A stretch of DNA of 64,000 nucleotides, taken from NCBI GenBank assembly GCA_963764715.1, contig CAVXTP010000006.1, positions 320,001-384,000 of the forward strand, written 5' to 3'. Positions 1 through 64,000 of the stretch are shown here, piece by piece. Source of the stretch: an uncultured Acidobacteriota bacterium. GTDB lineage: Bacteria; Acidobacteriota; Thermoanaerobaculia; UBA5066; Gp7-AA6. A program made the translations under genes and the position numbers. The stretch's first letter is position 1, and every line of letters starts with the position of its first letter. The notes under the pieces were generated by a model. The model searched no databases. It saw only the letters and a program-made list of their open reading frames with translations, and was not told where the DNA came from.

Positions 1-2
1 AC

Positions 3-800
3 TGGCCCTACGGCGAGGATGCCATGGCCACCCTCAACCAGCACCTCAGCTTCCAGGGCATGGAAAGAAACGACGCCACCCACCAGTACTACGACCACGC
101 ACGGTCGCAGCAGTTCAATATCGGAAGGTTCCTGAGTACGGATCCGTACCACGGCTCAATTGAGGAGCCCGCAACTTGGAACCGATATTGCTTCGCGCTG
201 GGTAACCCCATTCGATACACAGATCCTGACGGCCTCAACTCCGATGATGAGCCGAACGATGACTTGCCCAAGAGCGCTTGCTTGGCAAACCCTCAGGCTT
301 GTGGTGCGGAGGCTTCAATAGAAGAATTCGTAAACGTGTCAGGTACCGGCCCAACGGGGGTTGAAATTATCCAGCAGGGCACGGAGGCGGCCGCTCCGGT
401 GGTCTTCCCACTCTTTAACGGGACGATGTTCTTCGCGTCGACTGCCACTGGCAACATGGAGATAACAGCAGGTCTGCGCCTATTCCGGTCAGTAGGATCC
501 GCATGGAATGCATTCCGAACCGCAAGACCCGCACTTCCGTTTAAGCGGGACCTCGCGACCAAGGTTCAAGAAGCTATCGACCGAGCGCTCTCGAGGTCAC
601 CGCGCTTCTCCAAGGACGGGACAACCTTTCGCAATGATCAGGGCCTTCTACCTCAGCGGGGAACCGGCTACTACTCGGAGTGGACGGTCGAACCAGCGCC
701 GGGGTCACCAGGGCGAGGTACTGAGAGGCTCGTCGTTGGGTCAGACGGCGACATCTACTACACTCACAACCACTATGGCTCCTTCGTAAGGATCAAATGA
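3..800 (+). CDS. Rhs toxin C-terminal part (runs off window start) with RNase Sa/barnase-like toxin domain
   Basis: Frame open from position 3 (WPYGED...). Rhs core GRFLSTDP...NPIRYTDPDGL, then FRNDQGLLP..YYSEWTV..RGTERLVVGSDGDIYYTHNHY, matching microbial guanyl-specific RNases. Confidence 0.9.
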   Translation, partial: WPYGEDAMATLNQHLSFQGMERNDATHQYYDHARSQQFNIGRFLSTDPYHGSIEEPATWNRYCFALGNPIRYTDPDGLNSDDEPNDDLPKSACLANPQACGAEASIEEFVNVSGTGPTGVEIIQQGTEAAAPVVFPLFNGTMFFASTATGNMEITAGLRLFRSVGSAWNAFRTARPALPFKRDLATKVQEAIDRALSRSPRFSKDGTTFRNDQGLLPQRGTGYYSEWTVEPAPGSPGRGTERLVVGSDGDIYYTHNHYGSFVRIK

Positions 801-1327
801 CGCTGGAATCCAGAGGTCACCTCACTAAATTGACCGGGTGCATGATGCATCTCGTCACTGCAAGATCCCGGCGGCTCCGTGAGCTAATGCGCGCGGCGGC
901 CGATCTGGGCTTTTTACGGATCGACCTGGATGTGGCCGGCGTTGGAGACAAGGAGACACTACAGTCACTTGTGGCTCAGTCCTTTCGGTTTCCTCCTGAG
1001 CTAGGAACAAACTGGGACGCCTTACTCGACTCGCTTCGCGATTTGTCATGGTTGAAGGCACCCGGCTACATGATCGTTGTGCGCGGCGGCGATCGTGTCG
1101 CGCGGGTTTGCCCCGAGCTTGTCGAAAGACTGTTCCCGATACTGGCGCAGGCACAAGAAGACTGGAGACTCGAGCGCGTCCCTTTCCATGTAGTCGTCGA
1201 GACTGGCGGTCCTGTGGCGTCCGTTCTCGAGCAGACAGACCTCCGAGTTTCACGGCCAGGCGAGTACCCCCTGTCTCGATTGAGGATTATCTGTGATGAC
1301 CGAGTAGCTGATTCTGGCGGGACGTAA
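797..1327 (+). CDS. Barstar-family immunity protein
   Basis: FRFPPELGTNWDALLDSLRDLSWL barstar signature; ATGA overlap with the RNase toxin stop. Confidence 0.9.
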   Translation: MTLESRGHLTKLTGCMMHLVTARSRRLRELMRAAADLGFLRIDLDVAGVGDKETLQSLVAQSFRFPPELGTNWDALLDSLRDLSWLKAPGYMIVVRGGDRVARVCPELVERLFPILAQAQEDWRLERVPFHVVVETGGPVASVLEQTDLRVSRPGEYPLSRLRIICDDRVADSGGT

Positions 1328-1354
1328 GGATATGGGACGTTGTGGGGACCTCGT

Positions 1355-1382
1355 GGGGTCAACCGTGTAAGCCTGTATTGGC
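1355..1382 (+). repeat. Degenerate copy of 28-bp Rhs junction motif
   Basis: GGGGTCAACCGTGTAAGCCTGTATTGGC. Confidence 0.75.
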
Positions 1383-1418
1383 TGCAGAGTCGAAGGGCAC
1401 TCGAGCTTGCAAGCTTCT

Positions 1419-1446
1419 GGGGTCGATCGTGTAATCCTGTATTGCC
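1419..1446 (+). repeat. 28-bp Rhs junction motif
   Basis: GGGGTCGATCGTGTAATCCTGTATTGCC about 20 bp before Rhs homology begins; 1413-1524 recurs at 4449-4560 with 4 mismatches. Confidence 0.9.
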
Positions 1447-1464
1447 AGCGGAGTCGGTGAGCGC

Positions 1465-3738
1465 GGCGACCTGACGACGATCCAGTCCTGGACCTACGAC
1501 ACGACGAACTGTCACCTCGGCCTGATTTGCTCGGAGAGCTACCCGCGCATTTCCGGGACTTTCCCGGTTAACTACACCTACTCCTTCGGGCAGCCCACGG
1601 CGATCACCGCGGGGACGAGCCCCGTCAACCTCGTCACCTCGGCGGCCTACAACCCCGCCGCGGGCCTGGCCTCCTGGGTCTCGGCCAGCAGCCCCACGGT
1701 CACGACGACGATCACACAGGACACGAGCCTTCTACCCCGGCCCAACAAGATCGAGGCCAAACGTGGAACGACCGTCCTCTTCTCGACCGGCGCGTACACG
1801 TACGACTCGGCGGGCAACATCCTCTCCCAGGCCGACGGGACCTACGGCGGCACCTATACCTACGACAAGGGCTCGAGGCTGCTCTCGGCAACCTACTCCG
1901 GTACCCCCCGCACCTTCGCCTACGACGGCTACGGCAACCTCACGCAAAACGGCGCCTACACGATGGCGATGAACGCGTCCCTGAACAACCAGGTCGATAG
2001 CGTGACCATCAGCGGCGGTTCGCCGATCGCCACCGCTTACGACCCCCGGGGCAACATGACGGGGGCCGTGGGCGAGGTGATCTTCTTCGACGCGCTCGAC
2101 CGGGTCTACCGCAGCAAGAACGATCTCGTCGGCGACTACACGTTCCTCCACAACGGCGCCGGGGAGCGGGTCCTGAAGTTCTCCTCCAAGTTCACCGTCC
2201 TGCGCCGCGAGATGGCACGCTACATCGCCGAGGCCAACATCATCGCGCGGGGCTGGACCCTGCCTCTCTGCGACGGATTCAACCCTTCCCCCTTCACCGA
2301 CGTCCCCTGCTCGGACCCCGACGCCCGCCACATCAAGCTCGCGTTCCAGCAGGCGATCACCGCCGGCTGCACCGGCTCGACCTTCTGCCCCGACACCGCC
2401 ATCACCCGCACCCAGATGGCCGTATTCATGGTGAAAGGCTACCGCGGCGCCTCCTTCGTCCCCCAGTCCTGCCCGCCCGCGGTCAACCCGTTCACCGACT
2501 TCACTTGCTCCGGCCCCTACGCCGCGTATGCCCCGTTCATCATTCAGCTCTACAATGACCACGTGACCGGAGGCTGCGGCCTGAACACCTTCTGCCCCGG
2601 CGACCCCATCGGCGAATGGGAAACCCTCGTCTGGCTCGCCAAGGGCGGTCCCCCAAACGGCTCGGGCACCATCCCCTTCTGGCCCACCTATCACCCCGTC
2701 CCCCGCGGCTCGACCTACACCCTGCGCGACGAGGGCAACCGCGTCGTCACCGAGATCGCCGGGGGTCTGTCGGGCTCGGGCACGGCCTCGCTCAACGTCG
2801 CCCGGGACAACGTCTACCTCGGCGGCCTGCTCGTCGCCTCCAGCGCCGGCGCCTGGAGCTACTCGGCCTCCGATCACCTCGGCTCGATCCGGGCCGTCTG
2901 GAACGCCTCGGGGACCAAGACCGAGGACCACCGCTACTGGCCCTACGGCGAGGATGCGACGGCCACCCTCAACCAGCACCTCGCGTTCCAGGGCATGGAA
3001 AGAAACGACGCCACTAACCAGTACTACGACCATGCACGGACTCAGCAGTTCAATATCGGACGGTTCTTGAGTACGGATGTCATCGACGGCTACCCCGAAG
3101 AGCCAAGGAGTTGGAACCGGTACGTGTTCGGGTTTGATAACCCGATGGTCTACACCGACCCCCTCGGCCTCGAGCCGGACAACCCGAGCGGGCAGTCGAA
3201 GTCGGCGGGCGACAAACGTCTCGATCCTGGTTTCTTCTGCTTCTTCTTTCGCTGCCAATCAGATGTAACCGTCACGGGCCACGCAACTGGCTCAACTTGG
3301 AATCCTGGAGGTGGAGGCTTTCCGGGAACGACCGGGCGATTCACGCTCCGTGGGCTGGCACCCTTGGTGGACGGAGCCATACCATTTTCCGACCCTCTTG
3401 CGTTGGCCCATTGGTATGACCCGGATGACTTGGGTATGCACGAAAGTTACATAGCCGGCCTTGCCATCCAAGAGTCAGTCCTTGTCACCGCAACGGCAGA
3501 ACGGGCAGTAGTTGCAACCGCCGAGAGGGCCACACTGAATGCCTGGCGCATGCCGATAGGTAAGCGCGAAGGTAGCTTCATAACCGAGAATATCTTCCGT
3601 TGGGGCTCTCGGCCTTTCCGCCACTTCCATCTCGGGCCAAAGCGCCTCATGGGCCATCATTTACCTGGCGAACTGCGTACTTACCTCGGTCACGCGCGGG
3701 CGCTAATTATTCAGGCCTTGAAACGGTTGGGTTCGTGA
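1465..3738 (+). CDS. Orphan (5'-truncated) Rhs cassette 2: YD repeats, inserted SLH module, Rhs core, unknown C-terminal toxin
   Basis: Frame open from 1435 (after TAA 1432-1434), first ATG/GTG/TTG at 1963. [35 protein letters not shown]. Confidence 0.85.
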   Translation, partial: GDLTTIQSWTYDTTNCHLGLICSESYPRISGTFPVNYTYSFGQPTAITAGTSPVNLVTSAAYNPAAGLASWVSASSPTVTTTITQDTSLLPRPNKIEAKRGTTVLFSTGAYTYDSAGNILSQADGTYGGTYTYDKGSRLLSATYSGTPRTFAYDGYGNLTQNGAYTMAMNASLNNQVDSVTISGGSPIATAYDPRGNMTGAVGEVIFFDALDRVYRSKNDLVGDYTFLHNGAGERVLKFSSKFTVLRREMARYIAEANIIARGWTLPLCDGFNPSPFTDVPCSDPDARHIKLAFQQAITAGCTGSTFCPDTAITRTQMAVFMVKGYRGASFVPQSCPPAVNPFTDFTCSGPYAAYAPFIIQLYNDHVTGGCGLNTFCPGDPIGEWETLVWLAKGGPPNGSGTIPFWPTYHPVPRGSTYTLRDEGNRVVTEIAGGLSGSGTASLNVARDNVYLGGLLVASSAGAWSYSASDHLGSIRAVWNASGTKTEDHRYWPYGEDATATLNQHLAFQGMERNDATNQYYDHARTQQFNIGRFLSTDVIDGYPEEPRSWNRYVFGFDNPMVYTDPLGLEPDNPSGQSKSAGDKRLDPGFFCFFFRCQSDVTVTGHATGSTWNPGGGGFPGTTGRFTLRGLAPLVDGAIPFSDPLALAHWYDPDDLGMHESYIAGLAIQESVLVTATAERAVVATAERATLNAWRMPIGKREGSFITENIFRWGSRPFRHFHLGPKRLMGHHLPGELRTYLGHARALIIQALKRLGS
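1474..3078 (+). repeat. ~1.6-kb near-identical direct repeat of the Rhs body (second copy 4933-6536)
   Basis: Nucleotide identity with offset 3459; identity drops after GRFLSTD. Confidence 0.95.
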
Positions 3739-4343
3739 CTCTCCGGTACCTTACCTTCTGGAATCGGCTTGAACCCGGGTGTGACCCCCGGCCGGACGAG
3801 GATGAGTGGCCTGATGCCCGACCGAGTTTCGCCTCGGAAACGTGGCCTTTGATCGAAACGAAACGCGCATCGATTACAGGTCTCTATTATTGGAATCGAC
3901 GGGGGGAGAGCTCGCTGCTCAGCGGGCTCGCCTCATCGGGAACATCGGTTCCAGGATTTCTACGACTCATAAACCTTGTCGAAATGGATTCTGCTGCCCT
4001 AGATCGAGTCTTCACAGCAGCGGACGGCGACATGGAGGTTTTTTTCGAGACGGATGACCAGTGGTTCCTGCGAGCCTTGTGCGCCCTGTGGCCACGACCC
4101 GGTATCTTGCGCGTTGGCAGGGAAAGACTGGGTCGCCTCACCGAAGCAGAGGTTGAGACCCTCGGCCGCGCCGTTTCCGCGATCCCGGCTGACCGTGCCT
4201 GGTTCTCACTTAACGATGAAGGATGGTTGCTCTACGTTTTCGGTTCTCAGGGACTGCTTACCTGGGCACAGCAAAGCAAGGGTCGTCGCGAGCAAGCCGA
4301 TAGCCGGAGCTGGTCGTTGAAGCCCGAGCCCGAGACCCAATAG
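3735..4343 (+). CDS. Putative immunity protein of cassette 2 (unknown family)
   Basis: GTG at 3735 overlaps the toxin stop (GTGA); sits directly after the toxin; lower-GC look. Confidence 0.7.
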   Translation: MTLRYLTFWNRLEPGCDPRPDEDEWPDARPSFASETWPLIETKRASITGLYYWNRRGESSLLSGLASSGTSVPGFLRLINLVEMDSAALDRVFTAADGDMEVFFETDDQWFLRALCALWPRPGILRVGRERLGRLTEAEVETLGRAVSAIPADRAWFSLNDEGWLLYVFGSQGLLTWAQQSKGRREQADSRSWSLKPEPETQ

Positions 4344-4454
4344 GATTCAGACACCAGGTAGGAATCGATTCCAAGACCAGGCTGGCGGGCAGTCGATACG
4401 GCCGCCCGCAAAGGCAACCTCATGCCACGACGACGCAGTCCTGGATGAGCTTCT

Positions 4455-4482
4455 GGGGTCGATCGTGCAATCCTGTATTGCC
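4455..4482 (+). repeat. 28-bp Rhs junction motif followed by a 60-bp abortive Rhs stub (4501-4560)
   Basis: GGGGTCGATCGTGCAATCCTGTATTGCC. Confidence 0.9.
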
Positions 4483-4645
4483 AGCGGAGTCGGTGAGCGC
4501 GGCGACCTGACGACGACGCAGTCCTGGACCTACGGCACGACGAACTGTCACCTCGGCCTGTAAGGCGGCCTAACGCGAAGCGCCTCAAGCTGATCGTCCA
4601 ACAGGAAATGACCGCCACCGCACTGGTTCGGTCTTCCGTCGCGGC

Positions 4646-4860
4646 ACCGGCATCACCCGCGCCCAGCTGGCCGTGTTTCGGAGCCAACGACCCACGGCTC
4701 GATCCGAATGTCGATGTCCTAGCATCGGTGTCGGCGACTAGGGTTCGAATTCGCTTCCGACGTCGGATCCAGCATGAGCGGATGCCATTCGCGATAATCG
4801 CGTTATCGTCCCGAATGCTCCGACCATGACCGATCGCGCCTCGTTCAACCGGATCTGCAC
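4646..4860 (+). repeat. Diverged duplicate of 8347-8552 (upstream region and first 35 nt of the 8518 gene)
   Basis: ATGACCGATCGCGCCTCGTTCAACCGGATCTGCAC identical at 4826-4860 and 8518-8552; CACGGCTCGATCCGAATGT shared upstream. Confidence 0.85.
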
Positions 4861-4866
4861 GGGGAT

Positions 4867-7229
4867 TTGGGGGGTCAATCGTGTAATCCTGTATTGCCAG
4901 CATACCCGGTCGGCAACGGCAACCTCGCGGCTACGACGATCCAGTCCTGGACCTACGACACGACGAACTGTCACCTCGGCCTGATTTGCTCGGAGAGCTA
5001 CCCGCGCATCTCGGGGACCTTCCCGGTCAACTACACCTACTCCTTCGGGCAGCCCACGGCGATCACCGCGGGGACGAGCCCCGTCAACCTCGTCACCTCG
5101 GCGGCCTACAACCCCGCCGCGGGCCTGGCCTCCTGGGTCTCGGCCAGCAGCCCCACGGTCACGACGACGATCACACAGGACACGAGCCTTCTACCCCGGC
5201 CCAACAAGATCGAGGCCAAACGTGGAACGACCGTCCTCTTCTCGACCGGCGCGTACACGTACGACTCGGCGGGCAACATCCTCTCCCAGGCCGACGGGAC
5301 CTACGGCGGCACCTATACCTACGACAAGGGCTCGAGGCTGCTCTCGGCAACCTACTCCGGTACCCCCCGCACCTTCGCCTACGACGGCTACGGCAACCTC
5401 ACGCAAAACGGCGCCTACACGATGGCGATGAACGCGTCCCTGAACAACCAGGTCGATAGCGTGACCATCAGCGGCGGTTCGCCGATCGCCACCGCTTACG
5501 ACCCCCGGGGCAACATGACGGGGGCCGTGGGCGAGGTGATCTTCTTCGACGCGCTCGACCGGGTCTACCGCAGCAAGAACGATCTCGTCGGCGACTACAC
5601 GTTCCTCCACAACGGCGCCGGGGAGCGGGTCCTGAAGTTCTCCTCCAAGTTCACCGTCCTGCGCCGCGAGATGGCACGCTACATCGCCGAGGCCAACATC
5701 ATCGCGCGGGGCTGGACCCTGCCTCTTTGCGACGGATCCAACCCTTCGCCCTTTACCGACGTCCCCTGCTCGGACCCCGACGCCCGCCACATCAAGCTCG
5801 CGTTCCAGCAGTCGATCACAGCCGGCTGCACCGGCTCGACCTTCTGCCCCGACACCGCCATCACCCGCGCTCAGATGGCCGTCTTCATGGTCAAGGGCTA
5901 CCGCGGCGCCTCCTTCGTCCCCCAGTCCTGCCCGCCCGCGGTCAACCCGTTCACCGACTTCACTTGCTCCGGCCCCTACGCCGCGTATGCCCCGTTCATC
6001 ATTCAGCTCTACAATGACCACGTGACCGGAGGCTGCGGCCTGAACACCTTCTGCCCCGGCGACCCCATCGGCGAATGGGAAACCCTCGTCTGGCTCGCCA
6101 AGGGCGGTCCCCCAAACGGCTCGGGCACCATCCCCTTCTGGCCCACCTATCACCCCGTCCCCCGCGGCTCGACCTACACCCTGCGCGACGAGGGCAACCG
6201 CGTCGTCACCGAGATCGCCGGGGGCCTCTCGGGATCGAGCACCGCCTCACTCACCGTCGCCCGGGACAACGTGTATCTCGGCGGCCTGCTCGTCGCCTCC
6301 AGCGCCGGCGCCTGGAGCTACTCGGCCTCCGATCACCTCGGCTCGATCCGCGCCGTCTGGAACGCCTCGGGACGAAGACCGAGGACCACCGCTACTGGCC
6401 CTACGGCGAAGACGCCACGGCCACCCTCAACCAGCACCTCAGCTTCCAGAGCATGGAAAGAAACGACGCCACCCACCAGTACTACGACCACGCACGGACA
6501 CAGCAGTTCAATATCGGACGGTTCTTGAGCACGGATCTGCTACGAGGCACCCCGGCAAGCCCTTCGTCTTGGAACCTCTACACATTCGCACTCAACAATC
6601 CTGTGAGGCTTACAGATCCCGACGGACTAGAGGCCGACAATCCGAGCGGCCACTCGAGTCTAATGGGTCGATTCTTCTCGTGGGTATCGCGAACCTTCAA
6701 GAGCTTCTTTCCCGGACCACGCCAGCTTTCACCAGGCGATCCGAACGCGGAAGCGATGAATGACGAAACGGTTGGCAATACGCCCTCGCAAGTCAATCGG
6801 ATGGCCAACCCCGGCGGCGTTGCTCAAAGCGGCATCCTCGAGGGCGGGGCCACTGTCACGGCAGCGGGAGCAACAGCAGTTGCAGTCATCATTGTCGACC
6901 GTGCGACGGGGAAAGTCATCGAAGTTCTCGCGGACACCGCGAGCGTAGCTGCCAAGATCCTCTCGGCAGAGCGAGTTGACTCCGGCCTGAAAGCGGATGC
7001 CCTGCACAGGGCGGCGAGCTTCGTGAGCCGCGAGCAACTCGAGGCAGGGACTGCGTTCAGAATCACGGGCCGCGACGGCGCCGAGGTTACTCTTCTTCAA
7101 ACTCCGGGGGGCGGGAACGGACGATCTGGGATTTACGAATACGTCTTGGAGCGAAGCGGTGTTGTGTCCCATCAACGGTTCATTCCGGGTGGGACCATCA
7201 CAGGTTACCCGAATCAGGTGGTGAGGTAA
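4867..7229 (+). CDS. Orphan Rhs cassette 3 with SLH insert and polymorphic C-terminal toxin; 1-nt frameshift at ~6370
   Basis: ORFs 4867-6528 and 6075-7229 join at a GGG vs GGGG difference from copy 2. Core [12 protein letters not shown]; CT motifs HRAASF and [24 protein letters not shown]. Confidence 0.85.
4871..4898 (+). repeat. 28-bp Rhs junction motif
   Basis: GGGGTCAATCGTGTAATCCTGTATTGCC immediately before Rhs cassette 3. Confidence 0.9.
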
Positions 7230-7234
7230 GGTTC

Positions 7235-7753
7235 ATGGACGTGGTCCGCTTGTGGATTCCGTACGGTTTCATCCGCAATAGAGTCCGGATGACCTGGCGT
7301 GAGATCCTGTTTGGCCTGGATGAGGAACTATTAGACCCTTCCGCTCCGACGCATCTCGCGACCGACATAGTGGATGAGGCGAATTCGCCCGATTCGAGGC
7401 TGGTTGATCTCGCCGGATTGAGCGCCCACCAGGATGCCCGTCCGTACGTCGAGGCCTTGGCCGCGCGCGAGCCGGAGGAGCCTCTGCCAGAAATCAAGGC
7501 GAAATGGCTTTGCGTGTCGTTGGCCTGGCTTTACGAGCGCAGGAACGAGTACGAAGACCCCCTGCGCGAAGTCGCAAAGGTCTACGCCGACTTCGATTAC
7601 CCGGAGCGGATTGCGAGCTTCGTGCACTACATGCCCATGGACGAACCGGACCTCGGCAGTCGCGAGCTCAATGAAGCACGTCTCTACCAGAAATGGAAAG
7701 ATTACCTAGACGATTGCTGGAGTGAGCACGCGCGCCATCTTGGGACACGTTGA
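7235..7753 (+). CDS. DUF2247-family immunity protein
   Basis: KWLCVSLAWLYERR..DPL..V..VYADFDYPERIASFVHYMP motif. Confidence 0.8.
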   Translation: MDVVRLWIPYGFIRNRVRMTWREILFGLDEELLDPSAPTHLATDIVDEANSPDSRLVDLAGLSAHQDARPYVEALAAREPEEPLPEIKAKWLCVSLAWLYERRNEYEDPLREVAKVYADFDYPERIASFVHYMPMDEPDLGSRELNEARLYQKWKDYLDDCWSEHARHLGTR

Positions 7754-7775
7754 AACCTGGGTCGGACCTTCAATT

Positions 7776-8299
7776 CCCCCCGCAGCTTCGCCTACGACGG
7801 CTACGGCAACCTCACGCAACACGGCGCCTACACCATGGCGATGAATTCTTCCCTCAACAACCAGGTCGACACCGTCACGATCGCCGGGACGCCGCCGACC
7901 GTGATCGCCACCGCCTACGACTCCCGGGGCAACATGACCGGGGCCGTGGGCGAAGTGATCTTCTTCGACTCACTCGACCGGGTCTACCGCAGCAAGAACG
8001 ACCTCGTGGGCGACTACACGTTCCTCCACAACGGCGCCGGGGAGCGGATCCTGAAGTTCCCCTCCAAGTTCTCCGTCCTGCGCCGCGAGATGGCCCGCTA
8101 CATCGCCGAGGCCAACATCATCGCCAGAGGCTGGACCCTGCCTCTCTGCGACGGATCCAACCCTTCCCCCTTCACCGACGTCCCCTGCTCGGACCCCGAC
8201 GCCCGCCACATCAAGCTCGCGTTCCAGCAGGCGATCACCGCCAGCTGCACCGGCTCGACCTTCTGCCCCGACACCGCCATCACCCGCGCTCAGATGGCC
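7776..8299 (+). pseudogene. Internal Rhs/SLH fragment from a diverged allele, truncated at a junction motif
   Basis: Starts at [11 protein letters not shown] and ends at ITRAQMA; has a 2-aa indel and substitutions relative to copies 2/3. Confidence 0.85.
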
Positions 8300-8302
8300 T
8301 CT

Positions 8303-8330
8303 GGGGTCGATCGTGTAATCCTGGATTGCC
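8303..8330 (+). repeat. 28-bp Rhs junction motif at the right end of the array
   Basis: GGGGTCGATCGTGTAATCCTGGATTGCC, 3 nt after Rhs homology ends. Confidence 0.9.
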
Positions 8331-8517
8331 GCCGCAGTCGGTGAGCGCGCCCAGCCGTGTTTCGGAGTCAACGACTCACGGGGACGACTCACGGCTCGAT
8401 CCGAATGTTGACGTCTTGGCGTCGGTATCGAAGGACGAGAGTTAGGACTCGCTTCCGACGGCCGGACCCAGCGTAGGCGGCTGCACGCAATCGGTTATCG
8501 TCTCGACTAACTGGGCC

Positions 8518-9969
8518 ATGACCGATCGCGCCTCGTTCAACCGGATCTGCACCTGCGTCGCCGTCTCGGCGGCGGCGGTCCTGCTGTCTCTTCAGTTGCT
8601 GGTCCCCCCGATCGTCGGCCTCGCGAACGAGGGAGATTTCGAGCGGGTGATGGGTTACGCGGGCCTTTTCTACCCGACCGACAAGTTCGAGGAGAAGTAC
8701 TACGGCCACATCGTCACCAAGTTCAACGTCGTCGCGCCGGGCTGGTACGCGAGCGGTTACCTGACGACCGAAACGCTCGTCGCGTATTCCGCGCGGCTCG
8801 TCAGCCTCGCCCTCTTCCCGGGCCGCATGTTCGACATCCGGATTTTCGCCGCGATACAAATGCTGCTGCTGCTGACAGCCCTCGGCCTCTTCGTGCGGGC
8901 CTGTCGGGACCTGGCGCCGGCGGCGCAGGCGGCGGTCGCCGTTCTTCTCGTCCTGATCTTCACGGACGTCGGGTATGCGGCGGCAATCAACTCGTTTTAC
9001 CCTCAGACGGCGTCGCTGCTCTTCATTCTCCTCACGCTCGCGTTCGCTGCCGTGGGCATTCGGATGGTTCGGCTTCGCGGCCCTGCGGTCGTTGGGTATT
9101 TCGTCTCCGCGGCGCTCTTCGTCTGTTCAAAACCCCAGGAGGCCATCCACGCTCCCCTCCTCGGCGGGCTGGGCGTAATTCTGGCGATCGCGGGGCAAAG
9201 CGAGACCGGGTCTTCGCGCCGCGTTGTCGTTGCGATCGCGCTCGCCGTGGCGCTCGGCGCCCTCGGCCTCTGGTATTACCGGCAGGTGCCGAAAGTCAGC
9301 ATTCGTTATGTCGGTCTCTTCCACACGGTTTTCCACGAGCTCCTCCAGAATTCGCCCGATCCACGCCGCGACATGGAGGAGCTCGGCATCGCACCGGACC
9401 TCGACCGGTACATCGGCGTGCACGCCTACATGAAAGAGTCTCCGATCGAGGACCCGGCCTTCCAGGCTCGATTCTTCGATCACTTCGGCTATGCGAAGGT
9501 GATGGGTTTCTACCTGCGGCATCCGGACCGGCTCCTCGATCGCCTGCGGCGGGCGGCTCCCGGGGCGTTCCGGCTGCGCCCGAAGTACCTGGGCAACTTC
9601 GAGAAGGCGACGGGGGTTGCGCCTCGGACCAAGGCCACTCGGTTCGCGCTGTGGAGCGACGTCCGGGCGAAGCTCGAAAGGCACGCGGCCGTGACGCTGG
9701 TCGTCTTCTTCGTCGGAAACCTTCTCGCCGCGGCACTTTCCTGGCGAGGCACAACAATGCGCGGCCGCCTCTTTCTCGTGGCTCTGGTGGCCTGTCTGCT
9801 CATTGCCGGCGTCGAATTCGGCGTCAACGCGTTCGCGGATGCGCTCGATGATCTGGGTCGCCACCTTTTCGTGTTCGACGCGCTCTGCGATCTCGTGCTC
9901 GTCGCGGACGTGGCCTGGCTGATCCAGTGGCTCGCGACGCGGCGCGCGCTGTCGCCGCGCTCGGCATGA
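8518..9969 (+). CDS. Polytopic membrane protein, WsfD-like (GT-C fold) glycosyltransferase
   Basis: PPIVGLANEGDFERV first-loop motif, DVGY..NSFY, SKPQ, many TM helices. Confidence 0.65.
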   Translation: MTDRASFNRICTCVAVSAAAVLLSLQLLVPPIVGLANEGDFERVMGYAGLFYPTDKFEEKYYGHIVTKFNVVAPGWYASGYLTTETLVAYSARLVSLALFPGRMFDIRIFAAIQMLLLLTALGLFVRACRDLAPAAQAAVAVLLVLIFTDVGYAAAINSFYPQTASLLFILLTLAFAAVGIRMVRLRGPAVVGYFVSAALFVCSKPQEAIHAPLLGGLGVILAIAGQSETGSSRRVVVAIALAVALGALGLWYYRQVPKVSIRYVGLFHTVFHELLQNSPDPRRDMEELGIAPDLDRYIGVHAYMKESPIEDPAFQARFFDHFGYAKVMGFYLRHPDRLLDRLRRAAPGAFRLRPKYLGNFEKATGVAPRTKATRFALWSDVRAKLERHAAVTLVVFFVGNLLAAALSWRGTTMRGRLFLVALVACLLIAGVEFGVNAFADALDDLGRHLFVFDALCDLVLVADVAWLIQWLATRRALSPRSA

Positions 9970-11417
9970 TCGGAGCCCCCCTGGCGGCGAGCCCGAAGCC
10001 GACGCCGATCCCGCCATGGGAGATCGCCGCCTGGATCCTCGCCGCCGGCATCGTCGCCGCTCAGCTCCTCGTTCCGCCCGTCGTCGGCCTCGCCAACAAC
10101 GGAGACTACGAGAGCGTCATGGGCTACGTTGGCTTCCAGTACCTGACGCAGGACCACGGCGAGAAGTACTTCCAGTGGATCATGACGAAGTTCGCGTACG
10201 GCCCGCCGGGCTGGTTCAAGAGCGGGCTTCTGACTTCCGAGGCGCTCATCGCCTGGCTCGCCCGCCTCATCAGCGAGCCGTTCGCCCACGGCGGATTCTT
10301 CGACCTGCGTGTCCTCGGCGCAACCCACGGCCTGCTGCTCGTCGCCGGCCTGGCGCTCCTGATCCGGTCGACGGCGCCGCTGTCGGCGGCGGCCCGCTGG
10401 ACCGCGGCGGCGCTTCTCGTTTTCTTCTTCACCGACGTCGGCTACGTCGCTCCACTCAATTCCTTCTACAGCCAGGCGGCCTCGCTCGTCTTCCTGGTCC
10501 TGACGCTCGGCATCGCGGCCTGGACGGTGGCCTTCGGCCGGTCGTGGACGGCCGCCGCGCTCTACTTCCTATGTGCGCTCGCCTTCGTCGGGTCAAAACC
10601 CCAGGAAGTCATCCAGGCGCCGCTTCTCGCGCTCTTCGGCCTGCGACTCTTTGGCGACGGACTGCGCCGCCTCCACCGGCAACCCGCGGCATGGGCCGCG
10701 GCGGCCCTGTGCGCCTTTTCGCTCTGGTACTTCCGGCAGACGCCGTACGCCGATCGCCGGAGTCGCCCGCTACCACAAGGTCTTCATGGAGCTGCTGCCC
10801 AACTCGCCCGCGCCCGCTCAGGATCTCGCCGACCTGGGCCTCGATCCCGCGTGGTCGTCGGCGCACGGGGCGCATCGCCTACGATCCCGCGAGCCCCTTC
10901 GTCGACCCGACCTTTCGCGAAGCCTTCCTCGAGCGCTTCAGCTACGCGCGGCTCGTGCGCTTCTACCTGACGCACCCCCAGCGGCTCGCGTCGACGGTCT
11001 CGCGCGGCGGGATGCAGGCGCTGCGCCTACGCCACCCGCGCTTCGGGAACCTCGAGCACCGCGAAGGGGTCGCGCCGGGCGCGAAGTCGCGGTCGTTCGC
11101 GGCCTGGAGCGACGCGCGGCTGCAGCTTGCCCGGTCACCCGCTCGCGTGGATCGTTCCCTTCCTCGCCCTGAACGCCGCCGTCGCGCTGGCGACCCGCCG
11201 GCGGGCGACCGCGCAGGGCCGCCGCGCGCGGGAGGGCATCGTGCTGCTCGTCGCGATGGCCACGGCGGCCTTTCTCGTCTGCGTCCTCGCGAACGCGCAC
11301 GGCGACCTGCCCCGCCACTTCTACGTGTTCCACGCGCTCTGCGACCTGCTCGTCGCCGCCGACGCGACGTGGCTCGTCGAGACGCTCGCGCGCCCCCCGA
11401 CCCGCTACGGCCCGTAG
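9966..11417 (+). CDS. Second WsfD-like membrane glycosyltransferase paralog (frameshifted)
   Basis: PPVVGLANNGDYESV, DVGY..NSFY, SKPQ, RHFYVFHALCDL split over several frames; ATGA overlap with the previous gene. Confidence 0.65.
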
Positions 11418-13389
11418 AGCCGCAGACCGAAGGTCTTCGTCAGGAAGACGGCCATCTGGCCGCGCGTGTTGGCGCCGTCCGGGCAGTAGTTGCCGCCCCC
11501 GCAGCCGGCGGTCACGCCCTCGGCCGCGAGCTCCTCGATCCACGGGGCGAAGGAGCTCCCCGCCGGAACGTCGGCGAAGACGCCCGCGGCCGGCGGCGGG
11601 ACGTACGCGCTGCCGTGCTTCGCCTTCAGAAGGAAGACCGCCATCTGGGCCCGCGTGACCGTCGCGTTCGGACAGAAATTCGCGCCGCCGCAGCCGGCCG
11701 AGATGCCGCTTTCGGCGAGGTCCTCGATCCAGGCGGCGGCGAAGGCGCCCGGCGGAACGTCGGCGAACATCGTCCCCGTAGCCGCTGGCGGCGCGTAGGC
11801 GCGGCCGAGCTTCGACTTCAGGAGGAAGACGGCCATCTGCGCGCGCGTCACCGAGGCCGACGGGCAGTACGCCGCGCCGCTGCAGCCGGCGGTCACGCCG
11901 TTGTGGAAGAGATTCTCGATCGCCGGGTAGAAGCCGCTCGCGAGCGGCAACGTCCGAAAAGCTCGCCCCGACGTGGAGGGTCCAGACCTTCGCGGCCGTC
12001 AGGTTGACCTTCTCGGTCACGGCGGCGTCCCAGTGGAGGGCCGGGCGCGCGGCGGGATTCGACACGGTGACGCGATAGCAGTTCGCCGTCGCGTCGAAGC
12101 AGCTCGCCGGCGCGCCCGCGGCGGGCGAGCCGTAGCTCGCGGCCGCGTCGACGAGCGTGTACGTCGCGCCGGCCGGACCCGTGAAGTTCGACGCGGCGCC
12201 CGCCAGCGCCGCGCGCGGAGCCTTCGGGGTTCTCCCACGACGGCTCGACGATCGACGGATTCGCCCGGCTCGAGGACGCCGTTCTGGTTCGACGTCCCGC
12301 CCGGACGCGCGTCGACGGCGAGGGCCGGCGAGAGCGGCGGCTTCCAGCCGAGCTGGAGGACCTCGAAGTCGTCCGCCGTGAGCTGCCCGAGCGCCGGGTT
12401 CAGGACGTCGTTGTCCCACCGCTCGTCCCACGTGCCGGAGACGTACATGTCGGTGCCGTTGTCGGCGACGATCATTCCGTAGGTCTTGAGCGCCCGCACG
12501 ATGCGCTGGACGCCGGGGTCGGCGCTCGAGACCTGGACGCCGGGCTTCAGGCGCAGGCGCGCGCCCATCGGGAGCGCCGGCGGGTCCTGGAAGCCGGCCT
12601 GGTGCGACGCCGGGTAAGACGTAGCCCTTCGTGTGGCGCACCGTCATCCGGAAGGCGTGGCGGATCTCTTCGTTCCCGTAGGCCTCGTCGTAGCGGACGA
12701 GCCCCGGCAGGATCGCGAGCCCCGCCGCGTCGGCCGACGTCCAGCCGTCCGGCCGCCGGGCGTTCGACGTCAGGTCGAAGGCCGCGCCCGGAGTACGCCT
12801 GCCAGGTCGAGCCGTCCCACCACACGTTGTAGAGCTCGTAGAGAACGCGGGCGTCGCGGTCGAGGATCAGCACGTGGCGGTCCTCGTCGGCGCGCAGGTC
12901 GACGTTGCCGGGGGCGCCGCCCTCGACCCAGTGCGCCTGCGTGATCGCCTCGTCGGGAATCGGATAGAAGGGATACGAGGTCTCGGTCGAGTGGTCGACG
13001 CCGTCGCTCTCGGACGGCTCCGACGAACTCGACGGCCTTCTTCGACTGGCCCGCGCCCACGACGATGTACGGGAACCCGTAGATGGACACGCCGTCGTCG
13101 AGCGTTCCGCCGAAGTCGGGATGGAGCGGGCCGCACGCCCTCGGCGTCGATGTAGTCGAGGAACGCGGCGGACCCGCCGTCGACGGGCGCGGCGGACACG
13201 TCGACGTTCCACCAGTGGGTCGCCGGAAACAGGGGCAGCGGACCCGGAACGGCGGCCTCGAGCCGCGGCGCGATGTCCGGCGCCGCCGCCGCGCGCGGAA
13301 CGGCCGGCCACTGCGCCCGCGCCGGCGCGGCGAGCGCGGCGAGGCGCGACCAGGGCGGAAAGCGTGCGCCCGCGCGTCAACCGTTTCAT
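11405..13389 (-). CDS. Secreted protein with a conserved uncharacterised domain, an Ig-like domain and C-terminal SLH repeats (frameshifted)
   Basis: LHPDFGG..IYGFPY, DRHVLILD, ALKTYGMIVADNG, NGVLEPGE..HWDA..WTLHVG, three GxxAGC..CP..TRxQMAVFL units. Confidence 0.7.
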
Positions 13390-13665
13390 GCGGGAATCGT
13401 CCGGAGCCATTATGGGCGCCGCCCGCCTCCCGAAAAACTGTCCCGACAGCCAGCCCGACCGGGGCGCGGGACTCCTGTCCTTCTTCGACCCGGGCGGTCA
13501 GTCGCGCCGGGGGCGCCGAAGGCCTAACCTCTCGGCCACCTTGCAAGATTCAGTTGAATCAGGTGTGACCCAGATCACCTCCCCGCGGTGATCGCACGTC
13601 CCTTAGAATTCGTCCACCCAAAAAATTCAGTTTCGTTTGGCGGCCGTCAGAAAGGACCAGTGCCG

Positions 13666-16198
13666 ATGAGAGAAAGACCCTTTCTCCCAGACCCGGTTTC
13701 CTCTCTCTTCGCGAGAGTCGCCGCGCGCGCGACCGCGACGGTTCTCGCGACCCTCGGACTCCTGTCCGCGGGCATCGCCAGCGCCGACACGACGTTCCAG
13801 CTCGCCTACATGTACGGGACCTCGGGCCCGGCGTCGGGCGGGACGGCCGGTCAACCTCGTCGGCAACAAGTTCCAGCCGGGCGCGACGGTCACGATCGGC
13901 GGCGATCACCGCCTCGTCGAGCGTGACGAACTCGACGCGCATCGGCGCGACGTCGCCGGCCCGCGCGGCGGGCGCGCTCTACGACGTCGTCGTGACGAAC
14001 CCGGGCGATCCGCCGGCCGTCCTGACGAAGGGCTGGTTCGCGGACTTCCTCGACGTTCCGCAGTCGAGCGCGTACCACGCGCCGGTCGAGACGATCATCC
14101 GCGACGGCATCACGTCGGGCTGCGGCGGCGGCAACTACTGCCCCTCCTCGGGCGTGACCCGCGCGCAGATGGCCGTCTTCCTCCTGCGCGCCGAGCACGG
14201 GCCGGCCTACGTGCCCCCGCCGGCGACGGGCACGGTCTTCGGCGACGTCCCCGCCAACTCGTTCGCGGCCGACTGGATCGAGCAGCTCTACGCCGAGGGC
14301 ATCACGGGCGGCTGCCTCGGCGGCTCGCCTCCGATGTACTGCCCGACCTCCTCGGTGACCCGCGGCCAGATGGCGGCCTTCCTCCTGAAGATCTTCCACG
14401 GCACGGGCTACGCGCCCCCGGCGGCGACCGGAGTCTTCTCGGACGTTCCGATCTCGATGCCGCTCGCCCCGTGGATCGAGGAGATGTCGCGCCTCGCGAT
14501 CACGTCGGGCTGCGGCCCCGGCATGTACTGCCCGTCGAACGCCGTCACGCGCGGCCAGATGGCGGTCTTCCTCGCGAAGACCTTCCACCGCAACGAGGCC
14601 ACGCGGTTCCTGCTGCAGGCGACCTGGGGGCCCAAGGACTCGGAGGTCTCGGGCCTGCTCGGCGTCGGATACCTGCCGTGGCTGGCCTCGCAGTTCAGCA
14701 CTGCCGGCTCTCGGGCTACCCGACCCTGCCGCTCGTCCCGGACAACGCTCCGGCCGGCTGCGAGGACGTCCCCTGCCGCCGCGACAACTACTCGACCCAT
14801 CCCCTGCACACGCAGTTCTTCCGGAACGCGATGTACCAGCCCGACCAGCTCCGGCAGCGGGTCTTCTTCGCGCTCCACAAGCTCGACGTCATCTCGACGA
14901 ACACGATCACCAAGCCGTCGCAGTTCGTGCCGTACCTGAACCTGCTGGCGCAGGGCGCCTTCGGGAACTATCGCGACATCCTCGAGGACCTGACGCTCAA
15001 CCCGGCCATGGGCGCGTTCCTCAACATGTCGACGAACACCAAGAACAACCCGAACGAGAACTACGCCCGCGAGATCATGCAGCTCTTCTCGATCGGGACC
15101 GTCCAGCTCAACCAGGACGGCACGCCTCAGATCAACGGGGTGACCGGCTACCCCGCCGACAGCTACGACCAGTCCGTGGTCGACCAGCTCAAGCTCGTCC
15201 TGACCGGCTGGTACATCCCAAACGTCACGGTGACCCTCGCCGGCGACACCGACGACGTCGGCGACTACCTGATCCCGATGCCGATCCACAAGAACGGCTC
15301 GAACGTCGAGGACCGCCACTCGACCGTCGGCAAGGACCTCTTCGTGGGCTTCCTGCCGAACCAGAACGGCGAAGGGGCGCCGACGTCGATCCCGGCGGGC
15401 CAGACCGCGAGCCAGGACCTCCAGATGGCGATCGACGCCCTGTTCAACCATCCGAACGTCGGGCCGTACCTCGCCAAGGAGCTGATCCACTCGCTCGTCA
15501 CGTCGAACCCGAGCCCGGACTACATCGAGCGCGTCGCCGGCTTCTTCAACGACAACGGCTCGGGCCAGCGCGGCAGTCGATCTGGGCGATGGTCAAGGCC
15601 GTGCTGCTCGACCCGGAGGCCCGCGACGCCCCGAGCGACCCGACCTACGGCAAGCTCAAGGAGCCGGCCGCTCTACATGCTCAACGTGCTGCGCGCCTTC
15701 AACGCCATGTCGGCCAACGGCGCCGTCCTCTCCGACGGCTACGTCAACTCGCCCTACGCCCGCGACATGGGCCAGGAAGTGTTCCGGCCGACGACGGTCT
15801 TCTCGTACTTCCCGCAGGACTACTACGCGCCGCCGGCGTCGGCGGGCCTCCTCGGCCCCGAGTTCGGCATCATGGACGCGACGACCGCGTTGAAGCGCGC
15901 GAACTTCATCAACCAGATGACGTTCAACAACGGGATCGCGGTCAACTGCGGAACGAACTCCTGCAACTCGCCCAACGGCACCTCGATCAACCTGTCGGAG
16001 CTGCAGCTGCTGTCGGCGAACCCGACGAACCTCGTCGACCGGCTCAACCGGCTGATGATGCACGGCACGATGTCGGACGACATGAAGAACTCGATCGTCG
16101 CCGCGGTCAACGCGGTCTCCGCCAACAACACGCTGCTGCGCGCGCGGCAAGCGCTATACCTGGTCGCGACCTCGTCGCAGTTCCAGGTCCAGAGGTGA
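13666..16198 (+). CDS. DUF1800-family protein with N-terminal IPT/TIG and SLH repeats (frameshifted)
   Basis: Signal peptide; SLH units; RFLLQATWGP, DQLRQRVFFAL, PNENYAREIMQLFSIG, HPNVGPY. Confidence 0.8.
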
Positions 16199-16202
16199 GG
16201 CC

Positions 16203-17657
16203 ATGACGCAATCCCGACGCGACTTCCTCGTCCGGACGACCTGCGCCGCGCTGTCGGCGTCGGCGATCCAGGGCACCGTCCGCCAGTGGGGCCTGGCGAA
16301 CCTGCTCGCCACGCCCAACACGATCACGCCCAACTACCGGGCGCTCGTCTGCGTGTTCTTGAACGGCGGCAACGACAGCAACAACATGGTCATTCCGACC
16401 GACGGGGACAACGTCAGCGGCGCCTACGGCTCGTACCGCGCGGCGCGGCCGACGCTCGCGATCCCGCAGGCGAACATCCTGGCGATCAACAATCCGCCGT
16501 CCATGGGCGGGCAGAAGTTCGGCTTCCATCCCAACATGGCCGAGATGCGGGACCTCTTCAACGCCAACAAGCTCGCGGTCATCCCCAACGTCGGGCCGCT
16601 CGTCGAGCCGACGACCCAGGCCCAGTACATGGCCAACTCGGTCGCCAAGCCCTACGCCCTCTTCTCCCACTCCGACCAGATCCAGGCCTGGCAGTCGGGC
16701 CGCTCGGACGTGAAGATCGGGACGGGCTGGGGCGGCCGCTCGGCCGACGCCGTCGCGGGCTGCAACGGCGGCGGCGCGGGCTTCCCCACCGTCACCTCCA
16801 TCTCCGGCTCGGCCACGTTCTGCGTGGGCCTGAAGCGGCCGCTGTCGATCGGCACCGGGTCGCTGACGAGCGTGCTCGTCCTGAACGGCTTCAACGCCAC
16901 GCCCGAGGCGGTCGCCCGGAAGACCTCGTATGACTTCCTGCGGACGGTCGACAACACGGCCACGATGATCGCCGGCGCGAGCTCGACGACGCAGCAGGCC
17001 CTCGACATCAGCGCCGCCTTCCAGTCGGACCCGACGATCACGACCGTCTTCCCCAACACCTCGCTCGGCAACCAGCTGAAGCAGGTGGCCAAGGTCATCA
17101 AGCTCAACCAGACCTCGCCGGCCGTCAACCTGCAGCGGCAGATCTTCTTCGTCTCGCAGGGCGGCTACGACACGCACCAGGACCAGCTCAACGACCAGGG
17201 CAACAACTTCCTCGCGCTCTCGCAGGCGCTGTCGGCCTTCTACTTCGCGACGGTCGAGCTCGGCCTCCAGGACAAGGTCACGGCCTTCACGCTCTCGGAC
17301 TTCGGCCGCACGCTCGAAGAGTCGGGCGACACCGGCGGCGTCGGCTCGGACCACGGCTGGGGCGGGCACCAGTTCGTCATCGGCGACGGAGTCGTCGGCG
17401 GCAACTTCCACGGGATCGTGAACCCCTCGACCGGCTCGATCTTCCCGGCGCTGCAGAAGGGCGGACCGGACGACACGACGAACAACGCCTCGAACGGCCG
17501 CGGCCGCTGGATCCCGGCCGTGGCGTCGGACCAGTACGGCGCGGCGCTGGCGAAGTGGTTCGGCGTGGCCGACATCGACCTGGGCACGGTCTTTCCGAAC
17601 ATCGGGAACTTCGACCCGCCGCCGTCCTTCATGGCCGCGCCCCCGCCCGGTTGCTGA
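16203..17657 (+). CDS. DUF1501-family Tat-exported protein
   Basis: SRRDFL Tat motif; LVCVFLNGGND, LFSHSDQ, GGYDTH, SDFGRT, GSDHGWG. Confidence 0.9.
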   Translation: MTQSRRDFLVRTTCAALSASAIQGTVRQWGLANLLATPNTITPNYRALVCVFLNGGNDSNNMVIPTDGDNVSGAYGSYRAARPTLAIPQANILAINNPPSMGGQKFGFHPNMAEMRDLFNANKLAVIPNVGPLVEPTTQAQYMANSVAKPYALFSHSDQIQAWQSGRSDVKIGTGWGGRSADAVAGCNGGGAGFPTVTSISGSATFCVGLKRPLSIGTGSLTSVLVLNGFNATPEAVARKTSYDFLRTVDNTATMIAGASSTTQQALDISAAFQSDPTITTVFPNTSLGNQLKQVAKVIKLNQTSPAVNLQRQIFFVSQGGYDTHQDQLNDQGNNFLALSQALSAFYFATVELGLQDKVTAFTLSDFGRTLEESGDTGGVGSDHGWGGHQFVIGDGVVGGNFHGIVNPSTGSIFPALQKGGPDDTTNNASNGRGRWIPAVASDQYGAALAKWFGVADIDLGTVFPNIGNFDPPPSFMAAPPPGC

Positions 17658-17669
17658 GTCTTCTTCGAC

Positions 17670-17702
17670 ACGGGGGCGGCCTTCGGGCCGCCCCCGTTCT
17701 TT
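17670..17702 (+). terminator. Rho-independent terminator
   Basis: 12-bp stem ACGGGGGCGGCC / GGCCGCCCCCGT, TTCG loop, T-rich tail. Confidence 0.85.
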
Positions 17703-17725
17703 GAGCTTCCGCGAGTTACCCGACG

Positions 17726-19039
17726 ATGCGCAAAGTCCCCCGCCTCCTGGCCGTCCCGTTCCTCGGCCTCGCCGCGGCCTGGCTCGCCCGCGCCGCGGGA
17801 GCGCCGCCGGCCGGCATCGAGGCTTCGCCGCCGAACCCGGCCGCCGGGCAGCGGGTCCTGTTGCGTGCGCTCTCCCCCGAGCCTGACCCGGGCGCCTGGT
17901 GGGACTTCGGCGACGGCGAGTCCTCCCGGGCCCCGGCCCCCGCCCACGCGTGGGAGGCCCCGGGCGAATACACGATCCGCCTCTCGACGGCGGACGGCGT
18001 GCTCGACTCGCCGATCCTCGTCTCGCCCGCGGACACTCTGCGGCTCCTGCCCGACCACCCCTTCGAGATCACGCTCGAGGCCCGGCACCCCGCGACGGGG
18101 GCCCGCATGGCGGCGCGCGCCCGCGGTGAAGGTGAGCGCTACGGGTGGTTCCGCTTCGACGAAATCGCCGATGACCGGGTCGACGAAGGTCCCGACGTGG
18201 TCGTCAAGGTCGTCGAGGCGGCGCGCGACGGACATTACTGGATCTTCTGGAGCGGGATGACGAGCCTCGACTACACGGTCACGATCCGGGAAGTCGCGAC
18301 CGGCCGCATCGCCGTGCACCGCACCGACCGCGAGGCGGCCGGCGGGGCCGACCTCGAGAGCTTCCCCATGGACGTGCTCGGGCCGCGGGAAACCGCCGCC
18401 ACCGGGAGCCCCCGCGAGGTCGTCCAGGGCCCGCGCCGGGGGCGGCCTCGCATGCTGCCGAACCGCGGGTCGACCGTAACCGCCACCCCGGCCGGGCCGA
18501 CCGTGACGCCGACGACGGTTGCAGGCACTCCCACGCGCACGCCGACGGGGCCGACGCGGACTCCCTCGTCCACGCGGACGCCGTCCCCGACGCCCACCCC
18601 GACCTGGACGCCGACGATCACGCCGACGCCGACCAGCACCGCGACGCCGACGATCACGCTGACTCCGACGATCACGCCCACGCCCGGGCCGCCGTTCATC
18701 GCGCTGCGCGCGGTCCAGTGGCAGTGGGACTTCTGCCCGCCGCCCTACACGTGCCCGGCCGTGTGCACGAACTGCGGCAACGAGATCACGTTGCATGTCG
18801 GCCAGACGTACCAGATCTGGGCGTTCAACGGCGACTTCGAGGACGTCATCGACGTCCACGGCCTGTCGAGCATCTCGGCGATCGGCCTGGTCGGGGGGCA
18901 GCTCCCGCAGGGCACGTCGCTTCCCGTTCAGACCATCACGCCGATGACGACCGGGGACTTCGCCTTCAACTGCACGACGTTCTGCGGAAGCGCCCAGGGA
19001 CACGACGGGATGGTCGGCGTCGTCCACGTCGTCCCCTAG
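17726..19039 (+). CDS. Secreted PKD-domain protein with Thr/Pro linker and C-terminal cupredoxin (CuA-like) domain
   Basis: WDFGDG PKD motif; TPTPT stalk; AVQWQWDF..DVHGL..FNCTTFCGSAQGHDGM. Confidence 0.75.
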   Translation: MRKVPRLLAVPFLGLAAAWLARAAGAPPAGIEASPPNPAAGQRVLLRALSPEPDPGAWWDFGDGESSRAPAPAHAWEAPGEYTIRLSTADGVLDSPILVSPADTLRLLPDHPFEITLEARHPATGARMAARARGEGERYGWFRFDEIADDRVDEGPDVVVKVVEAARDGHYWIFWSGMTSLDYTVTIREVATGRIAVHRTDREAAGGADLESFPMDVLGPRETAATGSPREVVQGPRRGRPRMLPNRGSTVTATPAGPTVTPTTVAGTPTRTPTGPTRTPSSTRTPSPTPTPTWTPTITPTPTSTATPTITLTPTITPTPGPPFIALRAVQWQWDFCPPPYTCPAVCTNCGNEITLHVGQTYQIWAFNGDFEDVIDVHGLSSISAIGLVGGQLPQGTSLPVQTITPMTTGDFAFNCTTFCGSAQGHDGMVGVVHVVP

Positions 19040-19120
19040 CCCCCGCGGACCGGCCGCTCCGGGCGGGGACGGCTCCGCAGGGCCGGCCCCGGGGATAGAC
19101 TCCCGCGCATCGGAGGTCCC

Positions 19121-19588
19121 ATGACCGACGCCCGTCTCGGCGAGGACGCCCCGTTTCGCTCGGAGAAGGAGGAGGACGCATGGGACCACCGGGTGCCCGT
19201 GCACATCCGCGTCGGCCCGCCCCGCGTCAATCCCCACGTCGTTCCCCGCGCCGGGACGTCGGGCATGCTCACGAAGGAGGACTTCGTCGTCAGCTTCCTC
19301 GTGGTCTGGCAGCCGTCGCCGATTCCGCCGCCGCACTGGATCAAGCTGCTGCGCGAGGCCCCCTTCGGCTCCGCGCTCGTTCACGCCCGCGACCTCCACT
19401 GGGACGGCCGGCACCTGTCGATCGAGCTCGTCCAGGAGGAGGACGTCGAGGCGTTCGCGCTCGAGATGCCCGGCTGGGTCGACTACGCCAACACCGAGTA
19501 CACCCGGGGCGAGCACCTTCCGTTCGTGGACGCCCTCGAAAACGCACGCGAGCGCGCCAGGGCCCTCGAAAGGCGCCTGCATCGCTGA
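19121..19588 (+). CDS. Hypothetical protein
   Basis: GGAGG RBS before ATG; high-GC3 codon usage. Confidence 0.6.
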   Translation: MTDARLGEDAPFRSEKEEDAWDHRVPVHIRVGPPRVNPHVVPRAGTSGMLTKEDFVVSFLVVWQPSPIPPPHWIKLLREAPFGSALVHARDLHWDGRHLSIELVQEEDVEAFALEMPGWVDYANTEYTRGEHLPFVDALENARERARALERRLHR

Positions 19589-19613
19589 GGCCGCCGTTCC
19601 CGCAAGAGACCCC

Positions 19614-19645
19614 TTGACCCCCGAACCGATTCGGGGGTCTAGACT
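19614..19645 (+). promoter_or_regulatory. MerR-type promoter/operator
   Basis: TTGACC-20 bp-TAGACT with perfect 10-bp dyad GACCCCCGAA-N4-TTCGGGGGTC. Confidence 0.85.
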
Positions 19646-19651
19646 CCTTCC

Positions 19652-20155
19652 GTGAGCCGATCGACCGATCCCGTCGGGCTGCGTTCCGGCGAGCTCGCAC
19701 GCCGCGCGGGCGTCAGCGCCGACACGCTGCGGGTCTACGAGCGCCGCGGCCTCCTCGCGCCTCCGCGCCGCTCCGGGAACGGGTACCGCATCTACCCGCC
19801 GGAGTCCCTCGAGCGCGTCCTCCTCGTTCAGCGCGCCCTCGCGTTCGGGTTCTCCCTCCTGGAGCTCTCGCGGTTTCTCGCCGCGCGGGCGTCGGGAGGC
19901 GCTCCCTGCCACGACGTGCGCGCGGCCGCGGCCCGGCGGCTCCAGGAGGTCGAGTCCGCGATCGCGGACCTGCGCGACCTGAAGGCTTCGCTCGCCGAGC
20001 TCGTCGCGTCCTGGGACGCGGCGATCTCGACCCGCCCGAGAGCCGGGCGCCACGGCTTCCTCGAGTCCCTTCCCTCCCGGAATCGGCGCGGCGCTGCGGC
20101 CCTGGCCGCCCGCCGCTTCACGCGGCCCAAAGCTCGAACGAAGGAGACACCATGA
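19652..20155 (+). CDS. MerR-family transcriptional regulator
   Basis: LRSGELARRAGVSADTLRVYERRGLL..R..NGYRIY HTH; PCHDVR. Confidence 0.9.
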   Translation: MSRSTDPVGLRSGELARRAGVSADTLRVYERRGLLAPPRRSGNGYRIYPPESLERVLLVQRALAFGFSLLELSRFLAARASGGAPCHDVRAAAARRLQEVESAIADLRDLKASLAELVASWDAAISTRPRAGRHGFLESLPSRNRRGAAALAARRFTRPKARTKETP

Positions 20156-20649
20156 AGCGTCCCGCCTCGATCCTCGGTCTCAGCCTCGCGATCGCCGTTC
20201 CGGCCGCGCTCCGCGCGCAGGAAGCGCATTCCTGCCATGGCGCCGAGGTCGACGCCCGCGGCGACCAGGTCATGGGCTTCGATCACGCGAAGACCACGCA
20301 TCACTTCCTTCTCACGTCCTCCGGCGGAATCATCGACGTCTCGGCCAACGACCCCGACGACGCCGCCAGCCGCGACGCGATCCGGACCCACCTCGAGCAC
20401 ATCGCGGGCATGTTCACCCGGGGCAATTTCGAGGCGCCGATGCTGATCCACGGACGCGTGCCCCCCGGCGTGCCCGAGATGAAGTCCAACCTCGGAAAGC
20501 TCCGGTTCGCGTACGAGCAGACGCCGGCCGGCGGGCGCGTGGTCGTGTCGTCGAAGGATCCGGCCGTCGTTTCCGCCGTCCACGCTTTCCTCAAGTTCCA
20601 GATCGAGGACCACCGGACCGGCGACCCGACCGACGTTCCCGGGAACTGA
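20152..20649 (+). CDS. Secreted His-rich conserved protein (putative metal binding)
   Basis: Signal peptide; MGFDHAKTTHHF, HLEHIA, FQIEDH; ATGA coupling to the merR gene. Confidence 0.7.
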   Translation: MKRPASILGLSLAIAVPAALRAQEAHSCHGAEVDARGDQVMGFDHAKTTHHFLLTSSGGIIDVSANDPDDAASRDAIRTHLEHIAGMFTRGNFEAPMLIHGRVPPGVPEMKSNLGKLRFAYEQTPAGGRVVVSSKDPAVVSAVHAFLKFQIEDHRTGDPTDVPGN

Positions 20650-20753
20650 CGCCCCTCCCGCCCCCGTCGCGCGGCCCCCCGGGCTCCGCCCTGATGCAAT
20701 CGGATCAGGCGGAGCCCGCCGTTCGGCGGCACAATGCTCCCCGTCGAATCGCC

Positions 20754-21011
20754 ATGAAGCGGAGCTCAGCGAGCCGTGCGCCCGACCGGGGTCCCGCGCG
20801 CCTGACCCGGCGCGAGCACGAAGTGCTCCTCAAGCTCGCGGAGGGGCTCTCGACGCAGGCGATCGCGGACGCGCTCTACATCTCCCACGTGACCGTGCGG
20901 AACCACGTCGCGCGGATCCTCGTGAAGCTCCAGGTTCACAGCCGGCTCGCGGCCGTGGCGTACGCCCTGCGCAACGGCCTGCTCATCCGCCGCTCGCGGC
21001 CCCGCCGCTGA
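20754..21011 (+). CDS. Stand-alone LuxR-type HTH regulator
   Basis: LTRREHEVLLKLAEGLSTQAIADALYISHVTVRNHV..I..KL. Confidence 0.85.
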   Translation: MKRSSASRAPDRGPARLTRREHEVLLKLAEGLSTQAIADALYISHVTVRNHVARILVKLQVHSRLAAVAYALRNGLLIRRSRPRR

Positions 21012-21325
21012 CGGGCGCGTTTGTGGACCGTGGCCGCCAAGCCCCAGTGACTGTCCCGACGCACAGTGTTCCCTGTCTGCATAGGACACCGGAGCACCGT
21101 TCCATCGGACAGTTTCGGTCGCAATCGCCGCGCTGAATCAGCTGTATCATTTTTTGAAAGACGGCAATTTCGCCTGCTCAATTCCACGCGCGGCTTCCTA
21201 CAATTGGTATCAAGAGGGACGCTTTACCGGGCCGGCACAGGTGCCGTCGCGGCAAATCGGCTCCCCGGCGAGGACAGCATGCGGGGACCAACATGGGTGA
21301 AGGCGCCGGAGCGCGTTCGACGGGG

Positions 21326-22733
21326 ATGAGCTGGCTTCTTCCCGGACCGTCGTCCCTCCTCGCCGCGGCCTCGACGGCCCACGTCGCGCTCGCGCTCATC
21401 CGGAAACACCAGGCCTCGACCGCCGCCCGGGGCTGGCTCCTCGCCGCCATCTCGGCCGGCTTCGCCGCGACGCCATGGATCTGGGCCTCGCCCCGTGACC
21501 TCGCGATCGGTGCGGCCGCGCACCTGGTCTGGTTCGCGGCCTCCGGAAAGCTCGTGGGCGAACGCCGCGCGTCCGGGCCGCGGCGCGTCGTTCCGACTCC
21601 GGCTCCGGCTCCGGCGCGAGCGATGGCTCCGGCCGCCGCGCCTCCGGCCGCGCCGCGCAAGCCGGCGGGGCCGGTGCAGATCGCCCGTGCTCGCCGTGTT
21701 CGACGAGACGCCGGAGATCCGAACCATTCGCATGGCGCGGCCCGAAGGCTTCGAGTTCCAGGCCGGCCAGTTCCTCACCGTCCAGGTCCAGCTCGACGGG
21801 CGCCCCGCGACGCGCTGCTATTCGATCAGCTCGAGCCCCGACGCGCGCGGCTACCTGGAGATCTCCGTCAAGCGCCAGGGGCGGGTCTCCGGAACGCTGC
21901 ACTCGACGGTGCGCCCGGGCTCGCTGCTCTCGATCCGTCCGCCCGCGGGAGCGTTCGTCTACCCGGCCGGCGACGACCGGCCGATCATCCTCGTGTCCGG
22001 TGGCGTCGGCTGCACGCCGATGATGTCGATGCTGCGCCACGCCGTCTCCCGCGAGCCCGCGCGTCCCGTGTACTACGTCCACTCGGCGAAGACCGAGTCG
22101 GACATCGCGTTTCGCCAGGAGCTCGCCCTCCTCGCCCGCCGGCATCCGCAGGTTCGCGTCGTCCTTGCGCTGACGCGCGCCTCCGACGCCGGCGCCCATT
22201 ACCCGGGCCGCATCGACGAGAACCTGCTGCAGGAAGTCGTCCCCTCGCCGACCGAGTCGCTCTTCTACGTCTGCGGACCGACGCCGATGATCTCGGGCGT
22301 CAAGGAGACTCTGGCGCGGATGGGCGTGCCCTCCGCCCAGGTGCGCAGCGAAGCCTTCGAGGCCGCGGTCGCGGCCTCGCGTGCTTCGGCCATGACGGCG
22401 CCTGCCCCCGCTCCCGCGGCCGTCTCCGCGGGCGGGCCTGAGCTCGTCGCCGTGCGGCGCGCCGCTCCGGCGGCGGCGGTGTGCCTGCGCCTGGCGAAGA
22501 GCGGCAAGACCGCGTCGGTGTCCCGCGACCAGAGCCTGCTCGAGGCCGCGGAAAGCGCCTCGGTCGAGATCCCCAACCTCTGCCGCGCCGGGACCTGCGG
22601 GACCTGCCGGACGCGCCTCGTCTCGGGCGACGTCGAATGCGCGGCCGACGTCATGGACGACGAGGACCGGCGGGGCGGCTACGTCTTCCCGTGCGTCGCA
22701 TGGGCCAGGAGCGATTGTGTCCTCGAAGCCTGA
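21326..22733 (+). CDS. Membrane-anchored FAD/NAD(P)-binding reductase with C-terminal 2Fe-2S ferredoxin (frameshift ~21683)
   Basis: Hydrophobic N-terminus; RCYSISS, GRVS, SGGVGCTP, YVCGP; CRAGTCGTC...PC. Confidence 0.85.
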
Positions 22734-23664
22734 GACGCGTCCCCCCGCCCGGCCCCCCGCCGGAGGCCCCCCGGCTCCGGCGCGCGTGCGCCCGCAGGAA
22801 TGGTTTCCGATGCGGGCGCTCAGCCACGTGCTGGGCCTCGCCTTCCTCGTCATCGCCGCGATCTACGCGGCCGTGTTCCTCTTCTTCGGCGGCCGCTCCT
22901 ACTACGGCACGGCGCTCCGGGTCCGCGGCTACGCGCCGGAGCACGGCCTGCTGCGCCCGTCCGGCGAGGCCGGGATCGCCTTCGGGATCGTCGGGCTCGG
23001 CCTGATTTGCGTCACGCTCATCTACGCGATCCGCAAGAAGCTCCGGCCGAAGGGCGGCAACCTCAAGATCTGGCTCGAGGTCCACATCTTCTGCGGGATC
23101 GTGGGTCCGGCCCTGATCACGCTCCACACCTCCTTCAAGTTCAACGGCCTGATCTCGGTGGCGTACTGGTCGATGGTCGTCGTCGTGCTCTCGGGGTTCG
23201 TCGGCCGCTACCTGTACGTGCGCATCCCCAAGACGCTGCGCGGCGTGGAGCTCTCCGCGGCCGACCTCGAGGCGCGCGCCGCCGAGATCCGGGAGACGCT
23301 CTTCTCGGCGGGCCTCCCGGCGGCGGAGCTCTCGCGCCTCGAGGGCCGCGGCCGGGCCGGAAAGCCTCCCGCGCTCCTCCCGGGACTGCTCTTCGGCGAC
23401 CTGTCGGGATGGCTCCGGTCCCGGCGGCTCGCGCACCGCCTCCGCGCGGCGGGAGCCGCGCCGGAGCTCGTCGCCGAGACCGTCGGACTGGTCGCCGAGC
23501 GCGAGGCCCTCCAGCGCCGGATCGGCCTGCTCGGCCGCACCAAGAAGCTCTTCGACCTCTGGCACGTCCTCCACAAGCCCCTCGTCTACGTCATGCTCGC
23601 GATCGCGGCCCTCCACGTGTTCGTCGCCGTCTACTTCGGGTACGCGCCCGGGAGGGGACGATGA
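22717..23664 (+). CDS. Integral membrane protein, probable heme-b electron-transfer subunit (alternative start 22810)
   Basis: TM helices with conserved His: WLEVHIFCG, TLHTSFKF, WHVLHKP, ALHVF. Confidence 0.7.
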   Translation: MSSKPETRPPARPPAGGPPAPARVRPQEWFPMRALSHVLGLAFLVIAAIYAAVFLFFGGRSYYGTALRVRGYAPEHGLLRPSGEAGIAFGIVGLGLICVTLIYAIRKKLRPKGGNLKIWLEVHIFCGIVGPALITLHTSFKFNGLISVAYWSMVVVVLSGFVGRYLYVRIPKTLRGVELSAADLEARAAEIRETLFSAGLPAAELSRLEGRGRAGKPPALLPGLLFGDLSGWLRSRRLAHRLRAAGAAPELVAETVGLVAEREALQRRIGLLGRTKKLFDLWHVLHKPLVYVMLAIAALHVFVAVYFGYAPGRGR

Positions 23665-26600
23665 ACGCCGCGGTCCGCCGCGCGGCGCGGCTTCTCGCGG
23701 CCGCTCCCCTGCTTCTCGTCCTCGGGCCGCTCTTCTCGTCTCCACGAGCGACGGGCGGCCAGGACCTCGGGAACCTCCTGTCGCCCGGCCGCCTGTCGAA
23801 GGCCCACGCGAAGCTCGAGGGCCTCGACAACTGCCAAAAATGCCACGAGCCCGGCCGCAAGGTCACCGCGGAGAAGTGCCTCGCCTGTCATGCGCCGATC
23901 GCCGAGCGCATCGCGGCGAAGAAGGGCGTGCACCGGGACGTCAAGGGAGACTGCGTCTCCTGCCACGTCGAGCATGCCGGCGTCGACGCGGAGCTGCGGC
24001 CGTTCGACACGAAGAAGTTCGACCACGCCGCCGAGACGGGCTTCGCGCTCGACGGGAAGCACGCTCCCCTCGCGGCCAACTGCCAGAGCTGTCACAAGAC
24101 CCGCTCGTTCCTGACGCTGAAGCCGGCCTGCGCGTCCTGCCATGCCGACAAGCACAAGGGGCGGATGGGGCCCGACTGCGCGAGCTGCCACACGACCGCC
24201 GTCGCGTTCAAGGAAGCCGCGAAGACCTTCGACCATTCGAAGGCGGCCTTTCCGCTGACCGGCGCCCACGCGACGGTCGCCTGCGCGAACTGCCACAAGA
24301 CGCCGGACTTCCGGGTCGCGAAATTCGGAGCCTGCAACGACTGCCACCGCGACCCCCACGTCAAGCCGCTCGGCGACCTGCGCGTCGTGCCACACGACGG
24401 AGAGCTTCAAGGCGACGCGGCGGATCGACCACGACAAGACGGGTTTCCCGCTGGTCGGCAAGCACGCCCAGGTTCCCTGCGCGACGTGCCACGTCCAGCC
24501 GCCGACGAAGGTGCACCTGAAGGCCGGCAAGTGCGCCGACTGCCACCAGGACCCCCACAAGGGCGTCTTCAAGGGCGCGGACTGCGCGTCCTGCCACAAG
24601 GAGACCGGCTTCAAGCCGGCGGCGCCGTTCGATCACGCGCAGAAGACGGGCTACGCGCTCGACGGAAGCCACGCGACCGTTCCGTGCGCGTCCTGCCACA
24701 AGGGCGCGGCGGTTCCGGCGGGCGTGAGCGCCGCGAAGGCCACGGTGGACTTCCGCGGGGCGAAGAAGGACTGCGCGAGCTGCCACCGCGATCCGCACAA
24801 GGGCGAGCTCGGCGGGCGCTGCGAGAGCTGCCACACCGTCAAGTCGTTCCGGGTGGAGTCCTTCCAGCACCCGAAGTTCCCGGAGTTCTTCCAGGCCAGG
24901 CACGCGACCGCGCCGTGCGAGTCCTGTCACCGTCCGCCCGGCTCCCCCGAGACCGGACCGCCGGTCCGGCTCTTCAAGGGCCTCTCGACCGAATGCGCCA
25001 CGTGCCACAAGGACCCGCACCTCGGCCAGCTCGGAACGACGCTGCCAGAGCTGCCACACGATCCGGGCCTGGCCGATCACGGGCTACAAGCACCAGAGGG
25101 CGGACCTCGCGACGTTTTTCGCGTCGAAGCACGGGACGCTCGCCTGCGAGCAGTGCCACAAGGCTCGGACGACGACGTTCCCGGCCGGCTCCGGCACGGC
25201 CGTCGTCTTCAAGGGCGTCTCCTCGGAGTGCGCGAGCTGTCACGAGGACGCCCACGACGGGATGCTCGGCAAGCAGTGCCAGACCTGCCACACGCTCAAG
25301 ACCTGGAAGACGGCGTCGCGCGCTTTCCACAAGAACACGGTCTTCCCGCTGGAAGGCCAGCACCTCACGACGCCGTGCGCGGCCTGTCACATCGACCGCG
25401 TCTTCAAGGGGACGCCCAACCGCTGCTACGACTGCCACTGGATCCGCCGCAAGGACGACAAGTACGAGACGCGGCTCGGAAACGAATGCGGGGACTGCCA
25501 CCGGCCGATCGGCTGGAACGCCGTGAACTGGAACCACCAGCAGCGCGACCGGGTTCGCGCTCGGGGCCGCCCACGCGGGCCTGCCCTGCGAGTCCTGCCA
25601 CAAGAACAGGATCTTCACGGGCTTGAGCCCCGATTGCGCGTCCTGTCACAAGAAGGACTACGACGCCACGCGCAATCCCAACCACGCCGCCGCCGGGTTT
25701 CCGACCACCTGCGAGAGCTGTCACCGCCCGACCGACCCGAACTGGGGCGGAGCGCACTACACGCACCAGAGCTTCCCCCTCGTCGGAGTCCACAACACGC
25801 AGCCCTGCGCCGCATGCCATACGAACAACGTCTATGCCGGGACGCCCCGCGACTGCTTCGGCTGCCACAAGCCCCGGTACGACGCGACGACCAACCCGAA
25901 GCACTCCGCGGCGGGGTTCGGAACGGCCTGCGAGACCTGCCACAAGGCGACCGACGCCGACTGGAACCAGGCGACGTTCAACCACGCGCCCGTCTTCCCG
26001 CTCGTCGGCGTCCACAACACGCAGCCCTGCGCCGCCTGCCACAAGAACAACGTCTTTACCGGGACGCCCCGCGACTGCGTCGGCTGCCACAAGCCCCAGT
26101 ACGACGCCACGACGAACCCGAAGCACTCGACGGCCGGCTTCGCGACGACCTGCGAGACCTGCCACAAGGCGACCGACGCCGACTGGAACCAGGCGACCTT
26201 CAACCACTCCCAGGTTTTCGCGCTCGTCGGCGTCCACGCCACGCAGCCCTGCGCCGCCTGCCACAAGAACAACGTCTATGCCGGGACGCCGAAGGACTGC
26301 TTCGGCTGCCACAAGCCGAAGTACGACGCCACGACCAACCCGAAGCACTCGGCCGCCGGCTTCCCGACGACCTGCGAGACCTGCCACAAGGCGACCGACG
26401 CCGACTGGAACCAGGGGGTCTTCAACCACACCCAGGTCTTCGCGCTCGTCGGAGTCCACAACACGCAGCCCTGCGCCGCCTGCCACAAGAACAACGTCTA
26501 TGCCGGAACGCCGCGCGACTGCTTCGGCTGCCACAAGCCCCAGTACGACGCCACGACCACCCCGAAGCACTCGGCCGCCGGCTTCCCGACGACCTGCGAG

Positions 26601-27744
26601 ACCTGCCACAAGGCGACCGACGCCGACTGGAACCAGGGCGTCTTCAACCACGCGCAGGTCTTCGCGCTCGTCGGAGTCCACAACACGCAGCCCTGCGCCG
26701 CCTGCCACAAGAACAACGTCTACGCCGGCACGCCCCGAGACTGCTTCGGCTGCCACAAGCCGAAGTACGACGCCACGACGAACCCGAAACACTCGGCGGC
26801 CGGGTTCGGAACGACGTGCGAGACCTGCCACAAGGCGACCGACGCGACCTGGGACCAGGGCGTCTTCAACCACGCGCAGGTCTTCGCACTCGTCGGCGTC
26901 CACAACGCGCAGCCCTGCGCCGCCTGCCACAAGAACGGCGTCTACGCCGGCACGCCCCGCGACTGCTTCGGCTGCCACAAGCCCCAGTACGACGCCACGA
27001 CCAACCCCGAAGCACTCGGCCGCCGGCTTCCCGACGACCTGCGAGACCTGCCACAAGGCGACCGACGCGAGCTGGAACCAGGGCGTCTTCAATCACACGC
27101 AGGTCTTCCCGCTCGTCGGGGTCCACAACGCGCAGCCCTGCGCCGCCTGCCACAAGAACGGCGTCTACCGCGGCACGCCCCGCGACTGCTACGGCTGCCA
27201 CAAGCCCCAGTACGACGCGACCACCGATCCCAAGCACTCGGCCGCCGGCTTCGCCACGACCTGCGAAAACTGCCACCTGGCGACGGACGCCTCCTGGGAC
27301 CAGGGCCGCTTCAATCACACGCAGCGTCTTCCCGCTCGTCGGCGTTCACGTCACCCAGCCCTGCGGCGCCTGCCACAAGAACAACGTCTACCGCGGCACG
27401 CCCCGCGACTGCTACGGCTGCCACAAGCCCGACTACGACGCGACCACCAATCCCCAAGCCACTCCGCGGCCGGGTTCCCGACGACCTGCGAGACCTGTCA
27501 CAAGGCGACCGACGCGAGCTGGGACCAGGGCACGTTCAACCACACGTGGTTCCCGATCACGAGCGGGCCCCACGCCAACCGAGCCTGCGTCGACTGCCAC
27601 ACGAATCCGTCGAACTACGCGGTCTTCACCTGCACGAACTGCCACGGCCGCTCCGAAACCGACGGCCACCACCGAGGCGTCCCCGGCTACCGCTACGACT
27701 CGGTCGCGTGCTACTCCTGTCACCCCAACGGACGGAGCGATTGA
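23661..27744 (+). CDS. Giant multiheme cytochrome c (54 CxxCH counted across frames; several frameshifts)
   Basis: Signal peptide, then continuous c7-like modules F(P/A)LxGxH..CxxCH..CxxCH..H..CxxCH..FxH. Confidence 0.85.
25773..27549 (+). repeat. Eight tandem 222-bp (74-aa, three-heme) intragenic repeats
   Basis: Unit FxLVGVHNTQPCAACHKNNVYAGTPRDCFGCHKPxYDATTNPKHSAAGFxTTCETCHKATDAxWxQxxFNH; period 222 bp. Confidence 0.95.
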
Positions 27745-29090
27745 GCTCCGGGGCGGCGCTGCGGTCGCCGGCGGCGAAACGCCGGGGCGCGGCGGCGTGG
27801 CCGCTTCTCTGGCTGGCGTCGCGCCCGCCGCCGTCGCGCAGACCACCGGCTGGGGCCGCGTCGCGCTCTACACGAACGCCCTGCGCGTGCCGACCGCCGA
27901 CGGCGGCTCGCGGATCATCTCGCCAGTGGTCCGCCGCGCTGACCCTGCACTCGCGGCCCAACCCCGAGGGCGGCTTCGAGTACGCGCTGGAGGCCCGCGC
28001 GTCGAGCGACTTCGAGGGCGAGCGCGACACGCTCTCGTACCTCTACAACGCCTACGTCGGGGCGCCGGACGAACGACGGCGTGTTCGGCGCGCGCATCGG
28101 CCAGATGTGGATCGACGAGCTCGGGTCGCTCGGCGCGGTCGGCGGCGCCGCCCTGGAGCTGCGCCCGCGCGGCGAGTCGAGTCTGGGACGCTTCCGGATC
28201 GGACTCTTCGGCGGCGTCGAGCCCAAGATCAGCGAGATCGGATGGTTCCAGGACGTCCAGAAGGGCGGCGTCTTCGTCGCGCTCGACGGGACGAACGCCC
28301 GGCAGAGCGTCCTCGGCTACGTCCAGGTGCCGCAATCAGGACATCCTGGAGCGCTCCGTCATCACCCTGACGAACTATCTGCCGCTCGCGAAGAACCTCT
28401 TCTTCTACCAGGCGGGCGAGTACGACCTCGCCAAACCCGGCGGCGTCGGGCCGCTCCGGGCTCAACTACTTCATGATCAACGGCCGCTGGCTGCCGGTCC
28501 CCAAGCTCGAGCTCCAGGCGATCTACCACTACGGCCGCTCGATCGACGCGCGGACACTCTGACGCAGGACCAGATCGACGGCCGCCCCATCGACCCCCGC
28601 ACCCTCGAGGGATTCCTCTTCGAGTCGATCGGCGGCCGCGTGACCTATTCGATCCTGCCGACCCTGCGCATCTTCGGCGGCTACGCCGAAGAGAAGCGCA
28701 ACGAGAACGACAAGCCGATCCAGCGGATCACGGCCGGCCTCTTCGCCTCGGACGTCTTCCGGAGCGGCTTCGACCTCGCCGTCACGGACAACCAGTATCG
28801 GCGGCCGGACGGCGGCAACGACGACGCGATCTACGTCTCCCTCGGCCACTCGGTCGGGTCGCGCGTCTACCTGACGGCCGAGTACTCGACCTCGGTCTCG
28901 TTTCTCCGCTTCACCGACTCCGGGGGCGTCGTCGTCGAGACCCGGCCGCGGACCGAGCGCTACGCGCTCTCGGGGATCTTCAATCTGTCGCGGGCGTTCT
29001 CGGTGCTGCTGACGCTCGAGCACCTCCAGGGCGACACGCGCGGCGGACGACGAGGACCGCGGGCTTCTCGGCCTGACCGTCCGGTTCTGA
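27741..29090 (+). CDS. Outer-membrane beta-barrel protein (frameshifted)
   Basis: TTGA overlap with the cytochrome stop; signal peptide; amphipathic strands; C-terminal LLGLTVRF-stop beta-signal. Confidence 0.7.
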
Positions 29091-29100
29091 GCGTTCGCGC

Positions 29101-29650
29101 TCAGGCGGCCGGCTTCGCCGGTCTTGCGGATGCCCCCTTCGAGCCGCAGCTCGAAGCGCTTGTGCGTGAAGGGGTGCACGTCCGGGAACTTCGTGAAGAT
29201 CCAGCCGCCGAAGATCTGCTGGCCCTTCTCGAAGACGGCGATCCGGGCCGCCGGGTTCGTGGGCTCGACGCCCTCGGAGGTGATCGAGCCGGCGCCCATC
29301 GTGAAGGCCGGCAGGAATGCGTCGGTCTTGACCACGAGGGAGGGGTCCGGCAGCGGCGTCTCGCCGCCGAGCGGAACCTCGATCGTGCCGGACTTGCCGT
29401 CGGACTGGTCCTTCCAGGTCAGCCGGATCCCCGTGTATTCGTGAGCGACCTCGGGCGGAATCGCGAGCTGTGCCGGGACGTTGGCGCCGGTCGGGCTCGC
29501 CTCCCGAGGACCCGGCCGACGGGCTCGATGGCGCGCTCGTGCGAGACCGCCATCCGCACGGCGGGATCGGGCCGTCCGCGCTCGCGGCAGGCCGGCCCCG
29601 ACGCCGCCACGCCGGCGAGGAGGAGGCCGACGCCCACTCGTTCCCACACC
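29101..29650 (-). CDS. DUF2155-like protein, possibly lipoprotein (frameshifted; ends uncertain)
   Basis: NPAARIAVFEKGQQIFGGWIFTKFPDVHPFTHKRFELRL; LLLAGVAASGPAC in a neighbouring frame. Confidence 0.5.
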
Positions 29651-29837
29651 GATTCCCGCCGCCGGCCGTTCGAACGCGCACTCTCTCCTCCTGTTCGTCG
29701 GCCCATTCTGTCCCAGGACGGCGCCGAGCCGCTGATGCATTCGCATGGGTCGGATATTCTCCGGCGCGGCTCCGCCGATGCCCGAAATCCGCGCTCAGCA
29801 AACGATCCGCCCCCCGCGTCGCCGTGATTCCGAGGGG

Positions 29838-31046
29838 ATGAGCGACGTGGTTCCGGCGCGCCTGCTTCGGGCGCTCTCCCGATTGCTGGGGCGTCCGCCC
29901 TCGGACTGGATGGGCCCGGATCCGGCGAGCCTGGCGGCCGAGCGCGCGGCGCCTCCCGAGGACGGAGAGCCTTCACGAGGTCGTCTGCCTGCCCGGGCCC
30001 CGCTGGCGAGGAGGAGCGCCGGCTCGCGGAGCGGGGGCACCGCGTGTTCGCCGTCTCGCCCGAACCCGACGGGTCGGCGCGCCCCTACCGCCTCCGCGTG
30101 GCGGCGCCGCGCCTTCTCGAGGTTTCGCTGCCGGCGGAGCGGTTCGAGGGCCTCGACGCGCTCCGACGCGACCACGCGCTCGGCGCGACGGCCACGTCGT
30201 CGTCCGGGACCCGTCCTGGCGGCCCCTCGCCGAGCGGCTCGAGGCCGGGCTTCACTGGCCGATCGCGAGCGACTCGACAGCCGGACCGGCTCGCGGAGGC
30301 TTTTCCGCGGCTCTCGATCGTCGTCGTCACCTACAACAACCGCGACCTCAACCGCCTGTGCCTCGAGAGCGTGTTCGCCCGCACCGAGTGGCCCAACCGC
30401 GAGGTCGTCGTGGTCGACAACGGGTCCTCGGACGGCACGCGCGAGCTTCTGGAGGAGCTCGCCGGCCGGCACCCCGACCTGCGGACGATCCTCTTCGAAG
30501 AGAACCGCGGCTTTCCCGCGGCGGCCAACGCCGGCCTGTCTTCCGCCTCCGGCCGCTACGTGATCCTGCTCAACAACGACACGGTGGTCACGCGGGGCTG
30601 GGCCACGGCGCTGCTGCGGCATCTGGCGAAGGACCCGGGAACGGGCCTCGTCGGCCCGGTGACCAACGCGATCGCCAACGACGCCAGAGTCCCGGTCGGC
30701 TACTCCGACCTCGCGGACCTTCCCGTCCTGGGCGGCGCGCTGGGCCCGCGAGCACGACGGGCAGGCATTCCCGATCCCCTCGCTCGCGTTCTTCTGCGTC
30801 GCGATGCGGGCACAGCTGCGCGATTCGGTGGGCCTCCTCGACGAGCGCTTCGGCATCGGGATGTTCGAGGACGGCGATTACTGCCGGCGTGTCCGCCAGC
30901 GCGGCCTGCGCATCCTCTGCGCCCGCGACGCCTTCGTCCACCACTGGCAGATGGCCTCGTTCCGGCGGCTCGGCGAAGACGCCTACCTGCGCCTCTACGA
31001 GGAGAACCGCCGCCGATTCCAGGAGAAGTGGGGGACGGCGCCCTAA
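29838..31046 (+). CDS. GT2-family glycosyltransferase (frameshifted)
   Basis: LSIVVVTYN, VVDNGSSDGT, NRGFPAAAN, LLNNDT, LDERFGIGMFEDGDYC. Confidence 0.85.
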
Positions 31047-33625
31047 CTGGTGGTCTCTGCGAGCCAGGCCGCGACCTGGCGGCCCACCTCGTCCCCGTGC
31101 GCGAGGAGGAACCCCTCGTGGTCGCCCGGCACCACCGCCTGCCGCCCGGCCGGCGCGAGCCGGCGCCATGCCGCGCCGTGCCCCTGGCGGCGGAAATCCT
31201 CCGACTCGAGAACGTGCAGCGTTCCGTCGAACGGGGCCGGCCGGAAGGCGAGCAACGCTTCGAGGTACGAGGCGCGGCGGCCGCGGGCCTCCTGCTCGCG
31301 CGCCGTGACCGCACGGGCGAGGCCGCCTGCGCCGGTCCGCGCGGCCCGCCGAAGGTAGGCCCACCGGCCCCGCGGAAGCCTGCGTGCGGCAGCGACGTGG
31401 TCGCGCAGCCTCCCGCGGAAGTAGAGAAAACGCTCCCAGATCCGGTCGATCCGCGGAGCGTGCGACCGGACGAGCGTCCGCATGCGCCGGCCCGCCCGCG
31501 GGAATGGCGTGTCGAGCAGGATCAGCGTCACGCGCTCTCCGGCTCCCCGGAGGCGGCGCGCAACGGCGAAGGCGAGGATCCCGCCCATGCAGTCGCCCAC
31601 GAGGACGTAGGGGCCGCGCGGCGCGACGCGTCGGACCTCCTGCTCGCCGAGGCCCGCCAGCTCTTCGAGGGGTGGATGGGGCGGAGGACCCGACCGCAGG
31701 CAGAAAAAGGGCGCCTCGCCCCCCGCGATGCGGGAAAGCCGGCGCGCGGCAAAGAGATCCTCTCCGTCGCCGCTTCCGCCCGGGACGACGAAGACGGGGC
31801 GGCCCTGCCCTTCCCGCAGCGAGAGGAGCCGTCCGGGGGCGGGACCGCCGCCCGCGCGAGCCGCGAGGCCGGCCGGCGTCGGGCTCTCGAGCAGGTCCGC
31901 GGCCGAGAGCTCCGACCCCAGGACGCCGTCGAGCGAAGCGAGAAGCTCGACCGCGGAGAGGGAATCGCCGCCGAGCTCGAAGAAATCGTCGTCGGCTCCG
32001 ACGCGCGCGAGCCCCAGGACGAGCGCGAAGGCGCGCGCGACGGCGGCCTCGGGTCCGCTCGCGGGCTCGCGAAACGGCGTCTCGAGGCCGGGTCGCGAGT
32101 CGTCGGGCTCCGGAAGCGCCCGGCGATCGACCTTCCCGGACGGCGTGCGCGGCAGTGCGTCGAGGAAGACGAAGAACGAAGGGAGCATCGAGCCGGGCAC
32201 GCGGCGGGAGAGCTCGCGCCGCAGCTCGGCCGGCCCGGGGGCGCCTGGCCTCTCCCGCACGACCCAGGCGGCCAGGCGCGTCCCTTCCCCTTCGGTCCGG
32301 GCCCGGCCCTCGACGGCCGCCTCCCGCACGCCCGGCACCGACAGGAGGGCCGTCTCGACCTCCGACGTCTCGACCCGGTGGCCGCGGACCTTCACGCGGG
32401 CGTCCCGGCGGCCGCGATGCAGGAGAAGCCCGTCGGGCAGCATCCGGCCGAGATCGCCCGTCCGAAACAGGCGCGCGTCGGGACGGCCCGGAACCGGGAG
32501 GAACGTTTCCGCCGTCAGCCCGGGGTCCTTCCAGTACCCGACGGGCAGCGTCGTCGCGATCACGCCGATCTCGCCCTCGTCGGACGCCTTTCCGTCGTCG
32601 TCGAGCAGGACGACGTCGGTCTGCTCGACGGCGTATCCGAGCGGCGATCCCCCCGGCCACGGCGTGTCGTGGCGGGCGGACCACTGCCGGATCACGCTCA
32701 TCTCGGTCGCGCCGAGGCCGACGTGAAACACGCACGTTCGCGGAAACCGGTTGCGGAAGAGAGCGAAGTCCGAGGCGAGCACCGGCTCGCCCCCGAGCTT
32801 CACGACCCGCAGCTTCGAGAGGTCCTCGCGGCCGCCCAGGGTCGAGGCGAAGGTGCGAAAGACGCTCGGCACCGAGTGGTAGATCGTGACGCCCTCGCGC
32901 TCGAGGAACTCCGGCAGGCGCCGCAGACCGTCGCCGGAGAGGTCGTGAGGACAGACCGAGGCGCCGTTCAGGAGCGCGCCGAAGATCGCGGACACGGAGG
33001 CCCCGAAGCTCGGAGACGTCAGGAGCGACATCCGGTCCTCCGGACCGATCTCGAGCCCCGCCGTCAGCTTCCGCGTGTTGTGGAGGAGGTTGCGGTGGCT
33101 GTGCATCACGCCCTTCGGCCGTCCCGTCGAGCCCGAGGTGAAGAGCACGTAGGCCAGATCGCCCGGCGAGGCCGCCGGCCGGCCGGCGGCCGCCGGAGGT
33201 CGGGACATCAGCTCTTCCAGGCCGAGCACGGGCACGGCCGCGGGAGCGAGCCGCGTGGCGCGGGCGAGCGAGAACGCATCGGTCACGATCGCGGCGGCAT
33301 CGAGGTCCGCCAGGATCGCCTCGAGGCGCGCGTCGGGCAGACGCGGATCGAGGGGCACGTAGAAGCGACCGGCGCGAAGCGTCCCGAGCATCGCGGCGAA
33401 GAGCGGAGCCCCGGTCTCCGCGAAGAGCCCCACGGGCCCCGGCGCCCCGCCGAGGCGGGCGACGAGCCCCGACGCGACGGACCCGGCGGCGCGGTCGAGC
33501 TCGCGGTAGCTCGTGACCCGCCCGCGCTCCCGCACGGCCGGGCGGTCCCCATGCGCGTTCGCGACCCGCCGGAAGCGCTCGTCGACCGAGCCCTCGACCT
33601 CAGCTCTCGGAAAGCTCGGAGCCAT
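31043..33625 (-). CDS. NRPS-like A-T-TE enzyme
   Basis: YVLFTSGSTGRPKGV, FRTGDLG, VKVRGHRVE, PSGKVDR; carrier FFELGGDSL; TE GDCMGG and GDH. Confidence 0.9.
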   Translation of the reverse strand: MAPSFPRAEVEGSVDERFRRVANAHGDRPAVRERGRVTSYRELDRAAGSVASGLVARLGGAPGPVGLFAETGAPLFAAMLGTLRAGRFYVPLDPRLPDARLEAILADLDAAAIVTDAFSLARATRLAPAAVPVLGLEELMSRPPAAAGRPAASPGDLAYVLFTSGSTGRPKGVMHSHRNLLHNTRKLTAGLEIGPEDRMSLLTSPSFGASVSAIFGALLNGASVCPHDLSGDGLRRLPEFLEREGVTIYHSVPSVFRTFASTLGGREDLSKLRVVKLGGEPVLASDFALFRNRFPRTCVFHVGLGATEMSVIRQWSARHDTPWPGGSPLGYAVEQTDVVLLDDDGKASDEGEIGVIATTLPVGYWKDPGLTAETFLPVPGRPDARLFRTGDLGRMLPDGLLLHRGRRDARVKVRGHRVETSEVETALLSVPGVREAAVEGRARTEGEGTRLAAWVVRERPGAPGPAELRRELSRRVPGSMLPSFFVFLDALPRTPSGKVDRRALPEPDDSRPGLETPFREPASGPEAAVARAFALVLGLARVGADDDFFELGGDSLSAVELLASLDGVLGSELSAADLLESPTPAGLAARAGGGPAPGRLLSLREGQGRPVFVVPGGSGDGEDLFAARRLSRIAGGEAPFFCLRSGPPPHPPLEELAGLGEQEVRRVAPRGPYVLVGDCMGGILAFAVARRLRGAGERVTLILLDTPFPRAGRRMRTLVRSHAPRIDRIWERFLYFRGRLRDHVAAARRLPRGRWAYLRRAARTGAGGLARAVTAREQEARGRRASYLEALLAFRPAPFDGTLHVLESEDFRRQGHGAAWRRLAPAGRQAVVPGDHEGFLLAHGDEVGRQVAAWLAETTS

Positions 33626-35483
33626 AGATCGCCTGGAGCCGCGAATAGAACTCGACGTCGCCGCCGCCGTGCTCCGGCGGCCCGAGGCCCGAGGCCTTCC
33701 AGCCGCCGAACGGGGCCAGCGCGTCGGCATCGGCCGTGGAGACGTTCCACTTGAGAATCCCGGCCTCGGCCTCGGCCAGGAACCGCTCCCGCCACGGGCC
33801 CGGCCCCGCGAAGAGCGCCGCGGCGAGCCCCTGGCGGACTCCGTTCGCGAGGCGAAGGGCCTCGTCGAAGGCGCCCGCGCGCTCGAGGACGAGCACGGGG
33901 CCGAACGTTTCCTCCTGCACGATCCCGGCCTCGTGCGCGGACACGAGGACGAGCGTCGGCGGAAACCAGGCGCCGGGGCCCCGCGGCGCCGATGCGTGCG
34001 GCGCGATGAGGCGGGAGCCGGCCGCGGCCGATCGATCGACCGCCGCGGCGACGCGCTCGCGCGCCTCCTCGGAGACGAGCGGACCGACCTGCGTCGCCGG
34101 ATCGAGCGGGTCGCCCCAGGCGAGGGCCGAGGTCGAACGGACGAGGTGCTCGAGAAACGGCTCGAAGAGCTCCGCGGCGACGATCGCCCGCCGGTTGGCC
34201 GTGCAGCGCTGCCCGGCGAACGCGAAGGCGCCGTGCGCGACGAGGGCCGCGGCGCGCGGCAGGTCCGCGCCCTCCCACACGATCGCCGCGTTGTTGCCGC
34301 CGAGCTCGGCCTGGAGGGGAATCTGCCGCCGGGAGCAGATCTCCTGCGCCGCCCAACCCGCGGCGGGCGATCCCGTCAGCGAAACGGCATCGACCTCGGG
34401 ATCGCTCATCACCGCGGCCGCCGCGCGGTGATCGCCCTCGACGAGCGTCACGACGCCCTCCGGAAGCCCCGACGCGCGCGCCGCCTCGAGCGTGCGCCCG
34501 GCGGCCGCGGCCGCGAGCGGCGACGGCTTCCAGACGACCGTGTTGCCGAGAGCGAGCGCCGGTCCGATCTTTCCCCACGGGATCGCGATCGGGTTGTTCC
34601 ACGGCGTGACGACGCCGACGACGCCGAGCGGAGCGCGCCGGGACGCCGACGACTCCCCCGCCTTCGCAAGCCCCCCGAGCGAAAGTCCCGCGGCGGCGCG
34701 GAGAAGCTCCGCGGCGCGCCGGACCTCGGCCTCGCCCTGCGTCACCGGCTTGCCGATCTCGGCGGCGATCCGCCGGGCCTCGGCCGGCGCGTCGGCCGCG
34801 AGGCGATCGGCCAGGGCGAGGAGCGGGCGCGCGCGTTCGGGCGCCGGCATCGATCGCCAGCTCTCCAGGGCCCGCCGCGCCGACGCCGACGCTCCGGCCG
34901 CAGGGCGCGAAAAGTCGGAAGCCGGAGCGGCCGATCCGGAGTCGAGCCAGTGCAGGAGCTCCCGGACGGATGCAAACCGCGCCGCGCGGCCCTCGAGATA
35001 CCGGCGGGTCACGGCGGCGTGCAGCGGATCGTCGCTTCCGACGGCGTCCTCCGCCACCCAGACCGTCCGGCCCGCCGCGTAGGCGTCGAGCACCGTCGCG
35101 CGGATGCAGCCGTGCAGATGCACGCCGGCGACGATGAGCGTGTCGGCTCCGGAGAGCGCGGCCGCGAGATCGGGAGACGAGAAGGCGGAGAAGAACGTCT
35201 TCGAGACGACGGCCTCGCCGGCCCTCGGCCCGAGCTCCGGCGGAGAAGCGTGCCCCGGCGTTCCGCGAACGCACCGCCAGCGGCCGGGCGCCTTCCAGTG
35301 CGGCATCCGGTCGTCCCGTTCCCGGTCGACCGAAGTCACGGCGTGCACGACCGGAACGCCGCGCTCGCGCGCGGCGGCGAGCAGGCGCGCCGCCTGGCGG
35401 ACGACCTCGCCCGCCGGAGGCTCGAGTCCCGGCGCGCCCAGGAAGTCGTTTTGGAAGTCGACGAAGAGAAGGAGCGGTCTCAT
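33600..35483 (-). CDS. Isochorismatase-like cysteine hydrolase fused to aldehyde dehydrogenase
   Basis: VDFQNDF, SKTFFSAF, HGCIRAT triad; PWNNP, KPS, ELGGN, GQRC, EETFGP, PFGG in one frame; ATGA overlap. Confidence 0.85.
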   Translation of the reverse strand: MRPLLLFVDFQNDFLGAPGLEPPAGEVVRQAARLLAAARERGVPVVHAVTSVDRERDDRMPHWKAPGRWRCVRGTPGHASPPELGPRAGEAVVSKTFFSAFSSPDLAAALSGADTLIVAGVHLHGCIRATVLDAYAAGRTVWVAEDAVGSDDPLHAAVTRRYLEGRAARFASVRELLHWLDSGSAAPASDFSRPAAGASASARRALESWRSMPAPERARPLLALADRLAADAPAEARRIAAEIGKPVTQGEAEVRRAAELLRAAAGLSLGGLAKAGESSASRRAPLGVVGVVTPWNNPIAIPWGKIGPALALGNTVVWKPSPLAAAAAGRTLEAARASGLPEGVVTLVEGDHRAAAAVMSDPEVDAVSLTGSPAAGWAAQEICSRRQIPLQAELGGNNAAIVWEGADLPRAAALVAHGAFAFAGQRCTANRRAIVAAELFEPFLEHLVRSTSALAWGDPLDPATQVGPLVSEEARERVAAAVDRSAAAGSRLIAPHASAPRGPGAWFPPTLVLVSAHEAGIVQEETFGPVLVLERAGAFDEALRLANGVRQGLAAALFAGPGPWRERFLAEAEAGILKWNVSTADADALAPFGGWKASGLGPPEHGGGDVEFYSRLQAIYGSELSES

Positions 35484-36625
35484 CCCGCCGGGTGCGCCCG
35501 GCGCTCGACTTCCCCGGCGATCCGCCGGCCGAGCTCGGCGGTGCCGACGACCGTGGCGCCCGGCTCCGCGATGTCGAACGTCCGGAATCCGTGACGCAGA
35601 ACGTCCTCGACCGCCGCCTCGATCCAGGCGGCCTCGCGCGCGAGGCCGAAGCTCTCCCGCAGCATCATCGCCGCCGACGCGATCTGGCCGATCGGATTGG
35701 CGCGCCCCTGCCCCGCGAGGTCCAGGGCCGAGCCATGGTTGGTCTGGTAGACCGCCGCGCCGGCGCTCGAAAAGTTGCCCGAGAAGGACATCCCCCGCGA
35801 CGCGAGGAGAACCGCGCCGACGTCCGCCAGCACGTCGCCGAAGAGATTCGAGGCGGCGATCACGTCGAAGGAGAGAGGTTCCTGGACCAGACGGTAGGCG
35901 GCGAGATCGATGTCGACGAACGAGGCCTCGACGCCGGCGCGCGCGGCCGCTTCCCGGCCGAGGTCGCGCCACAGCGCGCTGACCGCGGGAATGCCGCCCT
36001 CCTTGACGACGACGGCGAGGCGTCCCTTCCGCCCGGCCGCCAGCGCGCCCGCGACGTCGAGGAGGCGCCGGACCTGGGTCTCCGTGTAGCGGAACGCGTG
36101 CCCGGCGACGCGGCCGTCCCGCGGGTCGACCGTCTCGCCCCACTCTCCCTGGTAGACGCCGCCGGAGTTCTCGCGGACGATGAGGACGTCGGCGCCGGCC
36201 ACGCACGCGGCCTTGAGGCGCCCGGCCTCGCACAGCGCGCCGACCGGCTTCAGCGGCGAGAGCTTGCAGAAGAGGTCGAACCGACGGCGCAGGTCGTAGA
36301 CGAAGCGGCCGCCCCCCGGTCCGCAGAGGACGGCGCCGCCCTCGCCGAAGATGCCCTCGCAGAACGCGCTGACGTCGTCGGTCAGGCTGCGGCCGGTCAT
36401 GAGCTCCGCTTCCCGGCCGATGGCTCCGCCCGTCCGGAAATCGATGTCCGTCCCGCCGGCCGACAGCGCCGCGCGGACCACCTCGAGCGCGGCGCCGACG
36501 ACCTCGGGGCCGATGCCCTCGCCGGGAAGGATCCCCGCGACGAGCCGGCCCGCCCGGGCGGCTCGACCACCAACGGCATCGCTCCAGCGGCGCGCGCTCC
36601 GGACCTCCCTCGAGTCGACCGACAA
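35480..36625 (-). CDS. Isopropylmalate/isocitrate dehydrogenase-family enzyme (divergent)
   Basis: GEGIGPEV, IVREN, NLFGDVLAD, HGSALDLAGQGRANP. Confidence 0.85.
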   Translation of the reverse strand: MSVDSREVRSARRWSDAVGGRAARAGRLVAGILPGEGIGPEVVGAALEVVRAALSAGGTDIDFRTGGAIGREAELMTGRSLTDDVSAFCEGIFGEGGAVLCGPGGGRFVYDLRRRFDLFCKLSPLKPVGALCEAGRLKAACVAGADVLIVRENSGGVYQGEWGETVDPRDGRVAGHAFRYTETQVRRLLDVAGALAAGRKGRLAVVVKEGGIPAVSALWRDLGREAAARAGVEASFVDIDLAAYRLVQEPLSFDVIAASNLFGDVLADVGAVLLASRGMSFSGNFSSAGAAVYQTNHGSALDLAGQGRANPIGQIASAAMMLRESFGLAREAAWIEAAVEDVLRHGFRTFDIAEPGATVVGTAELGRRIAGEVERRAHPAG

Positions 36626-36768
36626 GTTGCCCCCTTTTTTTGGGGCAAGAGTCTATCTCCGTCTGCGCCGGGCACCGGATGCGAGCATCGACCGCGCCGA
36701 AAGCCCGGCGGCCGGCTCGAACCGTCGGACCCCGCCTCCAGGCCGGGCGGCCGGAGGGAGAATTCGCG

Positions 36769-37222
36769 CTAGATCGCGCGGGCGAGCCGGGCCGTCGTCG
36801 TGATCTTCTTGACGGCCCCGCACTTGCAGGCCCGCGCGAAGGTCTCGCCGACGCTCGCCCCGACGTCCGCGCGGTTGGCCGCCGCGCACTTCTCGCAGGT
36901 CCACTCGATCGGCTGGATCTGCGACCCGACGAACGAATGCCAGAACCGCAGGCAGGTCGCCAGGCCCGACCACCCTTCGTAGACCGTGACGCGGCCGTTG
37001 TCCTGGCCGAGGGCCTTCCGGATGGCCGCGACCTCGTTGGCGTTGTGCAGGTCGTAGTGGGCGAGGCGCCCGCGCAGGGCGACGTCCGTCAGCAGGCCGA
37101 TCTTGCGCGGCGCCGACGACGCCGTCGGTCGTGTCGATCGAGGCGAGCACGAGACCGACCGCGCCCTCGACCCGCGGAAGGCGGCGGAACTCGATCGCGA
37201 AGATCTGCTGGGTCTTGATCAT
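36769..37222 (-). CDS. Small hypothetical protein with Zn-ribbon-like Cys motifs (frameshifted)
   Basis: MIKTQQIFAIEF.. joined to ..WTCEKC..ACKCG..LAR-stop in another frame. Confidence 0.5.
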
Positions 37223-37726
37223 GGGCTTCCGGTCCGTCGGACGGGCCCAGAAAGGCCTGCGCGAAATCCCGGGTCGCCGCCTGGAGGCTCAGGGCGGCGA
37301 GCTGCCGCTGCGCGCCGGCGGCGGGCGTCGCCGATGCGGCGTTGAGCTCGACCGCGAGGTCCTCGAGCCAGAGGACGACGAGCTCGGCGAGCTCGGTCTG
37401 AAAGGCCGAGCGGTCCTGGCGCACGCCGCGGCGCGGACCCAGGATCCACTCGAGATGCGCCTCGCCCTCGGCGGGCGAAACGAGCGCGCGGGCCTCGCCG
37501 TAGCGCGCCCTCAGCCGCGCCACGATCCGTTCGTGCGTCCCCCGCCGGGACGGCGGCGAGAACCTGTTTTTCCGGTGAATCGATGACGGGCCTCCCAATC
37601 TCTCAGAGAGCCGAAAGAACCGGCGACGGGATCCCGGAGCCGGAGAGGCTGGCCGTCGGAGGGAATCGGACACGAGCAGGGTACCACGCGCCCCGGAAGG
37701 GATACGGCCGGGTACCATGACGCGCC

Positions 37727-38944
37727 ATGGACGTCGGATTCGCGCGGCCGGAGTTCAAGCGGGATCCGTATCCCGCCTACCGGCGGCTGCGCGACGAGTC
37801 TCCGGTCGCGAGCGTCACTCTCCCCGACCGGAGGAAGGCCTGGCTCGTCACCCGATACGCCGACGTCGCGGCGGTCCTCAAGGACGAGCGATTCGTGAAG
37901 GACGCGTCCCGCGCCTCGACCGGCAAGGCGCCCTGGACCCCCTCCTTCTTCCGGCCGCTGACGCGCAACATGCTCGATCTCGACGCGCCGGACCACACGC
38001 GCCTGCGCGGGCTCGTTCACAAGGCATTCACGCCGCGCCTCGTCGAGCAGATGGCCGGGCGCATCCTCGCCCTGACGGACGGCCTTCTCGACGCCGTGGC
38101 CCGCCGCGGACGCATGGACCTGATCCGAGACTACGCGCTGCCGATCCCGGCCACGATCATCGCCGAGATGCTGGGCGTCCCGGCGGAGGACCGGCACCGA
38201 TTCCAGCGCTGGTCGAATGCCATGGTCTCCGCGTCGCCCTCGGGCTGGGGCATGCTCCGGGCGATCCCGGGCGCCGTCGGTTTCATGCGCTACATTCGCC
38301 GGCTCGTCCGCTCGCGCCGGAAGCTCGCCGGCGACGATCTGGTCAGCGCGCTCGTGCGGGCGGAAGAGGCCGGCCAGACGCTCGACGAGGACGAGCTGCT
38401 CGCGATGATCTTCCTCCTCCTCGTCGCCGGCTTCGAGACCACGGTGAACCTGATCGGCAACGGGACGCTCGCCCTGCTCGAGCACCCGGGGCAGATGCGG
38501 AGGCTCCGCGAGGACCCGTCCCTCCTCCCGCGCGCCGTCGAGGAGCTCCTTCGGTACGACGGGCCCCTCGAGACCGCCACCGAGCGTTACGCGATCGAAG
38601 ACGTGACGATCGGCGGCGCCACCATCCCCCGCGGGGCGCTCGTCTACGCCGTCCTCGCCTCGGCCGACCGCGACGAGCGTCAGTTTCCGGATCCGGACGC
38701 CCTCGACCTGACCCGCGAGCCGAACCGGCACCTGGCGTTCGGCCTCGGAGTCCACTACTGCCTCGGGGCTCCGCTCGCCCGCCTCGAAGGTCAGATCGCC
38801 TTCGGGGCCCTGCTGCGGCGCATCCCCGATCTGCGCCTCGCCGTCCCGCGGGCGTCGCTGCGCTGGCGCCCGGGCCTCGTTCTCCGGGGGCTCGCGTCCC
38901 TCCCGGTCGAGTTCGGCGCGACGGCCGGCGCCCGCATCGGGTAG
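37727..38944 (+). CDS. Cytochrome P450
   Basis: AGFETT, EELLR, HLAFGLGVHYCLG. Confidence 0.95.
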   Translation: MDVGFARPEFKRDPYPAYRRLRDESPVASVTLPDRRKAWLVTRYADVAAVLKDERFVKDASRASTGKAPWTPSFFRPLTRNMLDLDAPDHTRLRGLVHKAFTPRLVEQMAGRILALTDGLLDAVARRGRMDLIRDYALPIPATIIAEMLGVPAEDRHRFQRWSNAMVSASPSGWGMLRAIPGAVGFMRYIRRLVRSRRKLAGDDLVSALVRAEEAGQTLDEDELLAMIFLLLVAGFETTVNLIGNGTLALLEHPGQMRRLREDPSLLPRAVEELLRYDGPLETATERYAIEDVTIGGATIPRGALVYAVLASADRDERQFPDPDALDLTREPNRHLAFGLGVHYCLGAPLARLEGQIAFGALLRRIPDLRLAVPRASLRWRPGLVLRGLASLPVEFGATAGARIG

Positions 38945-38984
38945 CTTACGTAGCGCCGGCGCGGAGCCGGCGGGAGAGACCGCG

Positions 38985-40361
38985 ATGAGCACACGCTTCG
39001 ATGCCATCGTCATCGGGACCGGCCAGGCCGGGCCGTCGCTCGCGGCGCGCCTCTCGGCGGCCGGCATGAAAGTCGCGATCGTCGAGCGCGGAGCGTTCGG
39101 CGGCACCTGCGTCAACACGGGATGCATCCCGACGAAGACCCTCGTCGCGAGCGCCGCCGCGGCGCAGGCGGTGCGCCGGGCGCCCGAGTTCGGCGTCTCC
39201 GCCGGCGGCCCCCTGACCGTCGACATGAAGGCCGTCAAGTCCCGCAAGGACGCGATCTCGGGAGACTCGCGGAAGGGCGTCGAATCGATGCTCCGCGGGC
39301 TGCCGGACGCCGCGGTCTTCAACGGCCACGCCCGCTTCGAGTCGCCGCGGGAGGTGCGCGTCGGGTCCGAGGTCCTCTCCTCCGAGCGCATCTTCGTCAA
39401 CGTCGGCGGTCGGGCCTCCACCCCGCCCATGCCCGGAATCGCCGACGTTCCGTTCTGGACGAACTCGTCCATCATGGGGGTCGACTTCGTCCCCCCGCAC
39501 CTCGTCATCGTCGGGGGCAGCTACGTCGGGCTCGAGTTCGCCCAGATGTACCGGCGCTTCGGGTCGCAGGTCACTGTCGTCGAGATGTCGCCCCGTCTCA
39601 TCGCCCGGGAGGACGAGGACACGTCGGCGGCGATCCGCGAGATCCTCGAGCGCGAGGGGATCGCGGTGCGCACCGGAGCCGAGTGCATCGCCCTCGAGAA
39701 ATCGGCGTCGGGCGTGCGGATCAAGGTCGAGTGCCAGGAGGGCTCCCCCGCCGTCGACGGAACGCACCTCCTGCTCGCCGTCGGCCGCCGGCCCAACACG
39801 GACGACCTCGGCCTCGAGAAGGCCGGCGTGGCCGTCGACGCCCGCGGCTACATCACCGTCGACGAGGAGCTCCGGACCTCCGTCCCCGGCATCTGGGCGG
39901 TCGGCGACTGCAACGGCCGTGGGGCCTTCACGCACACGGCGTACAACGACTTCGAGATCGTCGCGGCGAATCTCCTCGACGGCGATCCACGGAAGGTCTC
40001 CGACCGGATCGAGGCCTATGCCCTCTACGTCGATCCGCCGCTCGGCCGGGCCGGCCTGACCGAGGCGGCCGCCCGCAGGACCGGGCGGAAGATCCTCGTC
40101 GGCAAGCGCCCGATGGAGAGGATCAAGCGCGCCGTCGAGAAGGGCGAGACGCAGGGCTTCATCAAGATCGTCGTCGACGCCGACTCGAAGCAGATCCTCG
40201 GGGCCGCGATCCTCGGCGTCGGCGGCGACGAGATCATCCACACCCTGCTCGACGTGATGTACGCGCGCGCGCCCTACACCGTCATCCAGCGGGCCATGCA
40301 CATCCACCCGACGGTGTCGGAGTACCTGCCGACGGTCCTCGGAGACCTGCGCGAGGCCTGA
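38985..40361 (+). CDS. FAD-dependent pyridine nucleotide-disulfide oxidoreductase (MerA-like family, no C-terminal Cys pair)
   Basis: GTGQAG, GGTCVNTGCIPTK, HIHPTVSE. Confidence 0.9.
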   Translation: MSTRFDAIVIGTGQAGPSLAARLSAAGMKVAIVERGAFGGTCVNTGCIPTKTLVASAAAAQAVRRAPEFGVSAGGPLTVDMKAVKSRKDAISGDSRKGVESMLRGLPDAAVFNGHARFESPREVRVGSEVLSSERIFVNVGGRASTPPMPGIADVPFWTNSSIMGVDFVPPHLVIVGGSYVGLEFAQMYRRFGSQVTVVEMSPRLIAREDEDTSAAIREILEREGIAVRTGAECIALEKSASGVRIKVECQEGSPAVDGTHLLLAVGRRPNTDDLGLEKAGVAVDARGYITVDEELRTSVPGIWAVGDCNGRGAFTHTAYNDFEIVAANLLDGDPRKVSDRIEAYALYVDPPLGRAGLTEAAARRTGRKILVGKRPMERIKRAVEKGETQGFIKIVVDADSKQILGAAILGVGGDEIIHTLLDVMYARAPYTVIQRAMHIHPTVSEYLPTVLGDLREA

Positions 40362-40376
40362 AGGGGCGGCCGGCGG

Positions 40377-40844
40377 TCAGCGCGGCCGGCTGACGACCCA
40401 GAACGCCAGCGCGATGGCGATCGCGTCTTCGAGGAGCGCGATCGGCAAGCCCTTGCCCCCGGCGGCCCGGGTGAGGCGCGCCCGGAACTCGTAGCCGCCC
40501 AGCGTCCCAACGACCGCCCCGAGGGCGCCGGCGACCAGTCCCGGGACGATCCCGTGCCCCGCCGCGGTGACGGCCGCCCCGCACAGCGCGCCCATGACGA
40601 TGCGGGCGATGAACGGCGCAGGCGCCTTGCGGCTGCCGGTCTTCGGCAGCTTGTCGCTGACGAGCTCGCCGAGCGCGGCGACGGTGAAGATCCAGGGCGT
40701 CACCGCCGCGCCGAGGAACGCGAGCGGCGTGCCCTGGAGGTTCAGCCAGCCGAGCCGAGCCGCCCAGCTCACGGCGGCCGGGGCGGTCATCGCGCGCAGC
40801 CCCGCCACGAGCCCGATCAGAAACGCCAGGACGTAGACCGGCAT
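40377..40844 (-). CDS. DUF4126-like membrane protein
   Basis: GLRAMTAPA, GELVSDKLP, ALLEDAIA. Confidence 0.75.
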   Translation of the reverse strand: MPVYVLAFLIGLVAGLRAMTAPAAVSWAARLGWLNLQGTPLAFLGAAVTPWIFTVAALGELVSDKLPKTGSRKAPAPFIARIVMGALCGAAVTAAGHGIVPGLVAGALGAVVGTLGGYEFRARLTRAAGGKGLPIALLEDAIAIALAFWVVSRPR

Positions 40845-40867
40845 GGTGTCCTCCGCTTCGGGCCGGG

Positions 40868-42848
40868 CTACATCGCCTCGAAGACGTACTCGTGCTGCCC
40901 GTCGCGGGTCACGAGGGTCTTCTTCGGGCCCGATCCCACAACGAACTCGACGCCCGAGATTCCCGGCGCCGTCGTCAGGAACGAGATCGTTCCGTCGGGG
41001 TTCCTGCGGGAGGCGACCTCGCTCTTCCACTCGCCGAAATCGAAGGTCGTCGCGCCGCCGGCGCGGCTCACGGCGATATCGCCCAGGGCCGGGTTCGCGT
41101 AATGGGCCGCGAGCTTCGCGCTCTCGGCGGCGTCGGCCGGCACGGTCAGGAGCTTTCGCTCGGCGGCGAGCTGCGCGTAGAACGCCTTGCCCGCCGCGGC
41201 GACCTGGTCCGCCGCCTCGGGACGGCCGTCGAACAGCACCTCGAGGAGACGGCGCCGGAACTGCGTGCGGAGGATCCAGCCCGGGTCGGCGTTGGTCAGG
41301 ATGACGGCGCCGACGTTCTGGGCCGGCAGCCACATCATGTCGCTGTGGTAGCCGATCATGTCGCCGCCGTGGTGCACGACCGTGACGTCGTAGGACGTGT
41401 CGACCATGAGTCCCATGCCGTACGTCGTGTCCTTGCCGATCGCCACCTGGGGCGCGCGCCGCTCGAGCAGCGGTTCCTTCGGTATGTAGGCCTTGCCGTC
41501 CGGAAGCTTCCCGTCGGCGAGCTCCATCGACACGTAGCGAAGCATGTCGGACACGCTGCTCCAGGCGGCGCCCGCCGGCCGCAGCGGGATGATGGCGTAG
41601 TTGAGCTCCATCGCCGCGCGCGCGGGCCGGCCGTCGATGTCGGGCGCGTACGGGCCCGCGTGGTCGCCGGCGAGGGCCCGCGCGTAGTCGAAGGTCGTCG
41701 CCTTCATGCCGAGCGGATCGAACACCTGCGTCTGCATCGCGCGGTCGTAGGCGGCGCCGAGCTCGAGGTCCGGGATAGAGCACGTGGCCGGCCGTGAAGC
41801 CGGCGGCCCCGGCCATCGGGTTCGAGTACTGGAACAGCTCGCCGAACTTGCTCGTCGGCTGCATCGTCCCGAGGGTCGCGAGCGCCTTGTCGGGCGTCAC
41901 GCCCCGGAACTCGAAGATCCACTCGAGGTCCTGCCGCGGCAGGCCGGTGCAGGCGCAGATGAGCTGCCGGACGAGCACCTTCTTCGTCGTTTCGGCGTCG
42001 CCCAGCTTGAACGAGGGCAGGAGGCTCGTGACCGGCGTGTCCCAGGTCAGCTTGCCCTCGGCGACGAGGCGCGCGAGCAGCAGCGTGGTGAGCGCCTTGG
42101 TGTTGGACGCGATCATGAAGAGCGTGTCGCCGTCGATCTTCGCCGGCTGGCCGAGCTCGCGCACGCCGTAGCCCCCGGCGAAGACGAGCTTTCCGTCCTG
42201 GACGATCCCGAGCGCGACTCCCGGAATGCCGAGCTCCTTCTGGCCCGTCTCGATGAAACGGCCGAGCTCGGCGAGGCGGGCCGCGTCGAGTCGGTTCGCC
42301 TTCTTTCCGGCGAACGTCTCGCGCGTGTAGCCCTTCGGCTGGAGTCGGTCGAAGATCAGCGCGACCTGCGCTCCCCGCTTTTCGCCGACCGCCTGCGCCA
42401 TGTCGTAGATCACGACCGTCCAGCCGCCGCCGGCGTACGCCGCCAGCGCCAGCACGTCGCGCTTCTCGTTCGGCGACGTCTGGTAGTCGTAGGTGCGCTG
42501 CTTCGACCAGCCGTTGCGGTCGGGCCGGTCGCTGGCGACCTTGAGCGGCCACTTCGCGTCCGGCTTGTACGCGGCCCAGGCCGCCGCGACCGCCGCGTCG
42601 GCGTCCTTCCCGTCGACGTCGACGAGGGCGATGCGCGAGTCCCCCTCGGGGGCTTCGACGATCGTCACGGGCCCTCGCACGGCGACCGTCCAGCCGACGG
42701 GAGCGATGAAGGTGTTGCCGCGGACGGTGGTCTGCGGCGTGTCGACGGCGAGGGCCGAACCGGCCGGTGCCAACGGTGCGGTGGCGGGCGGGGCTTGCGC
42801 GAAGGACGGAGCGGCCGCGAGCAGGAGCAGACCGGCGATCGATTTCAT
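40868..42848 (-). CDS. Beta-lactamase-family serine hydrolase (frameshift ~41770)
   Basis: Signal peptide; FMIASNTK (SxxK), FQYSN, HHGG. Confidence 0.85.
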
Positions 42849-42877
42849 GAAAACGACGATATCGCAGGCCGGCGCCC

Positions 42878-43885
42878 TCAGGTCCTCCCCGGACAGCGCC
42901 GGCAGATCGGGATCAGGGCCTCCATCCGGCGACGGTGTCCTTCGCGGTACTGGCGCATCACCTGACCGTTCCACATCGCGGACAACGTCGTATCGCCGAC
43001 GTTGCCCAGGACCAGTCCCTCCGGGTGCCCGAGCTGCATCCACGAGTAGCTGCAGAGGTTGACGACGCCGTTCCAGTGGACGTCCATCTTCTTGAACGGA
43101 AGCGTGCAGCGTCCTTCCAGGTCCGGGACGAAGCTGCTGTCGTGTCCCACGGCGAAGTCGAGGATGTACTGCCGGGAGACGACGTCCGCATAGGGCGCCC
43201 AGAACCGGACGATCTCGCGTTCGCGCTCACGGTCGGCGGGCGCGAGCATCACGCGCACGTTGACGAGCGTCCGGGAGCCCCGGGACCGCTTCAGGGAGGC
43301 CAGGCGCCGCAGATTGAACAGCAGCCGGTCGAACCGCCCGCCGATCCGCTGCCGCTCGTACGCGGCCGCGTTCGCGCCGTCGACGGACACGTTGAGCTCC
43401 TGCAGGCTGTCGAGGCACGCCCTCATGATCTCGTCGTCGACTTTCTGCCAGTTCGACGTGAGGGACAGGTAGCGAACCGCGGCCGCGAGCCTCCGGACGT
43501 ACTCGGGAAACCGGGGATGGAGCGTGGCCTCGCCGTTCCCGCAGATCGATACCCGGGGGACGCGACCGTCGCGCGCCTGGGCGACGAGCCGGTCGAACGT
43601 GGCCTCGGTCATCAGGCCGCGGGGACGCCGGGTGGTCGGATTCGTGCAGTACCCGCAGGCGAGGTTGCAGTGGTTCGTGAGCTCGACGCTCAGCAGCGGC
43701 GGCGAGGGCGCGTCCCGCATGCCGAACGGAAACTCCGCCCGGACGAGCTCCTTGAGCGGCACCCGGCCCAGGCTCCGGAGCACGAGCCGGGCGTAGAGGG
43801 GAAACAGGTAGCGGATCCGGTGGATCCGGTTCGTGTTCCTGAACGAGCGGGCGGGAGTGAACGAAGGGAGAGCGGCGGACTTCAT
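42878..43885 (-). CDS. Radical SAM / SPASM(twitch)-domain protein
   Basis: CNLACGYC, GNGEATLHP, CTLPF..NLC..LGNV..CRRC. Confidence 0.9.
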   Translation of the reverse strand: MKSAALPSFTPARSFRNTNRIHRIRYLFPLYARLVLRSLGRVPLKELVRAEFPFGMRDAPSPPLLSVELTNHCNLACGYCTNPTTRRPRGLMTEATFDRLVAQARDGRVPRVSICGNGEATLHPRFPEYVRRLAAAVRYLSLTSNWQKVDDEIMRACLDSLQELNVSVDGANAAAYERQRIGGRFDRLLFNLRRLASLKRSRGSRTLVNVRVMLAPADREREREIVRFWAPYADVVSRQYILDFAVGHDSSFVPDLEGRCTLPFKKMDVHWNGVVNLCSYSWMQLGHPEGLVLGNVGDTTLSAMWNGQVMRQYREGHRRRMEALIPICRRCPGRT

Positions 43886-43952
43886 GGAGGACCCCCGGGA
43901 GTCGGGACTGGCCGAGAATTATGCACCCGTCGAGAATCCGGTCAACCCGCGG

Positions 43953-44149
43953 CCTGCCACCCGCCGGCCCGCACCGGCCTCTTCGGAGACGTCGCCTGTC
44001 CGGGGACTTTCACAACCTAGATCGAGCGGCTCTCCACGCTCGGCATCACCGGCGGCTGCTCCGCGTCGCCGCTGCTCTACTGCCCGACGGGCAACGTCAC
44101 CCGCGGCCAGATGGCGGTGTTCGTAGTCGAGACGTTCGGCCTTCCGTAA
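43953..44149 (+). pseudogene. Orphan C-terminal SLH-module remnant with internal TAG
   Basis: PPARTGLFGDVACPGTFTT*IERL..GITGGC..YCP..VTRGQMAVFVVETFGLP*. Confidence 0.75.
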
Positions 44150-44184
44150 CCGGCGCGGACACGCCGCACTCTCCGATCACCGGG

Positions 44185-44976
44185 TCAGGTCCGATCGCGG
44201 GCCAGGACGACGTGCCGGGAGTAGAAGTCCGGGTTGTTCTCGCCGAACGCCGTGATCCGGAACGGGGTCGGGAGGCCTCGTTCGAGGCTCTCGGCGACGA
44301 GGCGCCCGACGCTGTAGGGCTCCCGCACGATCACGACCGCATCGGCGGGAGCGGTTTCGCGGACCCGCTCCAGGACGCGTGCTTTCATCGAAACCTGGTT
44401 GGCGAGATAGACGATCTGCGCTCCGGCATAGTCGTGCGCCGCCCCGTCGGAGCATTCGATCCGAATGCGGCGTTCTCCCATGGCCTCGACCACGCGTCGG
44501 GCGGTTCCCGCGGCGCGAACGTCCACGTCGAGGGCCACGATCTCGGGAACGGTGGTCGCGTCGCGCACGAGGAGAGCGGCCGCGGGAAAGGCGCCGCAGC
44601 CCACCATGACGAACCGGCGGCAGGCGTCGAAGTCCGCCAGCCTCAGAACCTCGGGCACCCGGTCGTACGTGTGGCGGCCGAAGTCGGAACGCACCCGGTC
44701 CGACGCCGCCACGCCCTCCTTCCAGTCCGCCGCCGCCAGCCGCTCGGCTTCCCGGGCCTCACGGAGGGCCAGCGAGCGCCTTTGAAACGGCGCCAGCGCC
44801 TCGGCCCACGCAGGAGTCGAGTCGAGGAGCGCGTCGATCGCGGTAGCGGCGGGGCCGGTGATCCAGGCCCAGCTCTCGCCCCAGAGCTCCTCGAACGCGT
44901 CGTCGCCGCGGGCTTCCCGGAGGCGCTCCCTCCAGTCCGCGATCCCCCCGGCGACTCCGTCCTCGGGCCTCCTCAC
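44185..44976 (-). CDS. Nicotianamine-synthase-like SAM-dependent enzyme
   Basis: FVMVGCGAFPAA, ALDVD, IVYLANQVSMKARVL..VIVRE; GTGA overlap with the upstream gene. Confidence 0.6.
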   Translation of the reverse strand: MRRPEDGVAGGIADWRERLREARGDDAFEELWGESWAWITGPAATAIDALLDSTPAWAEALAPFQRRSLALREAREAERLAAADWKEGVAASDRVRSDFGRHTYDRVPEVLRLADFDACRRFVMVGCGAFPAAALLVRDATTVPEIVALDVDVRAAGTARRVVEAMGERRIRIECSDGAAHDYAGAQIVYLANQVSMKARVLERVRETAPADAVVIVREPYSVGRLVAESLERGLPTPFRITAFGENNPDFYSRHVVLARDRT

Positions 44977-46229
44977 GTTCCCGGAGGGCGTCGGAGCGGT
45001 TCCGGCCCCCTCGGCGTCCGACCGGCGGCGACCGCCCGCCGCCAGGCGCGGCGAAGAAACGCCCGCCGCCCGAAGAGACGCTCCACGCCCGCGCGCGCCC
45101 CGTGACGCAGACGGCCTCTCCACCCGAGGATGTGGTCGACCGTCCGGACGATGTCGTTGCGTCCCCGCTCGCGGGCCAGTGCCCGCACGCGATTCAGATG
45201 GCGGCGCTGCCAGGGCTTGTCGACCCACAGGGCGCGCGCCCGGCCGAGGTCCAGAGGACCGGGAAAGGTCGGACACGCCCCCAGACCGACGACGGTCTCG
45301 AGCATCAGCATCGTGACGAGACACTTCTCGCAGCGTCCGCAGTTGCGCCCGTCCGACGACTTGAAGCAGACGCGCAGGTGGCGGCGGGCGACCTCCGAGG
45401 GAGCGATCGCCAGGACCTTGTCGGCCCGGTCGTGCGCTGCTCCGTCGTTGCGCACGCGGAGGGTCCAGGAGGAGAACAGGGTATCCGTGAAGGGATGGCT
45501 CCCCCAGGGAACGAGTTGCGTGTAGATGTTGGACGCGGGGATCAGAGCCCGGCCGTAGCGGGAACCGAGGGCGAGCGGCACGGACGCGAGAACGGGACCG
45601 TGGCCCCAGAGGCCCCAGTCGACGAATCGGTCCCACTGCGTCGAGCGGTCGCGCACGTTCGTGCGCACGTACACGAGCGGCCGCCCGAGGGCCTCGGCGA
45701 CCTCGGTGAGCGAGCGTCGGGCGCGCGCGGTGCCCTCGACGGCGTCGAGGCGGAGGTCGAGGCCGCCGACGAAGATGAACTCGTCGATCTCGCCCCGTTC
45801 GTCGCGCCCGTCCCCGTCGCCGTGATCGAGAGCGGTGAAGAACGAGTCGACGCCGCCGGAGAGAAACGCGCACGTCCGCCGCGGCGGAGTCCCGGACGGG
45901 AGCTCGGCCACGGGCCCGCGGAGAGGGACGACCCTCGTCTCGCCGTACCACGAGCGCCACACGCGAAGGACCTCGCGCGCGCCGTCCAGGAGCGGACGGT
46001 CGACCGGCAGGTCCCACTCCAGGGGTTCTCCGAGGGACGCGGCGAGCGGCAGGAGCGCGGCCAGCCAGGGGTTTCCGTCGCGCGCGAGGTCGCCGGCCAG
46101 CGCGGCCGGCACCTCGTACCAGTACGTCTCGGCGGGAGCCGACACGGCCGCGTACGTGACGCGCGCGGCCAGGCGGACGCGGTCCGGATCCCCCGGAACA
46201 TCCTCGACCGAGCTGGGGCCGACGTGCAC
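44973..46229 (-). CDS. PP-loop (QueC-like) ATP pyrophosphatase-family protein
   Basis: AFLSGGVDS; PWGSHP; VC..NCGRCEKC Cys cluster. Confidence 0.7.
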   Translation of the reverse strand: MHVGPSSVEDVPGDPDRVRLAARVTYAAVSAPAETYWYEVPAALAGDLARDGNPWLAALLPLAASLGEPLEWDLPVDRPLLDGAREVLRVWRSWYGETRVVPLRGPVAELPSGTPPRRTCAFLSGGVDSFFTALDHGDGDGRDERGEIDEFIFVGGLDLRLDAVEGTARARRSLTEVAEALGRPLVYVRTNVRDRSTQWDRFVDWGLWGHGPVLASVPLALGSRYGRALIPASNIYTQLVPWGSHPFTDTLFSSWTLRVRNDGAAHDRADKVLAIAPSEVARRHLRVCFKSSDGRNCGRCEKCLVTMLMLETVVGLGACPTFPGPLDLGRARALWVDKPWQRRHLNRVRALARERGRNDIVRTVDHILGWRGRLRHGARAGVERLFGRRAFLRRAWRRAVAAGRTPRGPEPLRRPPGT

Positions 46230-46312
46230 GCGGCAAGTCTAGATGAACGCGGCGAACGCATCGGTGAGCGCCGCCACGTCCGAGGTCCGATTCGGACCTG
46301 AGAGGGCAACCG

Positions 46313-46336
46313 GTGGCGGAGCCGTCGGGACTCGAA
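46313..46336 (-). repeat. Degenerate duplicate of tRNA-Asp 3' end (att-like remnant)
   Basis: GTGGCGGAGCCGTCGGGACTCGAA vs GTGGCGGGGCCGACGGGACTCGAA at 58503-58526, 22/24 identical, same orientation. Confidence 0.7.
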
Positions 46337-46517
46337 ATCAGGACCGTCAGCGCGTCGCCGGAGCGCGCTCGAGCAACGCGGGCCAGCCGATGATCAGGTC
46401 GCCACACACGGGGAGATGCACTTGAATCAAGCGGCTCGGGCCGCCCGATTGATCCGATCGCGTCATGCATCGCGGCCGGTAGACGCCGTAGGGTGGTCGT
46501 TTCCGGAGGTATCCGCC

Positions 46518-47669
46518 ATGCAACGTAAACTCCACTCGCTGCCGCTCAGCCTCCTGGCCCTCGTCATCGCGACGCCGGCGCTCTGCGGTCCGTCGAGGCC
46601 CGGCAATCGCGACAAGACGGTCACCGTGATGACCCGGAACCTCTACTACGGCGCGGACCTCGGTCCTGCGATCGGGGCCATCGGCACCGGGGATCCCGAA
46701 GTCATCATCCCCGCCGTCTCCGAGCTGTGGGGAGTCGTGAAGTTCACCGACTTCCCGTCGCGTGCACAGGGGCTGGCCGACGAGATCGAGCAGGTCCAGC
46801 CCGACCTCATCGGGCTCCAGGAGGCCTCGCTCTGGCAAAGCGACCCCTACGACGGGAGCGCCGAGCCCAACGCGGCCCACGTCGAGTACGACTTCGTGCA
46901 GATCCTGATCGACACGCTCGAGGCCCGCGGCCTGCACTACGCGGTCGCCGGCATGGAAATCGGCTTCGACGCGGAGTTCCCGGGCTTCCTCTCCCCGGAG
47001 GACGCCGAGAACGGATTCCTGTCGGACATCCGCCTGACCGACCGGGAGGTCATCCTCGCGCGCGCGGACCTGCGCGCGTCCGAGCTCAAACTGTCGAACC
47101 CCCGAGCCGCCAACTTCGAGACCAACCTGCAGTTCCCCGTCGGCCCCGATCCCGACAGCCCGCTCTTCACCCTCTGGCGCGGCTGGGCCTCCGTGGACGC
47201 CAAGGTCCGGGGGAAGACGTTCCGTTTCGTGACGACCCATCTCGAGGACGAGTCCATCGACGTGCGCAACGCCCAGGCGCTCGAGATTCTCTCCGGCCCC
47301 GCGGACACGGGGCTTCCCGTCGCCCTCGTCCTCGACGCCAACTCCAACGCCAACGCGGATCCCTCGACCGAGGTCTACGCCGCGTTGATTGGGGCCGGGT
47401 TCGTCGATTCGTGGTTCGAGGCGCATCCCGGGTCCGAGATCACGACCTGCTGCAGCGCGCCGGACCTGACCAACGAGGTCTTCCCCGTCGGGACCGACGA
47501 CGAGGGGCGGATCGACCTCGTGCTCTACCGCGACCACTTCGACTTTCGCACCCGGGAGGCGGACCTTCTCGGAGAGGACCCCGTCGACCGGGTCGTCAAC
47601 ACGAGCGGCATCCCGATCTGGCCGACCGACCACGCCGGCCTGTTCGCGACGCTGAAGATCCGCAACTAG
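46518..47669 (+). CDS. Secreted endonuclease/exonuclease/phosphatase-family protein
   Basis: VMTRNLY, PDLIGLQE, TTHLE, RIDLVL, TDHAG; GGAGG RBS. Confidence 0.85.
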   Translation: MQRKLHSLPLSLLALVIATPALCGPSRPGNRDKTVTVMTRNLYYGADLGPAIGAIGTGDPEVIIPAVSELWGVVKFTDFPSRAQGLADEIEQVQPDLIGLQEASLWQSDPYDGSAEPNAAHVEYDFVQILIDTLEARGLHYAVAGMEIGFDAEFPGFLSPEDAENGFLSDIRLTDREVILARADLRASELKLSNPRAANFETNLQFPVGPDPDSPLFTLWRGWASVDAKVRGKTFRFVTTHLEDESIDVRNAQALEILSGPADTGLPVALVLDANSNANADPSTEVYAALIGAGFVDSWFEAHPGSEITTCCSAPDLTNEVFPVGTDDEGRIDLVLYRDHFDFRTREADLLGEDPVDRVVNTSGIPIWPTDHAGLFATLKIRN

Positions 47670-47687
47670 GGCGGGATCGGCCGCGCG

Positions 47688-47719
47688 CTTCCTGCCCGCC
47701 GGCGGCGACGGGCAGGAAG
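47688..47719. terminator. Hairpin between convergent genes
   Basis: 11-bp stem CTTCCTGCCCG / CGGGCAGGAAG. Confidence 0.55.
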
Positions 47720-47729
47720 GCGGGGTCGC

Positions 47730-48554
47730 TCAGCTCCGGGGCTTGACGGCCCGGATGAAGGCGCTCCGGATCTTCCCGTCCACCGCGCCCGCGATCGCGT
47801 CCACGTCGATGCCGGCCGAGGTCAGAAACTCGCGGGCGTCGTTCGCCGAGTAGACGCGCGTGGGCTCGACGGTGACGTCCGCAAAGCCCGCGGCCTCGAG
47901 CTTGCGGCGGTATTCGTCTTCCGAGAGGGCGCCGGCGACGCATCCGACCCAGAGAAGCATGTTTTCGCGGACGGCCACCGGCAGCTCCCCGGCCACGACG
48001 ATGTCCGAGACCGCGAACCGGCCGCCGGGACGCAGGACCCGGAAAGCCTCCCGCAGAACGCGGTCCTTGTCGGCCGACAGGTTGATCACGCAGTTGGAGA
48101 GGATCACGTCCACCGCTCCGTCCGGCAGCGGGATGTCCTCGATCTGCCCCTTGAGAAACTCGACGTTCGTCAGGCCGGATTCCTTCTGGTGCTTGCGGGC
48201 GAGCGCCAGCATCTCGTCCGTCATGTCGAGGCCGTAGGCCTTCCCGCTCGGCCCGACCCGCTTCGCGGAGAGCAGCACGTCGATGCCGCCGCCCGAACCG
48301 AGATCGAGAACGACTTCGCCGGGCGAGAGCTTCGCGAGCGCGGTGGGATTGCCGCAGCCCAGCGAGGCGGCGAGCGCCGTCTCCGGCACGTCGGCCTTCT
48401 GCGAGATCTCGTAGAGGTTCGACGTGATCGGATCGCCCGAGAGACCGGACGCGGACGGCGCGGTCCCGCAACAGGCCGTCTTGCCGGCCGCCACCTGGAG
48501 CGCGGCCTTGCCGTACTTTTCGCGAACGACGTCGGTGATGCTCTGATCGGCCAT
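47730..48554 (-). CDS. arsM: Arsenite S-adenosylmethionine methyltransferase
   Basis: [35 protein letters not shown]. Confidence 0.93.
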
Positions 48555-48573
48555 GGGATTCCTCCTGTCCTAG

Positions 48574-48589
48574 ATCAACAAAAGTTGAT
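48574..48589. promoter_or_regulatory. Putative ArsR operator upstream of arsM
   Basis: ATCAAC-AAAA-GTTGAT palindrome, same arms as 48964-48979. Confidence 0.7.
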
Positions 48590-48606
48590 GCATTGAGTAC
48601 GCGAAA

Positions 48607-48948
48607 TCACTTCTTGCAGCATGCCGCGGCCTCCGGCAGGTGTCCGCTCCCGTACGACGCGGCGAAATCGTGCACGGCCTCGAACGCGCCGGCGTTGAGC
48701 GAGTAGTGGATCCACCGGCCCTCGCGCCTGTCCCGGATGAGGCCGGCGTCCTTCAGGGTCTTCATGTGGAAAGACAGGCGCGACTGGCCGGCGGCGAGGA
48801 GGTCCATCAGGTTGCAGACGCACTCCTCCCCGTTGCGCAGACGCTCCAGGATCGCGAGCCGCGTCTCGTCGGAAAGGGCGTGGAAGAGCCGCGCGGCCTC
48901 GGTGCGGCCCGTCTTTCCCCTGGCCGCCGTTCTACGGAGCGTCTTCAT
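48607..48948 (-). CDS. arsR: ArsR-family repressor
   Basis: FHALSDETRL, EECVCNL, QSRLSFHMKTL, C-terminal CC. Confidence 0.9.
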   Translation of the reverse strand: MKTLRRTAARGKTGRTEAARLFHALSDETRLAILERLRNGEECVCNLMDLLAAGQSRLSFHMKTLKDAGLIRDRREGRWIHYSLNAGAFEAVHDFAASYGSGHLPEAAACCKK

Positions 48949-48956
48949 GACGGGAC

Positions 48957-48986
48957 AAGTTACATCAACGAAAGTTGATATGTCAA
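48957..48986 (-). promoter_or_regulatory. arsR promoter with operator palindrome in the spacer
   Basis: Minus strand TTGACA-18 bp-TAACTT; ATCAAC-N4-GTTGAT at 48964-48979. Confidence 0.75.
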
Positions 48987-49046
48987 GAGCAACGCTGGCC
49001 GCCGCAATCGGCTCGAATGAGGCGAACGTGCACCCACCGGCCTGCG

Positions 49047-51203
49047 CTACGGCCCGTACAGCAGGAGCCCGAACGTCTTGACGAGGAACGTCGCCATCTG
49101 GCCGCGCGTGTTGGGGTTGTTCGGGCAGTAGTTGCCGCCGCCACAGCCCCCGGTGATGTTCTCCGCGGCGAGCCGCTCGATCCAGTCGGCGAACTGCGAG
49201 GGACAGGCCACGTCGCCGAAGACGCCGGCGCACGCGGGCGGCGAGTACCCGGCGACGTGCTCGGCCTTGAGCAGGAAGACGGCCATCTGGGCTCGGGTGA
49301 CGGGATTGCCGGGGCAGTAATTGCCTCCGCCGCAGCCGCCCGTGATCCCTTCACCGTAGAGCTCCTCGATCCAGTCGGCGAACTGCGAGGGGCAGGCGAC
49401 GTCGCCGAAGACGCCCGTGCAAGCGGGCGGCACGAAGGTGTCTCCATGCTTGGCCTTGAGAAGAAAGACGGCCATCTGGGCCCTCGTCACCGAGGACGAC
49501 GGACAGTAGTTGCCTCCGCCGCACCCGCCCGTGATCCCGTTGTGGAAGAGGTTTTCGATGAAGGCGTAGAAGAGGTTCGACGTCGGCACGTCCGGGAAGC
49601 TCCCTCCCACGTGGAGCGTCCAGGTCTTCGTGATCGGGAAGTTGAGGGTCTCGAGGAACGTGGCGTCCCAGTGCGGAACGGGCCGGGAGCCCGAGACCGT
49701 CGCCATGAAGCAATCGTGCGTCACCGTCCCGTCGTAACAGTTCGCGGTGGCCCCGGCTGCGATCGTGCCGTACACCGCGGAGGTGTCGTCGAGCGTGTAA
49801 ACCGCGGCGCCCGGTCCGGTGAACGTCGAAGCGGCGCCGCTGAAGGCCAGGGGCAACGTCGAAATGTTCTTCCACGCCGGCTCGAGTTGAATCGTTTCGC
49901 CGGGCTCCAGGACGCCGTTGACGTTGGAGCTCGTTCCGGGTGCGGCATGGACGTCCACCGCCATCGGCTGAGCGAAGTCGAACAGGAGGGACCGGCTCGC
50001 CACGCCGTTCTGCGACCCGTCCCGGCCGTCGCTCTGCCACGTGACCTGGAGATTGCCGGAGATGTTGCCCATGAAAGCGGCGGACGGAGAGGTCTGGATT
50101 CCGGTGGTGAAGGTGTTGACGGGAAACTCGTGCCCCTTCGGCCGGCCGCCGGCGTCGAACAGCCGCCCGGAAATTCCCCCGTCTCCGTCGGTGGCCTGGC
50201 TCGACCACACGACGCAGAAGTTGCCGGCGGGCTCGGCCGAAACGGTCGCCGCCAGCTGGTAGGACGCCGTCTCGGTGTTGACGCGGAACTCCGGCCCGAG
50301 CCGCCCGCCGCTCGCGTCGAAGCGCTGCCCGAAGACGCCCGTGCCCGAGCCGTCCTGGCCCTCGCTCGTCCACACGACGATGAAGTTGCCGGAGCCGTCC
50401 ATCGCCACCGCCGGATAGCTCTGGAAGCCGCTCGTGTACGTGTTGACCTGGAACTCCCCTCCGAGAGCGCTGCCGGCGTTGTCGAAGCGCTGGCCGAAGA
50501 TGCCCTGGCCCGAACCGTCCTCGCCAAAGCTCTGCCAGACGACGACGTAGTTGCCGGCGGGGGCGGCGGCGACGGCCGGAAAGCCCTGGTCGCTCGTCGT
50601 GTAGGTGTTGACCTGAACCCGGCCGCCGACCGGGCTGGCCGCCGAGTCGAAGCGCTGCGCGAACACGCCGTAGCCGCTGCCGTCCCCGTAGCTGCTCGTC
50701 CATGCGACCACGAAGTAGCCCCCGACCGTCATGGCGACGCGGGGCGCGAAGTCCTGGCCGCCCAGGACGAAGTCGACGGTGAAGGGCGGGGCCAGCGGAT
50801 AACCGCCGTTGCTCATGCGCGCGCCCTGGATGCCGCCGCCGAGGCCGAAGGCGTCGCCCCACACCACGACGAAGTCCCCCGAGAACGCATCCATCGAGAT
50901 GTCGGGCTGCGCTTCGTTGCCGGCCGTGTACCCGACGTTGGCCTGAAACTCCGGGGGGATGATGCCGAACCCGGGCTCCCACTGGCCGTAGACGCCGTAC
51001 GAGTATCCGTCCTGGCCGTAGCTCTCCCAGGTCACGACGAAGTCCCCCGCGGCGTTCCCCGCGGCGATGCGCGGGCGCTGCTGGTTGCCGGTGGTGTAGC
51101 TGTTGATGCGGCGCTCGTCGCCGGCGGCGGGAGACTGGGCGCCGGCCGCGGTGGTCAGAAGGACGCCCAGGACGAACGGAACCAACGCCAGCCGCATGCG
51201 CAT
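49047..51203 (-). CDS. Secreted repeat (beta-propeller-like) protein with Ig-like and SLH domains
   Basis: EFQVNTYT..Q..PAVA..G.F.VVW repeats; NGVLEPGE..HWDA..WTLHVG; three SLH units. Confidence 0.85.
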   Translation of the reverse strand: MRMRLALVPFVLGVLLTTAAGAQSPAAGDERRINSYTTGNQQRPRIAAGNAAGDFVVTWESYGQDGYSYGVYGQWEPGFGIIPPEFQANVGYTAGNEAQPDISMDAFSGDFVVVWGDAFGLGGGIQGARMSNGGYPLAPPFTVDFVLGGQDFAPRVAMTVGGYFVVAWTSSYGDGSGYGVFAQRFDSAASPVGGRVQVNTYTTSDQGFPAVAAAPAGNYVVVWQSFGEDGSGQGIFGQRFDNAGSALGGEFQVNTYTSGFQSYPAVAMDGSGNFIVVWTSEGQDGSGTGVFGQRFDASGGRLGPEFRVNTETASYQLAATVSAEPAGNFCVVWSSQATDGDGGISGRLFDAGGRPKGHEFPVNTFTTGIQTSPSAAFMGNISGNLQVTWQSDGRDGSQNGVASRSLLFDFAQPMAVDVHAAPGTSSNVNGVLEPGETIQLEPAWKNISTLPLAFSGAASTFTGPGAAVYTLDDTSAVYGTIAAGATANCYDGTVTHDCFMATVSGSRPVPHWDATFLETLNFPITKTWTLHVGGSFPDVPTSNLFYAFIENLFHNGITGGCGGGNYCPSSSVTRAQMAVFLLKAKHGDTFVPPACTGVFGDVACPSQFADWIEELYGEGITGGCGGGNYCPGNPVTRAQMAVFLLKAEHVAGYSPPACAGVFGDVACPSQFADWIERLAAENITGGCGGGNYCPNNPNTRGQMATFLVKTFGLLLYGP

Positions 51204-51390
51204 ATGGCCCTCGATGAAGGATCAGTGTACTCCGCTCTACGGCTCTCCGCGGCTGCGAGCCCGTGGACTCGAGGACCCGGAGCGCGTGGCCGCGCGCCCG
51301 CGTCGTCACGCCGCGCCGGGCGAGCAGGCCGGGGGCCTCGTCGTACCGGATCGTGGCGGGGCCGACGGGGCGACGGCCTTCCGTCCGGTG

Positions 51391-53811
51391 CTAGTCCTCG
51401 ACGATCGCCGCCGCGTCCTGCGCGTCCTCCACGGCCTTCCTGTCCTCCGCGCTCATGCCTGACGGTTTCACGTCGATCGTGACCTTCACGATCTTGCCGG
51501 TGAACTTGTTGTCGAGCGGCTTGTAGTCGTTGGACACCGCGGTCTCGCCGTCCAGGCCCACGTCCGCGCCTTCGTCGGCGGAAAACGCGTAGGGCTGCGT
51601 CTTCGGGATGTGCGCCTGCCCGACCTTCTGCCCGTCAACGAAGAGGGTTCCGTTCCCCCCGGCGCCCGGCTTCGGAGAGTCAGGCACGAACTCGTAGCGG
51701 ATTTCGTGCTTCCCGGCGGAGACCGCGGCGGACCCGGGGATCTTCGTCCACTCCACGCCGAAGAAGTTGTATTCGAAGACGGGCCGGCCTTCCTTCATGT
51801 AGAGCGTCCATCCGCCGAACCTGCCGGCCTGCGCGAGGATGACTCCCTCGGTCTTCGCGTCGCGCAGCTCCACCGGCGCGGTGATCGTGAAGGGCACGTT
51901 CTTGACGTTGATGAACGCGTTCTCGGTCATGCCGAGCATGCCCGGATAGACCGTCAACGACGTCCGTCCGTTCATCAGGTCCGGCCTCCCGGCGACCTTG
52001 GGATCGAAGCGCTCCGAACGGCGGTCATCGATCGGCAGCACGTGGTTGGCGATCGCCTCCTTCATGAAGAGGTCCTGGAGCTCCTTCAGCTTCGCGGGAT
52101 TCTGCGCGGCCAGGTCGCGGGCCTGGCTGAAGTCTTCGGCCGTGTGGTACAGCTCCCAGACGTCGGCGGACAGCGCCGGAAGCGGCACCATCAGCCAGGG
52201 GATCGAGTGGCGGGCCGCCGCGACCCATCCGTCGTGGTAGATCCCGCGGTTGCCGAACATCTCGAAGTACTGGGTCGTGTGCGTCTCACCGGCCTTCGGG
52301 TCGTCGAAGGAGTAGGCCATCGACGTCCCGTCGAACGGCCGCTGAGCCGCTCCGTTGACGCTCGTCGGAAACGGTAGGTTCGCCGCCTCGAGGACCGTCG
52401 GCGCGATGTCGGTCACGTACGTGAACTGCGACCGGACGGACCCCTTGTCCCGGATCCGGGCCGGCCAGTGGAGCACGATTCCGTTCGTCGTCCCGCCGTA
52501 GTGCGACGCGATCTGCTTGGTCCACTGGAACGGCGTATCGCCGGCCCAGGCCCAGCCGATGGCGTAGTGCGGGAACGTGCTCGGGCCGCCCCAGTCCTCG
52601 TAGTGGGGCATGTTGATGGCGGCGGTGCTGATGATCCCGTTCAACGCCATCATCTCGTTGTAGGCGCCCTCGGGTCCGCCTTCCGCACTCGCGCCGTTGT
52701 CGCCGACGATGTAGATGAAGAGCGTGTTGTCCATCACGCCCATCCCCTGCAGGGCGTCCACGAGGCGCCCCACCTGCTCGTCCGTGTGCTCCCCGAAGGC
52801 GGCAAACGTTTCCATCTGCCGCGCCTCGAGCTTTCGCTGGTCGGGCGTCTGCGAGGACCACGACGGGATCTCCTTCGGCCGCCGGGTCAGCCCGGCGTTC
52901 GCGGGAACGATGCCCATCTTCTTCTGCCGCGCGAACGTCTCTTCGCGCAGCGCGTCCCAGCCCTGGTCGAACCTGCCCTTGTACCGATCGACGTACGCCT
53001 TCGGCACGTGATGGGGCGCGTGCAGCGCGCCGGTCGCGAAGTAGACGAAGAACGGCTTGTCCGGGGTCAGCGAGTGCTGCGCCTGCATCCAGGCGATCGC
53101 CTGGTCCGTCATGTCCACGGTGAAGTGGTAGTCCGGATCGTGGGGCGGCTCCACGCGGATGGTCCCGTCGTAGATCGCCGGCGCCCACTGGTTCGTCTCG
53201 CCGCCGATGAAGCCGTAGAACTTGTCGAAGCCGGAGTGAGTCGGCCAGCGGTCGTAGGGACCCGAGACCGAGACTTCCCAGGGCGGCGTCTCGTGGTACT
53301 TGCCGAAGGCTCCCGTGCTGTAGCCGTTCAACCGCAGCATTTCCGCCAGCGGCGCGACGCTCTGCGGCCGGATGCCCGTATTGCCGGGAAACGCCGTGGC
53401 GAGCTCCATGATCGCGCCGGCGTTGTTGACGTGATGGTTGCGGCCCGTCAGCAGCGCCGTGCGCGTCGGGGAACAGAGCGCGGTCGTGTGGAAGTTGTTG
53501 AAACGCAGCCCGCCGCCCGCCAGCTTGTCCAGCGTCGGCATCTGGATCGGCCCGCCGAACGCGCTCGACTGGCCGAAGCCGATGTCGTCGAGCAGGACGA
53601 CGACGACGTTCGGGGCGCCCTGGGGCGCCTTCACGTCGAAGCGCGCCGGCGGCTTGACGTCGCGGGCACTCAGCTCGGTGATGACGGGAGGCTGCGGCTC
53701 GGGAATCGGGAGAACGGTGCGGTCGACCTGCTGCGCGAGGACATTCTGGCCGCCGCAGAGGGCGCAGAAGGCCGCGGCGAGAGCAAGCCTTCGCGAGAAC
53801 GGGATCTTCAA
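51391..53811 (-). CDS. Arylsulfatase
   Basis: TTG start with GGAGG RBS; LLDDIGFG, CSPTR..LLTGR, GKYH, GDNG. Confidence 0.9.
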   Translation of the reverse strand: MKIPFSRRLALAAAFCALCGGQNVLAQQVDRTVLPIPEPQPPVITELSARDVKPPARFDVKAPQGAPNVVVVLLDDIGFGQSSAFGGPIQMPTLDKLAGGGLRFNNFHTTALCSPTRTALLTGRNHHVNNAGAIMELATAFPGNTGIRPQSVAPLAEMLRLNGYSTGAFGKYHETPPWEVSVSGPYDRWPTHSGFDKFYGFIGGETNQWAPAIYDGTIRVEPPHDPDYHFTVDMTDQAIAWMQAQHSLTPDKPFFVYFATGALHAPHHVPKAYVDRYKGRFDQGWDALREETFARQKKMGIVPANAGLTRRPKEIPSWSSQTPDQRKLEARQMETFAAFGEHTDEQVGRLVDALQGMGVMDNTLFIYIVGDNGASAEGGPEGAYNEMMALNGIISTAAINMPHYEDWGGPSTFPHYAIGWAWAGDTPFQWTKQIASHYGGTTNGIVLHWPARIRDKGSVRSQFTYVTDIAPTVLEAANLPFPTSVNGAAQRPFDGTSMAYSFDDPKAGETHTTQYFEMFGNRGIYHDGWVAAARHSIPWLMVPLPALSADVWELYHTAEDFSQARDLAAQNPAKLKELQDLFMKEAIANHVLPIDDRRSERFDPKVAGRPDLMNGRTSLTVYPGMLGMTENAFINVKNVPFTITAPVELRDAKTEGVILAQAGRFGGWTLYMKEGRPVFEYNFFGVEWTKIPGSAAVSAGKHEIRYEFVPDSPKPGAGGNGTLFVDGQKVGQAHIPKTQPYAFSADEGADVGLDGETAVSNDYKPLDNKFTGKIVKVTIDVKPSGMSAEDRKAVEDAQDAAAIVED

Positions 53812-53925
53812 CGTGCCTCCTTTGGGTCGGCTCGATGCCCCGGGAGCAGTCGACGGCCCGGCCGATCCTACACGCGAACGCCCGGAAGGCCGGGCGAGGC
53901 GCCGGCGGGACGTAGAATCGGAAAC

Positions 53926-55263
53926 ATGCGATCGGCCTCCGCGGGCGTTCCCGGAAGGCTGCTTGCGTTCATGGCCGCCGGCGCGATCCTGTCGGGTCTC
54001 GCCGGCTGCTCCTACCTCCAGTGGAAGCAGTCGAAGCACGAGGAGCGGGAGCGGCTCAAGAAGAACCCCGCGGACCTCGCCCTGGCGCGCGACTACGCGC
54101 CGCAGGATTGCTACGGATTGGTCGGGCGAATCCAGCTCCCCGCGCACGCGCATTCGCTTCTCGCGGCGGCGTTCAGCCACGGGAAAGCGCCGCAGCTTGT
54201 GGGCTGGGCCACCGTCGACCGGAAGAGAGGTTACTTCGCGATTCTCCTGCCCTCGGGCAGCTACGACCTCCTCTTCTTCACGGACGTGAACGGCGACGGT
54301 CTCTACGTGACCGACGAGGTCGTCGGGCGAACGCCGCCGGATGCTCCGGTCGCCGTGGACGCGAAGGACGCCGCGGACGGCATCGCCGTCCCCGCGCCGG
54401 AGGTCGCGGTCGACCTCGAGAATCCTCGCGCCGCCCCGATCACGGTGCACGTGGTCGTCAATCCGCAACCTTCGGTCGTCGAGTCGGTGGACGACCCGAT
54501 CTTTTCACCCGAGCTCGGCGAGCTCGGTGTCTACCAGCCGAGCCGGTTCCTCGCGCGGACGCAGCGCTGGTTCTTCTCGGTCGGCGAGCCCGACGTCTCG
54601 AAGACGCAACTGGTCCTCGTGCACGGCATCGACGGCACGCCCCGGGACTTCCGAAGTCTGATCGCCGGCATCGACCGGAGCCGTTACAGCGTGTGGCTCT
54701 TCTACTACCCGTCGGGGCTGTCCCTCGACCAATTGGGCAACGCCCTCGCCCAGACGGTCCGGCGGCTCGTGGCCGGGTTCGGCGGGAAGGACGTGCGCCT
54801 GGCGATCGTCGCGCACAGCATGGGCGGTCTCGTGGGCCGCCTCGCGGTCAACCAGCTGTGCCGCGACGGTCGTCCTCCCTATCTCCGGATGTACGCGTCG
54901 TTCGACACTCCTTATGGCGGAGTCGAGGCGGTGGCGGGCGCGGTCAAGCGGAGAACCGAACTGGTCCCCTCCTGGATCGACGTCGCCACCGGCAGCCCCT
55001 TCCTGACCCGGCTTCACGCGACGCCCCTGCCCCGGGACCTCCCGTTCCACCTCTTCTTCGGCTGGGGCGACCACCACGGCCACGGCCCGAGCCCCGCGGG
55101 CGACGGAACGATCACCCTGGAGAGCCAGCTCGATCCGCGCGCCCAGGAAGTCGCGACGGCGATCAGCGGGTTCGGAGACACCCACGTCGGCATCCTGTCG
55201 GACCCGAAGGCGCTCAAGGCCCTGGCGCGAGTTCTCGACTCGGCGACGGCCGGCGAGCCCTAG
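53926..55263 (+). CDS. Alpha/beta-hydrolase lipoprotein
   Basis: LAGC lipobox; LVHGI, AHSMGG, GDGTI, HVGIL. Confidence 0.8.
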   Translation: MRSASAGVPGRLLAFMAAGAILSGLAGCSYLQWKQSKHEERERLKKNPADLALARDYAPQDCYGLVGRIQLPAHAHSLLAAAFSHGKAPQLVGWATVDRKRGYFAILLPSGSYDLLFFTDVNGDGLYVTDEVVGRTPPDAPVAVDAKDAADGIAVPAPEVAVDLENPRAAPITVHVVVNPQPSVVESVDDPIFSPELGELGVYQPSRFLARTQRWFFSVGEPDVSKTQLVLVHGIDGTPRDFRSLIAGIDRSRYSVWLFYYPSGLSLDQLGNALAQTVRRLVAGFGGKDVRLAIVAHSMGGLVGRLAVNQLCRDGRPPYLRMYASFDTPYGGVEAVAGAVKRRTELVPSWIDVATGSPFLTRLHATPLPRDLPFHLFFGWGDHHGHGPSPAGDGTITLESQLDPRAQEVATAISGFGDTHVGILSDPKALKALARVLDSATAGEP

Positions 55264-55296
55264 GTCGGCCCCTGGCCCTCGGAAGTCACCCGGCCG

Positions 55297-58287
55297 CTAC
55301 GGCAGCCCGAACGTATTCACCAGGAACGCCGCCATCTGCGCCCGCGTGTTCGCGAGCGCGGGACAGTAGAGCGGCGGCGACGCCCGGCAGCCGCCGGTGA
55401 TCCCGCGCGTGGCGAGGTCCTCGATCCACGCCGCCGCGAACGCGCCCACGGGGACGTCGCCGAACACCGTGCCCGTCGGATCCGGCGGCGCGTAGGCCTG
55501 CCCGAGCAGCGTCTTCAGCAGGAACACCGCCATCTGCGCGCGCGTGACCGGCGCATCGGGGCAGTAGTCGCCGCCTCCGCACCCGGCCGTGATGCCGCGC
55601 GCGGCCAGGTCCTCGATCCACGCCGCGGCGAGGCCGTCCACGGGAACGTCGCCGAAGACGGCGCCGGTCGCGGGCGGGGGTGAGTAGCCGCCGCCCTGCA
55701 GCGCCTTAAGAAGGAAGATGGCCATCTGCCATCGGGTGATCTGGTCCGCTGCGCAGTAGTTCCCGCTGCCGCATCCCGACGTGATTCCGTCGCGCAGGAT
55801 CTTCTCGACGGCCGCGTGGAAGATGTTCCCCTGCGGCACGTCCAGGAAGTCGGCGAGGTACGCCCTTCCGAGCGACCCCTCGGAGCCATCGGGATTGACG
55901 ACCGCAACGTGGACGAGCGTGCCGGCCACCATCTCCGGGTTGAGTCCGGAGAGCTCGGTCGGTGCGATCGTCGGAGACGCCATCGCCTGATTGCCCATCC
56001 ACACCGAGGCGCCGGCCTGGAAGCCGAGGCCCGTCACCGTGACGACGGTGCTCCCCGCCGCCGCCGGGCCCGACGTCGGCCAGACGGAGAGGACGGGGAC
56101 CACGACCGCAGGGTCGATGCGGAAGACGCTGCCTCCGCCGTACTGTCCGCCCGACTGCGTCGTGCCGTACAGGAGCCCGTCGGATGCTTCGAGCAGGGCG
56201 CCGAGAGGCCCGACTCCGTCGCCGCCCCCCTGCGAGAACGAGTGAACGACGGTCTCCGTGCCCTGCAGGTCCAGGCGGAAGACGGTTCCGTCGCCTGAGG
56301 GACCGCTGTGTCCGCCGCCGCCCGTCGTCCCGTACAGGAATCCGTCCGAGCCCTGGATCAGCCCGTTGCCGCCGTAGGTGGCGTCGCCGCTTCCCTGAGC
56401 GCCGAAGGAGTAGATGATCCGGAATTGCCCGGCCGGAGTCACGCGGAAGACGAAGCCGTCGCCGAACTGGCCGCCCGTGGTCGCGGTGCCGTAGAAGTTC
56501 CCGTCGTCGGCCTCGACCAGACCTCCGTAGAGATTCGCTCCGTCGGTCGAGAGCGAGAAATCGTGCAGCGTGGTGAAGGTGCCGTCCAGCGCGAGCCGGA
56601 AGACGTTTCCGTCGTTGAAGGCGCCGCCGCGGTTGGTCGTTCCGTACAGAGCGGAGTCCGAGCCCTGCATCACCCGGATGGCCGAAGGATAGGGATCGGA
56701 GAAATCGTGGATCGACGAGACGTTGCCGGACGTGTCGATGCGCAGGACGTGAAAGAAGATGCCCCCGTAGTAGTTGCCGTCGTCGGCGAGGGTCAGGTAG
56801 AGGGGGCTGGGTATCTCGCCGGCCGTGAAGTCGTGGAGGGTCGTCACGGCTCCCGCCGGATCCATCCGGAAGAAAGTCCCCCACTGGTGCGCCGCCTCGG
56901 AGGTCGTGACGGCGTAGAAGTTCCCGTCGGGATGGAGAATCGGCGGTCCGATGGGGTTCGATCCCTCCGCGGCCGTGAAAGCGTGCACCGTCGTGAAGCC
57001 CGCCCCCGAGGGGGCGAGTGAAAAGGCCGTGCCGTTGCCGAGTGGACCGCCGGCCTGCGTCAGACCCCAGAGCGTGTCGTCGCCGTCCTGGAAAAGCGAG
57101 CCGCGCGGCATCGCGCCATCGGCCATCCCGAATTCGTAGACCAGCTCGAACGCGCCGCTTGCGCTGACGCGATACACCGTGCCGAAACCCCCGCCGCCTC
57201 CGAACGTGGACGCCCCGTAGAAGACGCCGGGATCGACCTCGAGCAGCGCCCCTTCCGGCCCCGAGACGCCGGTGAGAGAAAAGTCGAAGAGCTTCTCGAA
57301 CGTCCCGGCCGTCGAAGTGCGAAAGAACGTGCCGTATCCTCCGAGCCCTGCGGCGCGCGCCGCGCCATAGAGCTTCCCGTCCGAAGCGGAGACGAGCGGG
57401 CCCGCGGGGAAGTTCCCCTCGTACCAGTCGAAGGAGTGAAGGCGGGTCAGGTTGCCCGCCGTGTCCACGCGAAACACGGTGCCGGAGCTGTTCTGGCCGC
57501 CGAACTGCGTCGTGCCGTAGAGCGCGCCGTCCGACCCGAAGACGAGAGTCGCGTCCGGCAGCTGCCCTTCGCTGATCGTGAAGTCGTGGAGCGGCGTGAA
57601 CACCCCGGCGAAAGTCAGCGAGTAGAAGAGGCCGTCGCCGTTGGCGCCCAGGTACGTCGTGCCGTACATGACGCTGCCGCTGATCACGACCCCCGCGCGG
57701 CCCGGCGTGCCCTCCGATTGCGCGAAGCTGTGCAGGACCGAAAAGTTCGCTCCCGAAAGATCGATGTGGAAGGCCGCGCCGTTGCCGAACTCCGCGTCGG
57801 TGGACGTCGTGCCGTAAAGGGAGCTGGAGCTCTCGGCCAGCGCGGCCATGGGCTTTCCGCCGCCCGTTGCGTCGAAGACGTGAAGGGTCGTCAGCGTCCC
57901 CGCGGCATCGATGCGGAACACGGTGCCGAAGCCCGCGACGGCGTCGGTCTTGGTCGTCCCGTAGAACATCCCATCGCTTCCGCGCAGGAGCGCCGCGATG
58001 GGCTGACTGCCGTCGTCGCCCTGGAACGAATGCAACGCCGCGAACGTGTACCCGCCGAGGCCGTCGGGCGTGAGCGTGTAGACCGAGCCGCGGCCGTAGG
58101 ATCCGCCAAACTGCGTCGTGCCGTAGAGGACGCCGCCGTCCCCGAGCACGAGCCCGGCCTTCGGTTGACCGGCGTCGTTCGCGAAGGAGTGGATGAGCGA
58201 GGAGGTTTGGGCGTTGGCGGGCCTCGGCGCGGAGAAGCTCCAGCAGAGAAGCGCGGACAACGCGAAGGCACGCCGTGGGGTTCGCAT
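55297..58287 (-). CDS. Surface protein with Gloeobacter/Verrucomicrobia-type tandem repeats, IPT/TIG and SLH domains
   Basis: Many LHxF..DG..P...L....DG.LYGTT..GG....GTVF units; ADFLDVP plus three SLH units. Confidence 0.88.
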   Translation of the reverse strand: MRTPRRAFALSALLCWSFSAPRPANAQTSSLIHSFANDAGQPKAGLVLGDGGVLYGTTQFGGSYGRGSVYTLTPDGLGGYTFAALHSFQGDDGSQPIAALLRGSDGMFYGTTKTDAVAGFGTVFRIDAAGTLTTLHVFDATGGGKPMAALAESSSSLYGTTSTDAEFGNGAAFHIDLSGANFSVLHSFAQSEGTPGRAGVVISGSVMYGTTYLGANGDGLFYSLTFAGVFTPLHDFTISEGQLPDATLVFGSDGALYGTTQFGGQNSSGTVFRVDTAGNLTRLHSFDWYEGNFPAGPLVSASDGKLYGAARAAGLGGYGTFFRTSTAGTFEKLFDFSLTGVSGPEGALLEVDPGVFYGASTFGGGGGFGTVYRVSASGAFELVYEFGMADGAMPRGSLFQDGDDTLWGLTQAGGPLGNGTAFSLAPSGAGFTTVHAFTAAEGSNPIGPPILHPDGNFYAVTTSEAAHQWGTFFRMDPAGAVTTLHDFTAGEIPSPLYLTLADDGNYYGGIFFHVLRIDTSGNVSSIHDFSDPYPSAIRVMQGSDSALYGTTNRGGAFNDGNVFRLALDGTFTTLHDFSLSTDGANLYGGLVEADDGNFYGTATTGGQFGDGFVFRVTPAGQFRIIYSFGAQGSGDATYGGNGLIQGSDGFLYGTTGGGGHSGPSGDGTVFRLDLQGTETVVHSFSQGGGDGVGPLGALLEASDGLLYGTTQSGGQYGGGSVFRIDPAVVVPVLSVWPTSGPAAAGSTVVTVTGLGFQAGASVWMGNQAMASPTIAPTELSGLNPEMVAGTLVHVAVVNPDGSEGSLGRAYLADFLDVPQGNIFHAAVEKILRDGITSGCGSGNYCAADQITRWQMAIFLLKALQGGGYSPPPATGAVFGDVPVDGLAAAWIEDLAARGITAGCGGGDYCPDAPVTRAQMAVFLLKTLLGQAYAPPDPTGTVFGDVPVGAFAAAWIEDLATRGITGGCRASPPLYCPALANTRAQMAAFLVNTFGLP

Positions 58288-58503
58288 GGAACCTCCCGTG
58301 GTTCGTCCGATCCTAGTACCGTCCGGGGCGAGCGGGGTGCGCCTGATCCTCGGTGCTGTCGATGTTTCTGTCCATGTCCTGTCCGTGAACCACGTCTTGC
58401 AAGGCCAACCCTCGCGCGGTTGCGGGAGCGCGGAGGACGTTGCCTAGACTACGAGGGGAAAAGGCCGGGAGCGGCCCCGCCCCGACGCGTGGACTCACCG
58501 TAG

Positions 58504-58580
<77 letters not shown>

Positions 58581-58692
58581 GCGAAAGGAACGGCGCATGA
58601 TACCGGAATGGAGTGCCCAGTCAACCGGTTAGACTAGAGCTGGAGCCGGGGCCGGCCCCCCCGAAGGGGCCACAGACTGGATCAAATCCCTT

Positions 58693-59820
58693 ATGCGATT
58701 CGGAAAGCTCACCGTCATCGTGCTGGCGGCGCTGGTTGCGCAGTTGCTGGCGGTGCACACGCGCGCGCAGTCGGTCGCGCTGGTCTCCAATCATTCGGTG
58801 TCGGCGGCCGAGACCCGGGCTTTCGACGGCAAGCGCTTCTACCAGCCCGAGCCGCGCTCGGTCCGGTTCGGCGAATGGGCGAAGAAGACTTTCGTCACGC
58901 GCCGGGGCCCCTGGCGCAAGTTCACGAACACTCCCCCGGGCCCGGCGCCGGCCGCGAACGTCTGCGACGGCGATCTGCGGGTGACCTTCGTCAATCACGC
59001 GACGCTCCTCGTCCAGATGGACGGCGTGAACATCCTGACCGATCCGACCTGGGCCAAGCGGTCCGTGGCGACCGTCGGCGTGCGCCGGCGCCGCCCGCCC
59101 GGGATCCGGTTCGAGGACCTGCCGAGGATCGACGCGGTCCTCGTCTCCCACAACCACCAGGACCACATGGACCTGCCGACGCTCCGGCGCCTCGCCGCGA
59201 CGTCCCGTCCCGTCGTCTACTCCGGCCTCGGCAACGGCGTCTTCCTCGCGAAGAACGGCGTCCCGGGCGGGCGCGATCTCGACTGGTGGCAGTCGGCCGA
59301 GCTCGGCCACGGCGTGACGGTCACGGCGGTCCCGGCGCGGCACAGCTCGGGCCGCGGCCTCTTCGACCACGACCGCACGCTCTGGTGCGGCTTCGTCCTC
59401 AGCGGGCCGTCGGGCTCGGTCTACTTCGCGGGCGACACCGGTTGGGGTTCGCACTTTGCCGCGATCGGAAAGCGCTTCCCCGACCTGCGCCTCGCGATCC
59501 TGCCGATCGGCGGATTCAAGCCGGTCTCGTACATGCGCGAGCAGCACATCGGCCCCGAGGACGCGCTCCAGGCGATGCGCGACCTCGGCGCGGCGACCAT
59601 GATCCCGATGCACTTCGGGACCTTCCCCAATTCGGACGAGGGGGAGACCGAGCCCGTGGAGATCCTCGTCGACGCTCTCGCCGTCTCGCCCGACCTTCGC
59701 GACCGCGTCGCGATCCTCGACAACGGCCAGTCCGTCGACGTCCCGCCCGTCCGCCGCCACGAGGTCCCGCTGCAGGCTTCCGGCCGACCCGCGGAACCCC
59801 CTCTCCACGCCGCCCGCTAA
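58693..59820 (+). CDS. MBL-fold metallohydrolase (RomA/NAPE-PLD-like)
   Basis: SHNHQDH, PARHSSGR, YFAGDTG, PMHFGTF. Confidence 0.9.
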   Translation: MRFGKLTVIVLAALVAQLLAVHTRAQSVALVSNHSVSAAETRAFDGKRFYQPEPRSVRFGEWAKKTFVTRRGPWRKFTNTPPGPAPAANVCDGDLRVTFVNHATLLVQMDGVNILTDPTWAKRSVATVGVRRRRPPGIRFEDLPRIDAVLVSHNHQDHMDLPTLRRLAATSRPVVYSGLGNGVFLAKNGVPGGRDLDWWQSAELGHGVTVTAVPARHSSGRGLFDHDRTLWCGFVLSGPSGSVYFAGDTGWGSHFAAIGKRFPDLRLAILPIGGFKPVSYMREQHIGPEDALQAMRDLGAATMIPMHFGTFPNSDEGETEPVEILVDALAVSPDLRDRVAILDNGQSVDVPPVRRHEVPLQASGRPAEPPLHAAR

Positions 59821-59862
59821 GGAATCAGGTCTCGATTTCCCGGTTCGGCTCCTCGGAGTGGA

Positions 59863-59887
59863 GGGCGGCCACGAGGGCCGCCCCTAC
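59863..59887 (-). repeat. GTAG-type REP-like palindrome
   Basis: Minus strand GTAG-GGGCGGCC-CTCGT-GGCCGCCC. Confidence 0.7.
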
Positions 59888-59908
59888 GACCGGGGGCGGC
59901 TCCCCTCG

Positions 59909-59936
59909 TGCCTCCTGCCTCCTGCCTCCTGCCTCC
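59909..59936 (+). repeat. Heptamer tandem repeat (TGCCTCC)x4
   Basis: Read directly from the sequence. Confidence 0.9.
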
Positions 59937-59943
59937 TGCTCCC

Positions 59944-61977
59944 CTACCAGACGTCACACCTTTTATCCTCCGGCCTGACCATCGGCGAGCCCGGCTTGCA
60001 GCCGAACGCCTTCGCGAACTCCGGCAGGTTCGACAGCGGCCCGATGACCCGGAACTTCGCGATCGGGTGCGGGTCGCCCTGCGCCATCGTCCGCGCGAGC
60101 TCGGGGCGGATGGCGTCGCCGCGGAACTGGCCCCACGCGATGAAGAACTGCTGATCCGGCGTGAAGCCGTCGATCGTCGGGAGCGGCGGCTTTCCCTTCT
60201 GCGCGATCTGGAACGCCCGGTAGGCGATGCGCGCCCCCGCGAGGTCGCCGATCGACTCGCCCACGACGAGCCTGCCCTTCTGCGGCACGCCCGGCTCGAC
60301 CTCGTAGGCGTCGTACTGGGCGACGACGCAGGCCGTCTTCTCCTGGAACTTCTTCAGGTCCTCCGGCGACCACCAGTTCTCGAGCCGGCCGAGAGCGTCG
60401 AACTGCGCCCCCTGGTCGTCGAAGCCGTGGCTGATCTCGTGGCCGATCACGACGCCGATCGCGCCGTAGTTGACGGCGTCGTTGAACTCCATCCCGAAGG
60501 CCGGCGGCTGCAGGATTCCGGCGGGAAACACGATCTCGTTGAGCGACGGGTTGTAGTACGCGTTCGACGTCGGGGGCGTCATGCCCCACCGGCCGCGGTC
60601 GACGGGCTTGCCGATCGTCGAGAGGTTGTCGGTCACGTTGAACCGGAGCGCCGCGGCGACGTCGTCCCAGTAGGAGGCCCGCGAGATCGGCACCTTGCTG
60701 TAGTCCTTCCACTTGTCGGGATAGCCGACCTTGGGGTTGAACGTCGAGAGCTTCTCCAGCGCCTTCGCCTTGGTCTCCGCGCTCATCCAGTCGAGGCCCT
60801 CGATCGTCTCCTTCATCGCGAGGAGGACGTTCCGGACGAGCTCCTGCATGCGGGCCTTCGCCGCCGGCGGGAAGTACTTCTCGACGTACTTCCGGCCGAG
60901 CGCCTCGCCGAGCAGGCGGTCCGTCGACTCGGCGCAGAGCTTCCAGCGGGGCTTCATCTCCCTCTCGCCCTTCAGGTAGGCGCCCTTGAACGCGAAGTCC
61001 TCGTCGACGAACGGGTCCGACAGCGACCCGGCGATCGTGTCGACGAGCTGCCAGGTCATGTAGGTCTTCCAGTCCGCGACGGGCGCCGTCTTCAGGAGGC
61101 GCTGCACCTCGGCCATGAACTTCGGCTCGTTGACGTTGACGTCGCCCGCCGGGAAGCCGGAGGCCTTCGCATAGCCCGCCCAGTCGAAGGCCGGGGTCAT
61201 CTTCTGCAGGCTCGCCCAGGCCGTCTTGTGGTCGGTCGCGTTGGGGTCGCGCAGGGCGACGTTGTCGAGCGACGCCTCGGCGAGCCGCTTCTCGAACGCG
61301 AACACGGTCGACGCCGCCGCCTTCGCCCGCGCCGGCGTCCAGCCGGCGAGCTCGAGCATCTTCGCGACGTGCTCGCGGTATTTCTCCCGGGCTTCGACGA
61401 ATCGCTTCTCGGTCTTCACGTAGTAGTCGCGGTCGGGCAGGCCGAGTCCGCTCGCGTAGACGAAGGCGATGACGTCGTTGGGGTTGTGGTTGTCCGAGCC
61501 GCCCGTGACCCCGAACGGAACCGGGATGCCGAGAGCGTGGAATTTCGCGATCATCCGGCCGACGTCGGCCGGGGTCTTCATCGCGTCGATCTCGGCGAAG
61601 TACGGCCGCAGCGGAGCGACGCCGGCCGCGTTGCGCGCGGGCTGGTCCATGCACGCCCCGTAGTAGTCGCCGACGAGCTGCTCGACGCTTCCGCGCCGGG
61701 CGTCCTTGGTCGCCGCGGTCTCCTCGAGGATCTCCTTGAGCTGCTCCTTGGCGTCCTCGCCGGCCTTCCAGCGCCGGCTCCAGCGGGACATGGAGGGCGG
61801 GATCGGGTTGGCCGTCCGCCAGGCGCCGTTGGAGAACGCGTAGAAGTCGGTGCAGGCTTCGACGTTGCGGTCCATGTCGGCGACCTCGATGCCCCTGGGG
61901 GGCTCCTCGGCGGCGACGAAGCCGGGCGAGGCGAGGGCGGCGGCGAGGACGGAAGCGGCGAGGACGCGTCGGTGCAT
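59944..61977 (-). CDS. M13-family zinc metallopeptidase
   Basis: CTDFY, NAYY, GHEISHGFD, GESIGD, DPHP. Confidence 0.95.
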   Translation of the reverse strand: MHRRVLAASVLAAALASPGFVAAEEPPRGIEVADMDRNVEACTDFYAFSNGAWRTANPIPPSMSRWSRRWKAGEDAKEQLKEILEETAATKDARRGSVEQLVGDYYGACMDQPARNAAGVAPLRPYFAEIDAMKTPADVGRMIAKFHALGIPVPFGVTGGSDNHNPNDVIAFVYASGLGLPDRDYYVKTEKRFVEAREKYREHVAKMLELAGWTPARAKAAASTVFAFEKRLAEASLDNVALRDPNATDHKTAWASLQKMTPAFDWAGYAKASGFPAGDVNVNEPKFMAEVQRLLKTAPVADWKTYMTWQLVDTIAGSLSDPFVDEDFAFKGAYLKGEREMKPRWKLCAESTDRLLGEALGRKYVEKYFPPAAKARMQELVRNVLLAMKETIEGLDWMSAETKAKALEKLSTFNPKVGYPDKWKDYSKVPISRASYWDDVAAALRFNVTDNLSTIGKPVDRGRWGMTPPTSNAYYNPSLNEIVFPAGILQPPAFGMEFNDAVNYGAIGVVIGHEISHGFDDQGAQFDALGRLENWWSPEDLKKFQEKTACVVAQYDAYEVEPGVPQKGRLVVGESIGDLAGARIAYRAFQIAQKGKPPLPTIDGFTPDQQFFIAWGQFRGDAIRPELARTMAQGDPHPIAKFRVIGPLSNLPEFAKAFGCKPGSPMVRPEDKRCDVW

Positions 61978-62079
61978 GGAAACCTCCGGCCGGGGATTCT
62001 ATCGGGCGGGCGCGGACGCGATCCGTCGCCTCCCCACATCGCGCCCCACTGACTCGGCGCGGGCTCCGACTCTGGCCGC

Positions 62080-63696
62080 TCAGGCTCCGTCGAAGCCCAT
62101 CGCGGTGACGAAACGCCGGTGGAACGCGGGGTGCGCCGCGAGCTCGACGTACTCCACGCGGCGGGCGATCGCCTGGGCCTCGAAGCGGCTGTCGGGATCG
62201 ACGAGCATCTGCCGCGCCCCGGCGCCCGCGGCGTTGCCGACCTGGCGGAAGCGCGCGAGCGCGACGTCCGGCAGGAGGCCGAGCCGCACCGCGCTCCGGA
62301 GATCGAGGTAGGACCCGAACGCGCCGGCGACCGCGATCTCCTCGAGCTCGTCCGGCTCCGCCCCCGCCTCGTGCAGGAGCACGTCGATGCCGGCCCGGAT
62401 CGCCGCCTTGGCGAGCTGGATCTCGTTGACGTCGTCCCGGGTGATGACGAGGTCGCGGCCGTGCCCCGTCTCGGACGCCGGGACGAGCAGGAACTCGAGG
62501 CGGCCCTGGCTCTCCCGGACGTGCGGGGCATCGCGGCGGAGGTTGCCCCGCCGATCGATCGCGCCCACCCCGAGCATCCCGGCGATGGCGTCGACGATCC
62601 CCGAGCCGCAGATGCCGAGGGGCGGCACCCGGCCCACCGTGTAGACCGACACCGCCTCCGCCCGGACGTGGACGCGCTCGATCGCGCCCGCCGCCGCCCG
62701 CATTCCCGCGGCGATGTGGGCGCCCTCGAACGCGGGACCGGAGGGCGAGGAGCAGGAGACGAGCCGGTCGCGCCGGGCGAGGCTGATCTCGGTGTTGGTT
62801 CCGATGTCGATCGCCACCGCGGTCCGCCCGGTCGAGCCGATGCCGGTCGAGAGGAGTGTCGCGACGTGATCGGCGCCGACGTAGCCGGCGATGTTCGACG
62901 GAACGAAGATGCGCGTGCCGATCGGGAGGTCGAGACCCGCGTCCCGGGCGTAGAGATCGAGGGCGTCGGTCGTCAGCGGATGGTAGGGCGCGGTGCCGAG
63001 CGTGCGCACGGGAAGCCCCGCCAGGAGGTGATGCATGACGGGGTTGCCGACCGCCACGACGTCGGCGATCCGGTCCCGCGGGACGGCGGCGCGGGCGCAG
63101 ATCTCCGCGATGAGCCGGTTCAGCCGCTCGACGAGCTTCTCGCGCAGAATCCGCGCGCCGGCCGGGTTCTGGTCGGCGTACGCGATCCGGCTGATCAGGT
63201 CCTCCCCGTACCCGATCTGGGGATTCATCGACCCGCCGCGCGCGAGCGTCGCGCCGCTCGAGAGGTCGAGCAGGTAGACCGCGAGCTTGGTCGTGCCGAC
63301 GTCGATGGCGAGCCCCAGGCTCCCCGGCCGGCGGTGCGGCACGGAGGCGAGAGCGAACTCCTTCCCTTCGAGCTGGACGCGCTGCGCGGCGGTCAGCGAA
63401 TCGGGCGGGACGTCGACGGACACGTCGCCGAGCGCCACCGCCTGGCAGGCCAGCCGGACACCCTCCGCCGCCTCTTCCGCCGAGAGCTGCGACTGTTCCT
63501 GCTCGCCCGGCGCGGAGACCGCGCCGCGGATCACCCGCACCCGGCAGCCTCCGCACGTGCCTTCGCCCCCGCAGATCGCCTGGAGCTCCACGCCCACCGA
63601 CTGCGCGGCGGCGAGCAGGGTCGCGCCCGCGGGGACCCGGGCGCGCCGGCCGACGGGCTGAAACTCGACGACGCCCGGACTATCGAGCGTCTGCAC
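62080..63696 (-). CDS. ASKHA-family reductive activator of corrinoid proteins with N-terminal 2Fe-2S domain
   Basis: CGGEGTCGGC..RLACQ; DVGTT, DIGTNTE, GPAFEG, GICGSG, AGAFG, GNAA. Confidence 0.9.
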   Translation of the reverse strand: MQTLDSPGVVEFQPVGRRARVPAGATLLAAAQSVGVELQAICGGEGTCGGCRVRVIRGAVSAPGEQEQSQLSAEEAAEGVRLACQAVALGDVSVDVPPDSLTAAQRVQLEGKEFALASVPHRRPGSLGLAIDVGTTKLAVYLLDLSSGATLARGGSMNPQIGYGEDLISRIAYADQNPAGARILREKLVERLNRLIAEICARAAVPRDRIADVVAVGNPVMHHLLAGLPVRTLGTAPYHPLTTDALDLYARDAGLDLPIGTRIFVPSNIAGYVGADHVATLLSTGIGSTGRTAVAIDIGTNTEISLARRDRLVSCSSPSGPAFEGAHIAAGMRAAAGAIERVHVRAEAVSVYTVGRVPPLGICGSGIVDAIAGMLGVGAIDRRGNLRRDAPHVRESQGRLEFLLVPASETGHGRDLVITRDDVNEIQLAKAAIRAGIDVLLHEAGAEPDELEEIAVAGAFGSYLDLRSAVRLGLLPDVALARFRQVGNAAGAGARQMLVDPDSRFEAQAIARRVEYVELAAHPAFHRRFVTAMGFDGA

Positions 63697-64000
63697 GGGG
63701 ATCCCGGTGCCGGCAGCGGCCGGCCGCGGCGCAGAGGTCGCAGGTCCGTCCGCCCTCGAAGACGTCGGGACCGAGCCCGACGACCATCGAGAGCGACTTG
63801 CGGGGCTCCATCATGCATCCCGCGCGGAGCCGCACTCCCGCGGGGGCCGCGCCGGAAGGTCCGAGCAGCCCGAAGAGCTGCCGCTGCCCGGGGTCGAGCG
63901 GCCAGCCGGTCATGCCGGGGCCGAGCGGCAGCGTCGCGCGCAGGCCCTCGTCCGCGGCGAGATCCCGAACGCGACGCCGGGCGGCGGCGGCGAGCGCCTC
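63680..64000 (-). CDS. Methionine-synthase activation-domain-like protein (partial, runs off window)
   Basis: LGPGMTGWPL..Q..LF, CMMEPRKSLS.VVG, C..C....C. Confidence 0.75.
   Translation of the reverse strand, partial: EALAAAARRRVRDLAADEGLRATLPLGPGMTGWPLDPGQRQLFGLLGPSGAAPAGVRLRAGCMMEPRKSLSMVVGLGPDVFEGGRTCDLCAAAGRCRHRDPRADAR

What the first reader, a model, noticed from the sequence alone, without database searches (positions are those of the whole stretch)
1355..8330. A 28-bp GGGGTC motif marks the junctions of the Rhs array: candidate site-specific toxin-shuffling system
Seen: GGGGTC-RATCGTGTAATCCTGTATTGCC occurs five times in the same orientation (1355, 1419, 4455, 4871, 8303); I did not see it elsewhere in the 64 kb. 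It lies ~20 bp before the start of Rhs homology (1419, 4455, 4871) and 3 bp after its end (8303, cutting an SLH repeat at ITRAQMA). It contains an 8-bp tandem sub-repeat (ATCGTGTA/ATCCTGTA), and three copies are followed by AGTCGGTGAGCGCG. A related TGGGTCGGACCTTCAATT (7758-7775) precedes the fourth fragment, and GGGAC stubs follow immunity genes (1334, 1345, 7742). Inference: these are recognition or cleavage sites for a trans-acting enzyme that copies and pastes Rhs segments. From memory (unverified), short GGGGTC-led repeats accompany some RAYT/HUH Y1 nucleases, which makes one a plausible driver. No recombinase is encoded in this window.
Basis: partly seen in the sequence, partly recalled or inferred. 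Interest (0 to 1): 0.88.

Follow-up and report, generated by a model that had tools for sequence, protein, structure and literature searches.

The report
Transposon ends mark toxin-array junctions
The repeated 28-base tag is the end sequence of a little-studied family of single-strand transposons, and in this group of bacteria it keeps turning up at the seams between spare toxin–antidote cassettes, which suggests these ends help build or reshuffle the cell's antibacterial toxin arsenal.

Summary
In detail: five same-strand copies in the window, eight in the whole Rhs locus. The motif is not a new site. It is a terminal inverted repeat (TIR) of the TIRYT/TIRtron family of Y1 HUH transposases (Di Nocera 2013; Quentin 2018 subclass 2.1). 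The same subfamily brackets a ~320-aa TIRYT gene in 8 related genomes. That cognate enzyme was not found in this assembly, which holds three other TIRYTs.

The Rhs link looks unreported. All eight copies have different outer flanks (≤11 bp shared). In this family 10 of 11 Rhs arrays carry a TIR versus 4 of 50 single Rhs loci, nearly always on the sense strand. A distant genome repeats the pattern with a different TIR and enzyme.

Limits: 62 of 68 loci of this subfamily lie away from Rhs, six of the eight local copies share one inner junction, and 0 of 19 orphan starts in other lineages carry a TIR. No cutting activity has been shown.

Best reading: TIRYT ends act as break-and-join points behind immunity genes, while homologous recombination swaps the toxin tips. 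It is lineage-restricted, not a dedicated universal shuffler.

The parts
1355..1382 (+). TIRYT-type TIR (subfamily D, diverged), 27 bp behind the barstar-like immunity gene, preceded by GGGAC stubs at 1334 and 1345
   Evidence: PWM score 35
1419..1446 (+). TIR-D leading an Rhs orphan module
   Evidence: PWM 37
4455..4482 (+). TIR-D leading an abortive module (Rhs aa ~1280-1305 only)
   Evidence: PWM 35
4871..4898 (+). TIR-D leading an Rhs orphan; its outer side abuts a copy of downstream host DNA
   Evidence: PWM 41
8303..8330 (+). TIR-D at the array end; its outer side is joined into Rhs SLH coding sequence (aa ~1604)
   Evidence: PWM 31
7758..7775 (+). Truncated, degenerate TIR (not subfamily D), 4 bp behind the DUF2247 immunity gene and directly abutting Rhs homology at aa ~1432
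   Evidence: 18-column PWM score 10.1; 32 sites of 8.7 million in the reversed genome reach it
1..800 (+). 3' part of an Rhs orphan with barnase-like RNase tip (PF00545); this module starts upstream at C6:319463 without a TIR
797..1327 (+). Barstar-family immunity gene (PF01337)
1474..3738 (+). Rhs orphan: fragment 98% identical to the parent from aa ~1289, Rhs core, unclassified tip
   Evidence: TIGR03696
3600..4343 (+). Putative immunity ORF (longest reading; no family match)
   Evidence: role inferred from position
4491..4860 (+). Mosaic: short Rhs piece, SLH remnant (4597-4677), then a 74% copy of 8346-8552 that includes the first 35 bp of the flanking host gene and ends at the next TIR
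4907..7229 (+). Rhs orphan (96% to the parent from aa ~1280; reading frame broken near 6370), Rhs core, unclassified tip
7235..7753 (+). DUF2247 putative immunity gene
7776..8299 (+). Tipless Rhs fragment (aa ~1432-1604) bounded by TIRs on both sides
8518..9969 (+). Flanking host gene, WsfD-like glycan transferase (NF051875); marks the array end

Best explanation
The motif is a solo TIR of a TIRYT (Y1 HUH transposase with a C-terminal DnaA-like helix-turn-helix) [shown by sequence]. TIRYT elements and their solo ends accumulate just behind Rhs toxin-immunity pairs on the sense strand [shown as an association]. The enzyme, acting in trans, probably binds the TG-N6-TG repeats, nicks single-stranded DNA close to the TIR and religates it to another nicked site [inferred by analogy with TnpA-REP]. 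That gives the 3' end of a toxin-immunity cassette a non-homologous joining point, while its 5' end recombines through the long Rhs homology by the ordinary route [inferred]. Joins on the inner side create TIR-led orphans at new Rhs positions. Joins within ~10 bp of the outer G-run reconnect an existing TIR-Rhs block to new immunity tails, to Rhs DNA or to flanking host DNA, giving the deletions, abortive modules and duplications seen. In this genome the cognate enzyme was not found, so this array is probably a fossil of earlier activity or was imported.
For: Identity: inverted TIR-D pairs flank 9 TIRYT genes in 8 genomes. These 9 form one clade (100/98) sister to this genome's C6:495317 enzyme. 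HUH, Y-x3-NP and the HTH are present. A PWM trained without Rhs copies scores 7 of 8 at 31-41, against 1 hit ≥16 in the reversed genome. Breakpoints: all 28 pairs of local copies share ≤11 bp on the outer side, whereas passive duplicates elsewhere keep 143-275 bp. The outer side is joined to immunity tails, to Rhs coding sequence at two sites and to the host wsfD-like gene. Recurrence: 6 of 68 TIR-D loci lie ≤3 kb behind an Rhs core versus 0.08 expected. Starting from Rhs cores, 25 TIR clusters fall in 215 kb of post-core DNA versus 0 in 292 kb of flanking control. Arrays 10 of 11 versus singles 4 of 50; last-core zone only 9 of 11 versus 4 of 50, Fisher p 2e-6; orientation 16 sense to 2 antisense. 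Only 6 of 32 non-Rhs solo TIRs here have that polarity. Independent junctions: G032 has TIRs of two subfamilies abutting different Rhs positions, and G303 (another class) shows the pattern with its own GGGGACAG TIR and enzyme. Mechanistic precedent: TnpA-REP cuts at a distance from its site and recombines strands in vitro (PMC3333891, passages).
Against: No TIRYT has been assayed in the papers I saw, and no rearranged reads were seen. The cognate enzyme was not found in this 96.8%-complete assembly. Six of 8 local copies share one inner junction, and shared derived bases point to one local ancestor. Two local joins show 5-6 bp near-microhomology (read). One of five orphans here and one of five in G032 array b have no TIR, and G062, G063 and G096 have internal orphans without one. 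62 of 68 TIR-D loci are away from Rhs. Outside the family only 3 of 36 orphan starts carry the motif, and 0 of 19 in TIRYT-positive genomes of other lineages. Two orphans have a TIR in the opposite polarity (L112; L226). Kin are not independent, so the p-values overstate.
Confidence: 0.55

Rival explanations
1. Hot-spot passenger. TIRYT elements land or are tolerated in the AT-rich, fast-turnover DNA behind immunity genes. Later RecA-dependent and microhomology-mediated events use the short TIR copies or delete up to them. The enzyme put the TIRs there but does not catalyse cassette joining.
For: Whole TIRtrons and dimers also sit behind Rhs-immunity pairs without leading any orphan (L101, L126, L149; L225, L280, L243, L232; Y1 genes at the end of 3 of 20 arrays). 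Some duplicates are plainly passive. The cognate enzyme was not found here. Homologous recombination is the standard orphan model (PMC3150448, passages). Earlier scan notes read similar TIR clusters as orphan ends (unchecked).
Against: It does not readily explain 8 different outer flanks ending within 11 bp, the 16:2 polarity, or arrays 10 of 11 versus 1 of 13 single loci in the same array-bearing genomes (counted by hand). I saw no TIR interrupting contiguous Rhs sequence in this locus.
Confidence: 0.3
2. Dedicated, domesticated cassette system. The TIR is an integron-like attachment site maintained for Rhs tip exchange.
For: Near-universal presence in the family's arrays, fixed polarity, an independent case in G303 and TIRYT genes next to Rhs loci across phyla (6 of 80 loci versus about 0.6 expected).
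Against: Most TIRs are elsewhere, subfamilies are mixed within arrays, there is no linked or conserved enzyme, and it is absent at orphan starts in most lineages.
Confidence: 0.1
3. Selection for expression. A sense-oriented TIR supplies or protects a promoter for orphan and immunity genes, so such junctions are kept.
For: The fixed polarity. The left TIR of a TIRtron sits upstream of its gene in the same sense.
Against: 0 sigma-70-like sites in window 1-9000. Several TIRs lead abortive or tipless modules or face non-Rhs DNA.
Confidence: 0.05

Closest known systems
TIRtron / TIRYT and their solo, dimeric and clustered TIR families (Di Nocera, De Gregorio & Rocco 2013, PMC3733652; TnpA-REP subclass 2.1 of Quentin et al. 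2018, PMC6006769)
   Same: GGGGWSAS-type end, non-palindromic, inverted pair around a Y1 gene with a DnaA_C-like HTH, overlap with the gene's 3' end, solo/dimer/cluster forms, several enzyme-specific families per genome.
   Different: Quentin 2018 holds 0 occurrences of 'Rhs'. The passages of Di Nocera 2013 that I read mention no toxin arrays. Here the TIRs structure a toxin cassette array.
E. coli TnpA-REP / REP-BIME (Ton-Hoang et al. 2012, PMC3333891)
   Same: Same enzyme class (HUH, Y-x3-NP). Mosaic tandem arrays that start at the repeat (G303).
   Different: The motif forms no hairpin and has no GTAG tag. The enzyme has an extra HTH. Cleavage has not been measured.
Classical Rhs/CDI orphan toxin-immunity arrays (Poole et al. 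2011, PMC3150448)
   Same: Full-length parent followed by core-tip-immunity orphans with near-identical core fragments.
   Different: The published model invokes recombination between conserved coding sequence. No dedicated non-coding junction element appears in the passages read.
Subclass 2.1 TnpA-REP beside prochlorosin genes (Laurenceau et al., bioRxiv 10.1101/2020.03.09.984088)
   Same: Same enzyme subclass, proposed to diversify a hypervariable gene family.
   Different: Based on gene proximity, and the authors' later note finds no strong evidence for or against causality. Here the evidence is at base-pair junctions, and the cargo is Rhs.
Integron attC cassette arrays (recalled, not from a call)
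   Same: Directly repeated sites between exchangeable gene cassettes.
   Different: No imperfect palindrome. The associated enzyme is an HUH nuclease, not a tyrosine integrase. Not every cassette has a site.

Membership tests
TIRYT/TIRtron TIR | End motif GGGG[AT][CG]A[CG] | tested here: met
   Subfamily reads GGGGTCAA/GGGGTCGA and other families here GGGGTCAG; positions 1-6 fit, positions 7-8 vary (consensus)
TIRYT/TIRtron TIR | Same repeat flanks a Y1 gene as an inverted pair | tested here: met
   9 elements in 8 relatives; not in this genome for this subfamily
TIRYT/TIRtron TIR | Enzyme has HUH, catalytic Tyr in Y-x3-NP context and a C-terminal DnaA_C-like HTH | tested here: met
   the cognate from G075 scores 79.6 against the NF047646 cut-off of 80, with a weak DnaA C-terminal match
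TIRYT/TIRtron TIR | Occurs as solo copies, dimers and clusters | tested here: met
TIRYT/TIRtron TIR | Bound and cleaved by the cognate enzyme | not testable with these tools
   Needs an in vitro assay; none reported in the papers seen
REP (GTAG/CGTC) / REPIN | Palindromic hairpin with a terminal tag | tested here: not met
   MFE 0 to -1.1 kcal/mol, z -0.4 to +1.0; no tag in the sequence
Rhs orphan array | Full-length Rhs followed by core-tip-immunity fragments | tested here: met
Composite TIR element around the Rhs locus | Inverted TIR closing the locus | tested here: not met
   No minus-strand hit ≥10 in C6:309000-329300
Integron-like dedicated cassette system | Site at every cassette junction and confined to cassettes | tested here: not met
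Integron-like dedicated cassette system | Linked tyrosine integrase | not tested
   No integrase search was run
DDE insertion-sequence end | Target-site duplication | tested here: inconclusive
   None seen by eye in the 15-bp flanks of five TIRtrons; no empty-site comparison

The most novel reading that the evidence does not exclude
TIRYT HUH transposases have been co-opted, at least twice within this phylum, as the joining enzyme that loads and reshuffles Rhs toxin-immunity cassettes, with the TIR acting as the 3' attachment site. This would supply a sequence-directed route to orphan arrays and a host function for an enzyme subclass with none assigned.
Probability: 0.3. Interest if true: 0.85.

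Novelty: new variant of a known kind. Interest (0 to 1): 0.62.

Why it matters
How the non-homologous 3' end of a new toxin-immunity cassette gets joined into an Rhs array is not explained by homologous recombination alone. This locus links the two questions and supplies named enzyme-substrate pairs: cognate TIRYT and TIR-led arrays in one genome (G032, G045, G303). A direct nicking and strand-transfer test is therefore straightforward. If the link is only hot-spot passengers, it still identifies the motif and shows that TIRYT elements favour post-immunity DNA.

Tried and rejected
Motif as leftover Rhs coding sequence: rejected, the parent lacks it. Its reverse strand instead matches the last codons and stop of the cognate transposase. 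REP-type hairpin: rejected. Sigma-70 promoter: none found. Composite element around the locus: no closing TIR. Cognate enzyme in this genome: 5 PF01797 matches, three long TIRYTs each with another TIR, one short Y1 and one fragment. Universal Rhs device: not supported (3 of 36 and 0 of 19 orphan starts outside the family). G493 arrays carry a different repeated element instead (output partly cut). Sequencing runs: one low-share DNA run, no RNA holder listed. Its contigs showed no joints, and one 151-nt contig matched window 1341-1491 exactly; it may not be independent, so I use it as no evidence. A fuzzy-regex genome scan timed out and was replaced. Literature searches that found no report of TIRYT ends at Rhs junctions. 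These cover open-access PMC and bioRxiv only. Supplements and figures were not read; Di Nocera Fig. 9 lists TIR sequences and might include this subfamily. The mobilome preprint naming both RAYT and Rhs treats them separately (passages). Earlier-findings look-ups by place, by sequence and the first by words were empty. No structure prediction, complex prediction, or metagenome or viral scan was run.
Full report
Observation. The 21-nt core has 5 matches in the window at ≤3 mismatches, all on the + strand, with 0.00 expected. In the genome (4.36 Mb, 26 contigs, 96.8% complete; the window is C6:320001-384000) there are 8 copies at ≤6 mismatches, all within C6:316230-328330. The locus is a classical Rhs array: a 2036-aa parent with an SLH domain at C6:309670-315780, four complete orphan modules and several abortive ones. 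The tips include a barnase-like RNase with barstar, and another tip is followed by a DUF2247 gene. The parent lacks the motif. A match between the records places the phylum as Acidobacteriota (inference).

What the motif is. PF01797 finds five Y1 matches in the genome, none in the window. The two fully assembled ~320-aa ones (C6:495317 and C7:33483) are each bracketed by an inverted GGGGTC-led repeat with the same TG-N6-TG anatomy; the third, on C4, shows one end before its contig stops. 81 such repeats in 49 clusters occur as solos, dimers and tandem runs. Quentin 2018 (abstract, passages and section 31 read) and Di Nocera 2013 (passages) describe exactly this: TIRYT enzymes, subclass 2.1, with an HTH tail and TIRs of consensus GGGGWSAS. 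The Rhs motif's subfamily (here called D) occurs in 28 of 104 other genomes of the family and in 0 of 70 from the two other families of the order; the reversed control gave 0 (the unpublished G086 counts only as a non-match). Inverted D pairs flank 9 TIRYT genes in 8 genomes, 50-57% identical to this genome's C6 enzyme. In a 24-row tree (truncated copies left out) these 9 form a 100/98 clade sister to that enzyme. HUH and Y-x3-NP are invariant in 6 of 6 aligned proteins. The 3' TIR encodes the enzyme's last residues and its stop. A matrix trained on 64 non-Rhs TIRs gives 86 hits ≥16 in the genome against 1 in the reversed genome, scores 7 of the 8 array copies at 31-41 and the eighth at 12.8, and finds a ninth copy (score 23) behind the genome's second Rhs on C22. 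The motif forms no hairpin.

Junction anatomy. Five of the eight copies lead Rhs homology from the same point (aa ~1280) and the 8303 copy carries the same linker, so that inner junction arose once. The outer side differs every time: all 28 pairs share ≤11 bp there. The outer neighbours are immunity tails, Rhs coding sequence cut at aa ~1335 and ~1604, a short Rhs remnant, another TIR's linker, and copies of the array's downstream flank, one of which runs 35 bp into the wsfD-like host gene. Passive duplicates in other arrays keep 143-275 bp of outer flank, so the test can see them. Four copies share 7-9 bp outside the G-run, and two joins show near-microhomology, so the breakpoint is near the TIR end and not exactly at it. 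The 7758 variant is a degenerate TIR abutting a second Rhs breakpoint (32 of 8.7 million null sites score as well). The orphan starting at C6:319463 has no TIR.

Recurrence in the family. Starting from Rhs, I fetched 60 regions from the core list: the clusters I could see, plus single loci mostly on long contigs, which is not the whole list. 15 of 60 have a TIR within 3 kb behind a core, giving 25 clusters in 214,592 bp against 0 in 291,773 bp of flanking control. Arrays carry a TIR in 10 of 11 cases and single loci in 4 of 50; for the last-core zone alone it is 9 of 11 against 4 of 50. One array count (L100) really belongs to a neighbouring opposite-strand Rhs. Three arrays were first met through the motif search; without these four it is 6 of 7. 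Single loci in the array-bearing genomes score 1 of 13 (counted by hand). One-orientation zones are 16 sense to 2 antisense, while only 6 of 32 non-Rhs solo TIRs here have that polarity by rough gene calls. In G032 array a every orphan is TIR-led. In array b four of five are, two of them by another subfamily abutting different Rhs positions (my automatic counts missed those two). G045 has two different junctions. In G062, G096, G106 and G108 the TIR or a whole TIRtron sits only at the array end. G032 and G045 also hold the cognate enzyme. Relatives are not independent, so the p-values overstate.

Beyond the family. At orphan homology starts a strict motif lay within 200 bp upstream in 12 of 51 cases on the sense strand and 1 of 51 antisense: 9 of 15 in the family and 3 of 36 outside. 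The outside signal is G303, from another class. Its distant 311-aa Y1 (two copies) is flanked by inverted AGAAGGGGACAG repeats, and the same motif precedes orphans at several different breakpoints in two arrays. It has 100 matches against 9 for the control, mostly in mosaic tandem arrays whose 15-334-bp units all start at the motif. Across phyla, 31 of 80 TIRYT loci show an inverted pair by a strict rule, and 6 of 80 have an Rhs core within 8 kb, against about 0.6 expected by hand arithmetic from 138 cores in ~203 Mb with a different profile. In four the enzyme closely follows an Rhs-immunity pair, and in one an orphan abuts the right TIR in the opposite polarity. But in 20 arrays from those genomes 0 of 19 orphan starts carry a TIR, although 3 of 20 end in a Y1 gene. 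So 'TIRYT behind Rhs-immunity' is broad, and 'TIR-led orphans' is lineage-restricted.

Mechanism. Shown: the identity of the repeat, its cognate enzyme clade, the breakpoint clustering and the associations. Inferred: TIRYT binds the TIR through its HTH and nicks and religates single-stranded DNA nearby, as E. coli TnpA-REP does at a distance from its REP (PMC3333891, passages). That would give a cassette's 3' end a joining point while Rhs homology serves the 5' end (the homologous route is in PMC3150448, passages). I put this at 0.55, hot-spot passengers at 0.30, a dedicated system at 0.10 and promoter selection at 0.05. The one public run laid gave no joints and is not used.

Novelty. The element is known, and two earlier scan notes reached the same identification in other genomes (seen after my own). 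I found no report of TIRYT ends at Rhs junctions (open-access library only, supplements unseen). The nearest precedent is the proximity of subclass 2.1 genes to prochlorosin genes, which its authors later qualified (first of two parts read). Bertels 2017 (passages) gave no direct lead. Verdict: a new variant of a known kind, interest 0.62.

Noticed in passing
G000:C10:58817-59884 (outside the window): An inverted TIR pair brackets a ketopantoate-reductase-like ORF (name from reading the sequence) in place of a transposase: a passenger-gene element.
   Followed up: no
G000:C4:21000-29595 (outside the window): About 15 TIRs of another subfamily, truncated TIRYT starts and four SLH-domain paralogues in tandem beside a TIRYT gene; a 692-bp, 97.8% duplicate starts just before a TIR. 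A second TIR-structured array.
   Followed up: partly
L195-L198 (G303:C1:1416000-1496000): BIME-like mosaic arrays around a TIRYT gene; units of 15-334 bp all start at the TIR and end at variable points.
   Followed up: partly
L159-L161 (G493): Rhs arrays in which a different repeated element, starting TGTAGTCAAA, lies between modules; possibly another insertion-sequence end.
   Followed up: no
window 4658-4860 and 8346-8552: The array's downstream flank and the start of the wsfD-like gene are duplicated inside the array; a 204-bp block at 4560-4763 is 100% identical to C6:316496-316699.
   Followed up: yes
window 1963-3738, 6075-7229; L001:17252-19039: Orphan tips and two following ORFs with no Pfam match; the parent Rhs carries an SLH domain just before its core.
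   Followed up: no
L047 (G033:C3:746497-747970): A TIRtron with a duplicated 5' end and a run of tandem TIR units; similar truncated starts on G000 C4.
   Followed up: no
G000:C17:16419-16935 (outside the window): A short 172-aa Y1 gene amid REP-like palindromic repeats, unrelated to the TIR family.
   Followed up: no
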